DNA of 64,000 nucleotides from an uncultured Candidatus Peribacteria bacterium. Lineage in GTDB: Bacteria; Patescibacteriota; Gracilibacteria; BD1-5; JAGOOR01. Where the stretch lies: contig CAZJBQ010000002.1 in the NCBI GenBank assembly GCA_964544625.1, positions 49,462 to 113,461 on the forward strand. Reading direction: 5' to 3'. A model generated the notes under the pieces. The model did not search any database, was not told where the DNA came from, and worked only from the letters and a program-made list of their open reading frames with translations. The position numbers were made by a program, and so were the translations under genes. Position 1 is the first letter of the stretch. Each line of letters opens with the position of its first letter. This document shows, piece after piece, positions 1-64,000 of the stretch.

Positions 1-123
1 TGAGAAATACTGCACTGAGGAGACGTATTTTTATAAACAGCCTGGGCTTCGCAATACGAGAGTGATTGTACGAGACCCATCGCAGGTTTTTTACCGACAT
101 TTTTATCCGTAGGGAAAGTATTG

Positions 124-714
124 TTAATCTCGGGGGAATCGGGGTAAAGGGTGTCTTCTAGTTGATTCCTGACCATTCTCAAACGCTGAACTTTGTGCTG
201 CGTCTTGCGCTCTTTGTCTTGCTTCTTCTTGTTCTTCGAATCAGAGAACAATAGCAGCAATTCTCTCTGAATATTCAGATGATGTATTACCTAAAATAAT
301 TGTTCTCAGTGATCCTGGTTGTTTCATATTGTCGATATCGGCACTAGCTGTCCATATTTCTCACACTTTTTTTACATCAAAACCTGCCAATTCAGTTCAT
401 GGAATTTTATCTTCGTCTTTCAAAACAGTTATTCCCCCTGAAAAAAGAATTTCTTCTTGAAGAGGGTTGGGGTTTGATTCCCATATCTTATCCATGTTTA
501 TTCTCTGTATCATGGCTCTAAATTTTGTCGTAGTTGCCACAACACGATATTTCCCAACAGTTTCATCTATGACATCCACTCAAACTACTTCAATTGGTTT
601 TGTAGATGCTTCGTAGAGAGAAGGCATTCTAATAAAACCTGGTTTTAGTGGGCGGTCCCAGTCACGAATACTTCCATCGTTAAGATATATTCCTTTGTTT
701 TCATTTTCGGGCAT
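124..714 (-). CDS. hypothetical protein (196 aa)
   Basis: ATG at 714 to TAA at 124-126. The frame is continuous only if four in-frame TGA (e.g. 580-582, 397-399) are sense codons. No motif recognised. Confidence 0.45.
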
Positions 715-809
715 AAATAATGTATAATTAGTATTTACTCAATAATTTTATAATATTTCTGAAAAAGTAAATTTTTCTCTCGAACCACTTCAGCTATACT
801 TCGAATAGT

Positions 810-1277
810 ATGTTCACGTTCCAATACTTCAAAATCCCGAAAATTCTCTCTCGTCGCTATTGTCAAAGGGTACTTCAGGCACTCGAAAAAGTCGTGAAAA
901 AACCACAGAAAGGAAGTATTAATCTTATCGTTATAGATGCTGAAGAAATGGCTGCTATGAATGAGAAATTTCGTGGGAAAATTGGTCCGACGGACATATT
1001 GACATTCTCATATGTCAGTCAAATGAAAAATGAAAAATGAAAAAAGAAAAATGAAGGATTTTTTTTCCCTCAAAACTTTGAGATAGCAGGAGAAATCTAT
1101 CTCTGTCTCGAAAAAATAAAACTCTATGCAAAGGAGTCATGAAAAACCTACAAAGAACAGCTCGAATATATCATCATCCACGGACTCACACATCTTATGG
1201 GTTACGATCATGAGAGTGAGAAGGATTGGCAAGAAATGGAGAAAGTAGAGAAAAAAATTCAATGACTCCTTAAATAA
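810..1277 (+). CDS. ybeY: endoribonuclease YbeY (rRNA maturation)
   Basis: C-terminal HGLTHLMGYDH metal motif. One frame through TGA at 1038, 1140 and 1263. TAA at 1275-1277. Confidence 0.85.
1021..1055 (+). repeat. heptanucleotide tandem repeat (AAATGAA x5, one variant unit) inside ybeY
   Basis: Units at 1021, 1028, 1035, 1042 (AAAAGAA) and 1049. Translated as MKNEKGKKKNEG in a loop of YbeY. Confidence 0.9.
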
Positions 1278-1280
1278 AAA

Positions 1281-1304
1281 CCTCTGAGAAATCAGAGGTT
1301 TTTT
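1281..1304. terminator. bidirectional intrinsic terminator between convergent ybeY and the SIMPL gene
   Basis: Stem CCTCTGA/TCAGAGG with a 4-nt loop. A-run upstream and T-run downstream. Confidence 0.7.
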
Positions 1305-1322
1305 ATGATAGAAAGGAATTTT

Positions 1323-2126
1323 TTAATTTATTTCGTATTTGAGATTGATTTGAATCGTCACTTCCTGTGAGCCAGCTTCGATAGATGGAGCGACAGAGCT
1401 GTCGGCAGTCATAGCTTTTGACTCCATATAGACTCGTGGTTGATTGTATGGAGAAGAGAAACTTTCGCTGATTTCGAGGAGTCGTCCGAGGCTGAATCCA
1501 GCAGCCTTGGCTGTACTCTGTGCTTTTTCTTGGGCTTTCTTTATCGCTTCGGCGCGGGCAGTATTTTCGAGTGCAGTCGAGTCATCGATGGCGAATTGGA
1601 GATTTGAGACAGAGTTAGCACCATTTTTGACCACGCCCGAGAGTAAATCACTTATCTTTTTGAAATCGCGTATTTTGAGAGAGACAGACTGTTGGATAGT
1701 GTATCCGTCGATTTTTGGAGGAGGACAGATACCGCCTTTGATACTGTAATCACACACGATATTCTCGTATCGAGGCTGGATGCTGTACTGAGATGTTTTG
1801 ATATCTTTTTTATCAATACCTTCTTTCGTGATAAAATCGATGGCTTTGTTCATTTTTTCTGCATTTTTGGACTGGAGTGCTGCGAGGTCGGTATCTCCTT
1901 CCGTTATAACATCAAATGAGAAACCAGCCACATCTGGCACTCCGACAGCTTTGCCATCTCCAGAGACTGTAAAACTACGGAAATTCGATGGTTCACTCGA
2001 TCTATCGTAGGTCTTGGTTATGAGGAAGCCGAGATAGAGAGCTCCACCGAGGGAGATGATGAGAGCGAGTCCGAGGAGATTTTTGAGAAATGAGTTCATA
2101 GAAAATATAATAAAGAGAGGAATCAT
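1323..2126 (-). CDS. SIMPL/DUF541 family protein (YggE-like), N-terminal signal/TM
   Basis: Intact 267-aa ORF. Overall pattern (N-terminal TM, ...IDGYTIQQSVSLKIRD..., ...ARAEAIKKAQEKA...) is typical of the SIMPL family. Confidence 0.75.
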   Translation of the reverse strand: MIPLFIIFSMNSFLKNLLGLALIISLGGALYLGFLITKTYDRSSEPSNFRSFTVSGDGKAVGVPDVAGFSFDVITEGDTDLAALQSKNAEKMNKAIDFITKEGIDKKDIKTSQYSIQPRYENIVCDYSIKGGICPPPKIDGYTIQQSVSLKIRDFKKISDLLSGVVKNGANSVSNLQFAIDDSTALENTARAEAIKKAQEKAQSTAKAAGFSLGRLLEISESFSSPYNQPRVYMESKAMTADSSVAPSIEAGSQEVTIQINLKYEIN

Positions 2127-2240
2127 TCTATAAACCTATGGAGTATTTGAAACTCTACTAGTCTTGCCTATAGAGATATTGTTTTTTTCTTAATTATGAG
2201 ATTAATTTGACTAATTGAATATATAAAGTATAAAACCTGT

Positions 2241-4004
2241 ATGCACAAAGGCGAGTTTATATCACCAGATGTACTATTCGAAGGGAAAGAAGTACCGCTC
2301 CCATATATTCCTATCCATATTATTCATTTACTTGCTCGCAGGGCCCCAAATATAATATATGGATTTGATGGATCAAAGAGAAAACAACTCGATCAATACA
2401 TAGCGGGCTTGCGAGATATCTGAGCAACAAATAAACTCCTCCGCAGGATGCTCGTTGGCTTTACAGATTGAATATCAGTGAAATGTAGGCGAATTGAAAT
2501 GTCTCTCATAGATTTAATAGGGGGAGAAGCAGTTAATGCATTACAAACGAGCAAAGGACTTGCGAGAAACGATCTCCTCAAACAACTGCAAGGAATGATT
2601 TTCTCAGAAAAAAGTTCTTTTGCACAGTCAGGTATATCGATTTCATGTGTTGTGGAGGACGTAGGGCCAAATAATGTTTTTCATACTCTTGATCAACTGA
2701 AAAAGAGTAGGGTAAGTCTCATAGTGGCGACAGTTGTTGATATATTTGAGCATGAATTCCTCTCCGAACTCATACAATGAGTCAAGGGGAAAGTAGGTCG
2801 CTTACTTGATCTGTGAGAACCTGTGTTGCGAACGTTTCTAGAAAATGATCAAAGTGTTGGAGCGTATGTGTCTCCCGGGGATAATGCATGGAACCAGCGT
2901 GAGATAATGATAGGGGATAAAAAGCAGAGGTATAAGGATCCGTGTGTTGATAACTCAGGCGCACTTATTGTACCACTGTGCCCAGAGGAAATTTATGATG
3001 GAGAAAATCATGAATGGAAAAATGCAGACAGAGTCAAGGTGTACAATATCGAAGAGGCAGTTGTGCGGGATATATTGGATGGGAGATCACGCAAAGGTCT
3101 CAAACACAGAACATCAATGCTTGTGCCACAGACTGACGTCATTAAACCTGGGCAAACTAGAATTCTTGAGATACCACTTGATGCAGGTCCTTATAATGCT
3201 AATATCGGTGTTGTATGTGTGTGACCAGATGGGAAGGAGATAGATGTCGTACATTTTCCCGCGACGTATCTCGATGCTGTACGTTCGTTTCCAGACGGTG
3301 AGAATCGTATACAGGTAGAAATCAAAAATGTTGGGAGTAAAGATATACAACTCAAAGATATTCATTTCCGAGTCAAATTTTATAAAACTGACACAAAAAC
3401 TCGTAAAAAATGGGAGCTCAGAAAAGCTCTCCAGTATGCAGAATTCAAATGATATTATGCTCTCGAACACCTCATATATACCAAAGTTTTGAAAGGTACA
3501 GAAGGGTGAAATCTAGAGGATTGCATGCTTGCGCTGGGAGATCTCAGTAATATGGATAATTTTTGGTGAGATGATCAAGGGGTATTATTTTATCAGCAAG
3601 AGGTTAATGGACACATAGAGGATAGATTCGAAAGGGTGGCATACTCATGATCAGAAGGGGTGAAATTGCAATCAATTACGGCATGAGAAGTCCGAGAATA
3701 TGGTACGACATATCAGAGAGAGCTCATACGAGTTCTGCAAAACGCTTGTTTAGTCGGGAGGGAAAAGAGGGTTATATTTGTCTGTCGTAATGATATAAAT
3801 CATGAGAGCCTGATGGCTATTACCAAGACAGGAAGCGTGACTGATATACTGTCTGTGCCAGGCAAGCGCACTGCATTTGAACCAAATAATGACTTACTGA
3901 AGATGTGTAAACATGAAAAAATACAACTGACTTCTATTAGTGTTGTAGAGCCGGGTACAGCTGATCGAGATGCTACGTATAATCTCCTAGGTGCTCAGCG
4001 ATAA
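2241..4004 (+). CDS. hypothetical protein (587 aa)
   Basis: Track ORFs 2241, 2478, 2823 and 3813 are all in frame 0 and are joined by TGA codons with no TAA/TAG between them. -10 TATAAA lies 6 nt before the ATG. Confidence 0.6.
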
Positions 4005-4009
4005 AATGA

Positions 4010-4243
4010 TTAATTAATTATCTCGACTACTTTCTCCCGAGATGTATGTCCGTGTAGAATAGCAATACGCGATTTTGGTACATCAAAAAATTCAGAGAGT
4101 GCTTCGATGAGCCCGCGATTAGCTTCACCATCGACAGGTTTTTCTCGGATTTTTACTACGAGCGTCTTTTCTCAAAACAAATTCTCCACCCAATCTATAG
4201 ATTCTTTTCTACTGCCTGGCTTGACATGGACTGTGATTTTCAT
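4010..4243 (-). CDS. DUF167 (YggU) family protein
   Basis: 77 aa: MKITVHVKPGSRKESI...VVKIREKPVDGEANRGLIEALSEFFDVPKSRIAILHGHTSREKVV. One in-frame TGA. Confidence 0.8.
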
Positions 4244-4320
4244 GTCCAAATTATAGAGAAAAAAATGTTTTGTGCTTGTTTTAATTTGACCATAAGATTT
4301 TTATTCTTATATACAATATA

Positions 4321-5157
4321 ATGCCTATTATTCATTACGCTAATTCATCCGAGGGGGTTCAACCGAGACCCAATGATCACCGTCTGCAAAAAAACTGGCG
4401 CAGAGTGGCCGAGATAATACCGCCAGATTCTCTCCCAGTATCACTCATGCCAGTATTACCGGGTCTCTATCGGTCCAATTTGCCATTTCCTCAGCAATTT
4501 AACGCTCTTTCAGAACTCGGCATCCGCCATATTATTGCTCTCACGGAATGTCGAGCACTCTATACACAGGCTATCAAAGATGGAGACTTACCAGAAAACA
4601 TAACTGTGCATCACACGCCGTATAATCAGAGACGTTTTCTCACACTTCAAGAATTAGTGAAATTAGTCAAAATGATACATACTGCTCGCCAGGATGGAGC
4701 AGTACTCGTGCACTGCATAGCTGGTATGACCAGAACAGGATTAACAGTTTCAGCCTATATAGCTGCTATTCTTGCTCATGAGCCTCTCGATGGTTTTGAT
4801 TCTATGACGGGCGTAGGGCATCTCCTCCGACGTTGGTATGATTTTGTCACTATTTCTGGATGAGTGATTGATCCAGTGCATCGCGAAGCGATGAGAACAC
4901 GATTTGCAGCGATTGATATCTTAGCCCAAGAAAAAAACCAAGTTGTACCCAAATTTCTCCGGCCTCATGTAGGGACATTTAATTTCCATGCCCTCAGAGA
5001 AATAGTACACTTCGGAGATATCAGGGATATATTGCCAGACTTTTTCCCTGTTCCTACGAGTTCTTCGCCCACTTTACTCCAGCGTACACTGCCGGTGTTG
5101 CCAGTACACTCATGAGACATCGGAATGTCCAATACGGCAGTATCACTCCCCACATAA
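4321..5157 (+). CDS. dual-specificity/tyrosine phosphatase-like protein
   Basis: HCX5R(T) signature VHCIAGMTRTG. Track ORFs 4321 and 4864 share a frame across TGA 4861-4863. The first TAA is at 5155. Confidence 0.7.
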
Positions 5158-5761
5158 ATGCGTGATTACCAGCCCAGAATGATTCTGCTCCAGGGACGTA
5201 CATCGCGAGATACACGAAGAGGGCTCCATCAATTCATTGCGAGATAAAATTGGAGAGATTGGTTGAAAGCCAGAGAGATTTTCACTTGAGTTTCTCTCGG
5301 AGACGACAAAAGATGATAACATCGAGAATATCTGACACCGCAAAGGCAACGATGCTGGCGAGAGAGAAGCGGAGCGTCTGACCAAAAATCGTATCAAAAG
5401 CTGCTTCCTTGTCCACAAATATCATACTCGCGGGGAGGGTGGTGCTGAGCCATGAGAAGAAAGCGAGACCGATAATTGAGAAGAGAGAAATTCGATAGAC
5501 AGTTCGAGCTGTTTTATATCACCATACTTGCGCTAATATATCATTGATACAGTAGATAAACGGGATAAAAAATATCGCCATAGAAACCTTTAATTGTGGT
5601 ATATTGATCGGTCCAAAGTGAAGCGATATATTCCCAACGGGAGAAGTTTTGACGCCGAGAGTTTCTGTCATAATAACACAGAAAATATACAGACCAACGA
5701 GCGTGATGAGTTTCGTTTCCTGCGGAGTTGCTTCGTGTGATTTTTTGAGAAAGGAGAACAT
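5054..5761 (-). CDS. YhhQ/DUF165 family transporter (queuosine-precursor transporter family)
   Basis: PFIYCINDILAQVWGYKTAR and STNLSNFISQGIDGALFVY...ATPAVYAGVKWAK match the YhhQ pattern. ATG 5761. TAG at 5054-5056. Confidence 0.7.
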
Positions 5762-5869
5762 AGCTTTTACAAATGAAGAATTAAAAATGAAGAATGGAGG
5801 AATTATATCATAGTATGCTGCTTTAGAAGCTTGAGATTGATTGTATCTCAAATAATTGGAATGCAAAAT

Positions 5870-6625
5870 CTATGCACTGATACGAGTTCCGCCACGGATA
5901 GTACGTCCCATGATATGTTGGTAAACAGTTGAAGTAACCCCATCACAAATATGGGTCACACCACCTGTTTTTGCGAATTCTCTCCCGACTGCAAGTTTTG
6001 AGCGCATGCCTCCTGTTCATGTCTGTGATTTTTCTCCACAAACTGTTCCCAGCCAACTCTCTGTTATAGTGTCTGACGAAAGTTCTTTGATTCGTGTTGA
6101 CGCATCATCTTTGTCGGAGTAGACACCATTTGTATTGGTGATGAGCACGATATCCGAAGCAGAGAGATATCGTGCTACGAGGAGAGCATTTTTATCATTA
6201 TCAGCGCCTCTTCCGAGCGCTTGCATTTCTGCCGTTGAGAGAGCATCGTTTTCATTGATAATTGGGAGTACTCCAGCCTCGAGAATATCGTTGACTGTGC
6301 GTACAAATTGAATTCGATGACTCTCTATATCTTCGAGAGTAGCATGAGTTGGGAGGATTTGTGCTGTGACGATACCACGCTTTCGAAATTTCTCTGCATA
6401 GCGTGCCATCAGTATTGGTTGACCGACACTCGCGAGTATTTGGTTATTTTTCTCTCATCAGAGTATCTCACGGCCACATCCGACTGCTCCAGAAGAAATG
6501 AGAATAACAGAGATTTTTTGTTTCATGAGTTGGGCGATATCTGCGATCATTTTTTTCACCTTTTCGCTGGTGTGAAAATTCGCGAGAGATTCTGTGCCGA
6601 CTTTCACGATAATTGTTTTGTCCAT
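5870..6625 (-). CDS. proB: glutamate 5-kinase (no PUA domain)
   Basis: IIVKVGT..., GADNDKNALLVA, and G(TGA)TGGMRSKL motifs. Track ORF 6017-6409 extended in frame on both sides. Confidence 0.75.
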
Positions 6626-6639
6626 AAAATTGTTGTATA

Positions 6640-6760
6640 AAAAATAAAAACCCTCTTGCGTACAAGAGGGCTGAAAAGAATATTGTGTACTTAAGAGCTA
6701 CCCCTTGGGAGAGAAGAGAAGTGGGGGAACCGGTGATGTGATTTGGAAAATATGATTCAT
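6640..6760 (-). promoter_or_regulatory. leader-peptide attenuator, unit proximal to proB (Pro-rich leader)
   Basis: Leader ORF 6760-6698 encodes MNHIFQITSPVPPLLFSPKG. Terminator CCCTCTTG/CAAGAGGG (6651-6670) plus a U-run. The leader 3' end CAAGGGG can pair with the terminator 5' arm. Confidence 0.6.
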
Positions 6761-6764
6761 AGCA

Positions 6765-6907
6765 ATAAAAAATCCCTCTACTGAAGAGGGATTTGAATTT
6801 AAAAATACAACAAATCTACCTCTTCATGAAGTTGAGATATGGCGGAGTTGAGAGATTTTTGTTGCAGAACATACTACAGAGTATAGCTTCGTTTCTGATT
6901 TTGTAAA
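6765..6907 (-). promoter_or_regulatory. promoter plus leader-peptide attenuator, distal unit of the proB tandem
   Basis: TTTACA-16-TATACT, then 7 nt, then ATG 6872. Leader ORF 6872-6816 encodes MFCNKNLSTPPYLNFMKR. Terminator ATCCCTCT/AGAGGGAT (6772-6792) plus a U-run. Confidence 0.5.
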
Positions 6908-6920
6908 ATAACAAATTTTT

Positions 6921-7502
6921 TTATCCGAATCTATGTTTCATCCAGAGAAGTATGGATAGCTGTAGATTACTTAGAGCTTTTCACTCGTAGAGTGATTGGG
7001 GAGTTTCCCACGACAATGTTCTAGGCATAGTATGAGAATCTGTATCCTCCTGAAAAATCCCTACTTCACCTGCGAGCAGTATGCGTCAGAGAAAGAGCAT
7101 GCCAGATTCTTTGTCCGTTTCGCATGGAATGAGCACTCAAAAATCCCCATGGCCACAACTATCAACAGGAGTAATATGCGGAAGTTTTTGAGTGAGAAGT
7201 TCATCAGGACGGAGACTTCATTTACCAACAGTTATTATGGATTTTCATGGTCTTCAAGAAGATTCTGTTACGAGCAATCTTCAGGCCCGATCAGCTACTA
7301 TGATACATCTCTGTGCCACTGTCTGTCAATCATATCTTTTCGGACGTACAAACTGCTGTTCTTTCATATGGATAACTGTTTCTGCATCGGGAAGTATGTT
7401 TAACCCAGGAACAGTTGTGACCTTACCAATTCAAAAGGCGTGAATGAGTTTTTCTGTATTAGGTTGGGCAACAATGGTTTTTGATATATTTGTGCTGGAC
7501 AT
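6921..7502 (-). CDS. hypothetical protein (193 aa)
   Basis: ATG 7502 to TAA 6921-6923 with nine in-frame TGA and no TAA/TAG. The plus-strand track ORFs here look like antisense artefacts. Confidence 0.5.
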
Positions 7503-7602
7503 AGTATAGATTTTTATAGTAGACAATTTTATTTTATGTCAAATATCTGTTTTTACGTTCCTGTGGATATAGTTTTCTGAAAAAAATCACTACAATCCAT
7601 CT

Positions 7603-8931
7603 ATGTCTCGTTTTTCCGATTACATCCAAAAAACATTTAGTTTCTCTTCCTCTGAAGCAGAGGAGATTATTGCTGCGATGATTACACCTATTGGCAAAAG
7701 TATCCGTGTGAATACTCAGAAAATCTCTCTTGAAAACTTCAAACTCCACGCAAAAGAACAAGGTTGGACACTGACCGATACTGATATTCCCGAAGTATTT
7801 CTCATAGATCGTGATGATACAACCGTAGCTCTCGGTCGTACCATCGAGCACTCTGCAGGTTGGTTTTATATCCAAGAAGTTGCCGCTGCCCATCCGCCTT
7901 ATTTGCTCAAAAAACATATCACAACTCAACCCGATAAGATCCTCGACATGTGTGCTTCGCCCGGTGGGAAGACGACACAGCTCGCTGATTATTTCCCAGA
8001 ATCACTCATCATAGCCAACGAAGTGAATCGGACTCGTACACCACAACTCTTCGATAATCTCGACCGTATGGGCTATGACAATGTCGCAGTTGTTTCCTGT
8101 GATGGCCGATTTTTCCAAAATTTTCCTGGTTTTTTTGATGCCGTTCTCCTCGACGCCCCCTGTAGTGGTGAGGGGACAGCATTTCGTGATAGCGCTATCG
8201 TCGACCACTGGCATGAGAAAAATATTGATCGTATTGCGAAACTTCAGAAACAGCTCATGGAAACAGCCGAAGCTGTGACGGCCTCAGGAGGTACCCTCTC
8301 GTATTCGACCTGTACACTCAATGTCATGGAAAACGAAGAAGTCCTCGATTCAAGGTTAAAAATTGAAGAACCACAACTCACAGAATTATTTCGAAAGCGT
8401 TTCTGGCCTCATATAGAGCATACTGGATGATTTTTTGCATCTATTTTTCAGAAAAAACCTTCAACTGATATTCACCATGACTATCCTGTACTCGCAGCAC
8501 AAGGTCAGAAAAATCTCATCGTCAAGCCTGCGACTAAAGGCGAGCGAGAAATTGTCGAACGATTTGTCTCAAAATATCTCAAGACAAAATTAAAAGATTG
8601 ATATCTCTATCTCTCAAAGGACGGCGTGTATTTCAATCAGAGAAATCTCGGACCATTGGCGGAGTATTATTACTTTGTCCATGGAGGCATGCGTCTCGGC
8701 TCTATCAGATGAAATACTTTTACTCCTACACATCATCTAATGTGGGCCATTACTGAAACGGAGCAAATTCCAGAAATAGAACTCACGACAGAGCAATGGA
8801 GCGATATTCAGAATAATAAAAAAGCTCATTTTGAGGAAGAAGATGGATATTATGTGGTGAAGTATTGACGATGAACCGTCGGGCTTCTCAGTGTCGAAAA
8901 TAACACCCTCATAACCAAGTCTTTGCGATAA
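7603..8931 (+). CDS. NOL1/NOP2/Sun family rRNA (cytosine-C5) methyltransferase (RsmB/RsmF-like)
   Basis: DMCASPGGKT and DAPCSGEG motifs. C-terminal extension read through four TGA. TAA at 8929-8931. Confidence 0.85.
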
Positions 8932-8935
8932 AAAA

Positions 8936-9169
8936 AGACCTCTTCCCGGCTCCCTCAGTCATAACAAGTGTCGATGACGATTGGCTAAGAAAAGGTCTCT
9001 GGGACAATACGAACCATACTCGTATATCAGTGTTGTGCCATCCCCTGCGGTGAGTTGAGGAGTATTCACCAGCTCCGTACCCTATGGCTCTATCAGTATA
9101 GTATGTGATAGAAGGATACTAACGTATCTATTTTGTGAGGACGTATGGCGTCACTTAGGACAGCTCAAC
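8936..9169 (-). ncRNA. candidate ~235-nt small RNA, class unknown
   Basis: Minus-strand TTGACA-17-TTTAAT (9204-9176). Multiple hairpins. Terminal stem GACCUUUU/AAGAGGUC followed by U6 (8931-8936). No ORF. Confidence 0.35.
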
Positions 9170-9254
9170 AATCATATTAAAACATATAATTATTAATCTG
9201 TCAAATTATTTCATACTCTTTTCTTTATATTGCTAAAAAATCCTTTTCTCTACA

Positions 9255-9695
9255 ATGAAAACTATGCAATGACTTTCATGACTTCTCTGGCTCCAGAAGC
9301 GCAACCGTGAGTTTAATGGATGGTTCGCGGAGTCGAATATAGACTACTATCTCGATGGAGCTCTCAGTGAAATAAATGAGATTAAAAAAAGTATTCAAGA
9401 CAAAAATCACGATGAACTCGAGCTCGAGGTCGGCGATCTCCTCTGGGACGTCCTCTCTCTCATCAACAAGCTCGACCACGAGAAACTGATTGACATGGAG
9501 AGAGTGTGCCCTCGTGCTGTCGGTAAATTCGCAGAGCGTATGCCATACAATGTCGAGTGATACTTCGAATGAGACCCGGTAAAACGTGAAGAACTCTGGA
9601 ATGCCGTCAAAAAACTCCAAAAGGCTCGCGGAATAGATGAACGTCATTGCCTGGTACAAAAAGTCTGGGAATCTGTCGAAAATAACAACATTTAA
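9255..9695 (+). CDS. MazG-type nucleoside triphosphate pyrophosphohydrolase
   Basis: ELELEVGDLLWDVLSL core and overall all-alpha MazG pattern. Four in-frame TGA. Confidence 0.7.
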
Positions 9696-9704
9696 TTATT
9701 TTTT

Positions 9705-10025
9705 ATGCATACAGGATTGTGGCTCACATGTATCGCGGGCATCTTCCTTACTATAGGGGATTTCACTTTGCGATATTGGACACAGAATACGAGCATATGG
9801 AAGTGGTACATTCTCGGAGTTTTGATTTATTTTATCTCGCTCAACCTCCTGGCGCAGAGCTATCGATTCAAAAATATCGCCATTGCCTCTCTCATCATGG
9901 AGATAGTAAACTTGGCTACCTATATTGGTATTAGTTATTGGAAATTCGGCGAAGTTCTCTCTCGGATGGAGATAACAGGTATCTTTCTCGGAATAGCAGC
10001 CATTATTTGTTTTGAACTTGGATAA
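9705..10025 (+). CDS. small 4-TM membrane protein (SMR/DMT-like)
   Basis: Intact 106-aa ORF with a four-hydrophobic-segment pattern. Confidence 0.5.
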   Translation: MHTGLWLTCIAGIFLTIGDFTLRYWTQNTSIWKWYILGVLIYFISLNLLAQSYRFKNIAIASLIMEIVNLATYIGISYWKFGEVLSRMEITGIFLGIAAIICFELG

Positions 10026-10027
10026 AT

Positions 10028-10582
10028 ATGCTCTTCGCGCTTTGAACAACTAATACCCCTAAGACAAATGCTATCCGTGAGGCTCTCACGACCTGCCCGT
10101 ACCTCGTAGATAGAGATATCGATATTCGAGGATATCGTGTTGATTCATGAATTGCTGACATGCCACTGACTCTCGTGGATTTGCGAACAGGTGCTCAGAA
10201 TCGTGCAGCAGCGGTGCGCCTCCTCAGTCCTGAGGCAGACTATTTTGTTGGCATGGAGGGGGGTGTCTATAGGGATAGTGTCGGGAATGATTATTGGCTC
10301 ACAGGTCTCGTCTATATGGAAAATAGAGCATGAAAAGGACATTTCGGATATTCATGTCATATGCCAGTGCCAGATATCGTGGTAGAGAAACTCTATGACG
10401 GTTCAGGCAGAGATCTGGAACAAATCATGCATGAGATAGCAGGTGTAGAGAATATCGGTGACCATGCGGGGTCATTCGCTCTCTGGTCATCGAATATGCT
10501 TACCCGAACCGATCAATTTCGTCTCGCGACGCAGTGTGCCATTGTTCCATTTTTTAGTTCTTTTTATACCATGAAAAAATAA
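10028..10582 (+). CDS. YjjX-like non-canonical NTPase (DUF84)
   Basis: ALG(TGA)TTNTPK...GYRVDSG(TGA)IADMP...GAQNRA...EADYFVGMEGGV parallels E. coli YjjX. Confidence 0.75.
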
Positions 10583-10645
10583 TTGTATAAAGTCCGTAAC
10601 GGATTAAACTAATACAACAAATTAAACAGATTAAACCTTTCCCTT

Positions 10646-10813
10646 ATGCGCGAAATACTCCTCTCACTCTCCACAGGCGCTATCGTTGGCGTGATATTCT
10701 CATTTGCCAAGCTTCCTATCCCAGCACCTCAAGCCCTTGCTGGTGTTGCAGGTATTGTTGGTATATACGTGGGTTATGTTGGTGTGAGTTACCTCCTTCG
10801 TTTCCTCGGATAA
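10646..10813 (+). CDS. XapX-domain small membrane protein (DUF1427)
   Basis: 55 aa: STGAIVGVIFSFAKLPIPAPQALAGVAGIVGIYVG. Confidence 0.55.
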   Translation: MREILLSLSTGAIVGVIFSFAKLPIPAPQALAGVAGIVGIYVGYVGVSYLLRFLG

Positions 10814-10834
10814 AAATTAAGTGTTTATCTCATC

Positions 10835-11368
10835 ATGGCAAGAACTACTATTACACATGTTCCGTGACTTCGTCGTATGAGTCTCCGTGTCAACCCAAAC
10901 GGAGAAGTAGTCGTCCGTGCACCAATGCGCACAACAGAGGTACAAATCCAGAAATTCATCGATACGCATACCGCGTGGATTCGTAAACAACGCTCCAAGA
11001 TGTCCGGCTTTGTGCGACTGACTCGAGAGCAAATCAGAGACCTACGAGATCGAGCTGAGAAATTTCTCCCGAGACGCGTCGCAGAATTGGCTGAAGAACT
11101 CGATTTTCGCTATCAACGAGTCGTGTGTCGCCATCAGAAATCTCGATGGGGGAGCTGTAGTCACCGCAATGTCATCAGTCTCAATATCGAGCTCATGCGT
11201 CTCCCGAAGAAACTCCGAGACTATATCATCGTCCATGAGCTGACACATACCGTTCATAAACATCACCAAACAGCATTTTGGAATTATCTCGAACGCATCT
11301 TCCCGTGAGCTCTGGAGTGTGATGAAGCTATGAAAGACTGGAAAATAGGGTACGAGAAGAGAGACTAA
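10835..11368 (+). CDS. YgjP-like metal-dependent hydrolase (DUF45/M48 superfamily)
   Basis: HELTHTVHKHHQTAFW motif. Two in-frame TGA. Confidence 0.8.
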
Positions 11369-12120
11369 GCGTACATGCCGTAAGCTCTGTCAAAATCAGC
11401 ATCAGTAATATTTTGTCCTTGTTTTTTATTCTCTGCAGCTTCTTGCCGGAGTCATTCTTGTGCAATGAGATGAATCCTTTGAGCCTCTTTGTGACCTCGT
11501 TGAATAATACTGGTCAATTCCTTATTTTTTGTTTCCAGTCGTGTTTTATTCTCCTGGAGTGGTTTCCATGCTTCTTTGAGTTGTTTGAGTCGTGCTTCGA
11601 TAGGTTTTATGAGAGCTTCGTCATCAGCAATTGCCTTTGATAATTTTGCCTTTTCTGCTGCGAGTACCGTGATTTCTTTTTTTGTTTGTTCTAAGATAGG
11701 TTTTTTTACAGCATTATCTTTTTCAAGATCAGTTTTTTCTTGTTGGAGTTTTTTGAGTTGTTCCTCAGCTTCTTCTGAGGACAAAGTGCTGACATTTGAT
11801 GTTAATTCTGCTATAGCTGCATCGATTTGTGTTATTCGATCTGTATTGGTTTTGATAGCTTTCGAAAGTTCGTCTCTTTTACCCTCAGCAATACCGAGTT
11901 TTTGTTCTGTTTCTGCGAGTTTTGGACGATTGGCTTCGAGCCTGTCTGCAATTGGCTTTCGTTCCGCCTCCGCTGCAGTTTGTAAGTCTGTGTTTTCTGT
12001 GAGTTTTTGTGTTGCTTCATCGAGTTTTTGTTGCGCAGATTCCTGAGTAATGATTGTTTCATCATTGCTCTTTATTGCACTTCCAGCTTCAGATATGTTT
12101 TTATTCGTTTCTCCAGCCAT
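11365..12120 (-). CDS. coiled-coil protein (251 aa)
   Basis: Long heptad-like K/E/L/A/Q-rich ORF. ATG 12120. TAG at 11365-11367 overlaps the stop of the convergent gene. Confidence 0.6.
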
Positions 12121-12314
12121 AGTACACTTATTATAGCACGTATTTTTCTGACATGCAAATCTTTGTTTAAGCACATTCGTACTCTTTTTGGTATTCTATC
12201 TCTACGGTTTTTAGCTATTTCTTTCTGAATTATTTTTTTAGTAAAAAATAATAATTAGAAATCGAATTATTGACTTTGCAGGGACTGAGGATATTCTGGA
12301 TAAAATAAAACTTT

Positions 12315-14714
12315 ATGCCAGACGAGACTCCACCAACATTGCAAACTGTTGAGTATTGAGATATACCTGCACCGATTGGCAATCTTGTTCGATTAGTTGG
12401 TATTCAATGAAAAAAAGTGGTTGATTGAGATTTTTGATCGCTCGTGTTTAATACTCAAGAACGATTGCGGGATATATTGTTAGATTTTGGGTATCATGCG
12501 GACAGTATCCTGAATCTCTGAAACTCCCAAGAAATTTCAGTCTGAGGGTTGCAAGCGGCAGTATTGGAGTCCTATAAAAAATGCATCAAAGAGCCTCTTC
12601 CAAAACACTCCACTACTATAGTAGTACCCAGAACATTAGAGCACAAATCTGATGTAAGAATTGCTCTCAATGCTTTGCGCCAGAGCAGAGCGTATAATGA
12701 GTTCAAGCATATAAAAATATGGCAGCTTCCTCACACTCAGGCACGCGAAAAACTCACCGAAGCAATTTGTTCTGTCGATGCTAACTGGTATACCATATTG
12801 TGTCGTATTTTTCGACTCAACAATCCTGGGGCCATGTCCTGAACTGGAGCTATTCAGTCTCAACCACTGAGAGATTTTTTGTGTGATTATGTTTTTTGTG
12901 TTCCGAGAGAAGAATTCGAGGGCGCAAATACATGACCCAGAAAGCCTAAAAAGCCAAAAAAACCAGAAGGCATGGATGAAACAGATGAGTTAGTATGGGT
13001 ATTTTTTCACTGAAGTGATTCAGTTGCTGCGATTACTGAACCTGCTCAGCTGGCAAAAATATGTGATATCTCTGAGAAAGAGTGTAGTCGTAGGTTGATA
13101 AAACTCGGACTGATCCCATGAGGAGAAGTGCGTAAAAAACGTCAGTATACCAGAAGAATTCCTCGTCCATCGGAACCGCCGGTGGATGTACCACCAGTAG
13201 TTTCTCCGACAGAACCCACCAGAGCTGATCAGGGCCAAGTGACAGAGGTTGTGCCAGAGCCTATTGCTCCTGCGCCTACTCCAGCGCCAGAAAAAAGAAA
13301 ACCTACACATCCAGATATTCCAGGTGATATTGATAGTTACGATTGACTCATTTTGTGGCTTCAAGAAGAGCGACAGGTACCACTCGTACATTCTCTCAAA
13401 AATACTCTCGGCTGAGCGAAAGCAAGACTTACGGCTCATCGCTCGTTAGAGGCAATGATTTTCTGAGATTTTGGAGCAGGTCGGATTGAGCCTGTGATTT
13501 TACAATTAGTGAAATTTTTTGATTCCCAGAAAGAACTCGCTGAATTTATCGCAGAACTCAGAGAATATCGAGCTCCAGTAAAACCAAAAAATCATACACC
13601 AGTTTCAAAAATGATACTATCTCCTCCAACTTCACTTCCTCCGTCATCCCCTGTGCCAGCAACAGTTCACCTCATGGTACTTGGTGCATTAATGCCAACA
13701 CAGAAGAACTATGAATGATTTTTGACATGGTCTCGTAGTCAAACAAAGATAGTAGAAGTATTACAAGATTTCTGTACAGATTTTCTCGCATTAAGCGGTA
13801 TTATCAGAGCACCTGGCTCTATGGATGTCATAAAAAAATTTGGGAGAGATTCAGAAATATGGAAATTTTTGACTGAAGGAGCACGATTAAAAGGTAGTGT
13901 AACGGATATGTGACAAGTGGCATTGGATATAGCCCAGATAGATCTCTCCGCGTTACGTGTTGCTTCACAATCAGCAACGCCTGCTCTACCGCAAGTGCAG
14001 GCTGATCCACCAACGCCAGCAACAATTCCGAAAAAAAATCCTCCTCCAGTACCCGTCGTACAAAAATCTCTCGAGGATCAAATGCTTGAACTCATGATAG
14101 AGGCTCAGGAGAATAAGGTTTGAATGAGATATGTCTGACCTATTGCGAATGCCTATATGAATGGAGAATATGAGAAAGCTGGAGATGTGTATGAACAATT
14201 CAGGGCACTGGAGTGGAGGGATGATGAATCGGATGATTCTGAAAACAATGCTACCGTGAGTCTCTATAACACTCTTGTTGAGCTACAGAAAAAGCGACAT
14301 GAAGCAAAACAGCCAATATCAATACTGGGGCTCATCGTAGAGTTATGTGGTTATGAATTCGAAGAAGATCCATTGTATGACTACAAAATAGAGCATCACT
14401 GGGAAGAAAGACTGGGAGAAATGTTAGCTGATAGTGGCGTCACCTCCGAACAAGTAAAAGCATGGTGTGAACAACAAACTATGAGTCATTTATTAGAGGA
14501 ATTGCGGCAGATACAAATCTGTGTTCCATTGGGGCATACAAAATGGCTGCAATGGCAAGAAAAATCTAGTCTAGAGACTAATCTAGCTCAATTTATGGAA
14601 TCTCTCATAGCTCACGATCACCTCGGAGAGAAGAGATGGAATTGACAGATTGATATCAAAGAATTGAAGAAAAAACTTCGTCATATCAAATTTCCATCGA
14701 CAGACGAAGAGTAA
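12315..14714 (+). CDS. large hypothetical protein (799 aa) with Pro-rich linkers
   Basis: Seven track ORFs (12549, 13128, 13494, 13722, 13917, 14157 ...) are all in frame 0, joined by TGA with no TAA/TAG. TAA at 14712. Confidence 0.6.
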
Positions 14715-14717
14715 TTA

Positions 14718-14945
14718 TTGCATTCCACTTTCTATCTATATAATCATTATATCAGCCCTGACTCCTGCTATCACAGGACGTGTCCTCCGAAGCCTTGGCG
14801 AAGGATGGACGAGCTGAGGGAAGAAATCGCAAGAAAGTAGACCCCTCCGGACACTGCACGTGACGCAGATAAATCAAGTACCGTTTTCGGTGGTAACTTC
14901 CTCACAAGAGGACCGAAACACACAGTTTATTTTGTGTGTTTTTTT
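14718..14945 (+). promoter_or_regulatory. promoter plus T-box-like leader of ileS
   Basis: TTGCAT-15-TATAAT. Antiterminator-like fold: helix UUUCGG/CCGAAA (14885-90/14913-18), 7-nt bulge UGGUAAC (14891-97), helix UCCUC/GAGGA. Competing hairpin AAACACACA/UGUGUGUUU plus a U-run ends at the ATG. Confidence 0.55.
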
Positions 14946-17900
14946 ATGCCCTTCTCTCTCCCCAAATGAAAACCCGAGTTCTCAAAACTCGAAGAATCTA
15001 TCCTCCAGTATTGGAAGGAAAATAAGACCTTTGAAAAATCAGTCGAATCCAGGCCGGCTGAAAATCCGTATCGATTCTATGATGGTCCTCCATTTATCAC
15101 GGGTACTCCGCATTATGGGAGCTTGCTATCTTCGATAATCAAGGATGTTGTTCCTCGCTATCAGACCATGCTCGGGAAGCGCGTCGAACGTGTCTGGGGA
15201 TGGGATTGTCATGGACTTCCAATTGAGCAAAAAGTACAGAAAAAATTATGACTTGAATCAAATAAAGAAATCGAAGAATCAGCAGGTGGAATCCAGGGAT
15301 TTATCGATGAATGTTACGCCTACACTCGCGATACTTCAGCAGAGTGGAGCTGGTATATCGATCATATCGGTCGATGGGTGGATATGGAGGGTGCGTACCG
15401 CACGATGGATCAGAACTATATGGAGTCGGTCATGTGGGTCTTCAAACAAATCTGGGAGAAAGGATATATCTACGAAGGGAAGCGTGTTTCGTGGTATTCT
15501 TGGAAGCTCTCGACCCCGATTTCAAACTTTGAAATCGCGATGGATGACAGCTATCAGGATGTCCAGGATCCAGCGATTACGGTGAAATTTCCACTCACAC
15601 AAGATACCTCAAAACAAGATGAGGTGCAGGGGTGAAAATTTGAATATACAGAGGATGGATATCTCCGATATGTCCTCGCAGTCATCCGAAATGCTGATGG
15701 TGAAGTTCTCATGCTCCAAAATAAAAAACACTGAAATACATGGCAATGTCCTGGTGGAAAAATTGACGCAGGAGAAACGGCAGAAACGGCTCTCAAAAGA
15801 GAAATAAAAGAAGAACTCTGAGTCGAGATAACCATCAGAAAGCATCTCTGAAATCGAAAAGTTTTCACTCAGCGTACTTTGTGGCAAGGGGAATATTTCG
15901 AAGTTGAGTTATTATCAAATCCAACTATTCAAGAACCAGAAAAACACGCCCAGATGCAGTGGATGAAAATCATAGACGATCCAGAACTCGTTCATGGTTA
16001 CTATCTCCAGTATGGTGAACATATTATTACCGAACAGCTTGGTCGGATGTATGATGCTCTCGCACTTCGAGCAATAGAGAAAAAATTACCTGAACTCAAA
16101 AGCATCTCATTGCTCGCATGGACAACAACCCCGTGGACTATACCGATGCATATGGCGATTGCGGTGCACAATGACCTCACGTATGTGTTAGTGCAAATTG
16201 AAGATGAAGCCTATTTGGTCGCGAAAAACCGTCTTGAGACCGTCATGAAAGGCAAAAATTTTACTGTTCTTACTGAATATCCTGGTTCATTCTTGGTTGG
16301 TAAATATTATCGTCCACCATTTGATTATTACGTCGGAAAAATCGATGAGAGAAATTTCCGTGTCTATCACGCTGACTTCGTCACTGACACTGATGGTACT
16401 GGTATCGCTCACGAAGCTCCAGAATTTGGTGATGTGGATTTTCAGCTTGCGAAGCAAGAGGGGATTTTCATCACGTCTGCAATCGATGAAGCAGGGAAGT
16501 ATACGGCACAAGTCCCAGACTATCAAGGCACGCTCTATATCGATGCTATCGACCCTATCACGGAACGACTCAAAGCAGAAGGAAAACTCTTCAAAAAAGA
16601 AGGTATCACTCACCGCGTCCCATACTGTCCTCGCAGCAATACGCCACTCATGCAGAAAGCCCAAAAGTCGTGGTTTATCGATATTCAGAGAATCAAATCT
16701 GAGCTCATCGCACAGAATGAAAATATCAACTGGTTTCCAGATCACTTTAAGCATGGACGATTTCTCAAATCTCTCGAATCTGCTCCAGATTGGTGCATCT
16801 CTCGCTCTCGTTTTTGGGGAACGCCGATGCCTGTATGGCAAAGTGCAGACGGTTCTGAGCGTGTCGTCATCGATTCTCGCGAAGAATTGTATCAGAGAAA
16901 TAAACCACTTGGTCAGATAACAAAGATTATTTTTGTGAGACATGCGGAGAGTGAAGCGAATGTAGCAAAAATGTATAATGATAATGGAACGTCTCCTCTG
17001 ACAAAGAAAGGACATGAGCAGGCAAAAAAACTCGCTCAAAGTCTTGAACAAGTTGATGTTGTACTTTGTTCACCATTTTTGAGAACAACGCAAACAGCAG
17101 AACCAATTGCACAAAAATTCGGACTTGATATTGAGGTTCGAGAATATCTCCATGAAACCAATCATGGCACACTAGCTGATCAAACACAGACAAAAACGGT
17201 ACTGGAAGAAAGAAAAAAATTCTTCGAAAATCATGACCATAAGTTTGGTGGAACAGGCGAATCATTCAATGATCTTATTGCTCGTGGAGAGGTTCTCCGA
17301 CAAGAAATTCTCGCAAAATATCCTGGGAAAACAGTCGTGGTCGTGAGCCACGGACATCCAGTCAAGGCATTTCTCGTCGCATGTGGAGCAAAAAGACCAA
17401 GTAATACTGAAAATGCAAAACCATACGTACTCTATCTCGATAACAACACAGGCAAGGAAATCAATCTCCACCGTCCATATATTGATCGGATTTATGTCCC
17501 ATGAAAATCTTCTTTCACTCCGAAAAAAGTGCTCGGTATTCATGGATGGACTTCTGCTGGCATCCAAAATCCGCAAGGAAAATGGTTGCCAATTCAAGAA
17601 AAGCTCAAAGCTGCATGAGTGCAATTTGATGTACCAGATTTTGATAAAAATAAGGAAACGAAATATTCACTTTGGAAAGAGAAGCTCGATACTCTGGATG
17701 TAGCAAGTTATGATACCATTATGGCAACGAGCTTTGGTTGTCCTGTTATCATGCAGTACCTCTGTGAGAGAAATATTAAATTAAAACGTCTTGTGTTGGT
17801 TGCTCCAAGTGGTCTCAAAGGGAATGAGTACCTCGAAAAAGTGATTCCAGAAATGACGGAAGATGTTGAGAAACTTCGATGACTCGTGGAAGAAATAATA

Positions 17901-19646
17901 GTCCCCCATAGTGAAGACGATGACTCGACCAGCGCACGATTTGAATACGGTCAATCACTCGCAAAAAGAATAGGTGCAATATTCCTCCCTATCAATGGTG
18001 TAGGTCATAAATTTGGAGGTTGGAGTATTGATTTTCTTTCTTCTCTTATCCAACACGGAGCCCCACTCCGTCGCGTCTCCGAAGTCCTTGATGTGTGGAT
18101 GGATAGTGCTTCGATGCCGTATGCACAAGTGCATTATCCATTTGAGAATCAAGCGAAAATGGAAGCGAGTTTCCCAGCCGATTTTATCGCAGAATACACA
18201 GGGCAGATTCGTGCATGGTTCTACGTGATGCACGCGATTGGCGTGATGGTAAAATGATCGCCAGCCTTCAAAAATGTCGCTGTCACATGAGTCATCAATG
18301 GAACTGATGGACGCAAGATGAGTAAATCCTACGGAAACTATCCTGATCCTCGTGAGACGATTCAGAAATACGGTGCTGACGCGATTCGCTTCTACCTCAT
18401 GGGCGGTACGCTGATGAAGGGTGAAGATATGGCATTTTCAGAAGCAGGTATTCAAGAATCAATCAAACGAGTCCTCCTTCCGCTCTGGAATTCCTACACT
18501 TTCTTTGCGACCTACGCAAATATCGATGAATGGGAATTCACGGATTATTCAACACCAAAGACACACGAACTCGATACATGGATTATTTCTCGTCTCCATA
18601 CATTGATTCAGGACACGAGAGTCTCAATGGATGCCTACGATCTCCAGAAAACGTGTGATGCTATCATGGTCTTCCTTGATGGTCTCAATAACTGGTATAT
18701 CCGGCGCAATCGCAGACGTTTCTGGAGAAGCGAACTCGATGCAGACAAAAAAAGTGCGTACGAAACACTCCATGAAGCCCTCGTCACAATGACGAAACTC
18801 CTCGCACCTATCTGTCCATTTATCACTGAGCATCTCTATCAGAATCTCATGAATACGACGGAATCACTGCATCTCACTGACGTCCCAGCAGAAAGCAGAG
18901 AGCACCTCCACCTCGCCGCGAAACAGAAAATGACACACCTCCAAAATCTCACCAATCTCGGTCTCGCTATTCGTGGTCGTGAGAAACTCCGCGTTCGACA
19001 GCCACTTCGAGCAGCGACGATTACCCTCGAACTCGATGAGAGCGCACGAGAGACACTCGCTGAAGAATTGAACGTCAAGGAAATACACAGTGTGAAAGAT
19101 GTCTCGGACTATGTCACCATTACCTATTCTCCTGATGCGAAAAAAATCGGAGCGACTGAGAGAAAACAATGGATGAAAACCATTATTGCTGATGCAAAAG
19201 CAGGGAAGGGGAACCTAACTTCAGAGGGGACTCTTGAACTCACGGTCCCAGAAGCACCAGACGGAAAAGTGGTTCTCGCTGCGGATGAATTTGAAGCGGT
19301 CTATACACCAAAAGAAGGTTCAACCATTGCTTTTGCTGGTAGCGCAGGATACGTCATCGGTCTCGATACAACCCTCGATGAAGCACTTACCTTTGAGGGC
19401 TATGCTCGTGATATGATTCGCGGTATTCAGGACGCTCGAAAAGAACTCGGATTCCAGGTCACTGATAGACTTCAACTCGCACTGACATCAGACAATGAAA
19501 TGCTTGGAAAAATTCTCGCCGTCCATCAAGGTATGATTGAAAAAGAAACTCTCACAACTGTCGAACTTCAGACTTCAAATCCCGAAAATACGAGAGAAGT
19601 CGAAATCGATGAAGGCTTTATGATTCATCTCAGTCTTACAAAATAA
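14946..19646 (+). CDS. ileS: isoleucyl-tRNA synthetase with three inserted enzyme domains (1566 aa)
   Basis: PHYGS (HIGH-type), WDCHGLP, WTTTPWT, LHRPYID and KMSKS motifs. All track fragments (15378, 15879, 17619, 17886, 18318) are in frame 0, joined by eleven TGA. Confidence 0.95.
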
Positions 19647-19650
19647 ATTT

Positions 19651-20265
19651 ATGTCTCTCATTATCACGGTCGGCCTTCTTCATCTCCTGGCTCTCATCAG
19701 TCCAGGTCCAGATTTTATCCTCTGTGCACGCAATAGTCTCGCGTATTCACGAAAGATGGGACTCTGGACGGCTCTCGGATTTAGTGGAGGTATTGCTGTC
19801 CATATGACCTACTGTATCGCGGGTATTGCTGTGATTATCTCTCAGTCTATCATGCTCTTCAATATCATGAAGTGGCTCGGAGCGATCTATCTCATCTATA
19901 TCGGTATCCAGTCATGGAGAGCGAAACATACGACGATACATATCGATGCTCATAAACATAAGCATACAATTTCGGCATTTCATGCCATCAAAATGGGTTT
20001 TCTCACGAATGCTCTTAATCCCAAAGCAACGCTCTTTTTTCTGAGCGCATTTACTCTCATCATCTCTCCATCGACACCGATGTGGATACAGCTCGCGATA
20101 GGCATCTGGTGTGTCGTACAGACATTTCTCTGGTTTGCTTTTGTTGCAATAGTTCTGACGATTCCTCGAGTTCGTCGCGTGTTTGAGCGATTTCAGGGAT
20201 TCTTCAATAAATTTTTCTGAGGAGCGCTCGTAGTTCTCGGTATCAAAGTAGCGACGACGGATTAA
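19651..20265 (+). CDS. LysE/RhtB family amino-acid exporter
   Basis: N-terminal ISPGPDF motif and a six-TM pattern. Extends past TGA 20218 to TAA 20263. Confidence 0.85.
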
Positions 20266-20290
20266 TTGAAACCTTGAAAAATTTTTTCAA

Positions 20291-20989
20291 ATGTGAGATA
20301 ATTATCGCATGTGAAAGAAAAATGCTACATTCTTTCGAAAAGCTCTTCAGGCAAGAGTAGAGAGTGGCGAATTTCGTGAAATAGGATCTGGAGGTGCTGA
20401 TGGGGACGGTGTCCAATCAACTGAATTTATCGAAATAAGGCCACTGGCTCGAAGTAAAGCAGGACTCTGAGTCCTTCACTATCTGGACAAGACACTTGTT
20501 GAAGTCGATGCCAAAAAACGCCATAGCGTACGTATGACAGACTTTCTCATGCAGGCTCACAAAGCAGGAAAACTTCATCCGATTTTTGAATGTGTAGAAG
20601 TATTTGGGCGAGCAAAAAAACGTTTTTATATTTGACGTTCTATTCCAGGTGAGACGTGGTCTGCCTGTATATTTCAGGACAATGAATCAGAAGAGCTCAA
20701 TGATACTATTTTCGATATCGCTCGTCGTGTGCTTCGTAGAAACATCAAGGGCCTCGGTATTACTTTCTGAACAAGGGGAAACGATATGGAACCATGGAAT
20801 TTTCTTATCAACCAGGTCATGTATGATTTTATCGAAGAAGAACGACAAAAAACAGAGATTGATCATATAGAGAATATTCTTCCTGTGAGTCGTGCTATTC
20901 AGGATGAGGTCAAGATACTTGATGAATGGGCAGCGGCTGGTGCACGTATCTATCTCTTTGATTTTGGGACTTGGAAATTGCCAAAATAA
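20291..20989 (+). CDS. hypothetical protein (232 aa)
   Basis: Frame 2 is open from ATG 20291 through five TGA to TAA 20987. Checked line by line. Confidence 0.5.
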
Positions 20990-20991
20990 TT

Positions 20992-21143
20992 TTGAATTTT
21001 TCAGACTCAGAATATACTTTCTCCATGCGAAATATTCTCTCATCAGCAATGATACACCTGCTCACTCTCGTGACCAGGTAGTTTTTCGTTTCCGCTTAAT
21101 TCTACTCCCCGGGTCACACGACCTGGGGATTTTTTTGTTTTTT
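20992..21143 (+). promoter_or_regulatory. promoter plus leader-peptide attenuator (no single enriched residue)
   Basis: TTGAAT-15-TATACT, then 6 nt, then ATG 21025. Leader ORF 21025-21081 encodes MRNILSSAMIHLLTLVTR. Terminator CCCCGGGT/ACCTGGGG (21107-21128) plus a U-run ends 2 nt before ATG 21145. Confidence 0.5.
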
Positions 21144-21144
21144 T

Positions 21145-21471
21145 ATGGCCCTCAATCTCCAAAATATCGAATCTCGTATTGCGTCGGAATATTGTTGCAG
21201 TACGGAAGAAATTCAGCGCGTTCTTCACGATGTTCGTGAAGCAGTTTCTGGTCATATTTTTCGTCATGAACTTCGCCCGAGAGATATTTTTCAGATGCGA
21301 ATTATGACGCATGATGAGCATATGCGGCCAGTGCCACCAAGTGAACAAACCTATCTGATTATTAATTTCGGTAAAGACCAATTAGACGATGACTACCTCA
21401 GCTATCTCCGGTCCTACTATGGCAAAATAATTTTCTTCCATATCTATCTCAATCACTCCCTTATTCTCTAA
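21145..21471 (+). CDS. hypothetical protein (108 aa)
   Basis: Intact ORF directly behind the attenuator. Confidence 0.5.
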   Translation: MALNLQNIESRIASEYCCSTEEIQRVLHDVREAVSGHIFRHELRPRDIFQMRIMTHDEHMRPVPPSEQTYLIINFGKDQLDDDYLSYLRSYYGKIIFFHIYLNHSLIL

Positions 21472-21479
21472 TATTTTTT

Positions 21480-21966
21480 ATGAATACTTCACATCTCATA
21501 ACACCCATCGCAGTTGATACACTCTGGCATACCAATTGGGGCTTTTGTGTAAGAACTATTCTCTCAGGTCAGTCGACAGATTTTTTTCTCGATAACCGCA
21601 TCCCTGGCTTACTATAGATCCTACGTAGAGAGTTTCATCGATGGAGCCAGAAAAGAACATACAGATGTATTTCAGAAGACAGGAACGCCACATACAGTAC
21701 TCCCATGAACTATCGCCACTATCAAAGCCCGTATAATCGCCACACAAGATGATATACCACTAGATCCTCGCGAAGCCCATTCGACGATCCAGAGACTCTG
21801 GAATGCCCGTATAGAACGAGCAAAACCAGAGGATAGGCCAGGGCTTGAAGCGCAGAGAGATACATTGTGTATGCAAGTTGCTCGAGTCATACAAGGCGAG
21901 CTTTCTTCTGTGGTATGCATAGAGGGTATTTTGTGAGTTTTTTGTGCACTAAAATTTGACATATAA
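21480..21966 (+). pseudogene. hypothetical gene split by a frame change at a T7 run
   Basis: Frame 0 ORF from ATG 21480 stops at TAG 21615. Frame 1 is open from 21553 to 21966, looks like protein, and has no start codon. The frames overlap at T7 21581-21587. Confidence 0.4.
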
Positions 21967-21988
21967 AATTATTATTCATAATAACAAT

Positions 21989-22852
21989 ATGAAACCAAAT
22001 GAGCAATTAGATCTGCCACTACAAGACCTACCAAGAACTGATATTCAACGGTGGTCTCGTCTCATACCAACTCATATTCAAAGTAGGTTGCAATTACATG
22101 GGTGGGCACAATTACCCATTGAGCAAATACATACTGAACTCAAAATCCATGCTGGATATCCACAGGCGGAAGATATGATTATGCGACTTTGTTTATTAGC
22201 AGATCGATATGATGATGAACACAACGTGCGTTTGGGGGAACTTTTTAAATCTCAGGATTGGTATCCTCCCGAGCCAACAGTAAAATTAAATCCTGGTTTT
22301 TTTCAAAAACTGGAGCAGTTATTCCAGAGACTCTGATGTGTGCATATCTACGATATATTCATTGTTTGAAATTCGAGTGTTATCCTTGATCATGAACAGG
22401 ATGAAAGTGTACAACAATTATGGGATTATCTACATATCTATGCAGGAAAGGCATTACGAACCAGTATACAACAAGACCAAGAGGAAACTGATGAAAATGC
22501 TACTTCTGACTATGATGATTTACGAAGCCGTATAGAGGAATTAACAGCCCAAATCAATGTACGTAATTCTTCTGTGCGACCTACCGTAGGACATACATAC
22601 TACCGAGACACTCATACTCACGAGACGCACAATGACAATCGCCAGTGAATTGGCTTTTATAAGATGATGACAATCGCTCTTATTGCGTCGATTATTGGTG
22701 CAACTGCCGTACAACGAGAATGGCTGCAACTCGGCAAAATCAAGCGAGATTTTTACGCTCTTATCAGCATGTTTCAAGGTAAGGAGACACCCAAGGCCAT
22801 CCAAGTTACTCCCGAACAAATGAGAGAATTAGAAGCACAGGATAAACAATAG
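21989..22852 (+). CDS. hypothetical protein (287 aa), C-terminal TM helix
   Basis: Track ORFs 21956 and 22664 share frame 2. The gap between them has only TGA codons. Confidence 0.5.
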
Positions 22853-22860
22853 TCATTTCC

Positions 22861-23835
22861 ATGGAAGATTTTGATTTACATGATAGACCTCATGTTTCTT
22901 TTGAAAAACCAGCGGATGATATCCTAGATTATGAATTATTCTTCCCAGAGACGTTTGTATTTTTACGAAAACACGGGATGGAGTGTTTGTCATTTGACGA
23001 ATTAGAACATCGTTGGAATGCTCGTCGTCACTTCCCAGCGTATCAGCAACATCAGCGTTTCTTTTTATCCTTACCATCGCTCAGAACGGCATCAGAATAC
23101 TACAGTACTCACACAGAAAACTATACGCAAGATATAGTACCATATACCAGGTTTTTCTCTCAAGAATTTCTCTGATGGCTCGATGAGCGATGATATATAA
23201 AACTCTCATTTGAGGATCTGCAGAAGAGATGGGAACTCTACCATTCTTTTGACCAACAGATGAAAAAGTATACAAAGGAATTTAAAATGCTTCGGTACAT
23301 CGAACTCCTGCGGCCATTACAGGGTGATGTGAACAATCTCCTGATGACAAATCTCCTCGATCATCCAGTCTGGTGACTGACTCCAGCTCAACGTGAAGCA
23401 TTTGGGCAAGCGTGTGAAAATATCGGTTGGCAGAGGTTATTTGATGCATTTGTTATTTTCTGAGGAACACCATTGCATGTATCAGATATCTGTGAAATGC
23501 CAGCATTGATACCTTTTTGAGATCAGATAGATCGGATTTTCCATTGTGCTCATGAATCACTCAAGTGTGCTATAGATGAAAAAACACTTCCTGAGGGTGA
23601 CTGGTTCGGCCCACGTATTATGTTTGCTGAAAATAGTATACGAAAACATCATGATATTCCGAGCTCTACGGTGATGATAGTGGCATGAATTATAGTATTT
23701 CAGATAGTATGAATATTGGCCGCACTTGATGCTACATCGAGACACCCTCGTGTGATATATCCAGGAGTGATAGATGATATACGAGCTCGCTGTGCAGAAA
23801 TATATGCTGGCATTTCTGGTATTTTTCCCGAATAA
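22861..23835 (+). CDS. hypothetical protein (324 aa)
   Basis: Frame 1 is open through seven TGA to TAA 23833. Checked line by line. Confidence 0.55.
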
Positions 23836-23837
23836 AT

Positions 23838-23978
23838 TTGATTTTCCATATAGACGCTTACAATATCTCTATGACATCTCGTCACAACATGATTATTATT
23901 ATCGCTTCGCATCACGCAGAGGGATAATATTTTCTTGTCATCATATTTTCTAACCTCTGCATCCGCAGAGGTTTTTTT
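23838..23978 (+). promoter_or_regulatory. isoleucine leader-peptide attenuator of ilvA
   Basis: TTGATT-15-TACAAT, then 6 nt, then ATG 23871. Leader encodes MTSRHNMIIIIASHHAEG (23871-23927). GCAGAGG at 23916-22 duplicates the terminator 3' arm (23965-71). The 5' arm CCTCTGC is at 23954-60. U7 at 23972-78. Confidence 0.7.
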
Positions 23979-23990
23979 ATTTTCTTTTTT

Positions 23991-25193
23991 ATGAAAACCA
24001 TCACACGTCCCGAGATAGAGAGGGCACAATCAGTTCTCCGAGAACATCGCATAGGAAATACTCCACTCACATCTCTTCAAAATCTCGTATCGTACCGACA
24101 AGGTACTGTACTTGGGAAGCGCGAAGATGAAAATGAGATAGGTTCGTACAAGATACGATGAGCGCTCTATGCTATCTCTCAACTCTCGCCTGAGCAGAAA
24201 AAAAGAGGAGTTGTCTGTGCATCGGCTGGCAATCATGCTCAGTGAGTTGCCTATGCTTGCAAACTCATGTGAATCCAATGAGTTATCTATATGCCCCGTA
24301 CGACGGACGCTACGAAAGTACGTCGAGTAAAGGAATTCGGTTGAGCCTCTGTTGAGGTTCGACTCGTATGAGATTATTTTGATCAGGCACAACAGGCCGC
24401 AAAGAAATATCAACGAGAAAAACGAGCCACTTTTGTCCATCCATTTGATGACCGTGACGTCATCATAGGGCAATCAACAGTGACGGCAGAAATACTTCAT
24501 GAAAATCCAAAAATACAAAATCTCATCTATCCTGTTGGTGGTGGTGGACTCATGACTGGAGGTATCATGGCACGTGATGCTCTCGGGAGTAGTGCTCTTA
24601 TTATCGGTGTAGAGCCAGCAGGAGCGCCGAGTATGACGCATGCCCTGGAACAATGAAAAAATTCTGCACTCAGTCACGTCAATAGATTTGTTGGATGAGC
24701 CGCTGTCGCTCAGGTCGGGAAAAATACATTTGATATTGTTCGAAAATCATGATCACAGATAGCCCTCGTTCCAGAGTGACGTGTGGCTCAGACAATGATT
24801 GATTTTCATCATGCTGGTGAAGTAGTCGAACCTGCGGGAGCACTCTGACTGGCAGGGGTTCATGTTCTTTCAGGCAAGCTTCGCGGGAGTGTCACCACTG
24901 TAGTATCTGGTCGATGCGTCTCTCCCAGTATGTGGACTGAAGTCCAGGGTTTAGCTGAGAAATTTAGTGGCAGAAAAATGATACTTGATATCATATTCCC
25001 CGAGAGAGAGGGCGCTCTTTCTTCTCTCCTCAAAGTACTTCCAAGGGGAATAAATATTGTTGCCTTTAATTATCAGAAACATTCTGGTCCATCGAGTCCA
25101 GCTCGGATAGAATTTGAGGGTGAGCCCGCCTCTCTTCATCGGGTACCATTTTTGATAAAAAAGGCTGGTTTTGCCTATTCTGAAGCGGAATAA
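23991..25193 (+). CDS. ilvA: threonine dehydratase (threonine ammonia-lyase) with C-terminal regulatory domain
   Basis: SYKIRG(TGA)A lysine motif, ASAGNHAQG(TGA)VA and GGGGL loop. 400 aa in one frame. Confidence 0.9.
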
Positions 25194-25317
25194 TATTCAT
25201 TCCAAAATTCCTACGAAAAATGCAAGATATTTCCTATTCAAATCACTTGCACAAAAAATGTATTCGCACTCATGTGCTTTTGAGGCGGGTTTTTGAAAAA
25301 CTCACACAAAATCATTT

Positions 25318-25365
25318 GACTAGATATAGTGTCTGGATATAAAGGTTGGACACAAGATATTGTGT
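25318..25365. promoter_or_regulatory. tandem NrdR-type boxes overlapping the nrdA promoter
   Basis: GACTAGATATAGTGTC (25318-33) and ACACAAGATATTGTGT (25350-65), 32 bp apart. TTGACT/TATAAA promoter lies between and around them. Confidence 0.65.
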
Positions 25366-25433
25366 TTGGTCGATTTTTCTACCAACCCAAAAACTTCCCA
25401 ATTTTCCTCCTTATTTTCTAATAAAGTTGTCGT

Positions 25434-28268
25434 ATGACTCTGGACTCCATCCGCAAGCGCAATAATGAGCTTGTTCCCTTTGACCGCTCTCGCATCGAAA
25501 GTGCTATTGAGCAGGCTTGTATCGCTATTGGTTATAACGATATAGCCTTTATACCCCAGATTACGACAGAGATCATTCTCGCTCTCCAGACTCGATTCGG
25601 AGGAACAGAATATGTCCCGAGTGTGGAGGATATCCAGGATTCAGTAGAGCTTCATCTCATGCGCTCTGGTCGATTCGAAGTAGCAAAAGAATACATCACG
25701 TACCGTCAGAAGCGTATCGAAGAGAGAAATGAAATCGTCGAAGAAAAAATCGAAAAACAAGAACTCAAGGTCCAGAAACGTGATGGAAAAGTAGAAGCAT
25801 TTGACATGGGCAAAGTTCGTCGTGTTTTCGAACTCGCTGCCAACGGTCATCCAGCGATTGATCTCGATCTCCTCGTGAGCAACTTCCACACCAATATATT
25901 TGATGGTATCCACTCTCGAGATATCGCTCAAGCGACTATCATGACAGCGAAGAGTTATATCGAGCGTGATCCGCAGTACTCATACCTCGCTGCCAAGCTC
26001 TTCCTCATGAACTACTACAAGGACCTCATCGGTTCTGCAGATATGAAAAATTCTGGATTTACCAAGTGTTATCATGAAGCATTCAAATACAACCTCAAAT
26101 TCCTGGTAGAAACAGACCATCTCTCTGCTGATCTCATGTCATATGACCTCGATAAACTCGCAGAAGCAATTGATCCAACCCGAGACAATATCCTCACCTA
26201 CCTCTCAGTTCAGAATCTCTACGACCGATACTTTATCCACCATGAGAAAAACCGTCGTGAACTCCCACAAGCATTCTGGATGCGTGTCGCTATGGGTCTC
26301 GCAAAACGAGAAACAGATAAAGAAAAATGGGCAATCCAATTCTATCATCAGCTCTCACAACTCCACTTCGTGAGCTCAACTCCGACCCTCTTCAACTCAG
26401 GGACAAAGCGAAGTCAGCTCTCATCATGCTACCTCTCAACAGTTGATGATGATCTCCACTCAATTTTCAAAATCATTGCCGATGATGCTCAGCTCAGTAA
26501 ATGGGCAGGAGGTCTCGGAAACGACTGGACCAATATCCGTGCGACAGGTTCAAAAATCAAGGGAACAAATGGTGAATCTCAGGGTGTTATCCCATTCCTC
26601 AAGATCGCAAACGATACTGCTGTAGCAGTCAATCAGGGTGGTAAACGAAAAGGTGCGCTCTGTGCGTACATCGAGTGTTGGCATCTTGATTTCCCAGATT
26701 TCTCAGAACTCCGCAAAAATACTGGTGATGAGCGTCGTCGTACTCACGATATGAATACGGCTGCGTGGATCCCTGATCTTTTCATGAAACGTGTACAGGA
26801 AGACGGTAATTGGACACTCTTCTCTCCATCAGATGTTCCAGACCTTCACCACATCTACGGTTCTGCTTTCGAACGCAAATACGCTGAATACGAGAAAATG
26901 ACTCACAATGGTCAAATCACACACTTCAAGGTCATGAAAGCAAAAGACCTCTGGAGAAAAATCCTCTCTATGCTCTTCGAGACGGGTCACCCATGGATTA
27001 CATTCAAGGACCCATGCAATGTCCGCTCTCCTCAAGACCACGCAGGTGTCATCCACAACTCAAATCTCTGTACAGAAATCACACTCAATACTTCAGCAGA
27101 AGAGACAGCCGTGTGTAACCTCGGTTCAGTCAATCTCGCTCGTCATATGAAGGATGGAAAACTCGATCATACTATGCTCGCAGAAACAGTAAAAACTGGT
27201 ATGCGTATGCTCGATAATGTCGTCGATATCAATTTCTACCCAACAAAAGAAGCAGAAACTTCAAACATGCGTCACCGACCCGTCGGTCTCGGTATCATGG
27301 GTCTCGCAGATGCTCTCTACATGCTCGATATCGATTTCGACAGTGAAGAAGCTGTGAAATACAACGATGAAATGATGGAGGCTATCAGCTACTACGCTAT
27401 CCTCGGTAGCTCTGAGCTCGCAAAAGAACGTGGTGCCTATTCATCTTTCCCAGGTTCAAAATGGGATCGCGGAATTCTCCCTCTCGATACACTCTCTCTC
27501 CTCGACGCTGAGCGTGGTGAACGTGTCGATGTGAATCGTAACTGTACTCTCGACTGGACTCCAGTACGCGAATCTATCAAGCAGTACGGTATGAGAAACT
27601 CTAACTGTATGGCTATCGCTCCAACAGCAACTATCTCAAATATCGTTGGTGTCTACCCATGTATCGAACCGATCTACAAAAATCTCTACGTGAAATCAAA
27701 TCTCTCAGGAGAATTCACTGTCATCAATGACTACCTCGTCGCTGACCTCCAAAAGGCTGGCCTCTGGGACGCTCAGATGGTCGCAGAACTCAAGTTCCAC
27801 GATGGTTCTATCCAGAAGATTGACCGCATCCCAGCTCGTCTCCGCGCGAAGTACAAAGAAGTCTTTGAAATCTCACCAGAATGGGTGATCAAAGCTGCTG
27901 CTGTCCGTGGTAAATGGATCGACCAGTCTCAGTCAGTTAATATCTTCATAAAAGGTGCTTCAGGAAAAGTCCTCAACGATACCTATATGATGGCATGGAA
28001 GATGGGTCTTAAAACCACTTACTACCTCCGAACTCTCGGTGCTACGGCTATCGAAAAATCAACCTCTGCGTCTGCTGCTCTCGCTGGTTCTCACGTTTCA
28101 AGTGGTACAACAGCAACTGTCGAAGCGGTCGGTGTCACAGCTCCATCAGCACCAGCAGTTCCATCAGGAGAACTCGAGATGTCTGCAAAACCAAAAAAGG
28201 AATACACTGAAGCCGAAAAGGTCATGTGTTCTATCCTCAATGGGCCCAGCTGTGAAGCTTGTCAGTAA
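25434..28268 (+). CDS. nrdA: class I ribonucleotide reductase alpha subunit with N-terminal ATP-cone(s)
   Basis: Intact 944-aa ORF. ATP-cone N-terminus, NLCTEI active-site motif, C-terminal CEAC pair. Confidence 0.95.
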   Translation: MTLDSIRKRNNELVPFDRSRIESAIEQACIAIGYNDIAFIPQITTEIILALQTRFGGTEYVPSVEDIQDSVELHLMRSGRFEVAKEYITYRQKRIEERNEIVEEKIEKQELKVQKRDGKVEAFDMGKVRRVFELAANGHPAIDLDLLVSNFHTNIFDGIHSRDIAQATIMTAKSYIERDPQYSYLAAKLFLMNYYKDLIGSADMKNSGFTKCYHEAFKYNLKFLVETDHLSADLMSYDLDKLAEAIDPTRDNILTYLSVQNLYDRYFIHHEKNRRELPQAFWMRVAMGLAKRETDKEKWAIQFYHQLSQLHFVSSTPTLFNSGTKRSQLSSCYLSTVDDDLHSIFKIIADDAQLSKWAGGLGNDWTNIRATGSKIKGTNGESQGVIPFLKIANDTAVAVNQGGKRKGALCAYIECWHLDFPDFSELRKNTGDERRRTHDMNTAAWIPDLFMKRVQEDGNWTLFSPSDVPDLHHIYGSAFERKYAEYEKMTHNGQITHFKVMKAKDLWRKILSMLFETGHPWITFKDPCNVRSPQDHAGVIHNSNLCTEITLNTSAEETAVCNLGSVNLARHMKDGKLDHTMLAETVKTGMRMLDNVVDINFYPTKEAETSNMRHRPVGLGIMGLADALYMLDIDFDSEEAVKYNDEMMEAISYYAILGSSELAKERGAYSSFPGSKWDRGILPLDTLSLLDAERGERVDVNRNCTLDWTPVRESIKQYGMRNSNCMAIAPTATISNIVGVYPCIEPIYKNLYVKSNLSGEFTVINDYLVADLQKAGLWDAQMVAELKFHDGSIQKIDRIPARLRAKYKEVFEISPEWVIKAAAVRGKWIDQSQSVNIFIKGASGKVLNDTYMMAWKMGLKTTYYLRTLGATAIEKSTSASAALAGSHVSSGTTATVEAVGVTAPSAPAVPSGELEMSAKPKKEYTEAEKVMCSILNGPSCEACQ

Positions 28269-28276
28269 AACTTTAG

Positions 28277-28298
28277 CCCGTCCAATTGGACGGGTTTT
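28277..28298 (+). terminator. intrinsic terminator after nrdA
   Basis: CCCGTCC-AATT-GGACGGG followed by TTTT. Confidence 0.7.
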
Positions 28299-28309
28299 AA
28301 TTTGATATT

Positions 28310-28765
28310 ATGGAACAGCATTTGTTAATTCGTATAGCCTCTTTTGCTTTTTTGGAACAAAATACTTTTACTAAAAAAGGTTTGATTGATAGTATCTGTC
28401 CTAATCAAACAGAAGAGCAAATACAAAAGCAAATTCTGAATAAGTATTTTGAAAATGCTCTTAATGCTAATTCTGGGCATCATCCTGATTTAGAGACTCC
28501 TTTCTTTGTTTTTCTAATGGATCATAATTTATCAGACAGGATTCTTTATAGTGTTAAGAGAGATGTGATCTTTTCATATATTGATTATCTTGAACTCAAA
28601 GAAGCAAGAAAAGCATCCAGAAGTGCTATGGGATGGGCCATAGCTGCTATCGCGATAAATGTAATTGCCATATGAGTCTCGATTTATACATCGATTTCCA
28701 CTGAGATAGATCAGAATCAATTTCGAGAAATCAAAAATATAATCAGCTCGGAAGCTAAAAAATAA
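28310..28765 (+). CDS. hypothetical protein (151 aa), one TM segment
   Basis: Track ORF extended through TGA 28673 to TAA 28763. Confidence 0.5.
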
Positions 28766-28780
28766 TTTTTCACCTTTCCT

Positions 28781-28990
28781 ATGCCCGCAGAACCAACTCC
28801 ATCACCAGTGCCTGCCCCTGAGGAGCTCGAGTTATTTCAACCACCAAGACCAGATACTTCATCACATACTTGAGGTCTACCCGACATGGATATGAATACA
28901 GGAGGTTTTGTTGATGAGAAGAAAAAATGAACCTGCGATAGATGTGCCAATTGTTTGGCATGTAAGAGGCGAAAGGAGGGTGGGGAGTAA
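28781..28990 (+). CDS. small Pro-rich protein with C-terminal CxxCxxCxxC (69 aa)
   Basis: ATG 28781 to TAA 28988. Ends ...GTCDRCANCLACKRRKEGGE. Two in-frame TGA. Confidence 0.4.
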
Positions 28991-29048
28991 GAGGGGTTTT
29001 ACAATACGTGCTTCAGAATATAATTTCTGAAATTCATAACTCGAGACT

Positions 29049-29489
29049 ATGTCGACACAAGATATCACAGTTATCAGCATCATCACAGTTGTTTGTAGTA
29101 TCATGTTTTTCGTTGGTCTTCGTCTCCGTCGAAACGAGAGACGGCTCGATGCTGTCTGAATCAGGACAAAGGGGCAGATTATTTCTTATAATCCACGAGA
29201 TGCAGGTTTAGGAGTTCAGACCACAGGCAAGGTAACATGGTACAAGAAAGTGAAATTTGTAACCCAAGATGGAGGAGAGATTGTATTTCAGGGTAGACTC
29301 GGGACTCTACCGGGCGAGCCTGGTCGAGAGACCCCAGTCATCTATGATCCATCGAATCCAGAATCCGCTCTGATAGATACATTTGTAGAGAGAGAAGCTC
29401 CGTGGATTATTTTTGTGAGTGTTTCTGTGCTTATCCTCCTCAGTCTCTGAATAGCGTTTATTTTTCTCGGTGAACTTCATTGGGCGTAG
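29049..29489 (+). CDS. DUF3592-like membrane protein (TM, beta domain, TM)
   Basis: N- and C-terminal hydrophobic helices flank a soluble domain. Two in-frame TGA. Confidence 0.5.
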
Positions 29490-29545
29490 TCGTATTTTGA
29501 CAAATATATTTTCAGACCATAATGATATAAAATAACTTTTTATTT

Positions 29546-30250
29546 ATGATTATTGAAATTATTCCGGGTAATATTTTAACGAAAGAAGATTTGGCAGGAG
29601 AAAAGCCTGGTGAGCCAAAGCGAATTCTAGCATGAACAAACCATCAGTGAATCAATAAGCGAGGATTTTTGCATGAAGTAGGCAGCCGATACAATCAGCA
29701 ACTCTGTCAATTACTCAACGCAGGCAAGTCTGTGCCACTCGGACACGTGTTCTCAATTCCTTGTGATATCGATGGTATGGATACTATCATACATCCTATT
29801 GCTGTGAATCGACGTTTAGATCCTCAGACTCAAGATTGGTCTGAGTTATGACCGAGTCTTCGAGATGCTCTGAATTATCTCTATGTACATCGAAACCTTG
29901 GACAAGAAGAAGCGACAGAAGAAGAAAATGTCATTGATGGACCGCTCTTGGAGAGAATTCGAGGTATTGTTCCGAGTCCAGGAATAGACGTTGCACATCA
30001 AGTTCGAGAGATGGTCCTCGCTCATATTCGTGCAACGAGAGAGCCCGTTCGAAGCGTCTTGATAGGAGGTGCTGATGGTCAGAAAAATAATGCCGATCTT
30101 ACTAAAACTATCTCGGCTATGGAAGATTCACTCTTGCCAATTATTTTATTCCTAGGAACTGAAGCTCAAAAAGTTGCAGTCAGAAATGTCATACCACTTT
30201 TCCCAGCACTTCAGGCTAGAAAAAAACTCGTCGAGGCAGTGGCAGCATAG
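29546..30250 (+). CDS. hypothetical protein, possibly macro-domain-like (234 aa)
   Basis: Three same-frame fragments. IIPGNIL...AG(TGA)TNHQG(TGA)...VPLGHVFSIP...TIIHPIAV loosely resembles a macro fold. Weak. Confidence 0.4.
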
Positions 30251-30261
30251 ATTAAGAATTT

Positions 30262-30885
30262 ATGTGGACCGAATCTAACTCATTTCCTGATAATCGTGCT
30301 TGTCCTAGGATAGATACACGATGGGTGCATGGAGGTGATAGTGCTATCAATCTCATTCGTGCCAGTGGTGATTCTGCTGGTTCTATTTTTCGCTCTCAGC
30401 GACATGGTACTTCGCCAGAAACTTCCGCCGGGCTGGCCTATATCCGAAATCAAGAACAAAAGCCAGAATTAGAATTGGAGGCAACAAATCATATGGGTAC
30501 TTCGGTCTGGAGACCAGCGAATGATACATGAGGCCTCCTCGCGTGTCGACCACTCTCTGACAAGAGTATGATCCTTACAGCAATTCGGGCAGACGTAGTC
30601 GCACAAGTTACCTTGCTCGTGACGACAGATGCGACTTTTTCTCTTCCAGAGGTGGCAGAGGGTGTAGTTATTTCTCCTGAACAATTCTGACCTTTTCGGT
30701 ATTTACCAGTTTGTATGCGACGAGACTGGGAGAGAACAAAATTTGATTTTGCTCATAATACAACACCACAAGACGCTATTCGTCAGGAGCCGAAATTCTT
30801 TGATTTTCAAGATGGTGTCACAGAGGATGTTGAGGCAATTCTCGCAGAAATTGCCAAATATCATCCAGATAGTCATCTGTTTTAA
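30262..30885 (+). CDS. hypothetical protein (207 aa)
   Basis: Frame 1 from ATG 30262 through two TGA to TAA 30883. Confidence 0.5.
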
Positions 30886-31107
30886 TTCTCTATCTCCGAC
30901 TTTCTCCTCATAGAACGATTCGAAGACGAGGCAGGACTCAACGCAGCACTGCAGTTATGACCGTTATATAATCAACCAGGAGAAATACAAGAAGAGAGCG
31001 AGCATCATTGTGTCTTACGAGAAAGGGGGAATGAAATCTGTGTGGCTCAAGCGCTATGAGTTCCAGTTTTACTCGAAACAACAGAAGAGCGAGTCCAGAG
31101 GATTCTC

Positions 31108-31872
31108 ATGCCAAATAGTTCAGTTATTATTGATACACAATGAGTACGAGATTTTTGTCGGGGAAAATCAGCCCTCTTCCGACACTATCCATACGATACT
31201 GTCAAAGCAGCTGAAGCAAGGATTGATTTCTTAGTTGATGGAAAACCACTGATTGAAAATGCGTCCCTCGATAATCCAGGATATGTCATGTTCAACTCCC
31301 CAGAAGAAGAATCGCGGGTAGATATATGGCCAAGCGTTGTCGATACACGGTTTTTGCAGAGAAATGTTCACCCCTACAGTTGTTCGTATGAACAATTGAA
31401 ATCTTATTTTCATGATGATGGATTTTATGGTCCAGATGGTTTCGTTGTTTCCTATCCTGTTTTCGTAAAAACTCAACACAAAGCTATATCTCATGTCGTG
31501 GAGAATAGGCATGATTTTGGACATCTCGGAGTCTACGGTATGCATACAGAGTATTTCGTCGGAGAGGTGATCGATATTGCTCAGGATGAGATTGGCAAGA
31601 GAGAATTCCGTACCTATATAGTCGGCGGCAGAGCTATAAATGCTGCTCGGATGTGGGAGGATTATGATGATTATAATATACCAGCCGGATTGCTCGATTT
31701 CGCACAGTGATTCGCGACACACCACGCCTCCCACTTCCAAACCTATGGACTCGATATCGCTGAGCTATCTGATGGATCATTTGCCGTGGTGGAGCTCAAT
31801 GGTATAGCACGAGCAGGTCGATACTTTGGGAACAAATTTGAGCCGATACTGAGGGCTGTGCGTGGTTTTTAG
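31108..31872 (+). CDS. ATP-grasp-like protein; start uncertain (frame open back to 30886)
   Basis: EFRTYIVGGRAINAARM and AVVELNGIARAG resemble ATP-grasp C-domain motifs. The same frame as the upstream gene is open immediately after its TAA. Confidence 0.5.
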
Positions 31873-32120
31873 GGGCCTAAGAGGTGATTTATAATCGACG
31901 AACTGTGTTTTTCCGCTTCAAATAAGCATTTTCACGTATACAAATTGTGTACAAACCCCCATAAAAAGCCTATTTTAAGCGCTCAAGAGGCATTTTTTAC
32001 CTATTTTGAGTCTATAGAAGAGAAATGGCTTGCATATGCGATTATTTTTTTATCACGATATATTTCTCATTTTCTGCAATGAGCAGGGAACTTCATTTCT
32101 GGAGTAGACGTGCTATACTA

Positions 32121-32532
32121 ACCTTACAAATTGTTCTTGTGATTTTTGCAACGTTGACTACGTGATGGAGTGAGCTTAACGGGCTCTCACCGCATTTCAA
32201 ATAAAGATACAAAGATACGAAGAAGGCTTGCCTCCTCTATCCTATTATCATCTTTTGATATCACTTGTTCAGACGAGCGTATGATATCTCACATCGAGAT
32301 ATGATATGCTCGCCTGTAATTGGGTGATACGATTGAAGCCGGGTGAAAATGCTACCATTACCAAAGCGCAGTCAAGACCTTGTTCCAAGTTTGTCGAGGT
32401 ACGTCATGTCGTGAATGACGCATGTATTTCATGTCCGGCTCAACAATAGATATTTTTATCAACCGAGCTGTGGTATGAGAACGCACAAGAGGACTCTTTC
32501 CCAGAAATTACCCAATTTCTGGGAATTTTTTT
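32121..32532 (+). ncRNA. candidate structured non-coding RNA, class unknown
   Basis: No credible ORF. 16-bp hairpin at 32273-32313, further hairpins, pairing AGCCGG (32336-41)/CCGGCT (32435-40). Strong terminator at 32500-32532 (10-bp stem plus U7). Confidence 0.3.
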
Positions 32533-32605
32533 GCCCTCTTCACGACCAAGACATATTGACTCACACGAACTGAGAGTACTATAGAAAACATAATTTCATT
32601 CTCTT

Positions 32606-33307
32606 ATGAACATCCAAATAATTCCCGCACGAAATCGCTATACCGCTCACCATGAGTGGCTCGAGAGTAAACATCTCTTTTCTTTCGCAGACTATTATGA
32701 TCCAGCGAATGTGCATTTCGGTGCACTTCGTGTCTTCAACGATGACATCATAGCAGATCATCAAGGCTTCGGTATGCATCCACACAGCAATATGGAAATT
32801 ATTACTTTGGTTCTCGCAGGAGCAATCTCTCATGAAGATTCTTATGGAGGAAAAGCAACCGTTGGTGCGGGTGGCGCGCAGGTGATGTCAGCGGGCTCTG
32901 GACTTCGTCACAGTGAAATCAACAAAGGGGATGAAGCAGTCCATCTCTATCAGATATGGATTATGCCTCGCGAAGAAAATATTTCACCACGACACGACGA
33001 GCGAGATTTTTCTCAGATGCCTCATAATCATCTGGTTCCTATTGCTTCAGGATTTGACCACGATGCCCTCCAGATTCACACTGATGCCGTTATCTATCGT
33101 GGTATTTTTGACGAAGAAACCACCTGGACACACATAGCACACGCTGGTACAGGAAACGTCTTTATCTATGTCACAAATGGGAGTGTAGATCTAGCCACAG
33201 GAGAAACGCTCGAAGCCGGTGATCAGGCACGCATCTCTGATGTAGAAACCTTAGAAATTAATTTCTCTGCTGGTGCAGAAGTGGTAGTGATAGATGTTTG
33301 TGAATAG
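32606..33307 (+). CDS. pirin family protein
   Basis: Intact 233-aa ORF. HPHSNMEIITLVLAG cupin metal motif. Confidence 0.9.
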   Translation: MNIQIIPARNRYTAHHEWLESKHLFSFADYYDPANVHFGALRVFNDDIIADHQGFGMHPHSNMEIITLVLAGAISHEDSYGGKATVGAGGAQVMSAGSGLRHSEINKGDEAVHLYQIWIMPREENISPRHDERDFSQMPHNHLVPIASGFDHDALQIHTDAVIYRGIFDEETTWTHIAHAGTGNVFIYVTNGSVDLATGETLEAGDQARISDVETLEINFSAGAEVVVIDVCE

Positions 33308-33384
33308 TTCTAAGGAAATAAGATTGTATTTTTTGACAAGAGGATATAATTATTGTTAGGTTTATTCTCTAACTCTTTCATCTT

Positions 33385-33600
33385 ATGGTAAAAAGATATC
33401 CAGAGCTAGTGCTCCCTGACGGAGAAGCTACCCCAGCAGACATCGCAATGTGAGATTTTGAACTCATCCCAGGAGTAAATGTACCGAGAGACGCCTCCTC
33501 ATCGTACCATCTTTCATCTAAAATAGCTAAAATACCTGATAAAGTACAAGTTTGTTTGTCCAACAAGAAGAAAAAACACTCACCACGATGAACACATTAG
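33385..33600 (+). CDS. hypothetical small protein (71 aa)
   Basis: ATG 33385 through two TGA to TAG 33598. Overlaps the next start by 13 nt. Confidence 0.3.
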
Positions 33601-33887
33601 AACTCCAAAAATCTATCCTGGCGAATAAAATCGCCAAAGGATTCAATGTCAACGATATTCCTCTCGAATTCGCGTATCTCTACAGTGAAGTAGGGGAGGC
33701 ATTTGAGGCCTGGAGAAAGGGGAAAGATGATCTCGGAGAAGAGCTCGCTGATGTCGCGATTTACCTTCTCGGTATGGCTGAGATACTGGGTATTGATTTG
33801 GAATCTGAGATACTTCAGAAAATGGAAAAGAATGCGAAAAGAGTCTATGAGCACCATGATGGTGTGAGTGTGAGAGTGAGCGATTAG
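33588..33887 (+). CDS. small MazG-like NTP pyrophosphohydrolase
   Basis: EVGEAFEAWRKG...EELADVAIYLLGMAEILGIDLE pattern. Confidence 0.7.
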   Translation: MNTLELQKSILANKIAKGFNVNDIPLEFAYLYSEVGEAFEAWRKGKDDLGEELADVAIYLLGMAEILGIDLESEILQKMEKNAKRVYEHHDGVSVRVSD

Positions 33888-33945
33888 ATAGATTTGACTC
33901 TAAATAGATTTTGAGTATAAATTCGTGAAATTAAAAAATAAATTT

Positions 33946-34155
33946 ATGCCCATACCTCGAAGAGATGATGATCCAGTTCACGTGCTTCCTGAAGAAGAGG
34001 AGGTTATAACCACCCCTCCTGCACCGAGAGTAGCCCATAAACCAGCTGCAGTATCTGCTTTGGCAAGTATGACAGCTACAGCAGCCACCGGTCTTTTTAC
34101 AGATGAGAGAGAGGGGCCAGACTATGGTAGAGCTGGTGAGTGAGAGGAGGAATAA
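33946..34155 (+). CDS. small hypothetical protein (69 aa), low complexity
   Basis: ATG 33946, one TGA, TAA 34153. Confidence 0.35.
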
Positions 34156-34222
34156 TTCAGTATTACTGGTAAATATTCTTTCATTTCACACTAATCTGGG
34201 CGAAAAGAAATTCCATCTATTT

Positions 34223-34270
34223 GACTACATCTAGTGTCTGGATATAAATGCAGCACACAATATCTTGTGT
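34223..34270. promoter_or_regulatory. tandem NrdR-type boxes overlapping the nrdB promoter
   Basis: GACTACATCTAGTGTC (34223-38) and ACACAATATCTTGTGT (34255-70), 32 bp apart. Near-copy of the nrdA upstream module. Confidence 0.65.
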
Positions 34271-34368
34271 TTTCTCTTTCAAACAATCACGCCGTGCATA
34301 CATTTTTTGAACAGCTGCAAAGGGTGTGCGTGGTGTATGAATATTTCATCTTCTAATTTTTCCTTCCT

Positions 34369-35373
34369 ATGGCTGCTGAAAAGAAGCTCATCTGTGCTGT
34401 CGGCACAGATCCAAATAAGATACTTCCCATGAAGTATAAGTGGGCACGTCAACACTACAAAAATGGTGTCGCAAACAACTGGACTCCCGAAGAAATCCCA
34501 ATGCAAAAGGATGTAGAACAGTGGAAGGCAAAAGATGTCCTCACCGACAATGAGCGTCATCTCATCATGTGGAATCTCGGATTCTTCTCGACAGCCGAGA
34601 GCCTCACAGCCAACAATATCGTCCTCGCGATGTATCGTCATGTCACTAATCCCGAGTGTCGTCAGTATATGCTCCGTCAGGCCTATGAAGAAGCAGTTCA
34701 TACAGATACTTTTGTATACTGCTGTGATTCATTGTCTCTCGATCCAGAAGAAGTTTTTGCAGCTTATGAGACCATCCCTTCTATCAAAGCAAAAGACGAT
34801 TTCGTCGTCAATCTCACGAAATCAATTCTTGATCCAACATTTGAGATTAATACTACAGCTGATAAGCAAGCGTTTCTCCTCGATGTCATAGGATTTAATA
34901 TGATCATGGAGGGTATATTTTTCTATGCTGGTTTTGCGATGATGCTCCAGCTCATGCGAAACAACAAAATGAAGGGTATCGGTGAGCAATTCCAGTATAT
35001 CCTCCGCGATGAATCTATCCACATCGCCTACGGTCGTGACCTCATCAATGGTATCGTCGCAGAAAATCCAGAAGTTTGGACAGAAGAGTTTAAGGCAAAA
35101 GTCATCGACCTCTTCAAACAAGCAACATCACATGAGCTCGCCTACGTCGAGGATTGTCTCCCATACGGCGTCCTCGGTCTCAATGGTGACGCAGTGAAAC
35201 AGTACGTCCGACATATCGTCGATCGACGTTGTGAGATGATCAATCTCCCGATTCTTCATGGTGATGAAAATCCATTTCCATGGATGAGCGAAATCATGGA
35301 TCTGCGCAAAGAGAAAAATTTCTTTGAAACAAAAGTCACAGAATATCAGACAGCCGGCAATCTCGAGTGGTAA
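34369..35373 (+). CDS. nrdB: class I ribonucleotide reductase beta subunit
   Basis: Intact 334-aa ORF with ferritin-like diiron motifs (EEAVH..., ...DESIH...). Confidence 0.95.
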   Translation: MAAEKKLICAVGTDPNKILPMKYKWARQHYKNGVANNWTPEEIPMQKDVEQWKAKDVLTDNERHLIMWNLGFFSTAESLTANNIVLAMYRHVTNPECRQYMLRQAYEEAVHTDTFVYCCDSLSLDPEEVFAAYETIPSIKAKDDFVVNLTKSILDPTFEINTTADKQAFLLDVIGFNMIMEGIFFYAGFAMMLQLMRNNKMKGIGEQFQYILRDESIHIAYGRDLINGIVAENPEVWTEEFKAKVIDLFKQATSHELAYVEDCLPYGVLGLNGDAVKQYVRHIVDRRCEMINLPILHGDENPFPWMSEIMDLRKEKNFFETKVTEYQTAGNLEW

Positions 35374-35396
35374 TCCCCGAATTATATATCAAACAT

Positions 35397-35430
35397 CAAA
35401 CCAGGGCATAGCTCTGGTTTGATTTTGTTT
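35397..35430 (+). terminator. intrinsic terminator after nrdB
   Basis: CAAACCAG/CTGGTTTG stem with a 9-nt loop and a T-rich tail. Confidence 0.65.
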
Positions 35431-35454
35431 CGTTCCTCTTACAATGAAATTATT

Positions 35455-36223
35455 ATGATACGTGATATCACATCGATATTTCGAGAGTACCAGATTTGTC
35501 CTTCATTTGAGACAGAGCAGAGAGACTTTGCTGACGTATTCAAAAATCTCCCGCATACGACTATTGGTAAATGATTTTTTTCATAGGGAGTACCTGCTCC
35601 TGTGTCGATATTTCGGTTATTTCGGAGATGGATATGAGCACTATGATGATTATGCTGCTCTCACTGCCTTTCAGTATGGTTTTCGTGCGAATTTGAGCTT
35701 TCTTTTTCCCGTCTTAGAGCATCGATTTGGTATCAAGATTTCTGAAAAAATATTCGCAGAATTGCCAGTCTTGCACAATTTTCTTCCCAGAGAATACCTC
35801 TGTTACTGAGCAGCAGTATCAGAAGAAAATAAAGAAAAAAATACTTCCTATATTATCCAAGAATTTCTCTCCGGGAAGCCACTCTCTGATATGGATATGG
35901 ATGATTTTTCTCGAGAACAGCTCCTGCAGATGTATCTGTTTTGTCTCCTCGCTCTTCTCTTTTTTGTCCATACTGGTTCTGTCCTCGATACACGTCCGAG
36001 CAAAGATCCAAAACACTGGGTACACTGGCTCATGAAAACAGAAAATATATTTGTCACACACGATAGAGGTGTGCAGCTCCTCGATACTCGATGGCTCTGG
36101 AATACCCACAGCAATCTCGTGCGACGATGAGTACTCATACCAGAACTCATCATCCAGAGTACGGTCCGTACGGTCAAGAGCATCGAAAAGAGACTTCATT
36201 TGCTCGAAAAGGAGGAGTTGTAA
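35455..36223 (+). pseudogene. kinase-fold-like gene interrupted by a frame change at a T7 run
   Basis: Frame 1 runs from ATG 35455 (...TTIGKG(TGA)FF) to TAG 35584. Frame 2 is open to TAA 36221 (IIQEFLSGKPL...VHTGSVLDTRP...LLDT). The junction is at T7 35575-35581. Confidence 0.45.
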
Positions 36224-36250
36224 TTCTTGGGATTTTTTCATAATGAATAT

Positions 36251-36814
36251 ATGTTTTGATTGTACACCATTCTTCTGGGGGTTTTTCTCGCTCTCCTCGA
36301 AATAGAGATAGAAGGAGAACATGGATGGGCTGCGAAGTTGCCAACATGGCGGCGAGTATTCCCGAGTTTACCTCTCTCGTTTTTGCGAAATATGACGGGG
36401 TATCATATCACACTTTTTGCTATGATACTCGTGCTCAATCATGTCGTATTTATCGGCATGGTTGATCAGTACTCACTCGGACACGAATTATTCATACTTG
36501 GTTTTCATTTTTTCCTGATTATTTATTGGGATTTCCTGTGGTTCGTACTCAATCCTCACTTCACGCTCAAAAAGTTTGAAAAACAATATATCCCATGGTA
36601 CCAACATGTAGAGTGGAAATTCGGAGGTCCCATGGATTATTGGTATGCTCTCTCACTCTCCGTTATATGTGTCATAATTGGTCACCTCTTTACGGGCGAT
36701 AGTCGCATTGTGGACCAATACATGGTGACATTTGTCGCGAGTATTGTCGTCATTTTTATTGCTATCATTGTGAGCCCTCGGTACGGTCGATGGTACTTTT
36801 TTATGCGAAAATAA
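36251..36814 (+). CDS. polytopic membrane protein, function unknown
   Basis: ATG 36251, one early TGA, multiple hydrophobic segments. Its stop overlaps the next ATG (TAATG). Confidence 0.55.
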
Positions 36815-37479
36815 TGACCTACCAAAAACACATCGCTAATATCGTGACGACTCTCGGAATCATCACTGGTATAGTAGCTTGTGTTGGAGCATTCTACCGT
36901 CCATCGTTTATACTTGCGGAGATATATCTGGTCATAGCCCTTATCCTCGACGCTCTGGATGGTTGGTGTGCGAGGCGTTTTGGCGGTCATTGGTTTGGTC
37001 CATACTTGGACGATATAGCTGATGCTATTAATTTTGGTCTTCATCCAGCAGTATGGGTCTATCTCCTCTCTGATTCGATACTTTTGGCGAGCATTTTCAC
37101 TCTCAGTATCATATTTCGCCTCGTACGATTCACTCTTCAAAAAGAAAATAAGAGCGTATTTTTTTCATGACTTCCATCGCCAGCCAGCGCTATCGCTCTC
37201 CTCGGATTATTATTTTTTACAGATTCGGTTTTAGTGGCTGCTCTCGGCGTCATAACACTCTCTGTACTATCGTGTTCGACTCTCCCGTGTCTCCATGTGA
37301 TCAAGTGAAATCATATCGCACCGCGTACGCTCTTCATAGGAGCAATAGTATTTTTTGTCATACTGTGGTGAGTATCGGGAGGACAGTTTTTTCTTATACA
37401 ATTTTGGTCCATCATGGCCTATGTCCTTTTGTCGGGACTCCTTTTTTATAATCCTCGTCTATGATTGCGAGACTCTTAG
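36814..37479 (+). CDS. CDP-alcohol phosphatidyltransferase (phosphatidylserine-synthase-like)
   Basis: D-x2-DG-x2-AR-x8-G-x3-D-x3-D motif: DALDGWCARRFGGHWFGPYLDDIAD. Confidence 0.8.
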
Positions 37480-38000
37480 AGGTATTTTTCATATTTTTGC
37501 CGGCTTTCGTTGGCAATGCACTCCCCGTGGTTGCGAAAAATATACCCGGTATTCGACGATTTTCTCGCCCTATAAGTCCGATATGGTTGGGTAAAAATAA
37601 GACTTATCGTGGTCTCATAGCTGGCGTTTTGGGCGGTATGCTCTGTGGTATTATTTTGACAGCATTGGTTCACAGCGGTTTCCTCCTGCAGTGGTCTCGA
37701 TTTGATTCTTTTTATCGTGATTTCTGAAATGGTATTTTCTTTGGTTTTCTCTTGAGTTTCGGAGCCCTGATTGGTGATATGATCAAGAGTTTTGCGAAGC
37801 GTCGTGTTGGTAAAAAGCCAGGCGCTATGTTTCAGCCATGGGACGGTATTGATTATATACTCGCGACTATCATAGTTATGCTTCCGTTTATTTTTCTTTC
37901 TTGGATGGAGATTATTTTCTTGCTCCTGATAGGTCCATTGCTGAGTCTCACGTGTAATATAATGGCCTATTCAATAGGGTGGAAAGACTGCTGGTACTAG
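37461..38000 (+). CDS. CarS-like (DUF46, CDP-archaeol synthase family) cytidylyltransferase
   Basis: LPAFVGNALPVV...LGKNKTYRG...GALIGDMIKSFAKRRVG...PWDGIDY matches the family pattern I know from archaeal CarS. Confidence 0.65.
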
Positions 38001-38866
38001 AGAGATTTTCCGATACTTTCACCTGTTATTATTTCTGTCTCGATTCCTTGTGTACTCATCGAGATGATATCGTCTGCGATGGAGATTTTATTTTCCTGGA
38101 AGAGGATGAGTACAGCTGAGCCTCCGAGTCCGAAATATCATTTTTCTTGTCATAGAGTGAATCGTTCTCAGACTCGCAGATGATTCGTTATAGATCCGAC
38201 ATTTGTTGCCCCTACTTCGAGCCAGAGGACATCACCAAAATTTTCTGTTCTGAGACGCATGAGATGACTCTTATTTTCTAACCAGAGACCGGTTCTGAGT
38301 ACACTATTATCGACCGAGTAGAGGAGGCCATCACGAGCCTGAGAGGAGAGCACTTCACCACTATCAAAAAAATGAAATCGATGATAATCGGAAAAACGGA
38401 GTCGAAAAAAGAGGAGATCTCCACCCGAAAAATCAGCGCTCTCAGGGCCAAAGAGTTTTTCTACATTGGTTGGAGTTCACTTCACCATACATGGTCATTT
38501 TTGTGAGAGAGCACGTGTGACTTCGAGACACCCATCCACAGGGCTGCAGATGATTTTTTTCTCAGGGGAAAACATGCGGTATTCTGGCTTACTTTTTCGA
38601 ATAAAAAAATCTTGCACACTGACAAAACCACCCGGAGGGACGATATATGTCGTAGTATCGATGTGGTATTTTCGTATCAATAGAGGGAGGAGTATTCGCG
38701 ACCAGCGAGTTCAAAAAATCCTCCCCATACCTGCAGAGAAGAGACGGGTGCGAATGAGAGAGAGGCACAATTTCCCGAGAGAAGAAAAATAGAGGAAATT
38801 GAGGAGTTTACTCTCAGCTCAGCTCTGGAGTTGTTTTGTGGTACGTGAGTAAAATTGTTGTTGCAT
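37997..38866 (-). CDS. psd: phosphatidylserine decarboxylase proenzyme
   Basis: FRLRFSDYHRFHF, EVGATNVGSI and G(TGA)YFGLGGSAV (cleavage-site region). Track fragments 38168 and 38495 share a frame. Confidence 0.85.
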
Positions 38867-38873
38867 ACTCTAT

Positions 38874-39272
38874 TTATCAATTCTGAGCTTCAGTATATGC
38901 TTTCTTTGTTTTTGTATAGCTCTTCATGAGTTCCTGACAAAACTCTCTACAGAGAGGATCGAGTGGATCAATCTCGCAGAGGCGTAAAAATTGGAGATAG
39001 ACACAATAGACTCGAAAATGATTCAAAAGCTGTCTCTCGAGAGGCGTTAGTGTTCCTTTTTCGAGGAGAGATTGTCAGAAATCTATTTCTGTTTTTATTC
39101 CATACCTCATGAGAAGCGTAATATACTGTTGGAAATCCCGTTTCCCTAATCGAGCCGTTGGCATACCTGTTAAAAAACGGATACCACGCAGATAATCGGG
39201 TATACCAGGGTTTTCTCGATTACCACCAGTGACGACAACGAGGGTTGAGAGATATTGTTGGTCTATTTCCAT
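38874..39272 (-). CDS. hypothetical protein (132 aa), first gene of the psd operon
   Basis: ATG 39272, two TGA, TAA 38874. Confidence 0.5.
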
Positions 39273-39417
39273 AAAAAACTCCCCTTTTTGAGGGGAGAGA
39301 ATAAGTGATAAAAATTACACACATCTACCCCCCAAGTTTTTGGAGAATCTTCACGGCGAAAGAAGAAGATGAGAGATGCTGCATATTCTTAGTCTATCAA
39401 TTTATCAGAAATTACAA
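39273..39417 (-). promoter_or_regulatory. serine-run leader-peptide attenuator upstream of the psd operon
   Basis: TTGTAA-15-TAGACT, then 6 nt, then ATG 39384. Leader encodes MQHLSSSSFAVKILQKLGG (39384-39325). Terminator CTCCCCT/AGGGGAG (39279-39297) plus U6 abuts ATG 39272. Confidence 0.6.
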
Positions 39418-39870
39418 GCGTAATCAGAGGAGAAGTCTTCCCATAGCACTCATATCCTCGATTGCTTCTTGAGTTATATGCGTCGCGATGAGAGTGGTAA
39501 CTTCTTCGATATTGACAGTTGGATCGAGAAATATATCGAGCCTATCAACAGTTTTGCTCTTGAGCGTAAAGCGGAGAATCATCGGTGTATTATCGACTCG
39601 AATAATACGAAATGATTGCATACGATCATACGCATAGAGGACACCACTCAGAGATATACCTTCATCATTGACGATGACATTCACGACCGGATGAGTGTTG
39701 ATATCATAGAGGAGGTAGACGCCAGCGAAGATGATGAGTACGATACCCAAGAGGTATTCTCCTACCAAAAAACTCACAACTGTACCACTAATAATAACAG
39801 TAGCCGCAATAGCATACCAACGTTTGCTTCGTTCGAATCAGCTCGAAAATGCCCATGAAAAAGGTCCCAT
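39412..39870 (-). CDS. membrane protein, two N-terminal TM helices plus a soluble domain
   Basis: Track ORF 39424-39777 extended in frame both ways (ATG 39870, TAA 39412). Confidence 0.5.
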
Positions 39871-39874
39871 AAAA

Positions 39875-40228
39875 TTAGATATTATCGAGCCAGAAATTAA
39901 CAACTATCCATGCTGACCATGAAATCACAGCACCAAAAAGTGCCATTTTGACTGATTCTTTCCCTTTGCTTTTCCATTCCTCATTGACACCACCAAAAGT
40001 ATAGAGCAAGCCTCATACAACGATAATTCAGAGACTAATATAGCCAACAAATGCGAGGAGATTGTTGATGACATTCACGATAATACAGGGGATTTGTTCC
40101 GCCGTTATATCGCCTTGTCGGAGATTATAGCTCGATATGCCACATTCACCACTCCTACCCTCAAATATAGACCGAGCAAACGTATTTGAAGAGAAGAGGA
40201 CGGCAATGAGGATGTATATTATTCGCAT
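39875..40228 (-). CDS. secreted two-TM small protein, possibly TrbC/VirB2-like pilin
   Basis: Signal peptide then two hydrophobic helices (117 aa). This architecture is common among conjugative-type pilins. Weak. Confidence 0.35.
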
Positions 40229-40929
40229 GCGAGAGAGATGAGGAGCTGATCCGTGAGATATTTAGCAATAGTATTCGTTGTTTCGAGAGCCATCTGCGTC
40301 TCACGGAGACGAGAGGCATGTCTCGTAGCTAGTTTACCACATCATATCGCATCTTGCAAGCCTCGAACAACCCAGAGTGCATCATCACGAGTGAATTTGC
40401 GATCTTTATGGAGTGTGAGAGCGAATAGCTCCTCTGGATGACCGTCGAGATAGGCTTGTATTTCATTATCGAGAGGATTTTCTCATCGCTGAATAATGCC
40501 CGTGCTCATCATGAGCATACGCGATTGGATGGTAGGTATGATTTTTTCTGGCGATGAACTCGTCACGAGTATGAGGACTTGGGCTGGGACATCTTCGAAG
40601 AGACGCAAGAGGGAGTTAGCCGAAGTATCTGTCAGACGGTCAATATTGCGGAATAATGCTATGAGGATGTCCCCAGCAGGTTTTTGATAGAGTTTTTCTG
40701 CCTGCATACGGACTTTATCAGCTTTATGATTTCCTGATATTTTATCTCCACAGTCATAGTAGAGAAAGTCCATCATTCATTTATCGGCGAGTTCTTCGAT
40801 ATCCTGTATCTCATTCTCAAAGATTTCAGAACAAATCTCGCATACCTGAGCCTCTGAAACGAGTATGGGAGACGATTGTGCACCATTTTTGAGGTCAGAT
40901 ATGACTGATAAAATTTGTTGCGAAAGCAT
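40219..40929 (-). CDS. holB: DNA polymerase III delta-prime-like subunit
   Basis: SANSLLRLFEDVPAQVLILVTSSSPEKIIPTIQSR matches the clamp-loader sensor region. The N-terminus is degenerate. Confidence 0.65.
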
Positions 40930-40969
40930 AGGGTTTCTTCTATACTATACAAAATTTCCTTTTTTCCAT

Positions 40970-41878
40970 ATGGATCTACGAGAGTTTCGTGATAAAACTA
41001 TGACTTTTTTGGTTCCTGTGTTGGCAGCGAGTCTCGTCCTCGGAGCCATAGCATGGATTGTAGGTACCAAATATTTCTGGAATACCTCGACACTGACACT
41101 CCTTACTGATATCGAACGCCCAACACCTATTCGCATCGAAGTACAAGCGCAAATTATAAAAAAAGAAATACCTATTCCTGGATTAATCCATTATGGGATG
41201 ACACTTTTGGCCGGAGGAAAAGAATTAGCTCGAACGTATCCAATTCATTTTTCACTTCCTTGGTCCAGGTCGATTACCTGCAGGAGTGAGTGTATCCTAT
41301 CCGATATACCATCATGAGCTGCTACTCTGTTTGTGAGTAACCAGTTCGGTGGAGTAACAAAAATAGATATTGTGATACTCCCGGATACCACAGGGACCAT
41401 CAATCTACGACCAAAAATACAGCTAGAATATGTCTCAGATACGACGAAATTTCGTGGTCTTGCGATAAGTTTAAAAGATATCAATGCCATCCCGGGGAGT
41501 ATAGTGTTTACGAATCTTTTTCAGTCACTCGCTCTGGTACGTTCTTCTCAAGGTGAATATGCTTATGAGATGAGCACGAGACAGCTCATCAAACTCCCAG
41601 ACTCACTTGATAATGTCAAGATAGCCCCTGCAGAGGACGAAGGTGTGTATATTCTCATAACGAGAGATGCGGTCTATCTCTACGATAGATTCGGACGTAC
41701 GTCTCTCAAACAGCTCGAGTCGTATGAGGTTGGCGATGTGGTGCTCGCATGGAAAGGAAAAAATACACAATTAACCTCTCAGAAAGAAAGCATCGAGCTC
41801 AATGGATATTGGTGGCCATTGAAAAAAGAAGAAAAGACCTATTTCACCGATGGAATTAGGGTATTTTTTATAAAATAA
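40970..41878 (+). CDS. membrane-anchored hypothetical protein (302 aa)
   Basis: Two same-frame fragments joined at TGA 41315. Confidence 0.55.
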
Positions 41879-42017
41879 TTTCCTTTTTGAACGATTTTTG
41901 ATATACTCTCCCCGTAGTCAGTCAAAAATGCAAGAATTTGGTTCCCCAGATTCTTTTTTTTACCCAGAGTTTCTCTATACTGTTTTTGACTGATATTTAT
42001 TTTTCATTTATTGAACT

Positions 42018-43094
42018 ATGCTCGATCTCAAAAAAATAGATGCTGCTATCAATCATATCGCAGCTGAACGATGACTCCACCGTGATGATCTCATCGAAAT
42101 CATCGAATCGGCTATCCGTACTGCCTATAAAAAAGACTACGGAACCAAGGATGATGTCGTCAACGTCAAACTCGATTTTGATGCCAATACCATCACGGTT
42201 ACGACTGAAAAAACAGTTGTAGAAAAAGTCGAAAATCCTAATATCGAAATCAGCAAAGCTGAACTCGGCGAAGATGCTGATGCATTTGAACTCGGTGATA
42301 TCATCGAAATCGATGTGAGTGACTTCCTCAAAGACAATGATCAGGTCTTCGGCCGTATCGCCTCTCAGGCAGCTCGTCAGGTTATCATCCAGAAAATTGG
42401 TGAATCTGAGAAAGCAAAAGTCTATGAGATTTTCAAGGACAAGCAGGGTGAAGTCGTGAATGTCCGAGTGGATATGGTCGAGAACGATCGCGTCTTCGTC
42501 GAATTCAATGGTTCACAGGTGCTCCTCCCACGTGGTGAACAAGTCAGCCGTGATAAATATACACCAGGGATGCGTCTCCATGTCTACGTCAAAAAAGTCG
42601 AAGACGAGGGCTATGGCGATCCAAAGATTATCCTCTCTCGTAAAGATCCACAACTCGTCGCAAAACTCTTCGAACTTTCAACCCCAGAACTCGAGGATCA
42701 CACAATTGAAATCGTCAAAATCGTTCGTGAACCAGGATTTAAAACCAAAATCATCGTCGCTTCTGAATTCGAAGAAGTCGATCCTGCTGGTGCCCTCATC
42801 GGTCCAAAAGGTATCCGCGTCAAAGCCGTCGTCGAAGAGCTCTCAGGAGAAAAAGTCGATGTCATCAATTACACAGATAACTCTCGTGAACTCGTCGCTC
42901 AAGCTCTCAATCCTGCTCGTATCCTCGATGTCCAATTCGATGAAGATGGTGTCGCACACGTGACAGTTCCAAAATCAGAAGAAGTCCGGGCTATCGGTCG
43001 ATCTGGAGGAAATGTCCGTCTCGCTGAACAACTCACTGGATTCCGTATTCGTCTCATCGGTGTAGAGGAAGAAGGTGCTCCTGCGGCTGAATAA
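42018..43094 (+). CDS. nusA: transcription termination/antitermination factor NusA
   Basis: N-terminal domain, S1 and two KH regions (GPKGIRVK, AIGRSGGNVRLA). One TGA at the conserved ERG(TGA). Confidence 0.9.
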
Positions 43095-43143
43095 AAAGCC
43101 AGGATTAACATATCACAAACTCATTAAACTTATAAACCTCCTT

Positions 43144-43422
43144 ATGGCTGACAAAAAATATATCGGTGGTTCTGCAAAAGCAGTCTCAACACAGTATGGT
43201 GACATCCTCAATCTCTCGCTCAAACTCGAGGATATGCAGGCAATCGTCAATGAAAAGGGCTACGTCAATATGTCTGTCCTCAAGCGTAAAGAACCAGGGC
43301 AATATGGTGATACACACTATGTAGTCGAAAATGACTATCAGAAAAATCGTGAGGCAAATGGGGCTTCGTCAGCTCCTGCTGGCCCTAGCACAAAGGCTGC
43401 AGAAATGGATGTGCCGTTTTAG
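43144..43422 (+). CDS. hypothetical protein (92 aa)
   Basis: Intact ORF from ATG 43144. Confidence 0.5.
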   Translation: MADKKYIGGSAKAVSTQYGDILNLSLKLEDMQAIVNEKGYVNMSVLKRKEPGQYGDTHYVVENDYQKNREANGASSAPAGPSTKAAEMDVPF

Positions 43423-43474
43423 TCAAATTGACAAAATATTAAATATTCTATAATAAAATTATTATAGGTATTTT

Positions 43475-43780
43475 ATGAGCCCCCTTGCAGCACCATATTC
43501 TTCTGAATCTCATCCAGGTGAGCAAAAAACGGATGTTTCTGCTCGTGATATCTCTGAAGAAGTTAAGCTCATCATGAATGCAGTGATTAATTGGAATAGA
43601 GAAGAATTGGATACAAAAGATCCATTTTCTGTATTATCACTCGCTGGGTATGATGATGAAAATGGTGACTGGGAACACACATGAGAAATATATACTGTAG
43701 ACCGTCTCTGGCAGATGTGGGTTACAGAAAGAAATCAAAGGAGAAACGGTATAGAGACCGAAGTGGAAATAGTGGAATAA
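43475..43780 (+). CDS. hypothetical protein (101 aa)
   Basis: TTGACA-15-TATAAT upstream. One TGA. TAA at 43778. Confidence 0.45.
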
Positions 43781-43783
43781 TTA

Positions 43784-44509
43784 CTACCCCTTAAACCCCT
43801 GACACACGACATACTCCTCGAAGCTTCTATCTCGGCATGCAGGAGGTTTGATGCATTGGATTTTTTTGTATTGTTTTTTGGCCTGACTGAGGACGAGTGA
43901 GAGATCACGGCCACGAAATATTTTCATCACGAGATTGCCTCCTGGCGCGAGAAATCTCTCTCCTATTTTCAAGACTTCGAGGCACAGCATAGCGCTGTTA
44001 TACTGATCATCATCATTTCTTCCTGTTGTTTTCGGTGCCACATCAGAGGTGATAATCTGGAAATATTTCGTTTTGAGTTTCTTATTGTCATTGAGCCCCC
44101 AGATACCAGCCTCTTCTTTGGCTTTTTCTATTTCTTTTCATTCTTCGCGGATGGATTCAAGGTAGGATTTGATTTTGGCATGTGTTTCAGCGACAGTCAT
44201 GTCACCGACCATCGTGGTGATATTTTTCTGAGCAAATCGTGAGACTTCTTGGAGGTCGATACCGAGTATGCGACCGTTTTCTCAGACGAGTTTTGAGAGG
44301 ACTTGCAACCAGCTCCCAGGAGCACAGCCGAGGTCGAGTGCTACCATGCCTGGCCTGATAATTTCTACTTCTTCTTGGATCTGGAGCAGCTTAAAAGCAC
44401 TCCGAGCACGATAACCAGCAGCCTTGGCTTTATGAAACCAGACATCCTGTACTTGATATCCTGCTTTGTTTGCCACTCGAGGGGCTATGATTTTTGGTTT
44501 TTTCTTCAT
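43784..44509 (-). CDS. rlmE: 23S rRNA 2'-O-ribose methyltransferase RlmE (FtsJ)
   Basis: YRARSAFKL, DLGCAPGSW and DVAPKTTG motifs. Two same-frame fragments. Confidence 0.85.
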
Positions 44510-44547
44510 GACAGTTGCATTATAGAGAAAATGACGAAAATAATAGT

Positions 44548-45003
44548 ATGAAACACCTTCCTCTCCAGTATTCCTCACGGGGTATCATCACGGATCGTGA
44601 TGGCAATATACTGCTCGTGAAGCACGGTTCTCACAAACCATATACGTTGCCAGGTGGACATCTCGAAAAAGATGAGACATTTCAAGAAGCTTTTGTAAGA
44701 GAGGCGAGGGAGGAGCTCGATATCGTCGTAGAGCTCATAGGTCTCGTGACTATTTACCGAGAAAATAATATACAATCACTCCCAGCACCTGTCCGAGTCC
44801 AAACTATCGAATATACCAATGAGCGTGGTCCACAGAGAAAATATGAGGAGTTTTTTCTGGCTCATATGGTTTCTGGTACTATCACGGTTCAATCATCAGA
44901 GATAGCGAGTTTTGGCTGGTTCACACTCGACCAAATACGTGCTATGTCTGACGTGGAAATTTACTCCAGTATCCGAGATATTGTGCTGAGCACAGTAGTC
45001 TAA
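44548..45003 (+). CDS. Nudix hydrolase
   Basis: Nudix box GGHLEKDETFQEAFVREAREELDI. Confidence 0.8.
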   Translation: MKHLPLQYSSRGIITDRDGNILLVKHGSHKPYTLPGGHLEKDETFQEAFVREAREELDIVVELIGLVTIYRENNIQSLPAPVRVQTIEYTNERGPQRKYEEFFLAHMVSGTITVQSSEIASFGWFTLDQIRAMSDVEIYSSIRDIVLSTVV

Positions 45004-45004
45004 T

Positions 45005-45152
45005 TTGACAAAAATTTCATTCGTCTAAAATTATCTCTATGCGTCAAACCAGTTCACTTCTTCTCAGCCTTCTTCTTTCCCACCGGGAGAGTTAGTTTGC
45101 TGCGAAGAAAAACCACGCACTTTCCACTCTCCCCGAAACGGGAGAGTTTTTT
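45005..45152 (+). promoter_or_regulatory. leucine leader-peptide attenuator of leuA
   Basis: TTGACA-15-TAAAAT, then 7 nt, then ATG 45039. Leader encodes MRQTSSLLLSLLLSHRES (45039-45095). GGGAGAG at 45085-91 duplicates the terminator 3' arm (45140-46). The 5' arm CTCTCCC is at 45127-33. U6 follows. Confidence 0.7.
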
Positions 45153-45170
45153 ATTTCTTTAATTTCTTAT

Positions 45171-46952
45171 ATGAGCAATGTAATGCACGAATTGGATATC
45201 CACTATGAAGAATGGTGAGAAATAATGGCACAAGTGATATCTTGAGAAAAACCCCTCGGTTTTCTACCCAAAAAGGAAAGTACTACGACTGGTTACAAAA
45301 TTTATAAGCCAGAAAAAGTTATTATCAACGAAGTTGGACCACGTGAATCGGACCAAGCAGGCGGATGATTCCAGCCCTGGAACAAAAAAGATATGATAGG
45401 CTCAGCTATAAGAGCCGGTATTCCAGCTGTAGAGGTGGCATTTGCGGCAGGAGTAGACATGCAGACTATTGACTGGGCCGTATCTGAATTTGGCCGCGAA
45501 AATACACGTTTATCAGCTCTAACAGGATTCTTCCCACAAGCTATAAAAGAAGGAGCGGGGAAATTGAACAAAGCAAAGAATGGAGGAGTACATATTTTTT
45601 ATCCTACCCAAATACACCATATACAGGCTATGTTGGACAAAGACGGTAAGACACCAGTGAGAGATTTACAAGACCAGGTGCTCAAAATGATTGAGAATAA
45701 TGTCTGAATAGCACGCGATAATATCGGAAATGTCCAATTCTCACCGGAGATTGCTACTGATACTGATCCAGTTTTTCTCCTCGAATCTGTGAGAAAGGCT
45801 ATCGAGAGCGGAGCTACTATTATCAATATGCCAGATACACGAGGAGGAACGCCTACTTGGTATATGGAGAAATTATTTCATTTTATGAGTTGGGGTACAC
45901 AAGATTTACGAGAAAAACATGATTTTATATTTTCTTGTCATAATCATAATGATACAGGCATGGCTATTGCGAATAGTATTGCTGCTATTCGATGATGAGC
46001 TACACAAGTAGAGTCCACATTTTCTGGTGTTGGGGAATGAGCAGGCAATGCTCCAACAGAGCAGATAATAAATACTTTGAGACAGAATGGCTATGATATC
46101 GGAAAAATAGATAACAAGAAAGCATGAAGGATTGCTGAATATGTCAGAGCTGTTGTCTATGGTCAAGTGGTAGTCCCATATGGTCCCTGATCTGATGCAG
46201 ATGGTGCTGGAGTCCACAAGGATCGTTGGCATAAATATGTCGCATGGTGTCGAAAAAATAATCTTCATCCCAATCCTGATTTTTATAGAGCGGGCGCAAG
46301 TAGGCTCAATTTTGAAGCAGATAGTGATAATGTAGCGATAGGGAGGTTGGGCGGTGCAGGACAAGTTCTTCACGCTCTCAAGTCTCACGGTGTATTTCGC
46401 CCTACAAAAAAATGACCTACAGTAGGAAGGATACATACTACTTTTTGTGGTGACGATAAGGGAAAAATTGGCACCACACAAGAAACCAAAGTAGCCTATG
46501 ATTCAAACGTATTTGCTGAATATCTCCGTAATTCAAGGAGAATATCACAAGAAAATATATCTTTTGAGAATAATTCTGTCACTATTTCGGCTGTTATCAA
46601 TGGTAAAAATATAGTTATATCTGGGCCCATGAGTACCGAATCTGGTCCTATCCCGACAATTATTTGAGCTATTAATAGATTTTTAGGTAAAGAAATAATC
46701 AAACTTCACGTTGAGCCTATTTATAAACCAATATTCACACCCGATGTTGCTCAACAACAATTTCCAGATATTCATCAAAACGGAACTCATCACAGTGATG
46801 TCGAAGATGCTCCTCTCTGGTCTGAGGTTGTTGTCAGTGTTAACGGTATTAACAAAAAATCTCGAGTAAGATGACAAAATATTGATGAAACATTTATTCG
46901 TGCTATATTTGAAGCGTGCCTGGATGTGATATGTCAAAAAACAAAAGAATAG
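45171..46952 (+). CDS. leuA: 2-isopropylmalate synthase (LeuA/CimA family) with C-terminal regulatory domain
   Basis: MPDTRGG, CHNHNDTGMAIAN and GVGEG(TGA)AGNA motifs. Three track fragments in frame 0. Confidence 0.85.
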
Positions 46953-46987
46953 TTTTATTCTTCTAACCTCTTCCATATAATCCGAAT

Positions 46988-47662
46988 ATGTCCTACAGAG
47001 AAAACCCACAACTTCAGAAACTTGTCTCTATTTTTCTCGAGAAAAATACTCATATCAATCTCTCCGCTATTCGCGATGAAGAAGGCGTTTGGGTGAAGCA
47101 TATCGAAGACAGCTTAATTACTGCTGATTTACTTCGCGGCTATCTAGAATGACGGAATGGATGAAGGATGAAGGTACTTGATCTCGGAACAGGTGGGGGT
47201 TTTCCAGGCCTTCCGTTGGCGGTTATGTTTCCAGAAGTCCATTTTACTCTACTGGATGCTACTCGAAAAAAAATAGATTGCGTGCGAGAATTTGCCGAGA
47301 CACTCGGACTTACCAACGTCACTCCACAGTGGGGCAGGGTAGAAGATATGCGAGCGGCGAGTATGAAAGACGAGAGAAAACATAATAAGAACGGTATTAT
47401 GTTTCTCGATGGTACTCCGTCGACCAGCGATCACTATGATATCGTTGTCACGCGAGCAGCTGCGTACATCGAAGACCTCTTTACGTGGATAAAACCGCTC
47501 CTCAAAGCTGATGGTCGAGCGTGGATCTATAAACAAGCCTCAGAAGAGGAATGGGCTGACGGACAGCAACTTGCCAAAAATAGAGGCATGATACTCACAA
47601 AAGCTCTCACATATCATCTCGCAGAGCAAGAGCGATGGATACTTCAGATAATGAAAAAATAA
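46988..47662 (+). CDS. rsmG: 16S rRNA (guanine527-N7)-methyltransferase RsmG
   Basis: VLDLGTGGGFPGLPLAV motif. TATAAT lies 6 nt before the ATG. Confidence 0.85.
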
Positions 47663-47691
47663 AAAAGAATAATAAAAAACGGAGGATTTTT

Positions 47692-47966
47692 TTGACTCAA
47701 CTGAAGAAATCGCTATAGTTCTTTCATGCAAATAAATTTCACAACAAAGACGCCAAAACTTCTCACATCGAGAGGGTAGTTTTTGTTTAAAATTTAATTT
47801 TTCAAAACCCTCTCAACCTGAGAGGGTTTTATTTTTTACGAATTGTATGTCACATCACCTCTCTCTCATAACAAGCACCACCAAGAAACCGCCAAAGCGG
47901 GGAGGATAAATTATTGCCACTTTATTCTCCACTCCGCTTTGAAACATCTGAAGCGGATTTTATTTT
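47692..47966 (+). promoter_or_regulatory. tandem Thr/Lys-rich leader-peptide attenuators of lysC-asd
   Basis: TTGACT-16-TATAGT, then 6 nt, then ATG 47726. Leader 1 encodes MQINFTTKTPKLLTSRG (to 47779), with terminator 47808-47837. Leader 2 encodes MSHHLSLITSTTKKPPKRGG (47847-47909), with terminator 47933-47966. Confidence 0.65.
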
Positions 47967-47980
47967 CTCATTTTATTTTT

Positions 47981-49225
47981 ATGTCACAGAGTTTATCACT
48001 ACCGCGAGTCCTCAAAGTCTGAGGAATACAAGTAGCCCGTATCTCTGATACAAGACCTCTTATTCAACGCCTCAAACAAGATGGTCCACTATCAGTTATT
48101 CTTTCTGCTCCAAATACGGATCAATTTCGTACAACCAATGTCCTCATAGAAGCCGCTTCTTCGCTTGCTGCTTGAGATGTGCAAAAATCGAGAGAACTCC
48201 TCCTCTCTGTACAGGATTTTGTTCTCAATACTGTTTGTCTCCCCCTTCATGGGGAAGCTATTTTTACAAAAATACAGAGAGATGTGTCTGGGCTTTTCCA
48301 GCAATATTTCACAGATATGGATTTTTATTTACGTAAAAGGTCTCCAACGGCTCGACTCTATACTTCTGCTCCAGAAGAATCCAATGATTTTGTTGCATCT
48401 GTATGGAAAAAACCAACACACAATGGGCGTGGTGGATCTGGGAAACTTCAAACAGTGATACCATTTATCGAACTCGGTGAAAATATATCCGCGATTATCT
48501 ATGCACATCTGACTGGCGGAATACCGATCACGAGTCGATCATGGATGAGGGATGAAATTGCAGACGTTCATAAAAGAGTAAGAGAGAGTCAAAATCTCAT
48601 TATTTCATGAGCCCTCCGTATGAATGCTCGAGACAAAATGCTTGTTCGCTTCTGACGTGGATATACAGATGCAAATGCGTGACGCTTGGCCTTTGGCGCA
48701 GGAGCTGAATTGCTCGTTCATAAAGAATATCCTGTCTGTACTGCCGATCCAAGAATCGTAAATGGTTCGAGTCGACCAATACCCGAAGCCTCTATGGCAA
48801 CACTTCGTGCCAGTCTCCATCCTCTTGTTGGTGCTCAGTTTCTCAATCCTCATGTTTTCGCTGACGGAGAACCAGTGGATATTCAGGTTGGCGATTTTGC
48901 TTCGGAGAGGATAACGCGTGTTTCACGGAGAGATATACCCGAAGCACTCCCACTTATCCAAAAAGGTCCACGAGTACGGAGAGCTCAGGAGTGAATGAAT
49001 TTCTGAGATATATCTCTCTCAGTCAACGGATGAGGAGATGAATGTGTTATATCAGTCGTGGATCATTCTGCACGAAGTATAGAACGTGCTAGAGATATCC
49101 AGAGCATTCTTTGATCTAGAGGTGTTATTGTTTCACTCAATGAACGTGTTGCATCAGTATTGGTCCCATACGACCAGGCAAACGACATTGTTCGACAGCT
49201 TCATCAGAATATGTGCGAGACATAA
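47981..49225 (+). CDS. lysC: aspartate kinase with C-terminal ACT region
   Basis: VLKVG(TGA)G, SAPNT..TN and TADPRIV motifs. Three same-frame fragments. Confidence 0.85.
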
Positions 49226-49246
49226 ATTATTTTTAACTTTATTAGT

Positions 49247-50257
49247 ATGAAAATCGGAATTGTATGAGCGACAGGTGCAGTAGGACAAGAATTACTTCCA
49301 CTGCTTAAAAAAAGAGATTTTCCTGTCTGAGAATTGAGAGTATTTGGTTCAGAAAACTCAGCGGGAAAAACAATAGAAACGCCTTATGGACCAAGAGTTA
49401 TTCAGCTTCTTTCTGAAGAGGGAATACAGTGATTGGATGCGATGTTTTTTGCAGCGAGTGCTGAAGTATCTCGTGTATGGTGTCTTCGTGCTGCAGAAAA
49501 ATGAATTCTCTGCGTGGATAAATCGAGTGCATTTCGGAGTGATCCAAATATCCCACTTGTTGTGCCAGAAGTAAATGGCCACAGTATCCGTGAGGGTGAC
49601 CTGATTATCTCTAGTCCGAATTGTACAGCCACCATCGGAGCGTTGGCACTATGACCTATTCATCAGGCTTTGTGACTACGACGAGTGTTTGCATCGACCT
49701 ATCAAGCAGCGAGCGGTGCTGGACAACCAGCGATGGAAGAGCTTATCGCAGCCACGCGTGCAAAGCTGGCAGGAGAAAATTTCACACCACAACAATTCGA
49801 TCATAATTTAGCCCTTAATCTCTTCCCACACATTGGTACTTTTCTCGAAGATGGATATACGGATGAAGAAATGAAGTTCACTAATGAACTTCGTCGGATT
49901 TTAGGGTTACCACACCTCCCAATAGATTGTACCTCTGTGCGTGTACCTATTTCTCGAGCTCACAGTGAAGATATTACGGTCGAAACTGAACAGCCTTTTG
50001 TCGTGAAGCAGGTCCAAGAGCTTTTATCACGGTCAGCTGGCGTAGACCTCGTTGATGAACCAGGAAAAAAACGGTATCCTATGCCTTCGTGAGCAACAGG
50101 AAAGTATAATGTGGAAGTGGGGCGAGTACGTCAGAGTTTTTCTTTTGATGGACACGGTGGTCGATTCTTCGTATCTGGTGATCAGCTCCTCAAGGGTGCA
50201 GCACTCAATGGACTCCAAATACTCGAACATGTATTGAAACAGAGACGAAAAGCCTAA
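49247..50257 (+). CDS. asd: aspartate-semialdehyde dehydrogenase
   Basis: IGIVG(TGA)ATGAVG, SPNCTA active-site Cys and [10 protein letters not shown]. Confidence 0.9.
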
Positions 50258-51048
50258 GAAATTCGTCGTATAATATCTTGATACCTCTTTCATCGTACTC
50301 GGAAATTTTCTCTATCTTGAGACTTCAAAAGAGCCTTCGTCAAAAGTCGAAAGAGGCAAGCCCGGAGAAGTATCTGCTCGGAATGTGGAGGAAGGAGTGT
50401 ATACGCCTCTTCTCCTCCATTTTCCCAAGCGATAGAGTCCGCGATGAGTATCGCTTCAGCATATTCTCGTGGGCGATAATCGAGAGAAAAATCTATCACC
50501 ACTGGAGGCAGCGTGTCATGAAAGAGGATATTTCCACAGAGATCGCCGTGGATGATCTGGCTGGGGAGAGAAAGAGGTGTTAATAATTTCATTACCCCAA
50601 TAACTACCTCATATATTTCTGGATGTATATCTGTTGGGAGTTCTCTTTCTCACCAGACTATTTCGTGTGCTCGTGACCAGGGAGAGTCACTAGGATGCCA
50701 TCCATCAGGTTTTTCGATGTTGCTGAGGAGATCATGGAGCTCTCGGGCTATTTGGTATTTTTCAGTAATTCTCCCTGTGACTTCTTGCCCTAGCTCAAAA
50801 TGTGTACATCACCAACCTTTAAAGGTGTAGTGTCTATCGGTTGTTTTATGATGATAAGACACTCGGAAATTGAGTGGTTTGAGCTGGTTTACTATCTCAG
50901 AGATTCACTCATAGGCCGCTTCATGAGGTTTCAGGACGAAATCTCCAACACGCCATGAATTTCCCTGACCGCCCGGAAGGGGGGTAGCTGCGTGAGGCAA
51001 TCCAAAGGCATCAAGAACGTCGAGAGGTATCATGAGATTATCTTCATT
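50254..51048 (-). CDS. aminoglycoside/choline-kinase-type phosphotransferase family protein
   Basis: [12 protein letters not shown]...VIDF catalytic loop. N-terminal GGQGNSWRV. Confidence 0.7.
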
Positions 51049-52024
51049 GAATCAGTTTTCTCATTTTACTCACTATCTGGAGAAATTTGAGCAATATTGG
51101 TCGAAAGATGATGGCATATTCACGAGGCCAATGTTTTTTCTCTGGGTTAAATCGCAGCTTAAATTCAGTGACGCCAGCTAATTTTCATGTCCCATCTTCT
51201 GAAATTCCGAGAAAATCATAGATCTCGCATCCTCGTCGCAGAGCTTCTCTGATAGCGTCCCATTGGAGGAGGTAAGTCGCCATATCTCTGCGTATTTCAC
51301 GATCACTCGAAGAGGCTCCGTAATAGTAGATCCCCGTATTACCCCAATAAACGAAGATACCGGCTGCATGGAGTATACCATCTTTCTCAGCCACCAAGAG
51401 GCCTCCAGCATTATGTGATTCGAGCGTTTCAACGAAATGCTGGTAGTAATTGAGTGTATTATGAGCAAATCCGTCTCTTTTTGTTGTTTCATCGAGAAGA
51501 TCAAAAAACGCTTCAAGATAGGTTTTTCGTTTGTTTCATTCTTCATTCTTCATTCTTCATTCTTCATTGCAAGCTTCGCTTGCTTTGACCCATCTGGTTG
51601 TGACTCCACGCTTTTGCGCGAGGCGGATATTGTACCTTCCTTTCTCCGCGAAGCTCGCAAGCAGGGCTTCTTCGCTCGTTTTGAGATCTAAAATAGCTGT
51701 TACAGGCTCTATAAACCGTTTGAAAGGGGCTTTACTTTGCACTTTGCACTTTGCACTTTGCACTTTCGTAAGCGGTTCAATCTGGAGAAAGAGATCGTCT
51801 GAGGTAACTATATTGTTTCGTATAAAGCTCAAACAATCACTGGAGAGGTTTGTGTCGACACCGAGCATGTAGAGGGCTGTATAGCGGCTAAATAGAGTAC
51901 GTCTTTCTACGAGAAATGAGTGATTTTCTCCTGAAACGATAAATATATCCTTTGCTTGGTGTGTTTTATTTAGAATTTGTGCCCAGAGAGATGACTGCCA
52001 AAAGCTTGTTTTCCCCTTATTCAT
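51038..52024 (-). CDS. FemAB family peptidoglycan-bridge aminoacyltransferase
   Basis: IFVYWGNTGIYYYGASS...YLLQWDAIREALRRGCEIYDFLGIS pattern. Fragments 51185 and 51557 share a frame. Confidence 0.75.
51536..51568 (-). repeat. heptanucleotide tandem repeat (coding-strand AATGAAG, about 4.5 units) inside the FemAB-type gene
   Basis: Plus-strand TCATTCT units at 51536, 51543, 51550 and 51557, plus a partial unit. Confidence 0.9.
51734..51766 (-). repeat. heptanucleotide tandem repeat (coding-strand AAGTGCA, about 4.5 units) inside the FemAB-type gene
   Basis: Plus-strand ACTTTGC units at 51734, 51741, 51748 and 51755, plus a partial unit. Confidence 0.9.
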
Positions 52025-52142
52025 CAAGTTGCCCAGGTCTGTACTGGGTCATATTTCACTATATTTATAATTACTACTTGACATAATGCATTATATGATT
52101 TATAGTATTGTTTGTAAGGTTGTCTTTTCTTAATACACACAT

Positions 52143-52484
52143 ATGACAGACGTCACCTACCACACACCATATTCAATAAAGATTCGAAAGCAATACCATG
52201 ATACACTTCAGCTGATCATATCAGGTGAGCTCGATGAGACCAATGCGGATGTGGCATTCGAAACTATAGAGCATAATCTCGAAGAAAAAAACACCTATAA
52301 ACATATAGCCTGTGATTTCTCTCAGTTGACCTATACCAATTCCAAAACTCTCGGATATCTCACGGATATGATTGCTCGAGCGCACCGAAAGGGTAAAACC
52401 ATCTCATTTGATCGTGTACACCCAAAAACTCAGTATATATTTGATATGATCGGTCTCTCAAAGGTGACTGACGCGGTTGTTTAG
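52143..52484 (+). CDS. STAS-domain protein (anti-sigma-factor-antagonist-like)
   Basis: Intact 113-aa ORF with SpoIIAA-like layout. TTGACA-17-TATAGT upstream. Confidence 0.65.
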   Translation: MTDVTYHTPYSIKIRKQYHDTLQLIISGELDETNADVAFETIEHNLEEKNTYKHIACDFSQLTYTNSKTLGYLTDMIARAHRKGKTISFDRVHPKTQYIFDMIGLSKVTDAVV

Positions 52485-52504
52485 GGCTCATAATACAACT
52501 CAAG

Positions 52505-52530
52505 ACGCCTAGTTTCTAGGCGTTTTTTTT
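52505..52530. terminator. bidirectional terminator between convergent genes
   Basis: ACGCCTAG/CTAGGCGT stem followed by T8. Confidence 0.7.
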
Positions 52531-53229
52531 GTTCATATAGTGTTTTCTCTCTGTTTCATCCATCTTTTCTATAGCATAACGAAGCATGGTTCGAGGCATT
52601 TTCGGGGCGTATTGGTCCAGGAAACCGCGTAATTCGTCCATGGAACAGCGTTTACCAACTTCACGGAGCATCCAGCCTATAGCTTTGTGAATAAGGTCGT
52701 GTTTGTGTGTGAGCATCCTCTCGGCGATATAGACGGTGAGTTTGCCGTTCCCTTGCTTGATTTGGTGAAATGAAGCGATGATGATCATGCGATTCACCCA
52801 CAGATTCTTACTACGCAGGAAATCATCGATAAATGCGACACGTTCTTCGTGTGTCAGGCATTCCTGGAGATAGACCCCAATAATATCTGGTGCTGATACA
52901 TCGACCAAATCCCAGTTATTGACGCCGGGACGTGCAGTGAGATAGTGTTCTACGATCTCGGGCAATCGAGCTATATCTCGTGCATGGTAGACGAGAGAGA
53001 GTACACCAGCCATACGAATCTCATGATGTTTATCGGCGAGAAGAGTGCTTATATCATCGAGAGTGAGCTCGGGGGCATATTTCTTCACCAGTCCACGAGT
53101 CTGCGGCATAGTAAGACCCAGGAAAATATCACCTTCTCCATATTCTCCTTTGCCCGTCTTGAAAAATCCCTGATAGATTTTAATTTTTTCAGGGTTTTTG
53201 AGGGAGCGAATTTCCTCCTGAATATTCAT
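52516..53229 (-). CDS. DNA alkylation repair protein (AlkD-like HEAT repeat)
   Basis: Intact 237-aa ORF. NNWDLVD and WVNRMIII motifs. Confidence 0.75.
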   Translation of the reverse strand: MNIQEEIRSLKNPEKIKIYQGFFKTGKGEYGEGDIFLGLTMPQTRGLVKKYAPELTLDDISTLLADKHHEIRMAGVLSLVYHARDIARLPEIVEHYLTARPGVNNWDLVDVSAPDIIGVYLQECLTHEERVAFIDDFLRSKNLWVNRMIIIASFHQIKQGNGKLTVYIAERMLTHKHDLIHKAIGWMLREVGKRCSMDELRGFLDQYAPKMPRTMLRYAIEKMDETERKHYMNKKNA

Positions 53230-53230
53230 A

Positions 53231-55894
53231 TTACCCTTTATACTGCTTTAATTCCTCCCGCGCTTTCTCGATCTGTCGGAGGGTGACTTCTTTTTTCTCT
53301 TGCGTGAGTCGGATGACATTTTCTGGGGCTTTGCTGACGAATGTTGAATCCATGAGTTTGATTTCGAGAGTACGAACGTAGTCTTCTTTTTCGGCGATGA
53401 GTTTCTCGAGGCGTTCGATATCGTCATCGCGAGTACAAGCACTTGTATCGACGAAGACCTCTACTTCGCCTGCCATGCCGTAGGTGTATTTTTCACGAGA
53501 GAGTCCATCTTTGGTGAGTGTAAAGTTCACCTCACTTGCCTTACCGAGACCAGTGATGAGGGCGATATTGCGCTCGAGAGTGGCTCTATCGCGAGGGTTG
53601 GCATAGATAACGACAGCGACCGCTTCGCCTGGTTTGATTTTGCGATCACCACGAATAGTACGGATAGTTTTAACGACTTCAAAGACGGACTTAATCAGCT
53701 CTTCGCTTTCTTCATCGATTTCAAAAACGCATTCTGGCCATTCACTATCAATCAGTGTTTTCTTCGGTACGAGAATACCAGTGAGCGCTTCAGTCACAAA
53801 TGGGATATAGGGGTGCCAGAGCTTCAAAAGTGTGAGGAGGGTATACATCATCACTTCTTTTCCGTATTTTGAATCATCTTTTGAGAGTTTGAAACATTCA
53901 ATCGCATAGTCCGCGAATTCATCGCGCGTAAATGAGACGAGCTTGTCGCCCATCATCGAGAAATCATTCTCCTCCATACCACGAGTGACGTCGTTGGTTG
54001 TTCGTTTGAGTCTGGTGAGGATCCATCGCTCATAATCGAGGAGTTTGCTCCAATTTTTTTTCAGTGTTTTTTCGAGTTTTGTCGTATCGGTATCGACTTC
54101 GATTTTTTTCTCTCCACCCACATTCATCCAGACGAATCGTGCGACATTCCAGAGCTTATTGAGGAAGAGTTGATTGTTTTTTACACCATCGATGCTGAAT
54201 CGGAGATTATTCCCTGGAGTATTCCCAACGACGAGAGAGAGACGGAGGGCATCCGCAGAGTATTTCTTGATGACTTCGATTGGATCAATACCGTTATTGA
54301 GAGACTTCGAGAATTTACGACCTTGGTCATCCGTGACGAGACCGTGGAGGTAGATAGTTTTGAATGGCGTTTTATCTGTCAGTGCGTAGCCGAAGAGGAG
54401 CATGCGAACGACCCAGAAAAAGAGAATATCATGACCAGTTTCGAGCACTTGCGCTGGATAGTATTTTTCGAAGAGTTTCCCTGGTTTCTCGAAATTCCAA
54501 TCGAGCACTGCCATAGGCCAGAGTGCTGACGAAAACCACGTATCGAGGACGTCTTCATCACGGACGACATTGTCTTTACCGTGTTTTTTGTACAGCTTTG
54601 TCGGATCATCAGTGACGCCGAGGAGGTCTCCCGTTTCTTTGTCATAATACGCTGGTATCTGATGTCCCCACCAGAGCTGACGACTGATACACCAATCGTG
54701 GAGATTGGTCATCATGGTCTCAAATATAGCACCATATCTGTCTGGTACGATTTCGAATTCTTTTTTTGCCCAGCCAGCCATGACTTTTTCGCTGAGTTTC
54801 TTGTTGTCGACGAACCACTGTGTTGAGACAATGGTCTGGACACGCACCCCACCACGTTCAGAGTATCCGACCTGAGAGACGTGAGGTGTGACTTTCATGA
54901 GATTTCCTCTCCCGCGGAGCATATTGATCATGAGTTCGCGTGCTTCGAGCTCTGTTTTACCAGCGAAATCGCCCGTATGTTTCATCATGATACCATTTTC
55001 GTCGATGACGCGGTAATCGACGGGGAGATTATGGCGCTTGGCTGTTGCAAAATCAGCTGGATCGTGTGCCGGAGTGACCTTGACCGCGCCTGTTCCGAAT
55101 TCCATATCGACCATTTCATCACCGATAATTGGGATTTTGCGATTAGCGAAGGGGAGAATTGCTTCTTTTCCGATGAGTTTCTTGTATCGTTTATCCTTTG
55201 GATGCACGGCAATTGCCTGATCCGCGAGGAGAGTCTCGGGGCGTGTTGTGGCTATAACGAGCTCTTTATCAACTCCAGAGACGAAATAGGCGATTTCATA
55301 GAGAAATCCCGGTTCTTCTTTGTAGACGATTTCAGCATTGGAAATAACGGTTTTATCTTTCGGACAATAGTTCACCATATATTCACCACGATAGATGATT
55401 CACTCATTGTAGAGATGGACAAAAGTATCAGTCACGAGTTTGTTGTTCGCGTCATCGAGGGTGAATCGTTCATGGTCCCAACTGACACTCGCGCCCATCA
55501 TACGCATCTGGCCAGTGATGGTTCCGTGGCAGGCTTCTTTCCACTCCCAGACTTTTTCGAGAAATTTCTCACGTCCGATGACTTCTTTTTTGATTCCTTC
55601 TTTGGCGAGATTTTTTACCACGACATTTTGTGTCGAAATACCCGCATGATCGGTCCCTGGTACCCAGAGAGTTTCATCGCCTTTCATACGATGGTAGCGT
55701 ACCATGACGTCCTCGAGAGCGAGCATGAGAGCATGTCCTGTATGGAGTACTCCTGTGACATTTGGAGGCGGGAGAGGGATATAAAACGTCTTACCAGTGC
55801 GAGATTTTTTGGGAGCGTAGAGTCATTTTTTCTCCCACATTTCAGCGAGTGACGACTCAAATGCAGAAGGTTCGTAGACCTTTGGGAATTCCAT
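53231..55894 (-). CDS. valS: valyl-tRNA synthetase
   Basis: PPPNVTGVLHTGH and KFSKS motifs, C-terminal coiled coil. Fragments 53231 and 55400 are in frame with ATG 55894. Confidence 0.95.
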
Positions 55895-55951
55895 AGTTAT
55901 AGGGCAAAAATAATCAGAATGTGACTATTCTACGGTCTGTCCAGGAAATGC

Positions 55952-55981
55952 AAAAAAATCCGCTCGAAAAAGCGGATTTTT
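55952..55981 (-). terminator. terminator of the upstream 402-aa gene
   Basis: ATCCGCT/AGCGGAT stem with flanking A/T runs. Confidence 0.65.
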
Positions 55982-55998
55982 GTGGGATGGTTGCACTC

Positions 55999-57207
55999 TT
56001 AATTTGAGAAAAATCTCGATTCAGTATCTGAGATATCTTGAATAATAAATTGCTTATTCTCATTAAAAAATCATTTTTTCTTCTCACCACCAGTGGTTGT
56101 GAAATAGAGGTATTCTTGACCTTCATGCTTGTGAACTCCGTAAGTATGTTCATATGCGAGAGGTGTTGTCTCAATGCCACTTTCTGACAATAGTTGTATA
56201 GCTTTATGTTCACTATCAATCGTGAAATATTGTTTATCCATTTTATACCTCTTGCTTTTGGTTATAAAAGTAAGTTGTGGATGAGTAGCACTTACACAGA
56301 GTGTAAATTTCTCTCTCTTTTTATCCTTATGTGAACTGCCATCTCCAGTGTTTTCATATTTTCCTCCTTCCAAACGATACATCGTCCATCCTGTTCTCTC
56401 TACTGACAATGATTCAACTGCATCTAATGTATCTACATCTAGGGTGAAATCTCTTATTTTCTGTGCTGCAAATGTCTGTCTTTGTCTTGCAGGAAGTCTA
56501 TGAATCTGAAGTGTTTTGCCATTAAAAACAAGAATTTCTCTTTTCCCAACATGTATATGATCACCCTGAATTATGGCTTGTACATCAAAGTTCTGCGTTC
56601 AGCCATTTTTTACTAAGAAACTAATGATATTTGGTACGTGTGCCTTCTTCTCTCCTGCGTATTTTTGTTTTGCATCGTGGCCAATCCAGAGTTGTTCTGT
56701 CCCGCTTGCAGCAATGTCAGTGAAAATTCTATTTCCAGGTATGATACCATGTTCGAGGAGGCCAAGACGCTCTGGTTGATCTATAATAGCTCCAATATGC
56801 GGGGTATTATGAATATAGTGAGCTAATTCGGGATGTTTTTTGTGCAGACTATCACCCAAGAGTTGCATACATGCTTGTGCAATAATATTTCTGATTGCCG
56901 TATCTACTTGTATTGGTGGTAGCTTTCATTCAGATAGTTGTTCTGCTGTCTCTACCGGTTTGCTACCATAGTTCCTTATAAGTAATTCCACGATATCACG
57001 TACTCAAGCCAAAACTTCTTTAGAATTTTTCCCTCCAGATAAAATTGCTATATCTCCCATGCTTAATGGTTCGTTATTTTTTCTCCGGCGGAATATCTCA
57101 ATTCTTCTTATTCTGAGAGCTAATTTAGCTATATCAGTGGAAAATTTTCCTGGATGAGCTTTTGCATCCTCGATGATATCCAAAATACCTATATTTTCTG
57201 GTTCCAT
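55999..57207 (-). CDS. hypothetical protein (402 aa)
   Basis: Track ORFs 56071, 56599 and 57004 are all in one frame, joined by TGA. TAA at 55999. Confidence 0.55.
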
Positions 57208-57330
57208 GAATAAATACTTAGTAACTAATGAAACGTCACTATAAATAATTTTTTAAAAATGCAAGTTTTTTGTTTTCATGCACAAAAAACCCCACCAATT
57301 GGAGGGGTTTCAATGAAATAGAATATATAA

Positions 57331-57906
57331 TTATGGTGTTGTTGATGTTGTGCCAGTAGTTGTACCACCAGTAGATGTTTTTATGAGATCGCTTGTTGGA
57401 TCAAATGAAGTTCTCTCTGTTGTGACAGTTGAGTTGGTGCCTGGGATATTACAACTTCCGAGTTCATACTTGTCTGTATCGATTGATTTACCACTCACAT
57501 CATCAGCACCGTATTTTCCAGTATTGTTTGAGCTTTCAAAAGTTGCAGCAAGGAGATATCCAGTACCACCATCACAAGGCATATAAAAATAACCACATGT
57601 AGTTGCAGTTTTGCCATCCGCCTTGAGACAAGCAGTTGCTGTTGAGCCGAGTTTTTCGACGATATCTTTACCTGCCACTTCTTTGACATACTCAGCGAGT
57701 TTGCTAGCATCATCAGGGACAACTCATTTTGATTGTACGGCATCGAGGAGGACGATATTGATGGCATTGAGATCAGCGATACGAGTCGTATCACGAGCTC
57801 CTTTGATAAATTTACCATACTGTGAGATACCCGCTGTTGCGAGGATGGCGATGATAGCCATGACGACCATGAGTTCCACGAGTGTAAAACCTTTTTGATT
57901 TTTCAT
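57331..57906 (-). CDS. type IV pilin/pseudopilin
   Basis: Prepilin leader plus GFTLVELMVVMAIIAILA N-terminal helix. One TGA. Confidence 0.8.
57779..57897 (-). repeat. 119-nt near-identical 5' coding segment shared with the second pilin gene
   Basis: One mismatch versus 58445-58563. Confidence 0.85.
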
Positions 57907-58038
57907 ACTTGTTATGAGTCAGAAATAAAGATAAGTGTTGCTATTGTATTCGATTTATGTGCTTTTTTCAAGAAAAAAAGAGACTTTTCTCAAAAATATT
58001 TTTCGGATGAAGTTTTCAAAATCTTGTAGTGGTTTTAT

Positions 58039-58572
58039 CTACGCTTCTCCTGAGATAGTTTTTCCGGTTGGAATAAGATGAGAATCATCAAACGAACCAA
58101 CATCCCCGGCAGGATTATTGCAACTCCCTATCTCGTATTTGTCTGGATCGAGGGTTATGCCACTGACGTTATCCTGTGCATATTTTGCTCTATTGTTGGA
58201 GCTCTCAAATGGTGTTGCTAGGAGAAAACCCGTACCACCATCACAAGAAATATAATAATATCCGCAGTGAACGGGGTTGTCATTACTATTGAGACAAGCG
58301 GTAGATGTATTACCGAGTTGTTCAGCGATATTTTTCCCAGTGACTTCACGTATATAACGACTTAATTCTTGAGCATCACGGAGAACCACTCATTTCTTTT
58401 GAATTGCATCGACGAGAACCACATTGATAGCATTGAGATCATCAATACGAGTCGTATCACGAGCCCCTTTGATAAATTTACCATACTGTGAGATACCCGC
58501 TGTTGCGAGGATGGCGATGATAGCCATGACGACCATGAGTTCCACGAGTGTAAAACCTTTTTGGCGGTGCAT
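58039..58572 (-). CDS. type IV pilin/pseudopilin (paralog)
   Basis: Same N-terminal helix. The C-terminal domain is a diverged homolog (CGY.Y..CDGGTG.LLA..FESSNN). Confidence 0.8.
58445..58563 (-). repeat. 119-nt near-identical 5' coding segment shared with the first pilin gene
   Basis: One mismatch versus 57779-57897. Confidence 0.85.
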
Positions 58573-58656
58573 AATATGAATGGTATAGTTTTTTTGGGAG
58601 TTGTCACGGGATTGACGAGACTTTTTTTATTGTTGTGTCTGTGTATACTCTCGAGC

Positions 58657-59631
58657 ATGCATCTCATAATCAATCCTTCTGATATATATTACCTTACAGG
58701 GGTTCATTCACACGACCTGGGGGAGATAATGATACTGCTCAAGAAAAAAGGCGGAATTATTTTTTGTGATCAGCGAACCAGCGGGCTCTTTGATGCAAAA
58801 AAATACGAGATTATGGATGATAGAAAATTATGGGGGAAAACTCTCTCGCAATTCAAGACGCTCTCTGCTGATCCTGATTTTCTGGCACAATCGCTTCGTG
58901 CTAAAATCGAATGATATGGCGTAAAACTGACGATGAAAAAAAGTCCGATAATTGAGAAACGACTCATAAAAACACCGGGAGAAATAGAATCATTGAAGCA
59001 GTCACAATTGATGAATAAAAAAGTGTATGAACTCATCCTGTCATATGTAGTTCCATGAGTGACAGAAGAAGAAATAGCCCGTAAGATTCAAATTCTTCAG
59101 CTCAAGCTCGGGGCTGATGGTCCGAGTTTCCCCCCGATTGTTGCTTTCGGAGAAAATACCGCTATCCCACATCATAGCCCCACAGAGAGGAAGCTCGAAC
59201 GAGATGATGCAGTTTTGATAGATATGGGATTGATATGGAAAGGATATTGTTCGGATATGACGAGATGTTTACAAGTTCAAAGTTCAAAGTTCAAAGTTCA
59301 AAATAAAGGAAGTTTTCATGAAATATATTCTCTCCTCCAGAACGTTACACAAGATATTATATCTTGGGCAAAGCCGGGTATGAAAGTCGCAGATATCGAT
59401 AAAAAAGCTCGAAAAATGCTTGGGAAGTATGAACCGTATTTCACTCACTCACTCGGGCATTGAGTCGGTATCGATATTCACGAAGCTCCTCATGTATCTG
59501 GGAAATCGCGGGAAATCCTAGAGCCCGGGATGATCATCACTATTGAGCCAGGAATTTATATCGCAGGGAAGTATGGGGCGAGATATGAAGAAATGTGTTT
59601 AGTTGACAAGCAATGATTATCAGTATTATAG
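58657..59631 (+). CDS. pepP: Xaa-Pro aminopeptidase (M24B)
   Basis: HSLGHG(TGA)VGIDIHE and EPGIY motifs. Fragments 58561 and 59059 share a frame. Confidence 0.8.
59274..59301 (+). repeat. heptanucleotide tandem repeat (AGTTCAA x4) inside pepP
   Basis: Units at 59274, 59281, 59288 and 59295. Translated as ...[12 protein letters not shown]... Confidence 0.9.
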
Positions 59632-59647
59632 AATGATAATTTTTTAT

Positions 59648-59884
59648 ATGTCATTTCGCAACAATTTATTGGATACATCATCTCCATTCTTCTCAGAGCG
59701 CCACAGGCCTCTTCTTGTGGCAGAAACAGTACCACTCTCCGATGCTGATGCGAGAAGACTGGAACGTACGATGCGTAAAATGTTTGCCCTCCGGGCGAGT
59801 GACTGTGTCGGATATGCTCCGAGTGAAACCCAATTGGATCCAAATTTTCGATATCCTGCTTGGCTTACGAGGACGATGTATTAA
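59648..59884 (+). CDS. small hypothetical protein (78 aa)
   Basis: ATG 59648 to TAA 59882. Overlaps the convergent hydrolase gene by 20 nt. Confidence 0.3.
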   Translation: MSFRNNLLDTSSPFFSERHRPLLVAETVPLSDADARRLERTMRKMFALRASDCVGYAPSETQLDPNFRYPAWLTRTMY

Positions 59885-60716
59885 AAATTTCCTTGATTCT
59901 CCCTATCATTTCTCAATTAACAGTGCGAGAAACGCTATCATCTCCACTGCGGCAGAGATTGTGAGTCATTTCTCTCTGTCTATGAACGGTGATTTCTCCT
60001 CAATTATGCAATATCATTTCCGCAAAATTGGACCACTCATCTTTGTCGCCATGCCAACACTCTACGAGCGTATCTGTTGCATCTCGTTCATTAAGTATAT
60101 AAATAGTTTCCAATAAATGCTTATGAATAGGGACTGGCGGATCCTGAGGAGTAGTCTGTATCACGCCCCAACCATCTTCGCCCATTTTGAGATGTGTCAT
60201 GAGTTTTTGCATTGCTTGTTGCGAGTTTTCAGCTGATCAGAATTGCCCTAATAATCGTCCCAATATTGTTCTGTAGGAAACAATCCCTGATTTTCCGAGT
60301 AGTGCGAGAATAGCAGGATTTATCCCATGTGCTTTTGCGAGGGCATTATAGAGCGTCCAGAATCCGAGACTATTCCCAGCTAGTACGACTTTTTCTGGTT
60401 TTTTTTCTTCGAGAATTTGGTGGATGGCCCACAGAGTAGCCTCTTCGCAATCTTGAAGTGTCCAGATTATTTTTTCGTCAGAGACTCTATTGTTGATGCC
60501 ATGACCAGGATGTTCGATGGCGGCGAGGGAGTAGTCTCCATATCTATCGGCATTTTCACGCAAGTCACCTATAAAACCTGATTGATCTATGGTTGCGCCG
60601 AGTCATACTTGTGCTATGACGAGATGCTTAGGAGTTTTATTGTCTCGAAAAAATTTACCACGAGTCAGTATTCTGCTACCTCAGTCTGTTACTTCAAATA
60701 TCTCAGAAGGTTTCAT
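59865..60716 (-). CDS. alpha/beta-fold hydrolase
   Basis: GNSLGF nucleophile elbow. Fragments 60000 and 60237 share a frame and extend up to ATG 60716. Confidence 0.7.
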
Positions 60717-60814
60717 AAAACATATGATACATTTATATTTTTTTTGTCAAAAATACTCGCCAGAGCCGTTGACAAAAGAAAAATATCGGTATTTTGTCAC
60801 GAATAAGATTATTT

Positions 60815-63800
60815 ATGTGTAGTGTCACTCGTATAAGTGCTCCAGTTTCGGAAAATAACGACCAATATTCATACTTATTGGATAGGTTATGAATTTTGAG
60901 CGTAACACATCCACAGATTTGTTCTGTCAATGAGATGCGACAAACACAGCAGCTAATCGGCTGAATTGCAACGGGTTTTTCGACGGAAATGCGAACAGAA
61001 CAGTATGAGAAAATGCCTTTTTGCGACAAGGTAAATTTTATAAGAGCGTTTGTATTAACAGAACCGATTTGCGCATATCTCCAAAAAATGTATGAGAGTA
61101 ATCCTCAAATTATGCGGAGTGTTATGCATGTCACAAAGGGATTTTTAAGACAGGATCCTAGATATGATTTTGCATTTTTAGCATTACAGCTTTTTCTCGG
61201 TGATAGATTAGCACAGGATCATAGAGATATCGTCTCAAAAGCACGATGAGCTGAACAACTCAGCGAAATTGATGTCGAAAGATTGCGATTAATTTTGAAT
61301 AGTTGGACATATATGGCCATTGTACAAGAGTCTTCTTGGGGGTCTCCATCATCCCGTTTTCCAGTTAACTCATTTTTACAACAATTTTCCCCAGCATTTA
61401 TTGAGGTAGCTCATTGGCATGCTCCCCTTGAAACAAAATTGAAATCTTTTTTGCATGATGAAAACTGGACCAGTTTCCATGATAGAATATTGCATCTACG
61501 GTATGATGATTATCCAGAAGTGCTGCTCCGTATTGGTCCGATAAAAAACCACGAGACAATTTCTGTAGAAGAAATGTCAGCATTTCGTGCTCTCTTGGCG
61601 AGTCAAAATCTCGCTTGTTATGAGGGGATTATGCATGAGTTGTGACAAAAGGATATGCGTTACTTATGGTATCAAATCATAGCAGAAAAACCTAAACTAC
61701 TCCAAGAAGCACAGAGATTCCCTGTATGTCCTCCAAATCGTCTCAAACAACAAAATCCTCTACGTTATGCTTTAGAAGAGCTTTTAGGGAAGTTGCCTGA
61801 TAATTTTTATCGTTTACAACCGAGGAAACCCCTGTCACCATTTTCTGCTGTAGGTAGAGCCCCAGGAAAAGTAGTAAGAATTCTCGAGCGATTCGATTCC
61901 GAGCCTGATGATTTTGATTTAGTGAGTAAAGAAGAAAGAATACTTCTCCAAAAACGAGCCGAACTAAACCTCAGGATCACCAATATACTGAATGGAGCCG
62001 AGAAAGTGTCGACTGGAAAACTAGAGCAGCTCAAACAAGAAGAACGGGAAATATCTGCACGATTACGTCAGATAGTGAGCAAGATCCCAGATATATTATC
62101 AGCGGAAGATATACGAACAATAGAACAACAAAAAAAAGCGGAAGAGCACAGAGAAAAGCATATAGATATACATGTCGATTGAATACATTGGAATGCACCA
62201 CATAAATCACAAGCAACACATATTGATTTTTCTAATTGTGAAATTCCTGGTGGTGTATCAGCCGTACTTACTTGCGAGACGCCTTATGGTGATACTAGGG
62301 TGCTCGCGGAAGTTATTTTCCCGCTTGCAGATCCAATTCTTACAATACCGGATATTCAGGAGATGTATAAGGGGTGAAAATTTCACTATACAATGACATT
62401 TTCATGTCCTCCGTGAAAAGAATTTGCCATAGATACAACACAGATGGTTCGTCGTTTTAGTACAGACTATGTCAATCCGCAACTGACACCGGATGAGTTG
62501 AGAATGAGAGAAAGAGCAGCTGAAATACTAAAATTCAGAATCAAGAGAGCAAAAAAACTGCAGAAAAAAGAAGAAAAAGAAAAGCAGAAAATGTCATGAA
62601 GAAAAATACAAGACCAGACTCAGCCAATTCAGTTATCGGAATATGAGTGAGATATGGTGGTGCTTTGAATTATTCTCGAGGCGTTTCAGAACGATATCAA
62701 ACCAAGCGTGAGTGATGAGGGAGCTATTGTGTATAATCTCGCACAGCATCTCGCACAACTCGGGAAAGGATATATCTTACACGGCGATTATTCTCGAGTC
62801 ACTGTGAGCAAATGAGCCATATCTCCTACCGTAGACCCAGCCATTGCAGAACTCTTATATGTATTAGCGGAACGAGATAAACCACCCCAGAATGATTGAA
62901 CTCCTGTAGAACCAGAAGATCAACCAGATCCAGAATATCTCGCATTTCGTAGAGAATTGCAACCAATATTTGACGCTCTCAATACTTATCGTTTTGGTAC
63001 AAAAGAAAAATGAGCCACTAATGCTAATCCTTTTCCCACACTCAACGAACATCTCCGACAATTAGGGGCAAATATATATATGTCTTCAGACAAGCAAACT
63101 GTTACACTCCAGATACGGCCTGTTTTACCAGTGAGTAATAATAGAGCGCAAGTGAGAAAACAGCCAGGGAATATGGGTATATTTGCTCATCTCTTGTCGG
63201 GATGAAGTACAGATATGTCCAAAGTAACCTGTACATTAGCATATAATAAAAATCATGATACAGTGCTCCGTAGGGTGCATGGACAAAAGATTCCATTAAT
63301 GAGGGATTGTGGATGAAGTATTCCACCACCATCACTCAACTCTAGCCAAAGAAGAGCTATACGAGACCTAGAATTACGACTCAAAGAATTGCTCCATTTT
63401 TATTTTGCTTCTGCTGCAGAACGTGCTCATATAATCAGAGAAGAGCATGAATCACTCGATCTCGGGAAGAAATTTCAATCAGCACTGGAGAAATGACAGG
63501 CACGTCGTCTTCATTTAGCGGTTGATAATCTATTAGATAAGTATTCAAATGGAGTTGGTAATTTATTCCCACCACTTTCTCGGCCTCAAATAACATCCGA
63601 TGTTGGAGAGATGGTGCCCCTGTCTTGTCCGCCTTCAGACGAAACGGTCTATTTGCTCTATGCTGACAGCGCTATCGAATTCAAATGAGAAGGGAAAAAA
63701 TCAATTGATCCAAAACAAGTAGAAGAAACACGCGAACATAGGTTGGCTCGATTAGAAAGTCTCCGAGTGTCTCCCTGGTGACGGGAGCTCCTACGAGATC

Positions 63801-64000
63801 GAGTTGTAGCGACATTACAGGCAATAAAACGAGATAGAATCAATGTCTGATCTCCTGCCTTTGAGGCCCTGAAATCGTGTTTTACGGAGAATCAGTGGAA
63901 AAATAAATCACGAGAAAAAGCAGACGAGGCACTATTAGATAAATTTATTCAAGCCATGAAAGACAGGGAAGTGTCAGTGGCATTTCGTAGGCCTATTGTT
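60815..64000 (+). CDS. very large hypothetical protein, 3'-partial (runs off the window)
   Basis: Frame 2 is open from 60719 to the window end with only TGA interruptions. Track ORFs 60989, 61283 and 61655 are all in frame 2. The start is uncertain (60815, 60935 or 60989). Confidence 0.55.

Follow-up and report, generated by a model that had tools for sequence, protein, structure and literature searches.

On the minus strand of the DNA analyzed here (a 64-kb stretch, referred to as the window), a short sequence named E1 separates a membrane-protein gene from a small gene that is followed by psd, the gene for phosphatidylserine decarboxylase (PSD). E1 combines a promoter-like pair of hexamers, a short open reading frame (ORF) with four successive serine codons, and a hairpin followed by a run of T's. 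The question raised by this locus is what such an element senses and which gene it is there to control. The earlier note had taken it for a leader attenuator through which the charging of serine tRNA is linked to a phosphatidylserine-consuming operon. The attenuator part of this proposal stood up well, as the short ORF, the antiterminator, and the terminator are all conserved, whereas the serine run as the sensed signal did not. The reading favored here, at a probability of roughly 65%, is that E1 is a ribosome-mediated transcription attenuator read from a leaderless ORF, and that it is neither a conserved serine sensor nor built for psd.

Gene neighborhood and layout of E1

Counting TGA as a sense codon increases the long-ORF coverage of the window threefold. 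Under translation table 11, the 132-aa ORF behind E1 (g132) ends at 65 aa, and its full length needs TGA as a sense codon. The self-cleavage motif of PSD reads GLG[TGA]S, which fits glycine at the TGA position and points to genetic code 25, with TGA read as glycine, in the window's genome. The gene order on the minus strand is holB-like, T4SS-pilin-like, a gene for a 152-aa membrane protein, E1, g132, and psd; genes for a CarS-like protein and a CDP-alcohol phosphatidyltransferase are convergent to this set. Shine-Dalgarno (SD)-like motifs precede only 2 of 55 genes, which is below the 12% background. A −10-like box located 5 to 8 nt 5′ of the ATG was found at 14 of the 55 genes, compared to a background of 6.6%.

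The features that the earlier note had read from the DNA are present (Table 1). These include the TTGTAA-15-TAGACT pair with an ATG after a further 6 nt, the TCA TCT TCT TCT stretch at codons 5 to 8, the CTCCCCT/AGGGGAG hairpin, and the U6 tract that adjoins the ATG of the 132-aa gene, with psd next. The hairpin at 39279-39297 was also detected by a terminator scan. The promoter was not called by a promoter scan, because that scan accepts only spacers of 16 to 18 nt and the spacer of E1 is 15 nt.

Table 1. Positions of E1, its parts, the genes behind it, and the three related elements in the window
Feature	Position	Strand	Description
−35-like hexamer TTGTAA	39412..39417	-	Includes the TAA stop (39414-39412) of the 152-aa membrane-protein gene that lies upstream
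−10-like hexamer TAGACT	39391..39396	-	15-nt spacer from TTGTAA; 6 nt to ATG 39384
Leader ORF MQHLSSSSFAVKILQKLGG*	39325..39384	-	19 codons + TAG: ATG CAG CAT CTC TCA TCT TCT TCT TTC GCC GTG AAG ATT CTC CAA AAA CTT GGG GGG TAG
Ser codons 5-8, TCA TCT TCT TCT	39361..39372	-	Leader ORF nt 13-24
Segment 1, AUUCUCCAA (core UCUCC)	39340..39348	-	Putative anti-antiterminator, pairs with segment 2; leader nt 37-45
Segment 2, GGGGGG	39328..39333	-	Pairs with segment 1 or with segment 3 (putative antiterminator); leader stop immediately 3′
Terminator hairpin	39279..39297	-	Segment 3 CTCCCCT 39297-39291, loop CAAAA, segment 4 AGGGGAG 39285-39279
U6 tract	39273..39278	-	Directly adjoins ATG 39272 of g132
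g132, 132 aa	38874..39272	-	All-helical orphan; two in-frame TGA = Gly codons
psd (phosphatidylserine decarboxylase)	37997..38866	-	8 nt after g132; Pfam PF02666, E = 6e-37
E4	23871	+	Leader MTSRHNMIIIIASHHAEG, Ile4 (IIII); downstream threonine ammonia-lyase IlvA, E = 1e-105
E2	45039	+	Leader MRQTSSLLLSLLLSHRES, Leu6 (LLLSLLL); downstream HMGL/2-isopropylmalate-synthase-family gene (leuA-family)
E3	47726	+	Leader MQINFTTKTPKLLTSRG, Thr/Lys (TTKTPK); downstream weakly aspartokinase-like gene

The first gene behind E1 is real, as its dN/dS of 0.09 to 0.20 indicates, and it is an orphan. Only 4 homologues of g132 were found among 5.8 billion proteins, and no Pfam match was obtained. Using an 89%-identical orthologue (P0001) as the query, a profile search of 1.84 billion representative proteins yielded no further relatives, and the AlphaFold model of the same orthologue is a helical bundle with a pLDDT of 71.5, for which Foldseek found no match in the PDB below an E value of about 1. 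The leader had been thought to offer a clue to the function of this gene, and it gave none; g132 stays an orphan after the profile and structure searches. Unrelated-looking small proteins occupy the g132 slot in other lineages. The gene regulated by E1 thus appears, from its sequence and those of its counterparts, to be a fast-evolving, hypervariable small orphan. The psd gene is probably cotranscribed with g132.

Conservation of E1 and its alternative pairings

E1 was compared across 12 distinct lineage versions. A search with the upstream 152-aa membrane protein reached lineages in which this protein has only 46 to 59% identity, and a pattern scan of metagenome DNA found one additional E1 locus (L062). 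On the contigs that carry g132 homologues, the 3′ ∼90 nt of E1 show an identity of 0.88 to 0.97, compared to 0.5 to 0.8 for the adjoining g132 coding sequence, the synonymous sites of which are saturated (dS of 1.2 to 2.8). In the L006 and L062 lineages, the element is identical, yet the gene that follows has hardly any similarity to g132 (E = 0.057). The architecture is more than chance: no E1-type architecture was seen in dinucleotide-preserving shuffles (n = 40), compared to four in the 64-kb window, and one was found in 376 kb of unrelated DNA.

Both the promoter-like sequence and the leader ORF are held in place across the 12 lineages. The −35 region, CGCTTGTAA, is invariant in all of them. 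At the −10 box, which in orthologues reads TATACT, TAGAAT, TACAAT, TAAAAT, or TATAAT, all 12 lineages retain the position of TAnnnT, at a distance of 15 or 16 nt from the −35 box and of 6 to 7 nt from the ATG, and the sequence of the spacer varies freely. The ATG of the leader is invariant despite its varying flanks, and the ORF is open in every lineage over 17 to 22 codons. Its lengths of 54, 57, 60, and 69 nt are all in frame and leave the stop at a constant position relative to segment 2; the stop, either TAG or TAA, starts 0 to 2 nt 3′ of that segment in 12 of 12 lineages. The conserved peptide core is [ST]xSx[ILF]A[AVS][KA][VI]. Not a single synonymous change separates the members of the closest sub-clade in the 3′ half of the ORF. 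This means that it is constrained at the RNA level, so this half gives no support for translation. Because the ATG lies where a start site is expected from the −10 box, SD motifs are rare, and −10 boxes near ATGs are enriched, we infer that transcription of E1 starts at or next to A39384 and that translation of the leader takes place on a leaderless mRNA.

The RNA of E1 is predicted to adopt either of two mutually exclusive folds. In the RNAalifold consensus of the 12 sequences, a 1:2 hairpin lies within the ORF and is followed by the 3:4 terminator, which starts 27 nt 3′ of the leader ORF in the window and ∼30 nt 3′ of it across lineages, in the form CUCYCC / GGRGAG. The 1:2 helix is 95% paired and the 3:4 helix 97.6% paired, with a compensatory change from C-G to U-A at two positions; the terminator form overall is 96.5% paired, with double changes at three pairs. 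The alternative, a pairing of the GGGGGG at the 3′ end of the leader with CTCCCCT, had been pointed out in the earlier note and proved to be a 2:3 helix of six pairs that is 100% paired in 12 of 12 lineages, even though segment 2 reads GGAGAG, GGAGGG, or GGGAGAG in orthologues. This helix covaries as well. Its columns 61/103 hold A-U in six lineages, G-C in four, and G-U in two, and they change in step with the terminator's own compensatory pair, so that columns 61, 103, and 116 covary three ways, as G-C-G, A-U-A, and, in L005, G.U-A; the covariation comprises few independent events, essentially two clades and one intermediate. The two folds are near in energy, and the predicted optimum alternates between lineages. 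Alternative pairings maintained in this way (1:2 and 3:4 versus 2:3), with covariation and with an optimum that shifts by lineage, are the signature of a terminator/antiterminator switch.

Several other identities for the structured RNA were considered. Rfam 15, searched at gathering thresholds over the whole window, returned no match to amino acid leaders, T-boxes, riboswitches, or small RNAs (sRNAs), and a relaxed threshold around E1 gave only chance-level matches (E = 3 to 8); a T-box, a riboswitch, or a known leader family was ruled out by these searches as the identity of E1. A T-box upstream of an IleRS-like gene at 14946 was also without Rfam support. Segment 4, AGGGGAG, was discounted as the SD sequence of g132 because of the low incidence of SD-like motifs, which is below background. 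A T6 to T7 run followed by the ATG of a small gene was found in 12 of 12 lineages. Since the T run adjoins the downstream ATG in all lineages, there is no room for a promoter of the small gene's own, and its expression needs read-through.

These features suggest the following mechanism. Transcription from TTGTAA-15-TAGACT would begin with the A of ATG 39384 or a neighboring nucleotide, and a ribosome would load leaderless as the RNA emerges. Four segments would then come into play, namely, UCUCC (segment 1), GGGGGG (segment 2), CUCCCC (segment 3), and GGGGAG followed by U6 (segment 4). With no ribosome on the leader, the 1:2 and 3:4 helices would form and transcription would stop just before the ATG of g132. 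A ribosome at the leader stop would cover segment 2, 3:4 would form, and termination would result in this case as well. A ribosome slowed at about codons 7 to 13, which encode the conserved core [ILF]-A-x-K-[VI], would mask segment 1 and leave segment 2 free to pair with segment 3. This 2:3 pairing would block the terminator, and g132, as well as psd in the window's sub-clade, would be transcribed. The ribosome footprint assumed in this geometry is that of E. coli, and the footprint in the window's organism may differ. The same hairpin would end transcripts of the upstream pilin-like/membrane-protein operon. Both the direction and the trigger of the regulation are inferred from the sequence; the best guess for the trigger is that elongation slows midway through the ORF, either because several amino acids, or amino acids in general, are limiting or because of a sequence-specific pause on the nascent peptide.

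Related elements, the serine run, and psd

E1 has company in the window. A covariance model of E1 gave weak matches elsewhere in the window, and an explicit architecture scan found four elements, E1 to E4, in the 64 kb (Table 1). E2 to E4 share the promoter spacing TTGnnn-15/16-TAnnnT-6/7-ATG, and their codon runs adjoin or overlap segment 1. Such runs can persist over long distances. For instance, in a lineage that shares only 54% identity in IlvA, the leader of ilvA reads MTSRHNNIIIITSPSAEG, with IIII intact, which means that real regulatory runs survive such divergence. Because the codon runs of E2 to E4 match the pathways of the genes behind them, the class is credible, and E1 to E4 look like genuine ribosome-mediated attenuators, apparently on leaderless mRNAs. 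The window's genome would have at least four such switches. A second Thr/Lys-rich short ORF lies in tandem behind that of E3.

E1 itself has four structural features of an attenuator, i.e., the short ORF, the terminator, the antiterminator, and the anti-antiterminator together with the position of the stop, and it lacks two others. A conserved codon run in or next to segment 1 is found in E2 to E4 and not in E1, and the gene behind E1 is an orphan that differs between lineages rather than a member of the pathway of a sensed amino acid. With neither a single-residue run nor a biosynthetic target, the usual attenuator logic is missing.

Synteny bears directly on the role of psd, which was found at this position in the window's sub-clade only (5 of 12 lineages). 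In the other seven lineages, the element is followed by a small variable orphan gene and a convergent RNR-beta gene, and both psd and the lipid cluster are absent; in distant lineages, holB, the pilin gene, and the membrane-protein gene come first, then the element, the small variable gene, and the convergent RNR-beta gene. Distant Gracilibacteria show the opposite, a psd gene in whose vicinity both the element and g132 are absent. E1 without psd in some lineages and psd without E1 in others indicate that E1 is older than psd at this position and independent of it, and it appears that psd came under E1 through the later insertion of a lipid-gene cluster. As the functional target of E1, psd was rejected on this synteny.

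The proposed link between serine-tRNA charging and a phosphatidylserine-consuming operon fails across lineages, as both the serine run and psd are restricted to one sub-clade. It could still apply within that sub-clade: E1 would be a seryl-tRNA sensor there, with ribosomes stalling at serine codons 5 to 8, or at least 7 and 8, when serine is scarce, so that the 2:3 antiterminator forms and g132-psd expression rises. We consider this unlikely. It would fit the membership of E1 in a class whose codon runs match the regulated pathway, and SSSS is improbable among 19 residues. In the five psd-bearing lineages, Ser 5, 7, and 8 are invariant with synonymous third-base changes only (TCA/TCT; TCT/TCC/TCA), while codons 2, 3, 4, and 6 freely change amino acid. 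Nine of the 12 lineages also keep a serine two positions ahead of the hydrophobic residue of the core, and the serine count ahead of the core is 3 to 4 with psd compared to 0 to 2 without it; this correlation, however, is confounded by phylogeny because it is based on one single clade. The SxSS pattern occurs in the five closest lineages only, and the seven others have 0 to 2 nonadjacent serines (for example, the L066 leader, MQTLFYIASKVLQKFGG, has no serine ahead of the conserved core), whereas the isoleucine run of the ilvA leader has survived comparable divergence. Such a lack of conservation in relatives had been named in the earlier note as evidence against its proposal. Moreover, the serine run ends 12 nt before segment 1, unlike the runs of E2 to E4, and stalling at this place should leave the 1:2 helix almost undisturbed. 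The run may have simpler origins, too. TCT and TCA are already the commonest serine codons in the genome, and the tract is pyrimidine rich in all lineages, which alone would yield Ser, Leu, Phe, and Pro codons. The tract also has RNA pairing options of its own, as two partners are available to the 5′ pyrimidine-rich codons, namely, GAAGA and the purine stretch that follows the stop codon. Duplexes of the latter kind average −10.8 kcal/mol within a lineage versus −9.5 kcal/mol across lineages (permutation P of ∼0.05), and the pairing is strong in L066 only; as an RNA-level cause of the serine run it is only suggestive and is put forward tentatively. Finally, the induction of PSD under serine starvation would be metabolically senseless. 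In all, E1 appears from these comparisons to be neither a conserved serine sensor nor an element built to control psd, which corrects a tempting but wrong inference, that of serine charging controlling phosphatidylserine decarboxylase.

If not an amino acid, the leader might sense a small molecule. In an arrest-peptide switch of the erm/cat/tnaC type, the trigger would be a small molecule or an antibiotic, irrespective of the amino acid supply, and [ST]xSx[ILF]A[AVS][KA][VI] would stall the ribosome on segment 1. The 12 lineages indeed conserve a peptide motif rather than a codon run, the motif sits where a stalled ribosome would cover segment 1 and spare segment 2, and the targets are hypervariable orphans beside a T4SS-pilin-like gene, not biosynthetic genes. 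However, this peptide conservation may be a by-product, because the small hairpin inside the leader ORF and segment 1 constrain the same nucleotides as RNA. No ligand, resistance gene, or known arrest motif was identified, and all three paralogues, E2 to E4, are of the amino acid type. We consider this explanation quite improbable. In its boldest form, [ST]xSx[ILF]AxK[VI] would arrest the ribosome when a particular signal, for example a host-derived metabolite or an antibiotic, is present, and would switch on a hypervariable orphan slot adjacent to a T4SS-pilin-like locus in an episymbiotic bacterium of the Candidate Phyla Radiation (CPR), and leaderless attenuation would be a main mode of regulation in SD-poor, code-25 Gracilibacteria; this is a long shot. 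Less likely than any of these is that no ribosome senses anything and that the hairpin is a plain terminator of the upstream operon (gene 39412-39870), with a separate conserved structured RNA or sRNA gene between promoter and terminator and with the ORF incidental. Being 3′ of that operon, the hairpin must end its transcripts, the 3′ half of the ORF is conserved purely at the RNA level in the close sub-clade, and terminated attenuator RNAs can act in trans in other bacteria, as is the case for rnTrpL (PMC6614838). Yet read-through into the downstream gene is required in all lineages, the ATG, frame, and stop position survive four ORF lengths, and the antiterminator pairing is conserved with covariation. 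Three paralogues have pathway-matched codon runs, and no Rfam family matched. The hairpin as solely the terminator of gene 39412-39870 is therefore contradicted; it probably terminates read-through from the upstream pilin-like/membrane-protein operon in addition to its role in E1. The ribosome-mediated attenuator remains the preferred reading of E1.

Significance and comparison with known systems

How CPR bacteria regulate their genes is, to our knowledge, almost unexplored. In the literature searched, no report linking CPR bacteria to leader-peptide attenuation was found, which is negative evidence only. The elements described here suggest that classical ribosome-mediated attenuators operate in a recoded, SD-poor Gracilibacterium, apparently on leaderless transcripts. 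Those before the ilvA-, leuA-family, and aspartokinase-like genes are sequence-level evidence that these reduced genomes monitor their own amino acid supply. E1 is the odd one, a very strongly conserved putative switch with no obvious sensed amino acid and with a gene slot that is replaced between lineages. As such, it offers a defined and testable way into its signal, and it may also help to show what fast-evolving orphan genes do.

Compared to the classical attenuators of amino acid operons in Enterobacteria and their relatives (trp, leu, his, thr, ilvGMEDA, and pheA), E1 has the same promoter-proximal short ORF, the same four segments with exclusive 1:2 / 3:4 versus 2:3 pairings, a first structural gene that is preceded by an intrinsic terminator, and a stop placed so that a terminating ribosome would block segment 2. 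E2 to E4 share with these systems their pathway-matched codon runs as well. E1 differs in that it has no conserved single-residue run and is followed by a hypervariable orphan rather than a biosynthetic operon. Furthermore, its leader is apparently leaderless, with no 5′ untranslated region and no SD sequence, its host is a code-25 CPR bacterium, and no Rfam leader model fits it.

[quoted passage not shown] E1 would resemble these cysteine attenuators in having as the first cistron a short ORF that is predicted to be leaderless from its distance to the −10 box and from the enrichment of this spacing across the genome, in the proposed control of downstream genes by ribosome pausing, and in the presence of several loci per genome that share the design. 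Unlike them, E1 has no poly-X tract, and the structure to be regulated would be a canonical intrinsic terminator with a U tract in a genome in which SD sequences are hardly used.

A third comparison is with the arrest-peptide leaders of ermC/ermK, cat, and cmlA, in which a mid-ORF stall frees a segment that otherwise pairs just 5′ of the structural start codon. E1 too has a short ORF with a conserved peptide motif and not a codon run, and a stall in the middle of its ORF would likewise free such a segment. The differences are that E1 has no resistance gene downstream and that no known arrest motif or inducer was identified for it.

Probable attenuators and other leaders in the window

Upstream of a leuA-family gene and of ilvA lie two regions, E2 and E4, that share the architecture of the attenuator preceding the 132-aa orphan gene (the element), and a further paralogous region, E3, precedes a weakly aspartokinase-like gene (see the table). 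In E2, promoter boxes TTGACA-15-TAAAAT are followed by the leader peptide MRQTSSLLLSLLLSHRES*, which carries six Leu codons (Leu6), and by the terminator CTCTCCCC/GGGAGAG with T6; the gene behind it belongs to the HMGL/2-isopropylmalate-synthase family. In E4, a terminator lies between the putatively leaderless leader MTSRHNMIIIIASHHAEG* (Ile4) and the gene for threonine ammonia-lyase (IlvA). The Ile run is kept in a related lineage (L077, 5882-5982) whose IlvA is 54% identical. The nearest taxon-labelled relatives of the window's IlvA outside its own clade are mostly Bacteroidota (Tenacibaculum and Flavobacteriaceae, 43 to 46% identity), which hints at horizontal acquisition of the gene.

E3 is apparently a tandem pair of leaders. 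The first, MQINFTTKTPKLLTSRG, has a terminator, and the second short ORF, MSHHLSLITSTTKKPPKRGG, is followed by a candidate further hairpin and T-run, as judged by eye. Both short ORFs are Thr/Lys rich, and the gene behind them shows only weak similarity to aspartokinases.

Leader-like features and related loci

Feature	Position	Strand	Adjacent gene
Leader of ~200 nt	14715-14945	+	5′ of ~1560-aa gene 14946-19646
E4, attenuator	23838-23990	+	5′ of 23991-25193 (ilvA)
Lipid-gene cluster	~35700-38866; L001 4743-8360
Slot gene	38874-39272	-	behind the element
Terminator-like hairpin	41932-41963	+	just 5′ of nusA (ATG ~42000)
E2, attenuator	45007-45170	+	5′ of 45171-46952
E3, tandem pair	47692-47980	+	5′ of 47981-49225
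E3 first leader with terminator	47726-47838	+
E3 second short ORF	47847-47909	+

The leader of the very large gene contains promoter-like boxes TTGCAT...TATAAT and a GGTGGTA motif, and ends in a hairpin and T7 adjoining the ATG. The L077 homologue of this gene is an IleRS with inserted NUDIX and His_Phos domains. No Rfam (T-box) match to the leader was found, including at a relaxed threshold. Near nusA, the terminator-like hairpin is AAGAATTTGG/CCAGATTCTT with T7, and a short ATG-initiated ORF lies 5′ of it.

Genetic code and translation starts

ORF coverage across the whole window increased threefold when TGA was read through, and TGA sense codons are found, for example, at 39075-39077 and 38821-38819. 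Because of this tripling, and because the motif at which PSD is cleaved, GLG[TGA]S, points to Gly at TGA, we conclude from the sequence that TGA is a sense codon in this genome and that the code is 25 (Gracilibacteria/SR1 type). Public protein calls for relatives place Trp at these positions.

Motifs near start codons were counted for 55 crude gene calls over the whole window. Only 2 of the 55 genes were preceded by SD-like motifs, below the 12% background, whereas a −10-like TAnnnT lay 5 to 8 nt 5′ of the ATG in 14 of 55 (background, 6.6%). This scarcity of SD-like motifs and the frequent TAnnnT suggest that leaderless mRNAs are widespread. Promoter spacers in the window seem to be 15 to 16 nt.

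The gene slot behind the element

The slot gene was compared with its equivalents in eight related loci (L006, L063, L066, L069, L070, L071, L074, and L076). The small proteins encoded in the slot, 76 to 143 aa long, fall into three or more types that seem unrelated to one another, and conservation is far higher in the leader before the slot than in the genes under its control. In at least two distant lineages (L071 and L074) the slot gene is monocistronic, with a terminator-like hairpin 3′ of its stop codon. Between the small slot gene and the convergent RNR-beta gene there is an apparent insertion of a lipid-gene cluster, confined to the window's sub-clade. The cluster encodes a 313-aa protein, a 187-aa membrane protein, a CDP-alcohol phosphatidyltransferase, a CarS-like cytidylyltransferase, and phosphatidylserine decarboxylase (psd).

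Follow-up and report, generated by a model that had tools for sequence, protein, structure and literature searches.

The 167-nt intergenic region upstream of a divergent LeuA/CimA-family synthase gene most likely contains a transcription attenuator of the ribosome-mediated (leader-peptide) type, responding to charged tRNA-Leu and controlling this monocistronic gene. The region lies in the 64,000-nucleotide stretch of DNA analysed here (the window), which comes from an uncultured bacterium with a Gracilibacteria/"Peribacteria"-like genome using genetic code 25 (TGA = Gly). The mechanism is already known from textbooks and its phylogenetic setting is new; the advance is therefore one of distribution and use, not of kind. 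A full-text literature search found nothing linking CPR/Patescibacteria-type or Gracilibacteria groups to leader-peptide attenuation.

Promoter and leader ORF

Read directly with translation table 25, the intergenic region (window positions 45005-45170) houses a promoter, a short ORF and a terminator, and the stop codon of a NUDIX gene (45003) lies immediately 5' of this unit. The following features make up its proximal part:

45005..45010, + strand: -35 box TTGACA (6/6 match)
45026..45031, + strand: -10 box TAAAAT, after a 15-nt spacer and 7 nt 5' of the leader ATG
45039..45095, + strand: leader ORF of 18 codons plus TAG (45093-95), MRQTSSLLLSLLLSHRES, with its ATG at 45039-41; translation predicted
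45057..45077, + strand: regulatory codons CTT CTT CTC (45057-65), AGC, CTT CTT CTT (45069-77)

Both promoter boxes and both leucine triplets were found where the initial annotation had placed them. The -35 box is kept as TTGACA or TTGACC in the orthologous loci L001, L006, L007, L009 and L013. A -35 box, a spacer of 15-16 nt, a TAnAnT box and a distance of 6-7 nt to the ATG are common to all 13 promoter units compared, which comprise the leuA-like, ilvA, ask1 and proB1 units from the window and from orthologues. Since the leader ORF begins about 7 nt past the -10 box, its transcript probably starts at the leader AUG or 1 nt before it, making the ORF leaderless. The initial annotation had likewise put the start at or next to this ATG; the position itself is deduced from the promoter. 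The 15-nt spacer is unusually short, and a promoter scan favoured AATTAT with an 18-nt spacer instead, from which the start would fall within the ATG.

No Shine-Dalgarno motif was found at any of the 23 gene starts examined in the window, many of which have a -10 box 5-7 nt upstream. Leaderless initiation thus looks usual in this genome.

The leader ORF has six leucines within seven consecutive codons. On its two strands the window contains 991 ORFs of 8-40 codons that start with ATG; just 3 of them, the leader ORF included, reach at least six identical residues per seven codons. Across four distinct leucine leaders, the Leu codons comprise 14 CTT, 7 CTC and 3 CTA, with neither TTA nor TTG, against a background in nine long ORFs of the window in which CTT accounts for 14% and CTC for 63% of Leu codons.

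Terminator and alternative RNA structures

The transcript contains one predicted hairpin and three segments that can pair in alternative ways:

45040..45119, + strand: predicted protector (1:2) hairpin, in the minimum-free-energy structure
45085..45092, + strand: region 2, GGGAGAGT, antiterminator 5' strand, in leader codons 16-18; pairs 8/8 with 45126-33
45126..45133, + strand: region 3, ACTCTCCC, antiterminator 3' strand and terminator 5' arm
45140..45152, + strand: region 4, GGGAGAGT, terminator 3' arm (45140-47) running into T6 (45147-52)

A terminator scan identified ACTCTCCC-CGAAAC-GGGAGAGT (45126-45147) followed by T6, a hairpin of 8 bp (5 GC) with a loop of 6. Its U tract lies 19 nt before the gene ATG at 45171, with T6 and ATG at the places noted earlier. 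The sequence duplication that had drawn attention to the region is also borne out by direct reading: GGGAGAG at 45085-91 is identical to the terminator 3' arm at 45140-46, and the 5' arm CTCTCCC lies at 45127-33.

Folding gave -13.0 kcal/mol for the terminator hairpin and -16.4 kcal/mol for the antiterminator alone, the two pairings being mutually exclusive. The duplex of the terminator 5' arm with the final 24 nt of the ORF is predicted at -14.9 kcal/mol, compared with a mean of -3.7 for random 24-mers from the window (empirical P 0.003). The full leader folds at -39.6 kcal/mol (z = -5.1), and 0 of 200 shuffles folded as well. In the protector hairpin, the Leu-codon strand UUCUUC/CAGC/CUUUCCC (45058-81) pairs with GGGAGAG (45085-91), GCUG (45099-102) and GAAGAA (45104-09), a structure that in the model sequesters region 2 while the leader is not translated. 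The Leu codons lie within a stem, and their conservation is therefore not independent of RNA structure.

The action of a ribosome was modelled by masking the nucleotides under its footprint and folding the nascent transcript short of the terminator 3' arm. When the A site was at codons 5/6-12 (to 13 with a narrower mask), all 8 nt of the terminator 5' arm were paired with 45085-92 at -16.4 kcal/mol; this sequestering range spans all six Leu codons. When the A site was anywhere from codon 15 (14 with a wider mask) to the stop codon, 0/8 nt of the arm were paired upstream, as was also the case with no ribosome. With the wide mask (A site + 12 nt), the full-length minimum-free-energy fold retains the terminator even for stalls at codons 9-13, because region 2 can pair with ACUUUCC (~45119-25) just 5' of it. 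Antitermination thus depends on kinetics and on the true footprint; the more relevant fold is that of the nascent transcript, from which the 3' arm has yet to emerge.

Proposed mechanism

Attenuation by ribosome stalling needs tight coupling of transcription and translation. From the layout described above we infer the transcription start, translation of the leader, stalling of the ribosome and a response to leucine, in the following order of events. Transcription would begin at the AUG of the 18-codon leader ORF or 1 nt upstream. When Leu-tRNA is plentiful, the ribosome would reach the UAG and mask region 2 (GGGAGAGU); region 3 (ACUCUCCC) would then pair with region 4 (GGGAGAGU), and the polymerase would terminate 19 nt short of the gene, at the U tract. 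An untranslated leader would lead to termination too, with region 2 trapped by the Leu-codon strand (CUUUCCC and its flanks). When Leu-tRNA is scarce, the ribosome would stall at one of the six CUU/CUC codons and melt the protector hairpin, leaving region 2 free. Free region 2 would take region 3 first, so that the terminator is blocked and the gene is transcribed.

Conservation among orthologues

The family of the synthase is small: in databases of billions of proteins it comprises only about five sequence clusters. Among 5.8 billion proteins, only four orthologue clusters were found, at 84, 83, 54 and 34% protein identity. The nearest MAGs are CAZRUI01, CAYQWU01, CAZFTF01, CAZWBM01 and CAYZVC01. 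No further full-length family members came from a profile search or from an exhaustive HMMER search, and family scores fall from 1160 bits to 391 bits (a 318-aa fragment) and then to 239 bits. A scan of GTDB species representatives with the LeuA-like profile found no relative, and one metagenome scan gave a single distant match (30% identity) that was left out of the comparison.

The initial annotation had made its reading depend on the recurrence of the Leu run and the duplicated arm upstream of orthologous genes, and both recur in every cluster. The layout is the same in all four: close to the promoter lies a short ORF that includes a Leu run, the last codons of this ORF repeat the terminator 3' arm, and a terminator stands 18-25 nt before the gene. 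The orthologous leader ORFs (MRPSQSLLLNLLLSHRES, MRPSQSPCLTAGKLLLNLLLSHRES, MKAISNSLLVLILLPSQGGVGL, MKSYFLLALLLLISGGLGA and MNSRTNIAFLLLLALQAPGAVA) contain 5-7 Leu codons each; the L006 leader (MRPSQSPCLTAGKLLLNLLLSHRES) has a 21-nt (7-codon) insertion 5' of the Leu run that keeps the frame. The layout stays while the upstream neighbour varies: a NUDIX gene in the window, a radical-SAM activase in L001 and MgtC in L007. The L007 clade has two Leu attenuators in tandem and the window clade has one.

A MAFFT alignment of the leaders leaves the arms out of register between clades. The arms were therefore compared lineage by lineage, using duplex energies and random-segment controls rather than a covariance model. 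In the window clade, region 2 is GGGAGAG and the terminator arms are CTCTCCC/GGGAGAG; in the L007 clade, GGGAGG is found with arms CCCTCC/GGAGGG, and in L013, CCAGGAG with arms CTCCTGG/CTAGGAG. At the sequence level, region 2 and both terminator arms co-vary across lineages, of which about three are independent. The duplexes between regions 2 and 3 are predicted at -13 to -17 kcal/mol each, with an empirical P of 0.003-0.008 per locus in three lineages. The protector hairpin is predicted in the window, L001 and L006, where 0% of the 5' arm is sequestered without a ribosome. Masked folding, in a comparison that left out L007_A and proB2, predicted none for L007_B or L013, and the hairpin is thus not universal in the clade.

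The probable target gene

The gene downstream of the attenuator is the following:

45171..46952, + strand: divergent LeuA/CimA-family synthase gene (alpha-isopropylmalate / citramalate synthase type), 593 aa, with 12 in-frame TGA codons (Gly)

It forms a single ORF only under TGA = Gly (code 25). Standard-code ORF calling broke it into fragments, and table 25 restored one ORF. In the codon alignment, TGA stands opposite Gly 120 times and opposite Trp never.

The synthase falls below every LeuA equivalog cut-off in NCBIfam/TIGRFAM; the best NCBIfam LeuA model (NF002086) gives 147.6 bits versus a cut-off of 532, and TIGR00973 gives 124.3 versus 598.7. An HMGL-like domain (residues 50-310, E = 1e-39) is the sole Pfam domain detected, and the Pfam search did not detect LeuA_dimer (PF08502). 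Comparison with hhalign placed residues 52-595 on positions 4-520 of a LeuA/CimA profile with a probability of 100%, including the region of the GPV..A motif. The Arg, the His-x-His and the catalytic His of the DRE-TIM (HMGL-like) catalytic domain are present, and R58, Q62, H257, H259 and H349 are invariant in an alignment of 18 sequences comprising LeuA, CimA and one NifV homocitrate synthase. In place of the RDGEQ motif the synthase has RESDQ, with Asp and Glu swapped.

The best PDB sequence matches of the synthase are IPMS. A structure model was built for the orthologue P0001 with Trp at its TGA sites, and is only of moderate quality for this reason (pLDDT 67; 55-80 in the C-terminal part). 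In Foldseek it matched M. tuberculosis LeuA and IPMS catalytic domains best, with about 600 columns aligned to full-length M. tuberculosis LeuA. Profile and fold comparison together indicate a full-length LeuA/CimA homologue that probably includes the C-terminal regulatory region.

The synthase is best described as a highly divergent, lineage-restricted member of the LeuA/CimA family, and not as a standard leuA. Where the initial annotation had proposed a leucine leader controlling leuA, the leader part stands, the attenuator being conserved and its in silico logic fitting the proposal; the gene name does not, given the LeuA model scores. Within the scope of the leucine pathway, no other leu or ilv biosynthetic genes were found beside the synthase unit in the window. 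Limited amino-acid synthesis has been reported for Gracilibacteria (PMC11452946). These points, like the scores below the LeuA cut-offs, count against the proposed attenuation.

Sister units in the same window

Units of the same design precede other amino-acid genes in the window. An Ile4 leader lies upstream of ilvA and is kept in orthologues at 76% and 54% identity, two tandem Thr/Lys leaders upstream of an aspartokinase-like/asd pair are kept with synonymous changes, and two tandem units with Pro codons lie upstream of a proB-like gene. These sister units have the promoter 6-7 nt 5' of the ATG and the regulatory codons on the 5' side of the protector stem; the terminator 3' arm recurs in the last codons, and the terminator itself is 18-25 nt before the gene. 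The leuA-like unit differs from them in its regulatory codons and arm sequences. In the ilvA leader, the regulatory-codon strand and its partner are tailored to each other (AUUAUUAUUAUC with GAUAAUAU). Outside the lineage, the closest homologues of IlvA are from Bacteroidota. In the same genome, ileS has a conserved upstream element without an amino-acid-rich ORF.

Alternative explanations

The unit might depend on ribosomes without being specific for leucine. The ORF and terminator would then report translation capacity or transcription-translation coupling, or mainly deliver ribosomes to a Shine-Dalgarno-less gene, and the Leu run would be a mere pyrimidine strand of a stem. The Leu codons do form the 5' strand of the protector hairpin, Shine-Dalgarno motifs are absent from the 23 gene starts in the window, and L007_B and L013, with no predicted protector, would be two-state devices answering the arrival of the ribosome at the stop codon. 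However, we consider this reading unlikely: the codons fit the gene at four loci (Leu/LeuA-like, Ile/IlvA, Thr/Lys/Ask-like/Asd and Pro/ProB-like), the partner strand of each unit is tailored to its regulatory codons, and Leu runs endure where the leaders are otherwise unalignable. Very little probability attaches to a translation-independent RNA switch set by a protein, a tRNA (T-box-like) or a metabolite, with the short ORF incidental. Alternative terminator/antiterminator structures are common to many non-ribosomal attenuators, which counts for such a switch, as does the ileS element with no amino-acid-rich ORF. Nevertheless, no Rfam family reaches its gathering score and no T-box motif is found, one orthologue has an in-frame indel, and the leaders keep an ORF of the same length class (18-25 codons), with the Leu run in the same position and the stop codon overlapping region 2, while their nucleotides are not conserved.

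The short ORF might instead encode a functional hydrophobic micropeptide, membrane-active or trans-acting, with the hairpin as its own terminator. The leader peptide is hydrophobic and conserved in the close clade, and trans-acting leader peptides such as peTrpL are known (PMC7298713). But the sequence outside the Leu run is not conserved, and the sister peptides containing Ile, Thr/Lys or Pro before cognate genes would be left unexplained, which makes this reading highly improbable as an account of the unit. A micropeptide role is compatible with attenuation. That the ORF arose by chance, and that the hairpin terminates the NUDIX gene and is followed by an unrelated synthase promoter, is scarcely credible. 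The unit does lie directly 3' of the NUDIX stop codon (45003), and the scan detected no other T-tract terminator after the NUDIX gene. However, the promoter is 5' of the terminator and not 3' of it, so that the terminator interrupts the synthase transcript. The unit also stays with the synthase beside other neighbours (the radical-SAM activase in L001 and MgtC in L007), a run of this kind is rare (3 of 991 small ORFs), and the pairing has a P of ~0.003-0.008 in each of three lineages. In the loci compared, synteny already contradicts a chance ORF.

Comparison with known systems

The enterobacterial leu attenuator (leuL of E. coli) has a leader ORF with a Leu run, 1:2, 2:3 and 3:4 hairpins, a terminator before leuA and a minor Leu codon, and the unit described here resembles it in each of these, its terminator lying just before the gene. 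Unlike in leuL, the leader has 18 codons and is probably leaderless, without a Shine-Dalgarno motif; region 2 falls within the last codons, whereas in leuL it follows the stop codon; and a single divergent gene is controlled instead of leuABCD, in a CPR-type bacterium with TGA = Gly. Rfam family RF00512 (Leu_leader) was not matched, either at the gathering score in the window as a whole or at E <= 10 in 44900-45250; nor did any other family reach its gathering score anywhere in the window. The best full-length Rfam match was Phe_leader, a leader-peptide family, at 18.7 bits versus a gathering score of 55 (E = 1), which is sub-threshold noise. The hallmarks of T-box riboswitches are a Stem I with a specifier loop and a conserved T-box sequence in the antiterminator; no T-box match was returned by Rfam at the gathering score or at E <= 10, and no T-box motif is visible in 45039-45152.

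In Corynebacterium, where leader peptides serve leuA, ilvB and trp, a Leu-run leader lies, as here, directly 5' of a monocistronic leuA (C. diphtheriae MNRANLLLLRRGGSQA), and the C. diphtheriae ilvB leader is on a leaderless transcript (PMC5784534). In contrast to the present host, Corynebacterium belongs to the Actinomycetota, has a high GC content and a canonical LeuA, and the leaders show no detectable sequence relationship; AGGag is used as a Shine-Dalgarno sequence in ~87% of its 5'UTRs (PMC5784534). The actinobacterial LEU element (Seliverstov et al. 2005, PMC1262725) likewise has a candidate Leu-run ORF before leuA with base-paired Leu codons. There, the partner of the Leu run is the leuA Shine-Dalgarno box, in a pseudoknot, which points to translational control, and parts of a classical attenuator are often absent (PMC1262725). 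The present unit, unlike the LEU element, has a clear terminator and antiterminator, and the predicted partner of its Leu run is region 2, within the leader; no Shine-Dalgarno motif precedes the synthase gene, the 24 nt from hairpin to ATG being U/A-rich. By its description, the S. aureus ilv-leu attenuator (PMC5794164) is similar in having a leucine-rich leader peptide before branched-chain genes outside the Proteobacteria; its target, shared with CodY, is a large ilv-leu operon (PMC5794164).

Biological setting

The leuA-like unit would place classical attenuation in a lineage of CPR/Patescibacteria type in which a stop codon is reassigned. The amino acid of the leader serves as an independent functional label, as it links to leucine a protein that fails the LeuA models; leader codons likewise link a protein without a Pfam domain to the Thr/Lys (aspartate) pathway. 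Such labels offer a practical annotation principle for "dark" genomes. The uniform design, in which the AUG is leaderless, the antiterminator strand falls within the last codons and tandem copies are frequent, would also suit as a compact test bed for Shine-Dalgarno-less attenuation.

Only tentatively, these units might reflect a lineage-wide regime in TGA-recoded, Shine-Dalgarno-less Gracilibacteria/"Peribacteria"-type CPR, in which leaderless leader peptides, often in tandem, each control isolated first-step or branch-point enzymes and the Leu-controlled enzyme may act outside the canonical leucine pathway. This synthase could respond to Leu and use keto acids derived from the host. If the regime exists, reduced episymbiotic bacteria keep partial amino-acid pathways tuned by sensors of tRNA charging, and leader codons are usable as built-in functional labels for otherwise unannotatable enzymes. 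The enzymes in the proposed regime would be the LeuA-like synthase, IlvA, the Ask-like/Asd pair, the ProB-like kinase and possibly a homocysteine methyltransferase.

Leucine leader upstream of the LeuA-like gene

Conservation in orthologues, ribosome-masked folding and sister units in the same genome support the initial annotation's attenuator interpretation: the leucine leader is a conserved transcription attenuator of the leader-peptide type that uses leucine codons and would respond to leucine. The region 44700-45400 was inspected directly, and this reading placed the promoter, leader ORF, Leu codons, duplicated arm, terminator and gene start exactly where they had been claimed.

Elements of the leucine leader, from direct reading of the sequence
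45005-10, +, -35 box TTGACA
45026-31, +, -10 box TAAAAT
45039 (ATG) to 45093-95 (TAG), +, leader ORF MRQTSSLLLSLLLSHRES
45057-65, +, Leu codons CTT CTT CTC
45069-77, +, Leu codons CTT CTT CTT
45085-91, +, GGGAGAG within the leader, second copy at 45140-46
45127-33, +, CTCTCCC, terminator 5' arm
45147-52, +, T6 tract
45171, +, ATG of the LeuA-like gene

An independent consensus scan called a promoter at 45005 and found the terminator hairpin ACTCTCCC-CGAAAC-GGGAGAGT (8 bp, 5 GC) followed by a T-run. The predicted fold of the 125-nt leader (-39.6 kcal/mol, z = -5.1 versus dinucleotide shuffles) is an extended hairpin that pairs the strand carrying the Leu codons with GGGAGAG and the sequence on either side of it; the terminator lies 3' of this hairpin. 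The four distinct leucine leaders use CTT 14 times, CTC seven times, CTA three times and TTA or TTG never; CTT is a minor codon, accounting for 14% of Leu codons in nine long ORFs of the window. Judged from the sequence, transcription and leader translation would probably share a leaderless start.

Conservation and co-variation

Upstream regions were read on contigs encoding the four orthologue clusters of the LeuA-like protein. Loss of the Leu run or of the duplicated arm had been named beforehand as counting against the attenuator; both are kept in all four clusters. Every orthologous locus carries a -35 box (TTGACA or TTGACC) and a TAnAnT box separated by 15-16 nt, an ATG 6-7 nt further on that opens a short Leu-run ORF upstream of the LeuA-like gene, and a terminator ending 18-25 nt from the gene start.

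Leader peptides, LeuA-like protein identities and pairing regions of the leucine units (contigs designated L; region 2, antiterminator 5' strand)
L001: MRPSQSLLLNLLLSHRES; 84%
L006: MRPSQSPCLTAGKLLLNLLLSHRES; 83%; in-frame insertion of 21 nt
L007/L009 unit A, first tandem unit: MKAISNSLLVLILLPSQGGVGL; 54%
L007/L009 unit B, second tandem unit: MKSYFLLALLLLISGGLGA; 54%
L013: MNSRTNIAFLLLLALQAPGAVA; 34%
Window clade: region 2 GGGAGAG; terminator arms CTCTCCC / GGGAGAG
L007 clade: region 2 GGGAGG; terminator arms CCCTCC / GGAGGG
L013: region 2 CCAGGAG; terminator arms CTCCTGG / CTAGGAG

Region 2, in the last leader codons, and both terminator arms vary in sequence by lineage and change together. 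Duplexes between the terminator 5' arm and the final 24 nt of the leader ORF have energies of -13 to -17 kcal/mol at every locus, compared with means of -3 to -6 kcal/mol for random 24-mers from the same locus (empirical P 0.003-0.008). The gene upstream of the unit differs among loci (NUDIX, radical-SAM activase, MgtC); it is therefore the synthase gene that the unit accompanies. Members of the 54%-identity clade have two tandem leucine attenuators with near-identical terminators before the LeuA-like gene (L007 5871-6318, also L009-L012), separated in L007 by a 57-codon ORF (MNSPDHAPSENELRIRSLLEES...) without a family match. The deposited 708-aa gene model of L007 starts about 106 codons too early and covers the second attenuator.

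Folding with a positioned ribosome

For the window, L001 and L006, nascent transcripts ending at the terminator loop were folded with a ribosome mask covering the A-site codon plus 7 or 10 nt. When the ribosome is absent or still within the opening codons (no further than codon 5 in the window), the Leu-codon strand holds region 2 and the terminator 5' arm is free. With the A site at codons 5/6-13, which comprise all six Leu codons under the narrower mask while the wider mask partly covers the last one, region 2 pairs with the complete 8-nt 5' arm (-16.4 kcal/mol). At A-site positions from codon 15 onward (codon 14 under the wider mask), the stop codon included, the ribosome covers region 2, which leaves the 5' arm free and lets the terminator form. 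As modelled, these states are the three-state logic of classical attenuators. In equilibrium folding of the full leader with a still wider mask (A site plus 12 nt), the terminator persists when the ribosome stalls at codons 9-13, since region 2 then has an alternative partner, ACUUUCC, just 5' of the terminator; thus, the outcome depends on kinetics and the real ribosome footprint.

Relation to known leaders

The leader works in the same mode as the enterobacterial leu attenuator and is similar to the leaders of leuA and ilvB in Corynebacterium; in C. diphtheriae the ilvB leader is a leaderless transcript (PMC5784534). The actinobacterial LEU element involves base-pairing between Leu codons and the Shine-Dalgarno box (PMC1262725); this identity is ruled out by the absence of a Shine-Dalgarno sequence here. 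A T-box was likewise rejected, and an Rfam search placed the leader in no curated family. The mechanism of attenuation is already known, and what is new is its taxonomic and genomic setting: a full-text literature search found no report of leader-peptide attenuation in Gracilibacteria, Patescibacteria or CPR, and amino-acid synthesis is described as limited in Gracilibacteria genomes (PMC11452946). Distinctive features are the position of region 2 within the last leader codons, the probable leaderless start, the tandem copies in one clade, the lineage-restricted LeuA/CimA-like target and the code-25, CPR-type host.

The LeuA-like protein

Pfam detects only an HMGL-like domain (residues 50-310), and the NCBIfam LeuA, CimA and homocitrate synthase models all match the N-terminal half far under their cut-offs, the best with 147.6 bits against a cut-off of 532. 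Full-length homology is supported by profile-profile comparison with canonical LeuA/CimA, in which the alignment (100% probability) spans residues 52-595 and takes in the C-terminal regulatory region. For the AlphaFold model of the 84%-identical orthologue (pLDDT 67 overall, about 90 for the barrel), the top structural matches are full-length M. tuberculosis LeuA and the catalytic domains of IPMS, and IPMS proteins are also the best PDB sequence matches. None of the aligned LeuA, CimA or homocitrate synthase sequences departs from R58, Q62, H257, H259 or H349, and RESDQ stands in place of the RDGEQ motif. The family is tiny, with four clusters among 5.8 billion proteins; when 1.84 billion representatives were searched exhaustively with HMMER, scores fell from 1160 bits to 391 bits (a 318-aa fragment) and then 239 bits. 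The name leuA in the initial annotation is thus reasonable as a label at family level, with a putative substrate assignment; we infer the substrate and the presence of the rest of the pathway.

Genetic code and translation starts

Under table 11 the LeuA-like gene is broken up by TGA codons, whereas with TGA as sense it is a single 593-codon ORF (45171-46952) with 12 in-frame TGAs. TGA (1499) is 2.3-2.7 times as common in the window as TAA (645) or TAG (557). Codon-level alignment of five orthologues puts TGA opposite Gly codons 120 times and opposite TGG never; thus, the code is table 25 (TGA = Gly), which intact genes in the window require. In the public protein collection these contigs were translated with TGA as Trp, giving W at Gly sites. 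The window ValRS shares 77-88% identity with the enzymes of four MAGs labelled "uncultured Candidatus Peribacteria" and about 49% with those of Gracilibacteria MAGs.

None of 23 gene starts examined across the window has a Shine-Dalgarno motif, in many of them a TAnAAT box precedes the ATG by 5-7 nt, and promoter spacers of the attenuator units are consistently 15-16 nt. The missing motif and the close boxes suggest that leaderless mRNAs are widespread in this genome.

Sister attenuators

Attenuator units built like the leucine leader at other biosynthetic genes
23835-23990: Ile attenuator of ilvA (23991-25193), leaderless ORF MTSRHNMIIIIASHHAEG with GCAGAGG copy
47692-47980: two tandem Thr/Lys-rich leaders, MQINFTTKTPKLLTSRG and MSHHLSLITSTTKKPPKRGG, terminators 47804-30 and 47933-57
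6626-6880, minus: two tandem attenuator-like units, MFCNKNLSTPPYLNFMKR and MNHIFQITSPVPPLLFSPKG, 2 and 4 Pro codons

The ilvA leader (fold z = -5.8) has the terminator CCTCTGC...GCAGAGG (23952-23973) followed by T7, and is kept in orthologues as MTTRQNMIIIIASHHAEG and MTSRHNNIIIITSPSAEG (76% and 54% identity; contigs L095 and L096). L001 and L006 keep both Thr/Lys units, with third-position differences that are synonymous. The two units precede an aspartokinase-like gene (ATG 47981; 414-aa product without a Pfam domain and with weak aspartokinase similarity only) and then asd (49247-50257). The proB-like gene (5870-6625, minus) is glutamate-5-kinase-like (146.9 bits against a cut-off of 186), and Pro enrichment in its leaders is lower than the Leu or Ile runs. 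Cognate codons at four loci are hard to explain without amino-acid-specific sensing.

IlvA identities are 76, 72 and 54% within its own lineage; beyond it, the nearest named homologues (41-46%) are mostly from Bacteroidota, a phylum with little Shine-Dalgarno use. Horizontal acquisition of ilvA, perhaps with the attenuator design too, is a possibility.

Other leader elements

A conserved leaderless short ORF with a terminator lies at 21040-21144 in the window, about 8700-8852 in L095 and about 9130-9282 in L096 (peptides MRNILSSAMIHLLTLVTR, MRTIISSSMMHLLTLVAR and MRNQSSSSMMLLLTYVTR). It could be a candidate Met-sensing unit because the downstream gene in L095 is of the homocysteine S-methyltransferase type (PF02574); the ORF that follows it in the window codes for only 108 aa.

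An ileS leader of about 230 nt (window 14715-14945, L095 2549-2755, L096 4130-4393) has a terminator abutting the IleRS ATG (14946). It gave no Rfam match at E <= 1 and contains no Ile-rich ORF. Its core, GTAGACC..CTGCACGTnACGCAGA..AAATCAAGTACCGnTTTCGGTGGTAAC, is near-invariant between lineages with 54% identity in IlvA, and the leader carries the T-box-motif-like 'GGTGGTAAC' with AUC/AUU upstream; it could represent a diverged T-box or else an element of a new type. The IleRS itself (14946-19646; L095 2750-7384; L096 4388-9139) is about 1550-1580 aa long, with NUDIX and histidine-phosphatase (His_Phos_1) inserts between its synthetase domains in precomputed Pfam lists.

Follow-up and report, generated by a model that had tools for sequence, protein, structure and literature searches.

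How the uncultured Gracilibacteria, with TGA recoded to Gly, regulate their genes is hardly known. [quoted passage not shown] The initial annotation had read the region as two complete Thr/Lys-rich leader units in series, which suggested multivalent control of a single lysC. From sequence comparisons and modelled folds, we consider it likely that tandem ribosome-mediated (leader-peptide) transcription attenuators, arranged in series, control the divergent aspartokinase gene and asd in this code-25 Gracilibacteria genome. This reading is supported by the conservation of the tandem layout in relatives, by synonymous variation of the Thr, Lys and Pro codons, by the nature of the target genes, and by leaders before other operons that match their pathways (Ile, Leu and Pro).

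The window uses genetic code 25 (TGA=Gly), and since this code is in use, the genome is that of a member of the Gracilibacteria. ORF lists made with translation table 11 fragment every gene, and retranslation with TGA read as Gly restores the genes. The window is devoid of tRNA genes, so tRNA-Gly(UCA) is not encoded there. A long minus-strand ORF (47249-47947, code 25) that overlaps rsmG was treated as spurious.

The target had been named as aspartate kinase-asd. The asd part of this claim is clear, and the stop codon of the upstream gene lies 21 nt from the asd start (Table 1). The aspartate kinase part needs qualification, as the protein has no Pfam match at E ≤ 0.001. NCBIfam aspartate-kinase models reach it with E 3.5e-7, well under the model cut-offs, and a sequence profile search of the PDB gave a marginal match (E 1e-3). 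In the fold search with a structure model, the top 41 PDB matches were all aspartokinases over the full length (best E 2e-15, best TM ~0.6). The protein contains the TADPRIV motif, Pfam gives a weak AA_kinase match for one homologue, and the remote relatives carry AA_kinase plus ACT domains. Taken together, these results identify the downstream gene, by modelled fold and remote homology only, as a putative, very divergent aspartokinase.

Table 1. Features of the leader region and of the two genes that follow it (positions in the window; RNA structures and regulatory codons are predicted).
Feature	Position	Strand	Details
Sigma-70-type promoter, TTGACT-16-TATAGT	47692..47719	+	10/12 match; TTGACT 47692-97, 16-nt spacer, TATAGT 47714-19
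Leader ORF 1, MQINFTTKTPKLLTSRG	47726..47779	+	17 codons; ATG 47726, TAG stop 47777-79 directly after GAGAGGG
Putative regulatory codons of leader 1, T6 T7 K8 T9 P10 K11	47741..47758	+	ACA ACA AAG ACG CCA AAA
Region 1 of unit 1, 5' half of protector helix (AACAAAGAC ... CUUCUC)	47743..47764	+	in minimum-free-energy fold
Region 2 of unit 1 (GAGAGGG UAG UUUUUGUU)	47770..47787	+	partner is region 1, or region 3 (antiterminator)
Terminator 1, stem AAAACCCUCUC / GAGAGGGUUUU (regions 3 and 4)	47804..47837	+	12 bp, -16.2 kcal/mol; ends in U-run
Leader ORF 2, MSHHLSLITSTTKKPPKRGG, then stop	47847..47909	+	20 codons
Putative regulatory codons of leader 2, T9 S10 T11 T12 K13 K14	47871..47897	+	followed by invariant P15 P16 K17
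Antiterminator of unit 2, AAGCGG (47895-900) : CCGCUU (47934-39)	47895..47939	+	-17.0 kcal/mol
Terminator 2, UCCGCUU / AAGCGGA, then U-run	47933..47966	+	-10.0 kcal/mol; ends 14 nt before aspartokinase ATG
Divergent aspartokinase-like gene	47981..49225	+	414 aa under code 25, in-frame TGA=Gly codons
asd, aspartate-semialdehyde dehydrogenase	49247..50257	+	both Pfam domains; NCBIfam NF011456 352 bits, above cut-off

The order first proposed for the region, one promoter followed by two complete units, was recovered. The promoter is the top promoter-like match within 46500-50500. Both units lie downstream of it, and a conserved internal promoter was not found; a weak promoter-like match in terminator 2 (TTGAAA-16-TATTTT, 47939-66) is not conserved among relatives and was dismissed. 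From the end of the -10 hexamer to the A of the leader-1 ATG there are 6 nt, and this spacing is 6-7 nt in 13/13 aligned loci. Because the hexamer lies so close to the ATG, the leader-1 mRNA is probably leaderless, and its transcript would start at the A of the ATG or at an adjoining nucleotide. A similar spacing recurs in the window: in the ilvA, leuA, proB and aspartokinase operons the first leader begins 6-8 nt past the -10 box, and the sequence thus makes it probable that the first leader of each of these operons is leaderless. Shine-Dalgarno-like motifs precede only 5 of the 55 ORFs in a first crude gene call of the window, and a -10-like box is found 5-9 nt ahead of the ATG in 10 of 49 genes of the 64 kb. 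Since the former are rare and the latter common, the lack of ribosome-binding sites in front of the leaders is no objection. The possibility that GGAGG (47901-05) serves a TTG ORF at 47914 as its Shine-Dalgarno site was rejected, as the motif is not conserved (L003, L007, L013 and L018) and the genome hardly uses such sites.

Each leader was said in the initial annotation to end in a copy of the 3' arm of the hairpin that follows it, and both copies are there. In unit 1, the hairpin CCCTCTC (47808-14) / GAGAGGG (47820-26) has a 3' arm of which GAGAGGG (47770-76) is an exact copy; the full stem of this hairpin (47804-47830, 12 bp) is followed by a T-run. In unit 2, the AAGCGG at the leader's end recurs in the 3' arm of TCCGCTT (47933-39) / AAGCGGA (47951-57), which also runs into a T-run. 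The plus strand of the 64-kb window contains 6 copies of GAGAGGG and 13 of AAGCGG, and the chance of finding a copy in the 60 nt ahead of a particular terminator is about 0.006 for GAGAGGG and 0.012 for AAGCGG, or jointly about 7e-5. Compared with shuffled sequences, the fold of unit 1 has z = -6.0 and that of unit 2 has z = -2.7. In the alignment, 93-94% of the cells are paired for the terminated and antiterminated structures, compared with 41-66% in the slid controls, and the energy pattern is conserved in 13 loci.

Unit 1, as folded, is a classical four-region attenuator. The protector structure (regions 1 and 2) has a predicted energy of -13.1 kcal/mol in the window and of -13 to -16 kcal/mol in 13 loci, and the predicted antiterminator helix (regions 2 and 3) has -12.0 kcal/mol, with 97-100% of its alignment cells paired. 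Terminator 1 is conserved across all relatives, and in L005 regions 2, 3 and 4 are altered together. With no ribosome on the leader, region 1 would pair with region 2, and the terminator (regions 3 and 4) would form. A ribosome stalled on the Thr/Lys codons 6-11 would cover region 1, so that region 2 (GAGAGGG..UUUUG) would pair with region 3 (CAAAA.CCCUCUC) and the terminator would be blocked, while a ribosome at the UAG stop would occupy region 2, and the terminator would form. In ribosome-masked folds, an A-site on codons 3-11 permits the antiterminator. The Thr/Lys codons fall in the ribosome window that gives the antiterminator, and in both units the helices between regions 2 and 3 arise only when the ribosome is placed on these codons. 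With the ribosome mask, the unit-1 antiterminator was obtained only when the transcript ended before region 4; equilibrium folding of the full-length masked RNA never yielded it, and the terminator was always the minimum-free-energy fold. Since the full-length RNA always favours the terminator, the model relies on kinetic, co-transcriptional folding.

Unit 2 is no equivalent copy of unit 1 and has, in the modelled folds, a three-region design. It is without a real protector helix (0 to -4.5 kcal/mol), and its antiterminator, which encloses the hairpin GGAGGAUAAA (47901-10) / UUUAUUCUCC (47921-30) and has -10 to -18 kcal/mol in 13 loci, with 91-94% of the alignment cells paired, is stronger than terminator 2 in the window. 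Because there is no protector helix and the antiterminator is at least as stable as the terminator, unit 2 would terminate only after complete translation of its ORF. In the masked folds, an A-site at or before codon 13 permits the antiterminator, and from codon 14 onwards region 2 is masked. Termination at unit 2 would require a ribosome that has passed K13/K14 and moved onto AAGCGG, while a ribosome stalled on T9-K13, or a leader that is not translated, would lead to read-through. The invariant Pro-Pro of leader 2 may keep the ribosome over region 2. With both units combined, the aspartokinase gene would be reached only when charged tRNA-Thr and/or tRNA-Lys is scarce, and unit 2 would remove the transcripts that leak through unit 1. 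Two units with such different default states would make a natural two-stage filter. Translation of the leader ORFs, ribosome stalling and termination itself are predictions of the sequence and of the folding models.

A search of relatives for the tandem arrangement had been proposed, and it recurs there. Among the 15 distinct loci whose upstream sequence is complete, 14 have both leader ORFs and both hairpins, with aspartokinases that are 56-82% identical; departures from this layout are the lack of a clear terminator 2 in L009 and a leader-2 stop codon that is lost or displaced in L004 and L013. L009 is the most distant relative (42% identity) and has both ORFs, with no clear second terminator. 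Two further contigs (L018 and L019) are broken within unit 1 yet keep terminator 1 and the whole of unit 2. The ATG and the reading frame of the leader ORFs are preserved in all relatives, and leader ORF 1 is kept in 15 loci, with a TAG stop in 15/15 that is invariant in the 13 aligned. In L019, leader 2 ends in CGG TGA GGA TAA, which reads KRGG and then stop under code 25 only. The intergenic region has a mean column identity of 77%, with invariant cores, and the two units resemble a tandem duplication. The layout is independent of the upstream gene, which may be rsmG or unrelated divergent genes. The aspartokinase-like family is very small: the representative search places its full-length members in 2 clusters at 50% identity, scans of genome and metagenome contigs contributed only 7 loci, and a further protein search that started from P0014, the most distant homologue, gave no new relatives.

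We turn to the codons that the ribosome would read. Thr and Lys account for 5 of the 7 codons immediately upstream of the repeated arm in each unit (P = 4.6e-4 per unit, with the proteome frequencies of T, 5.8%, and K, 6.4%, as background). The number of codons is low, with only 3 Thr and 2-3 Lys per leader, which is below that of E. coli thrL. In leader 1 of the relatives, T9 is encoded by ACG, ACT or ACA, while P, T or S stands at position 10 and K, T or I at position 11; leader 1 of L017 has diverged yet is richer still in Thr and Lys (TTTKTKKTTHK). The leader-2 core T(S/K)TTKKPPKR is preserved in 14 scanned loci, and also in the broken-end contigs L018 and L019; its T11 uses all four Thr codons, K14 is AAA or AAG and P15 is CCG or CCA. 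Across the leader cores, codons switch synonymously for Thr (ACA/ACT/ACG/ACC), Lys (AAA/AAG) and Pro (CCG/CCA), and the variable positions show the non-synonymous changes K to T/I, S to K/T, P to T/S and T to K/A. The nucleotide conservation of leader 1 has a second possible cause, since several of its Lys and Thr codons sit in the protector helix. Leaders of the same build occur elsewhere in the window in front of ilvA-like (IIII), leuA-like (LLL.LLL) and proB-like (Pro; also tandem) genes. Because the enriched residue of the ilvA, leuA and proB leaders matches the pathway, the enriched residues are taken to be the sensed ones, and we infer from the sequence that Lys is sensed as well as Thr.

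The leader peptides might instead sense threonine only, with the Lys and Pro codons kept for RNA pairing in the protector helix, for an A-rich unstructured mRNA (initiation without Shine-Dalgarno) or for ribosome positioning. Thr is indeed the majority residue of the leader-1 core, replacements favour Thr (P to T and K to T), and the leader-1 AAG sits within the helix AACAAAGAC:GUUUUUGUU. In addition, a stall at leader-2 K14 or K17 would mask region 2 and favour termination, and the window encodes an IlvA-like threonine dehydratase, which makes Thr a metabolic hub. However, no leader of any relative is without Lys, the K14 codon shows synonymous change, S10 is replaced by K in one clade, leader 1 of L017 has gained extra Lys codons, and the Ile, Leu and Pro leaders are enriched in the residue of their own pathway. 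We therefore regard sensing of threonine only as unlikely and favour the reading in which both Thr and Lys codons count.

The conservation of leader 2 could also have another origin. The peptides, especially TTKKPPKRGG, might act through nascent-chain arrest or an EF-P-dependent pause, in which case the switch would report translation capacity or an exit-tunnel ligand and not tRNA charging. Pro-Pro is invariant, with synonymous change, in all relatives where unit 2 was recovered, even in L009 (ITKPP, then stop), the C-terminal half of leader 2 is far more conserved than the N-terminal half, and a pause at Pro-Pro would put the ribosome over region 2. In contrast, leader 1 is without Pro-Pro and has a core in which T, K, P, S and I replace one another freely, much of the conservation of KKPPKRGG coincides with the RNA helices CCGC/GCGG, AAGCGG and GGAGGA, and the similar Ile, Leu and Pro leaders speak for a sensing of codons. 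An arrest or pause as the signal is thus quite improbable, and codon sensing by the two attenuators remains our preferred reading.

Known RNA regulators were also sought. At the Rfam gathering thresholds, the whole window gave no match, and at E ≤ 10 the region 47600-48050 gave none for Thr_leader (RF00506), the Lysine riboswitch (RF00168) or T-box (RF00230), so a known riboswitch, a T-box or a Thr_leader was rejected. This relaxed scan gave only sub-threshold matches of a generic kind, a hairpin plus a terminator; those to leader models were Phe_leader (24.9 bits, with a cut-off of 55), His_leader and the generic rnk, L10 and PyrR-site models. Covariation counting on the 13 loci was not significant: one pair only was changed on both sides, and shuffles equalled the observed values. 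The covariation is weak because the relatives are too similar in the leader region. That the units lack any translational sensing, being ordinary tandem terminators or insulators after rsmG or responding to a protein or metabolite, with the short ORFs there by coincidence, would fit the absence of covariation above controls and the end of rsmG, without its own terminator, 64 nt upstream of leader 1, but it is very improbable given a promoter between rsmG and leader 1, units that stay with the aspartokinase-like gene also where another or a divergent gene lies upstream (L003, L005, L010, L013 and L014), ORF starts, frames and Thr/Lys cores conserved with synonymous variation, arm repeats improbable by chance, relaxed scans without a riboswitch or T-box, and pathway-matched leaders in four operons.

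A broader reading is possible, and we offer it tentatively. These code-25, small-genome Gracilibacteria may run a whole set of leaderless leader-peptide attenuators on the amino-acid biosynthetic genes that they still have (ilvA, leuA, proB and aspartokinase), in whose tandem versions the two units would be non-redundant: unit 1 would be off and unit 2 on by default, unit 2 would be shut only by a ribosome at the conserved KKPPK pause site, and the pair would integrate Thr/Lys tRNA charging with general translation or EF-P capacity, giving multivalent Thr and Lys control at the RNA level. Aspartate semialdehyde is the common precursor of Thr and Lys, and concerted feedback inhibition by Thr and Lys is known for single aspartokinases. 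If the attenuator model is true, the mixed leader would be the RNA-level counterpart of this concerted inhibition, and classical transcription-translation coupling and tRNA-charging sensors would operate in Gracilibacteria, in a genome with seemingly hardly any Shine-Dalgarno sites and many leaderless mRNAs. No literature on leader peptides or attenuation in Gracilibacteria was found, and the leaders look like a known mechanism, in doubled form, in a bacterial group where it was not known. The leaders also give a functional context to an aspartokinase that standard profiles miss, and they suggest that the cell makes its own Thr and/or Lys. Since neither leader ORF contains a TGA codon, the model is directly testable in standard-code hosts or cell-free systems.

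One of the closest known systems is E. coli thrL (Thr_leader, RF00506), which controls thrA (aspartokinase I-homoserine dehydrogenase I). Its mechanism is established, and the two amino acids that it senses, Thr and Ile, have 8 and 4 codons in it. Like the present leaders, it is rich in codons for two end-product amino acids and has mutually exclusive antiterminator and terminator hairpins before an aspartokinase gene. In contrast, thrL is a single unit with many more codons and a Shine-Dalgarno-led ORF, whereas the present locus combines Thr with Lys, has two units in series and has a first ORF that is probably leaderless; the two also share no sequence or covariance-model similarity. While thrA is listed with Thr_leader, the usual lysine-responsive premature terminator before lysC in Proteobacteria and Firmicutes is the Lysine riboswitch (L-box) (PMC2659441). 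The riboswitch has the same target gene and the same output, termination, but it senses the metabolite directly via a large conserved aptamer, whereas the present leaders would read Lys through Lys codons. In 2005, Tsubouchi and co-workers reportedly described, in J Biol Chem, leader-peptide attenuation in the lysine biosynthetic cluster of Thermus thermophilus. There, as proposed here, an intrinsic terminator ahead of lysine-pathway genes is governed by the Lys codons of a short leader ORF; that case differs in having a single unit and Lys codons only, in concerning the aminoadipate pathway and in not lying before aspartokinase.

Leaderless leader peptides have been reported in Actinobacteria. 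In Deinococcus deserti, the transcript of attenuator leader peptides begins with their AUG, with 14 such cases predicted before amino-acid biosynthesis and tRNA synthetase genes, and the parts of that report consulted make no mention of a tandem Thr/Lys unit before aspartokinase (PMC4007540). The D. deserti leaders differ in belonging to another phylum with the standard genetic code, and the start site in the present locus is placed only by the spacing from the -10 box to the ATG. For the tandem build, a close parallel is the Salmonella mgtCBR leader, in which the tandem attenuators mgtM and mgtP have ORFs that sense ATP and proline, control a virulence and Mg2+ operon and act additively on transcription of the coding region (PMC3641672). 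In both systems, one leader RNA carries two short ORFs (translated in mgtCBR and predicted here), each coupled to alternative stem-loops. Unlike mgtM and mgtP, the two ORFs of the present locus share the same Thr/Lys mix, look tandem-duplicated and are each followed by their own canonical intrinsic terminator.

Reading of positions 47400-48300 recovered every element that the initial annotation had listed upstream of the aspartokinase-like gene, namely a promoter, two leader ORFs, a repeat in each leader and two hairpins. The two leader-terminator units lie in series, and each leader ends in a copy of the 3′ arm of its own terminator. GAGAGGG occurs 6 times and AAGCGG 13 times in the 64 kb, and the probability of an upstream copy within 60 nt is ~0.006 and ~0.012, respectively. 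In addition, 5 of the 7 codons preceding each repeat encode Thr or Lys, compared to a background of 12% (P = 4.6e-4 per unit). A chance origin of these features is thus unlikely. Since the units can be aligned end to end with a score of 41, compared to 19.5 ± 3.5 in shuffles, a tandem duplication is suggested as their origin.

Leader regions and associated genes (window coordinates)
Feature	Position	Strand	Remarks
Promoter-like site	TTGACT 47692-97; TATAGT 47714-19	+	16-nt spacer; best match within 46500-50500
Leader 1	ATG 47726 to TAG 47777-79	+	17-codon ORF, MQINFTTKTPKLLTSRG
GAGAGGG repeat	47770-76	+	directly 5′ of leader 1 stop; same as 3′ arm of hairpin 1
Protector of unit 1 (regions 1:2)	AACAAAGAC...CUUCUC 47743-64 : GAGAGG...GUUUUUGUU 47770-87	+	minimum-free-energy fold
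Hairpin 1	47804-47830	+	12 bp, then T-run
Leader 2	47847-47909	+	second ORF, MSHHLSLITSTTKKPPKRGG
AAGCGG repeat	47895-900	+	copy of hairpin 2 3′ arm
Hairpin 2, terminator-like	47933-57 + T-run	+	14 nt between its end and next gene
Aspartokinase-like gene	47981-49225	+	414 aa under code 25
asd	49247-50257	+	unambiguous assignment
Ile leader	region 23838-23990; ORF 23871-23927	+	MTSRHNMIIIIASHHAEG, then stop; TTGATT/TACAAT promoter; ilvA-like gene 23991-25193
Leu leader	region 45005-45160; ORF 45039-45095	+	MRQTSSLLLSLLLSHRES, then stop; leuA/cimA-like gene 45171-46952
proB tandem leaders	region 6640-6905	-	second tandem arrangement in window; proB-like gene 5870-6625
proB leader A	6872-6816; terminator 6794-6770	-	MFCNKNLSTPPYLNFMKR, then stop
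proB leader B	6760-6698; terminator 6672-6649	-	MNHIFQITSPVPPLLFSPKG, then stop

Table-11 ORFs are broken up across the whole window. When TGA is read as sense, the summed length of all ORFs with 100 codons or more rises from 64 kb to 179 kb and full-length proteins are given back, for example VLKV-[TGA]-GIQ at the kinase N-terminus (K-x-G-G motif); the genome therefore reads as a Gracilibacteria-type code-25 genome (TGA = Gly). Database homologues were called with TGA as Trp and carry W at these TGA positions. A first, crude gene call places a Shine-Dalgarno-like motif 5′ of only 5 of 55 ORFs, and a good -10 box ends 5-9 nt before the ATG in 10 of 49 genes (~20%) in a refined call, including rsmG at 46988, which suggests that leaderless mRNAs are widespread in this genome. 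Hence the absence of a ribosome-binding site from the two leader ORFs is normal here. The ATG of leader 1 lies 6 bases past the -10 hexamer, and this spacing is 6-7 nt in every aligned relative; judged by it, translation of leader 1 probably begins on a leaderless transcript.

The Pfam search of the aspartokinase-like protein gave no match. NCBIfam aspartate-kinase models matched weakly (E 3.5e-7, far under cut-offs), and a PDB profile search gave a marginal match to a Corynebacterium aspartokinase. The TADPRIV motif is kept. The structure was modelled from 14 homologues (pLDDT 77, pTM 0.79), and the top 41 PDB matches of this model are aspartokinases, across the kinase and ACT domains (best E 2e-15, best TM ~0.6). 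By fold and remote homology, the product is predicted to be a very divergent aspartokinase. Low-confidence insertions were observed in the model at residues ~120-158 and ~211-229. The family is very narrow and divergent: in an exhaustive profile search of 1.8 billion representatives, it comprised no more than two clusters of full-length proteins at 50% identity, with AA_kinase + ACT architecture in more distant matches. Downstream, a gene for an APH-fold protein (TIGR02569 family; 50254-51033, - strand) is convergent with asd, with a 4-nt overlap at the end of asd; in several relatives it is in synteny with asd and a FemAB-family gene.

We retrieved the contigs of the 14 kinase homologues (42-82% identical) and looked for the tandem arrangement. 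Of 15 distinct loci whose upstream sequence is complete, 14 (56-82% identity) have both leader ORFs and both terminators in the same order, and two more contigs, cut within unit 1, retain terminator 1 and the entire unit 2. The initial annotation had named conservation of a single hairpin, or disrupted ORFs in relatives, as evidence against its proposal; neither was seen outside three loci, L004, L013 and L009. In L004 and L013, the leader 2 stop TAA is changed to TAT, and the leader continues into or through the terminator. In L009, the most distant locus (kinase 42% identical), a Thr/Lys leader 1, MQTPQSTKKMTKNFSYREREF, is followed by a terminator, and no clear terminator was found for the second ORF, MTTIFSSKEITKPP. 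Some loci have rsmG upstream of the units and others have unrelated or divergent genes there, and asd is missing in some; the units are therefore assigned to the kinase gene.

Sequence variation among the relatives supports that the leader ORFs are read as codons. Changes in the leader cores are chiefly synonymous, at third positions. T9 of leader 1 is ACG, ACT or ACA. In leader 2, T11 is encoded by any of the four Thr codons, K14 by AAA or AAG and P15 by CCG or CCA, and the Pro-Pro is invariant. Non-synonymous changes at variable positions of the Thr/Lys core are confined to P to T/S, K to T/I, S to K/T and T to K/A. Leader 1 of the related locus L017 has a different sequence, MHMNTTTKTKKTTHKSRG, which contains 6 Thr and 4 Lys. 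In another relative, L019, leader 2 ends in CGG TGA GGA TAA (L019:120-135), which gives KRGG-stop only under code 25, with TGA for Gly.

In unit 1, the protector and the terminator both occur in the minimum-free-energy fold (z = -6.0). The transcript up to region 3 was then folded with a 28-nt ribosome footprint masked. With the ribosome absent or on codons 1-2, the protector formed. A ribosome with its A-site on any of codons 3-11, a stretch that includes TTKTPK, gave the antiterminator GAGAGGG/UUUUG : CAAAA/CCCUCUC (-12 kcal/mol), and one with its A-site anywhere between codon 13 and the stop masked region 2. The predicted folds of unit 1 thus follow the classical four-region logic. When region 4 is included, the equilibrium fold is always the terminator, and the modelled switch is kinetic, as for trp. 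In unit 2, regions 1 and 2 barely pair (0 to -4.5 kcal/mol) and the antiterminator AAGCGG:CCGCUU, stacked on hairpin 47901-30, is stronger than the terminator (-17 versus -10 kcal/mol), so read-through would be the default, and termination would need a ribosome past K13/K14. Both folding patterns are maintained in 13 loci and in L017; in L009, unit 1, like unit 2, has no protector. Pairing is kept in 93-94% of alignment cells, compared to 41-66% in slid controls. Covariation was not significant, with a two-sided change at only one pair; in the related locus L005, regions 2, 3 and 4 are altered jointly (CGAGGGG / CCCCTCG / CGAGGGGG).

A terminator scan of the window with reading of the upstream regions revealed the same build 5′ of three other biosynthetic genes, ilvA-like, leuA/cimA-like and proB-like: the first ATG follows a -10 box at a distance of 6-8 nt, the end of a short ORF is a copy of the 3′ arm of a terminator, and this terminator lies ~20 nt 5′ of the gene. 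In the Ile leader, whose ATG at 23871 is probably leaderless, the ORF-end GCAGAGG recurs in the terminator at 23952-23973. In the Leu leader, CGGGAGAGT recurs in the terminator at 45126-45147, and this leader is kept in the related locus L001 (L001:55-205) as MRPSQSLLLNLLLSHRES, then stop. Both proB leaders contain Pro codons, and proB unit A has a CAACAAA/UUUGUUG protector resembling that of unit 1. Since the enriched residue is the pathway residue at all three genes, Thr and Lys may by analogy be the residues sensed before the aspartokinase gene and asd; this pathway match is the strongest indirect argument for it. Elsewhere in the window, terminator-like hairpins with T-runs at 14917-14940 (+) and 39279-39297 (-) lie only 6-7 nt 5′ of the ATGs of genes 14946-19646 and 38874-39272 (-), respectively, and could be either the upstream gene's terminator or a regulatory element. 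The products of the adjoining paralogous genes 57331-57906 and 58039-58572 (-) have predicted N-termini identical from residue 5 (first 40 aa, M..QKGFTLVELMVVMAIIAILATAGISQYGKFIKGARDT), which is typical of type IV pilin-like proteins.

Taken together, conservation, codon patterns, predicted folds and parallel leaders support the initial proposal, and the elements are best read as putative leader-peptide attenuators arranged in tandem, in which a codon block of mixed Thr/Lys content is conserved. Rfam gave nothing at gathering score in the whole window; a relaxed scan of the leader region gave Phe_leader at 24.9 bits (cut-off 55), with several generic matches equally weak. Our literature searches gave no paper dealing with leader peptides or attenuation in Gracilibacteria or Patescibacteria. 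Leader-peptide attenuation is a textbook class of mechanism, and a leader with Lys codons is reportedly present in Thermus thermophilus. The usual controls are thrL 5′ of thrA and the lysine riboswitch 5′ of lysC (PMC2659441). Two short ORFs act as tandem attenuators in Salmonella mgtCBR (PMC3641672), and leaderless leader peptides are described for Deinococcus deserti (PMC4007540). What is new here is the mixed Thr and Lys block, the serial arrangement of two units that are predicted to be non-equivalent, a start that is probably leaderless, the code-25 lineage and the cryptic aspartokinase.
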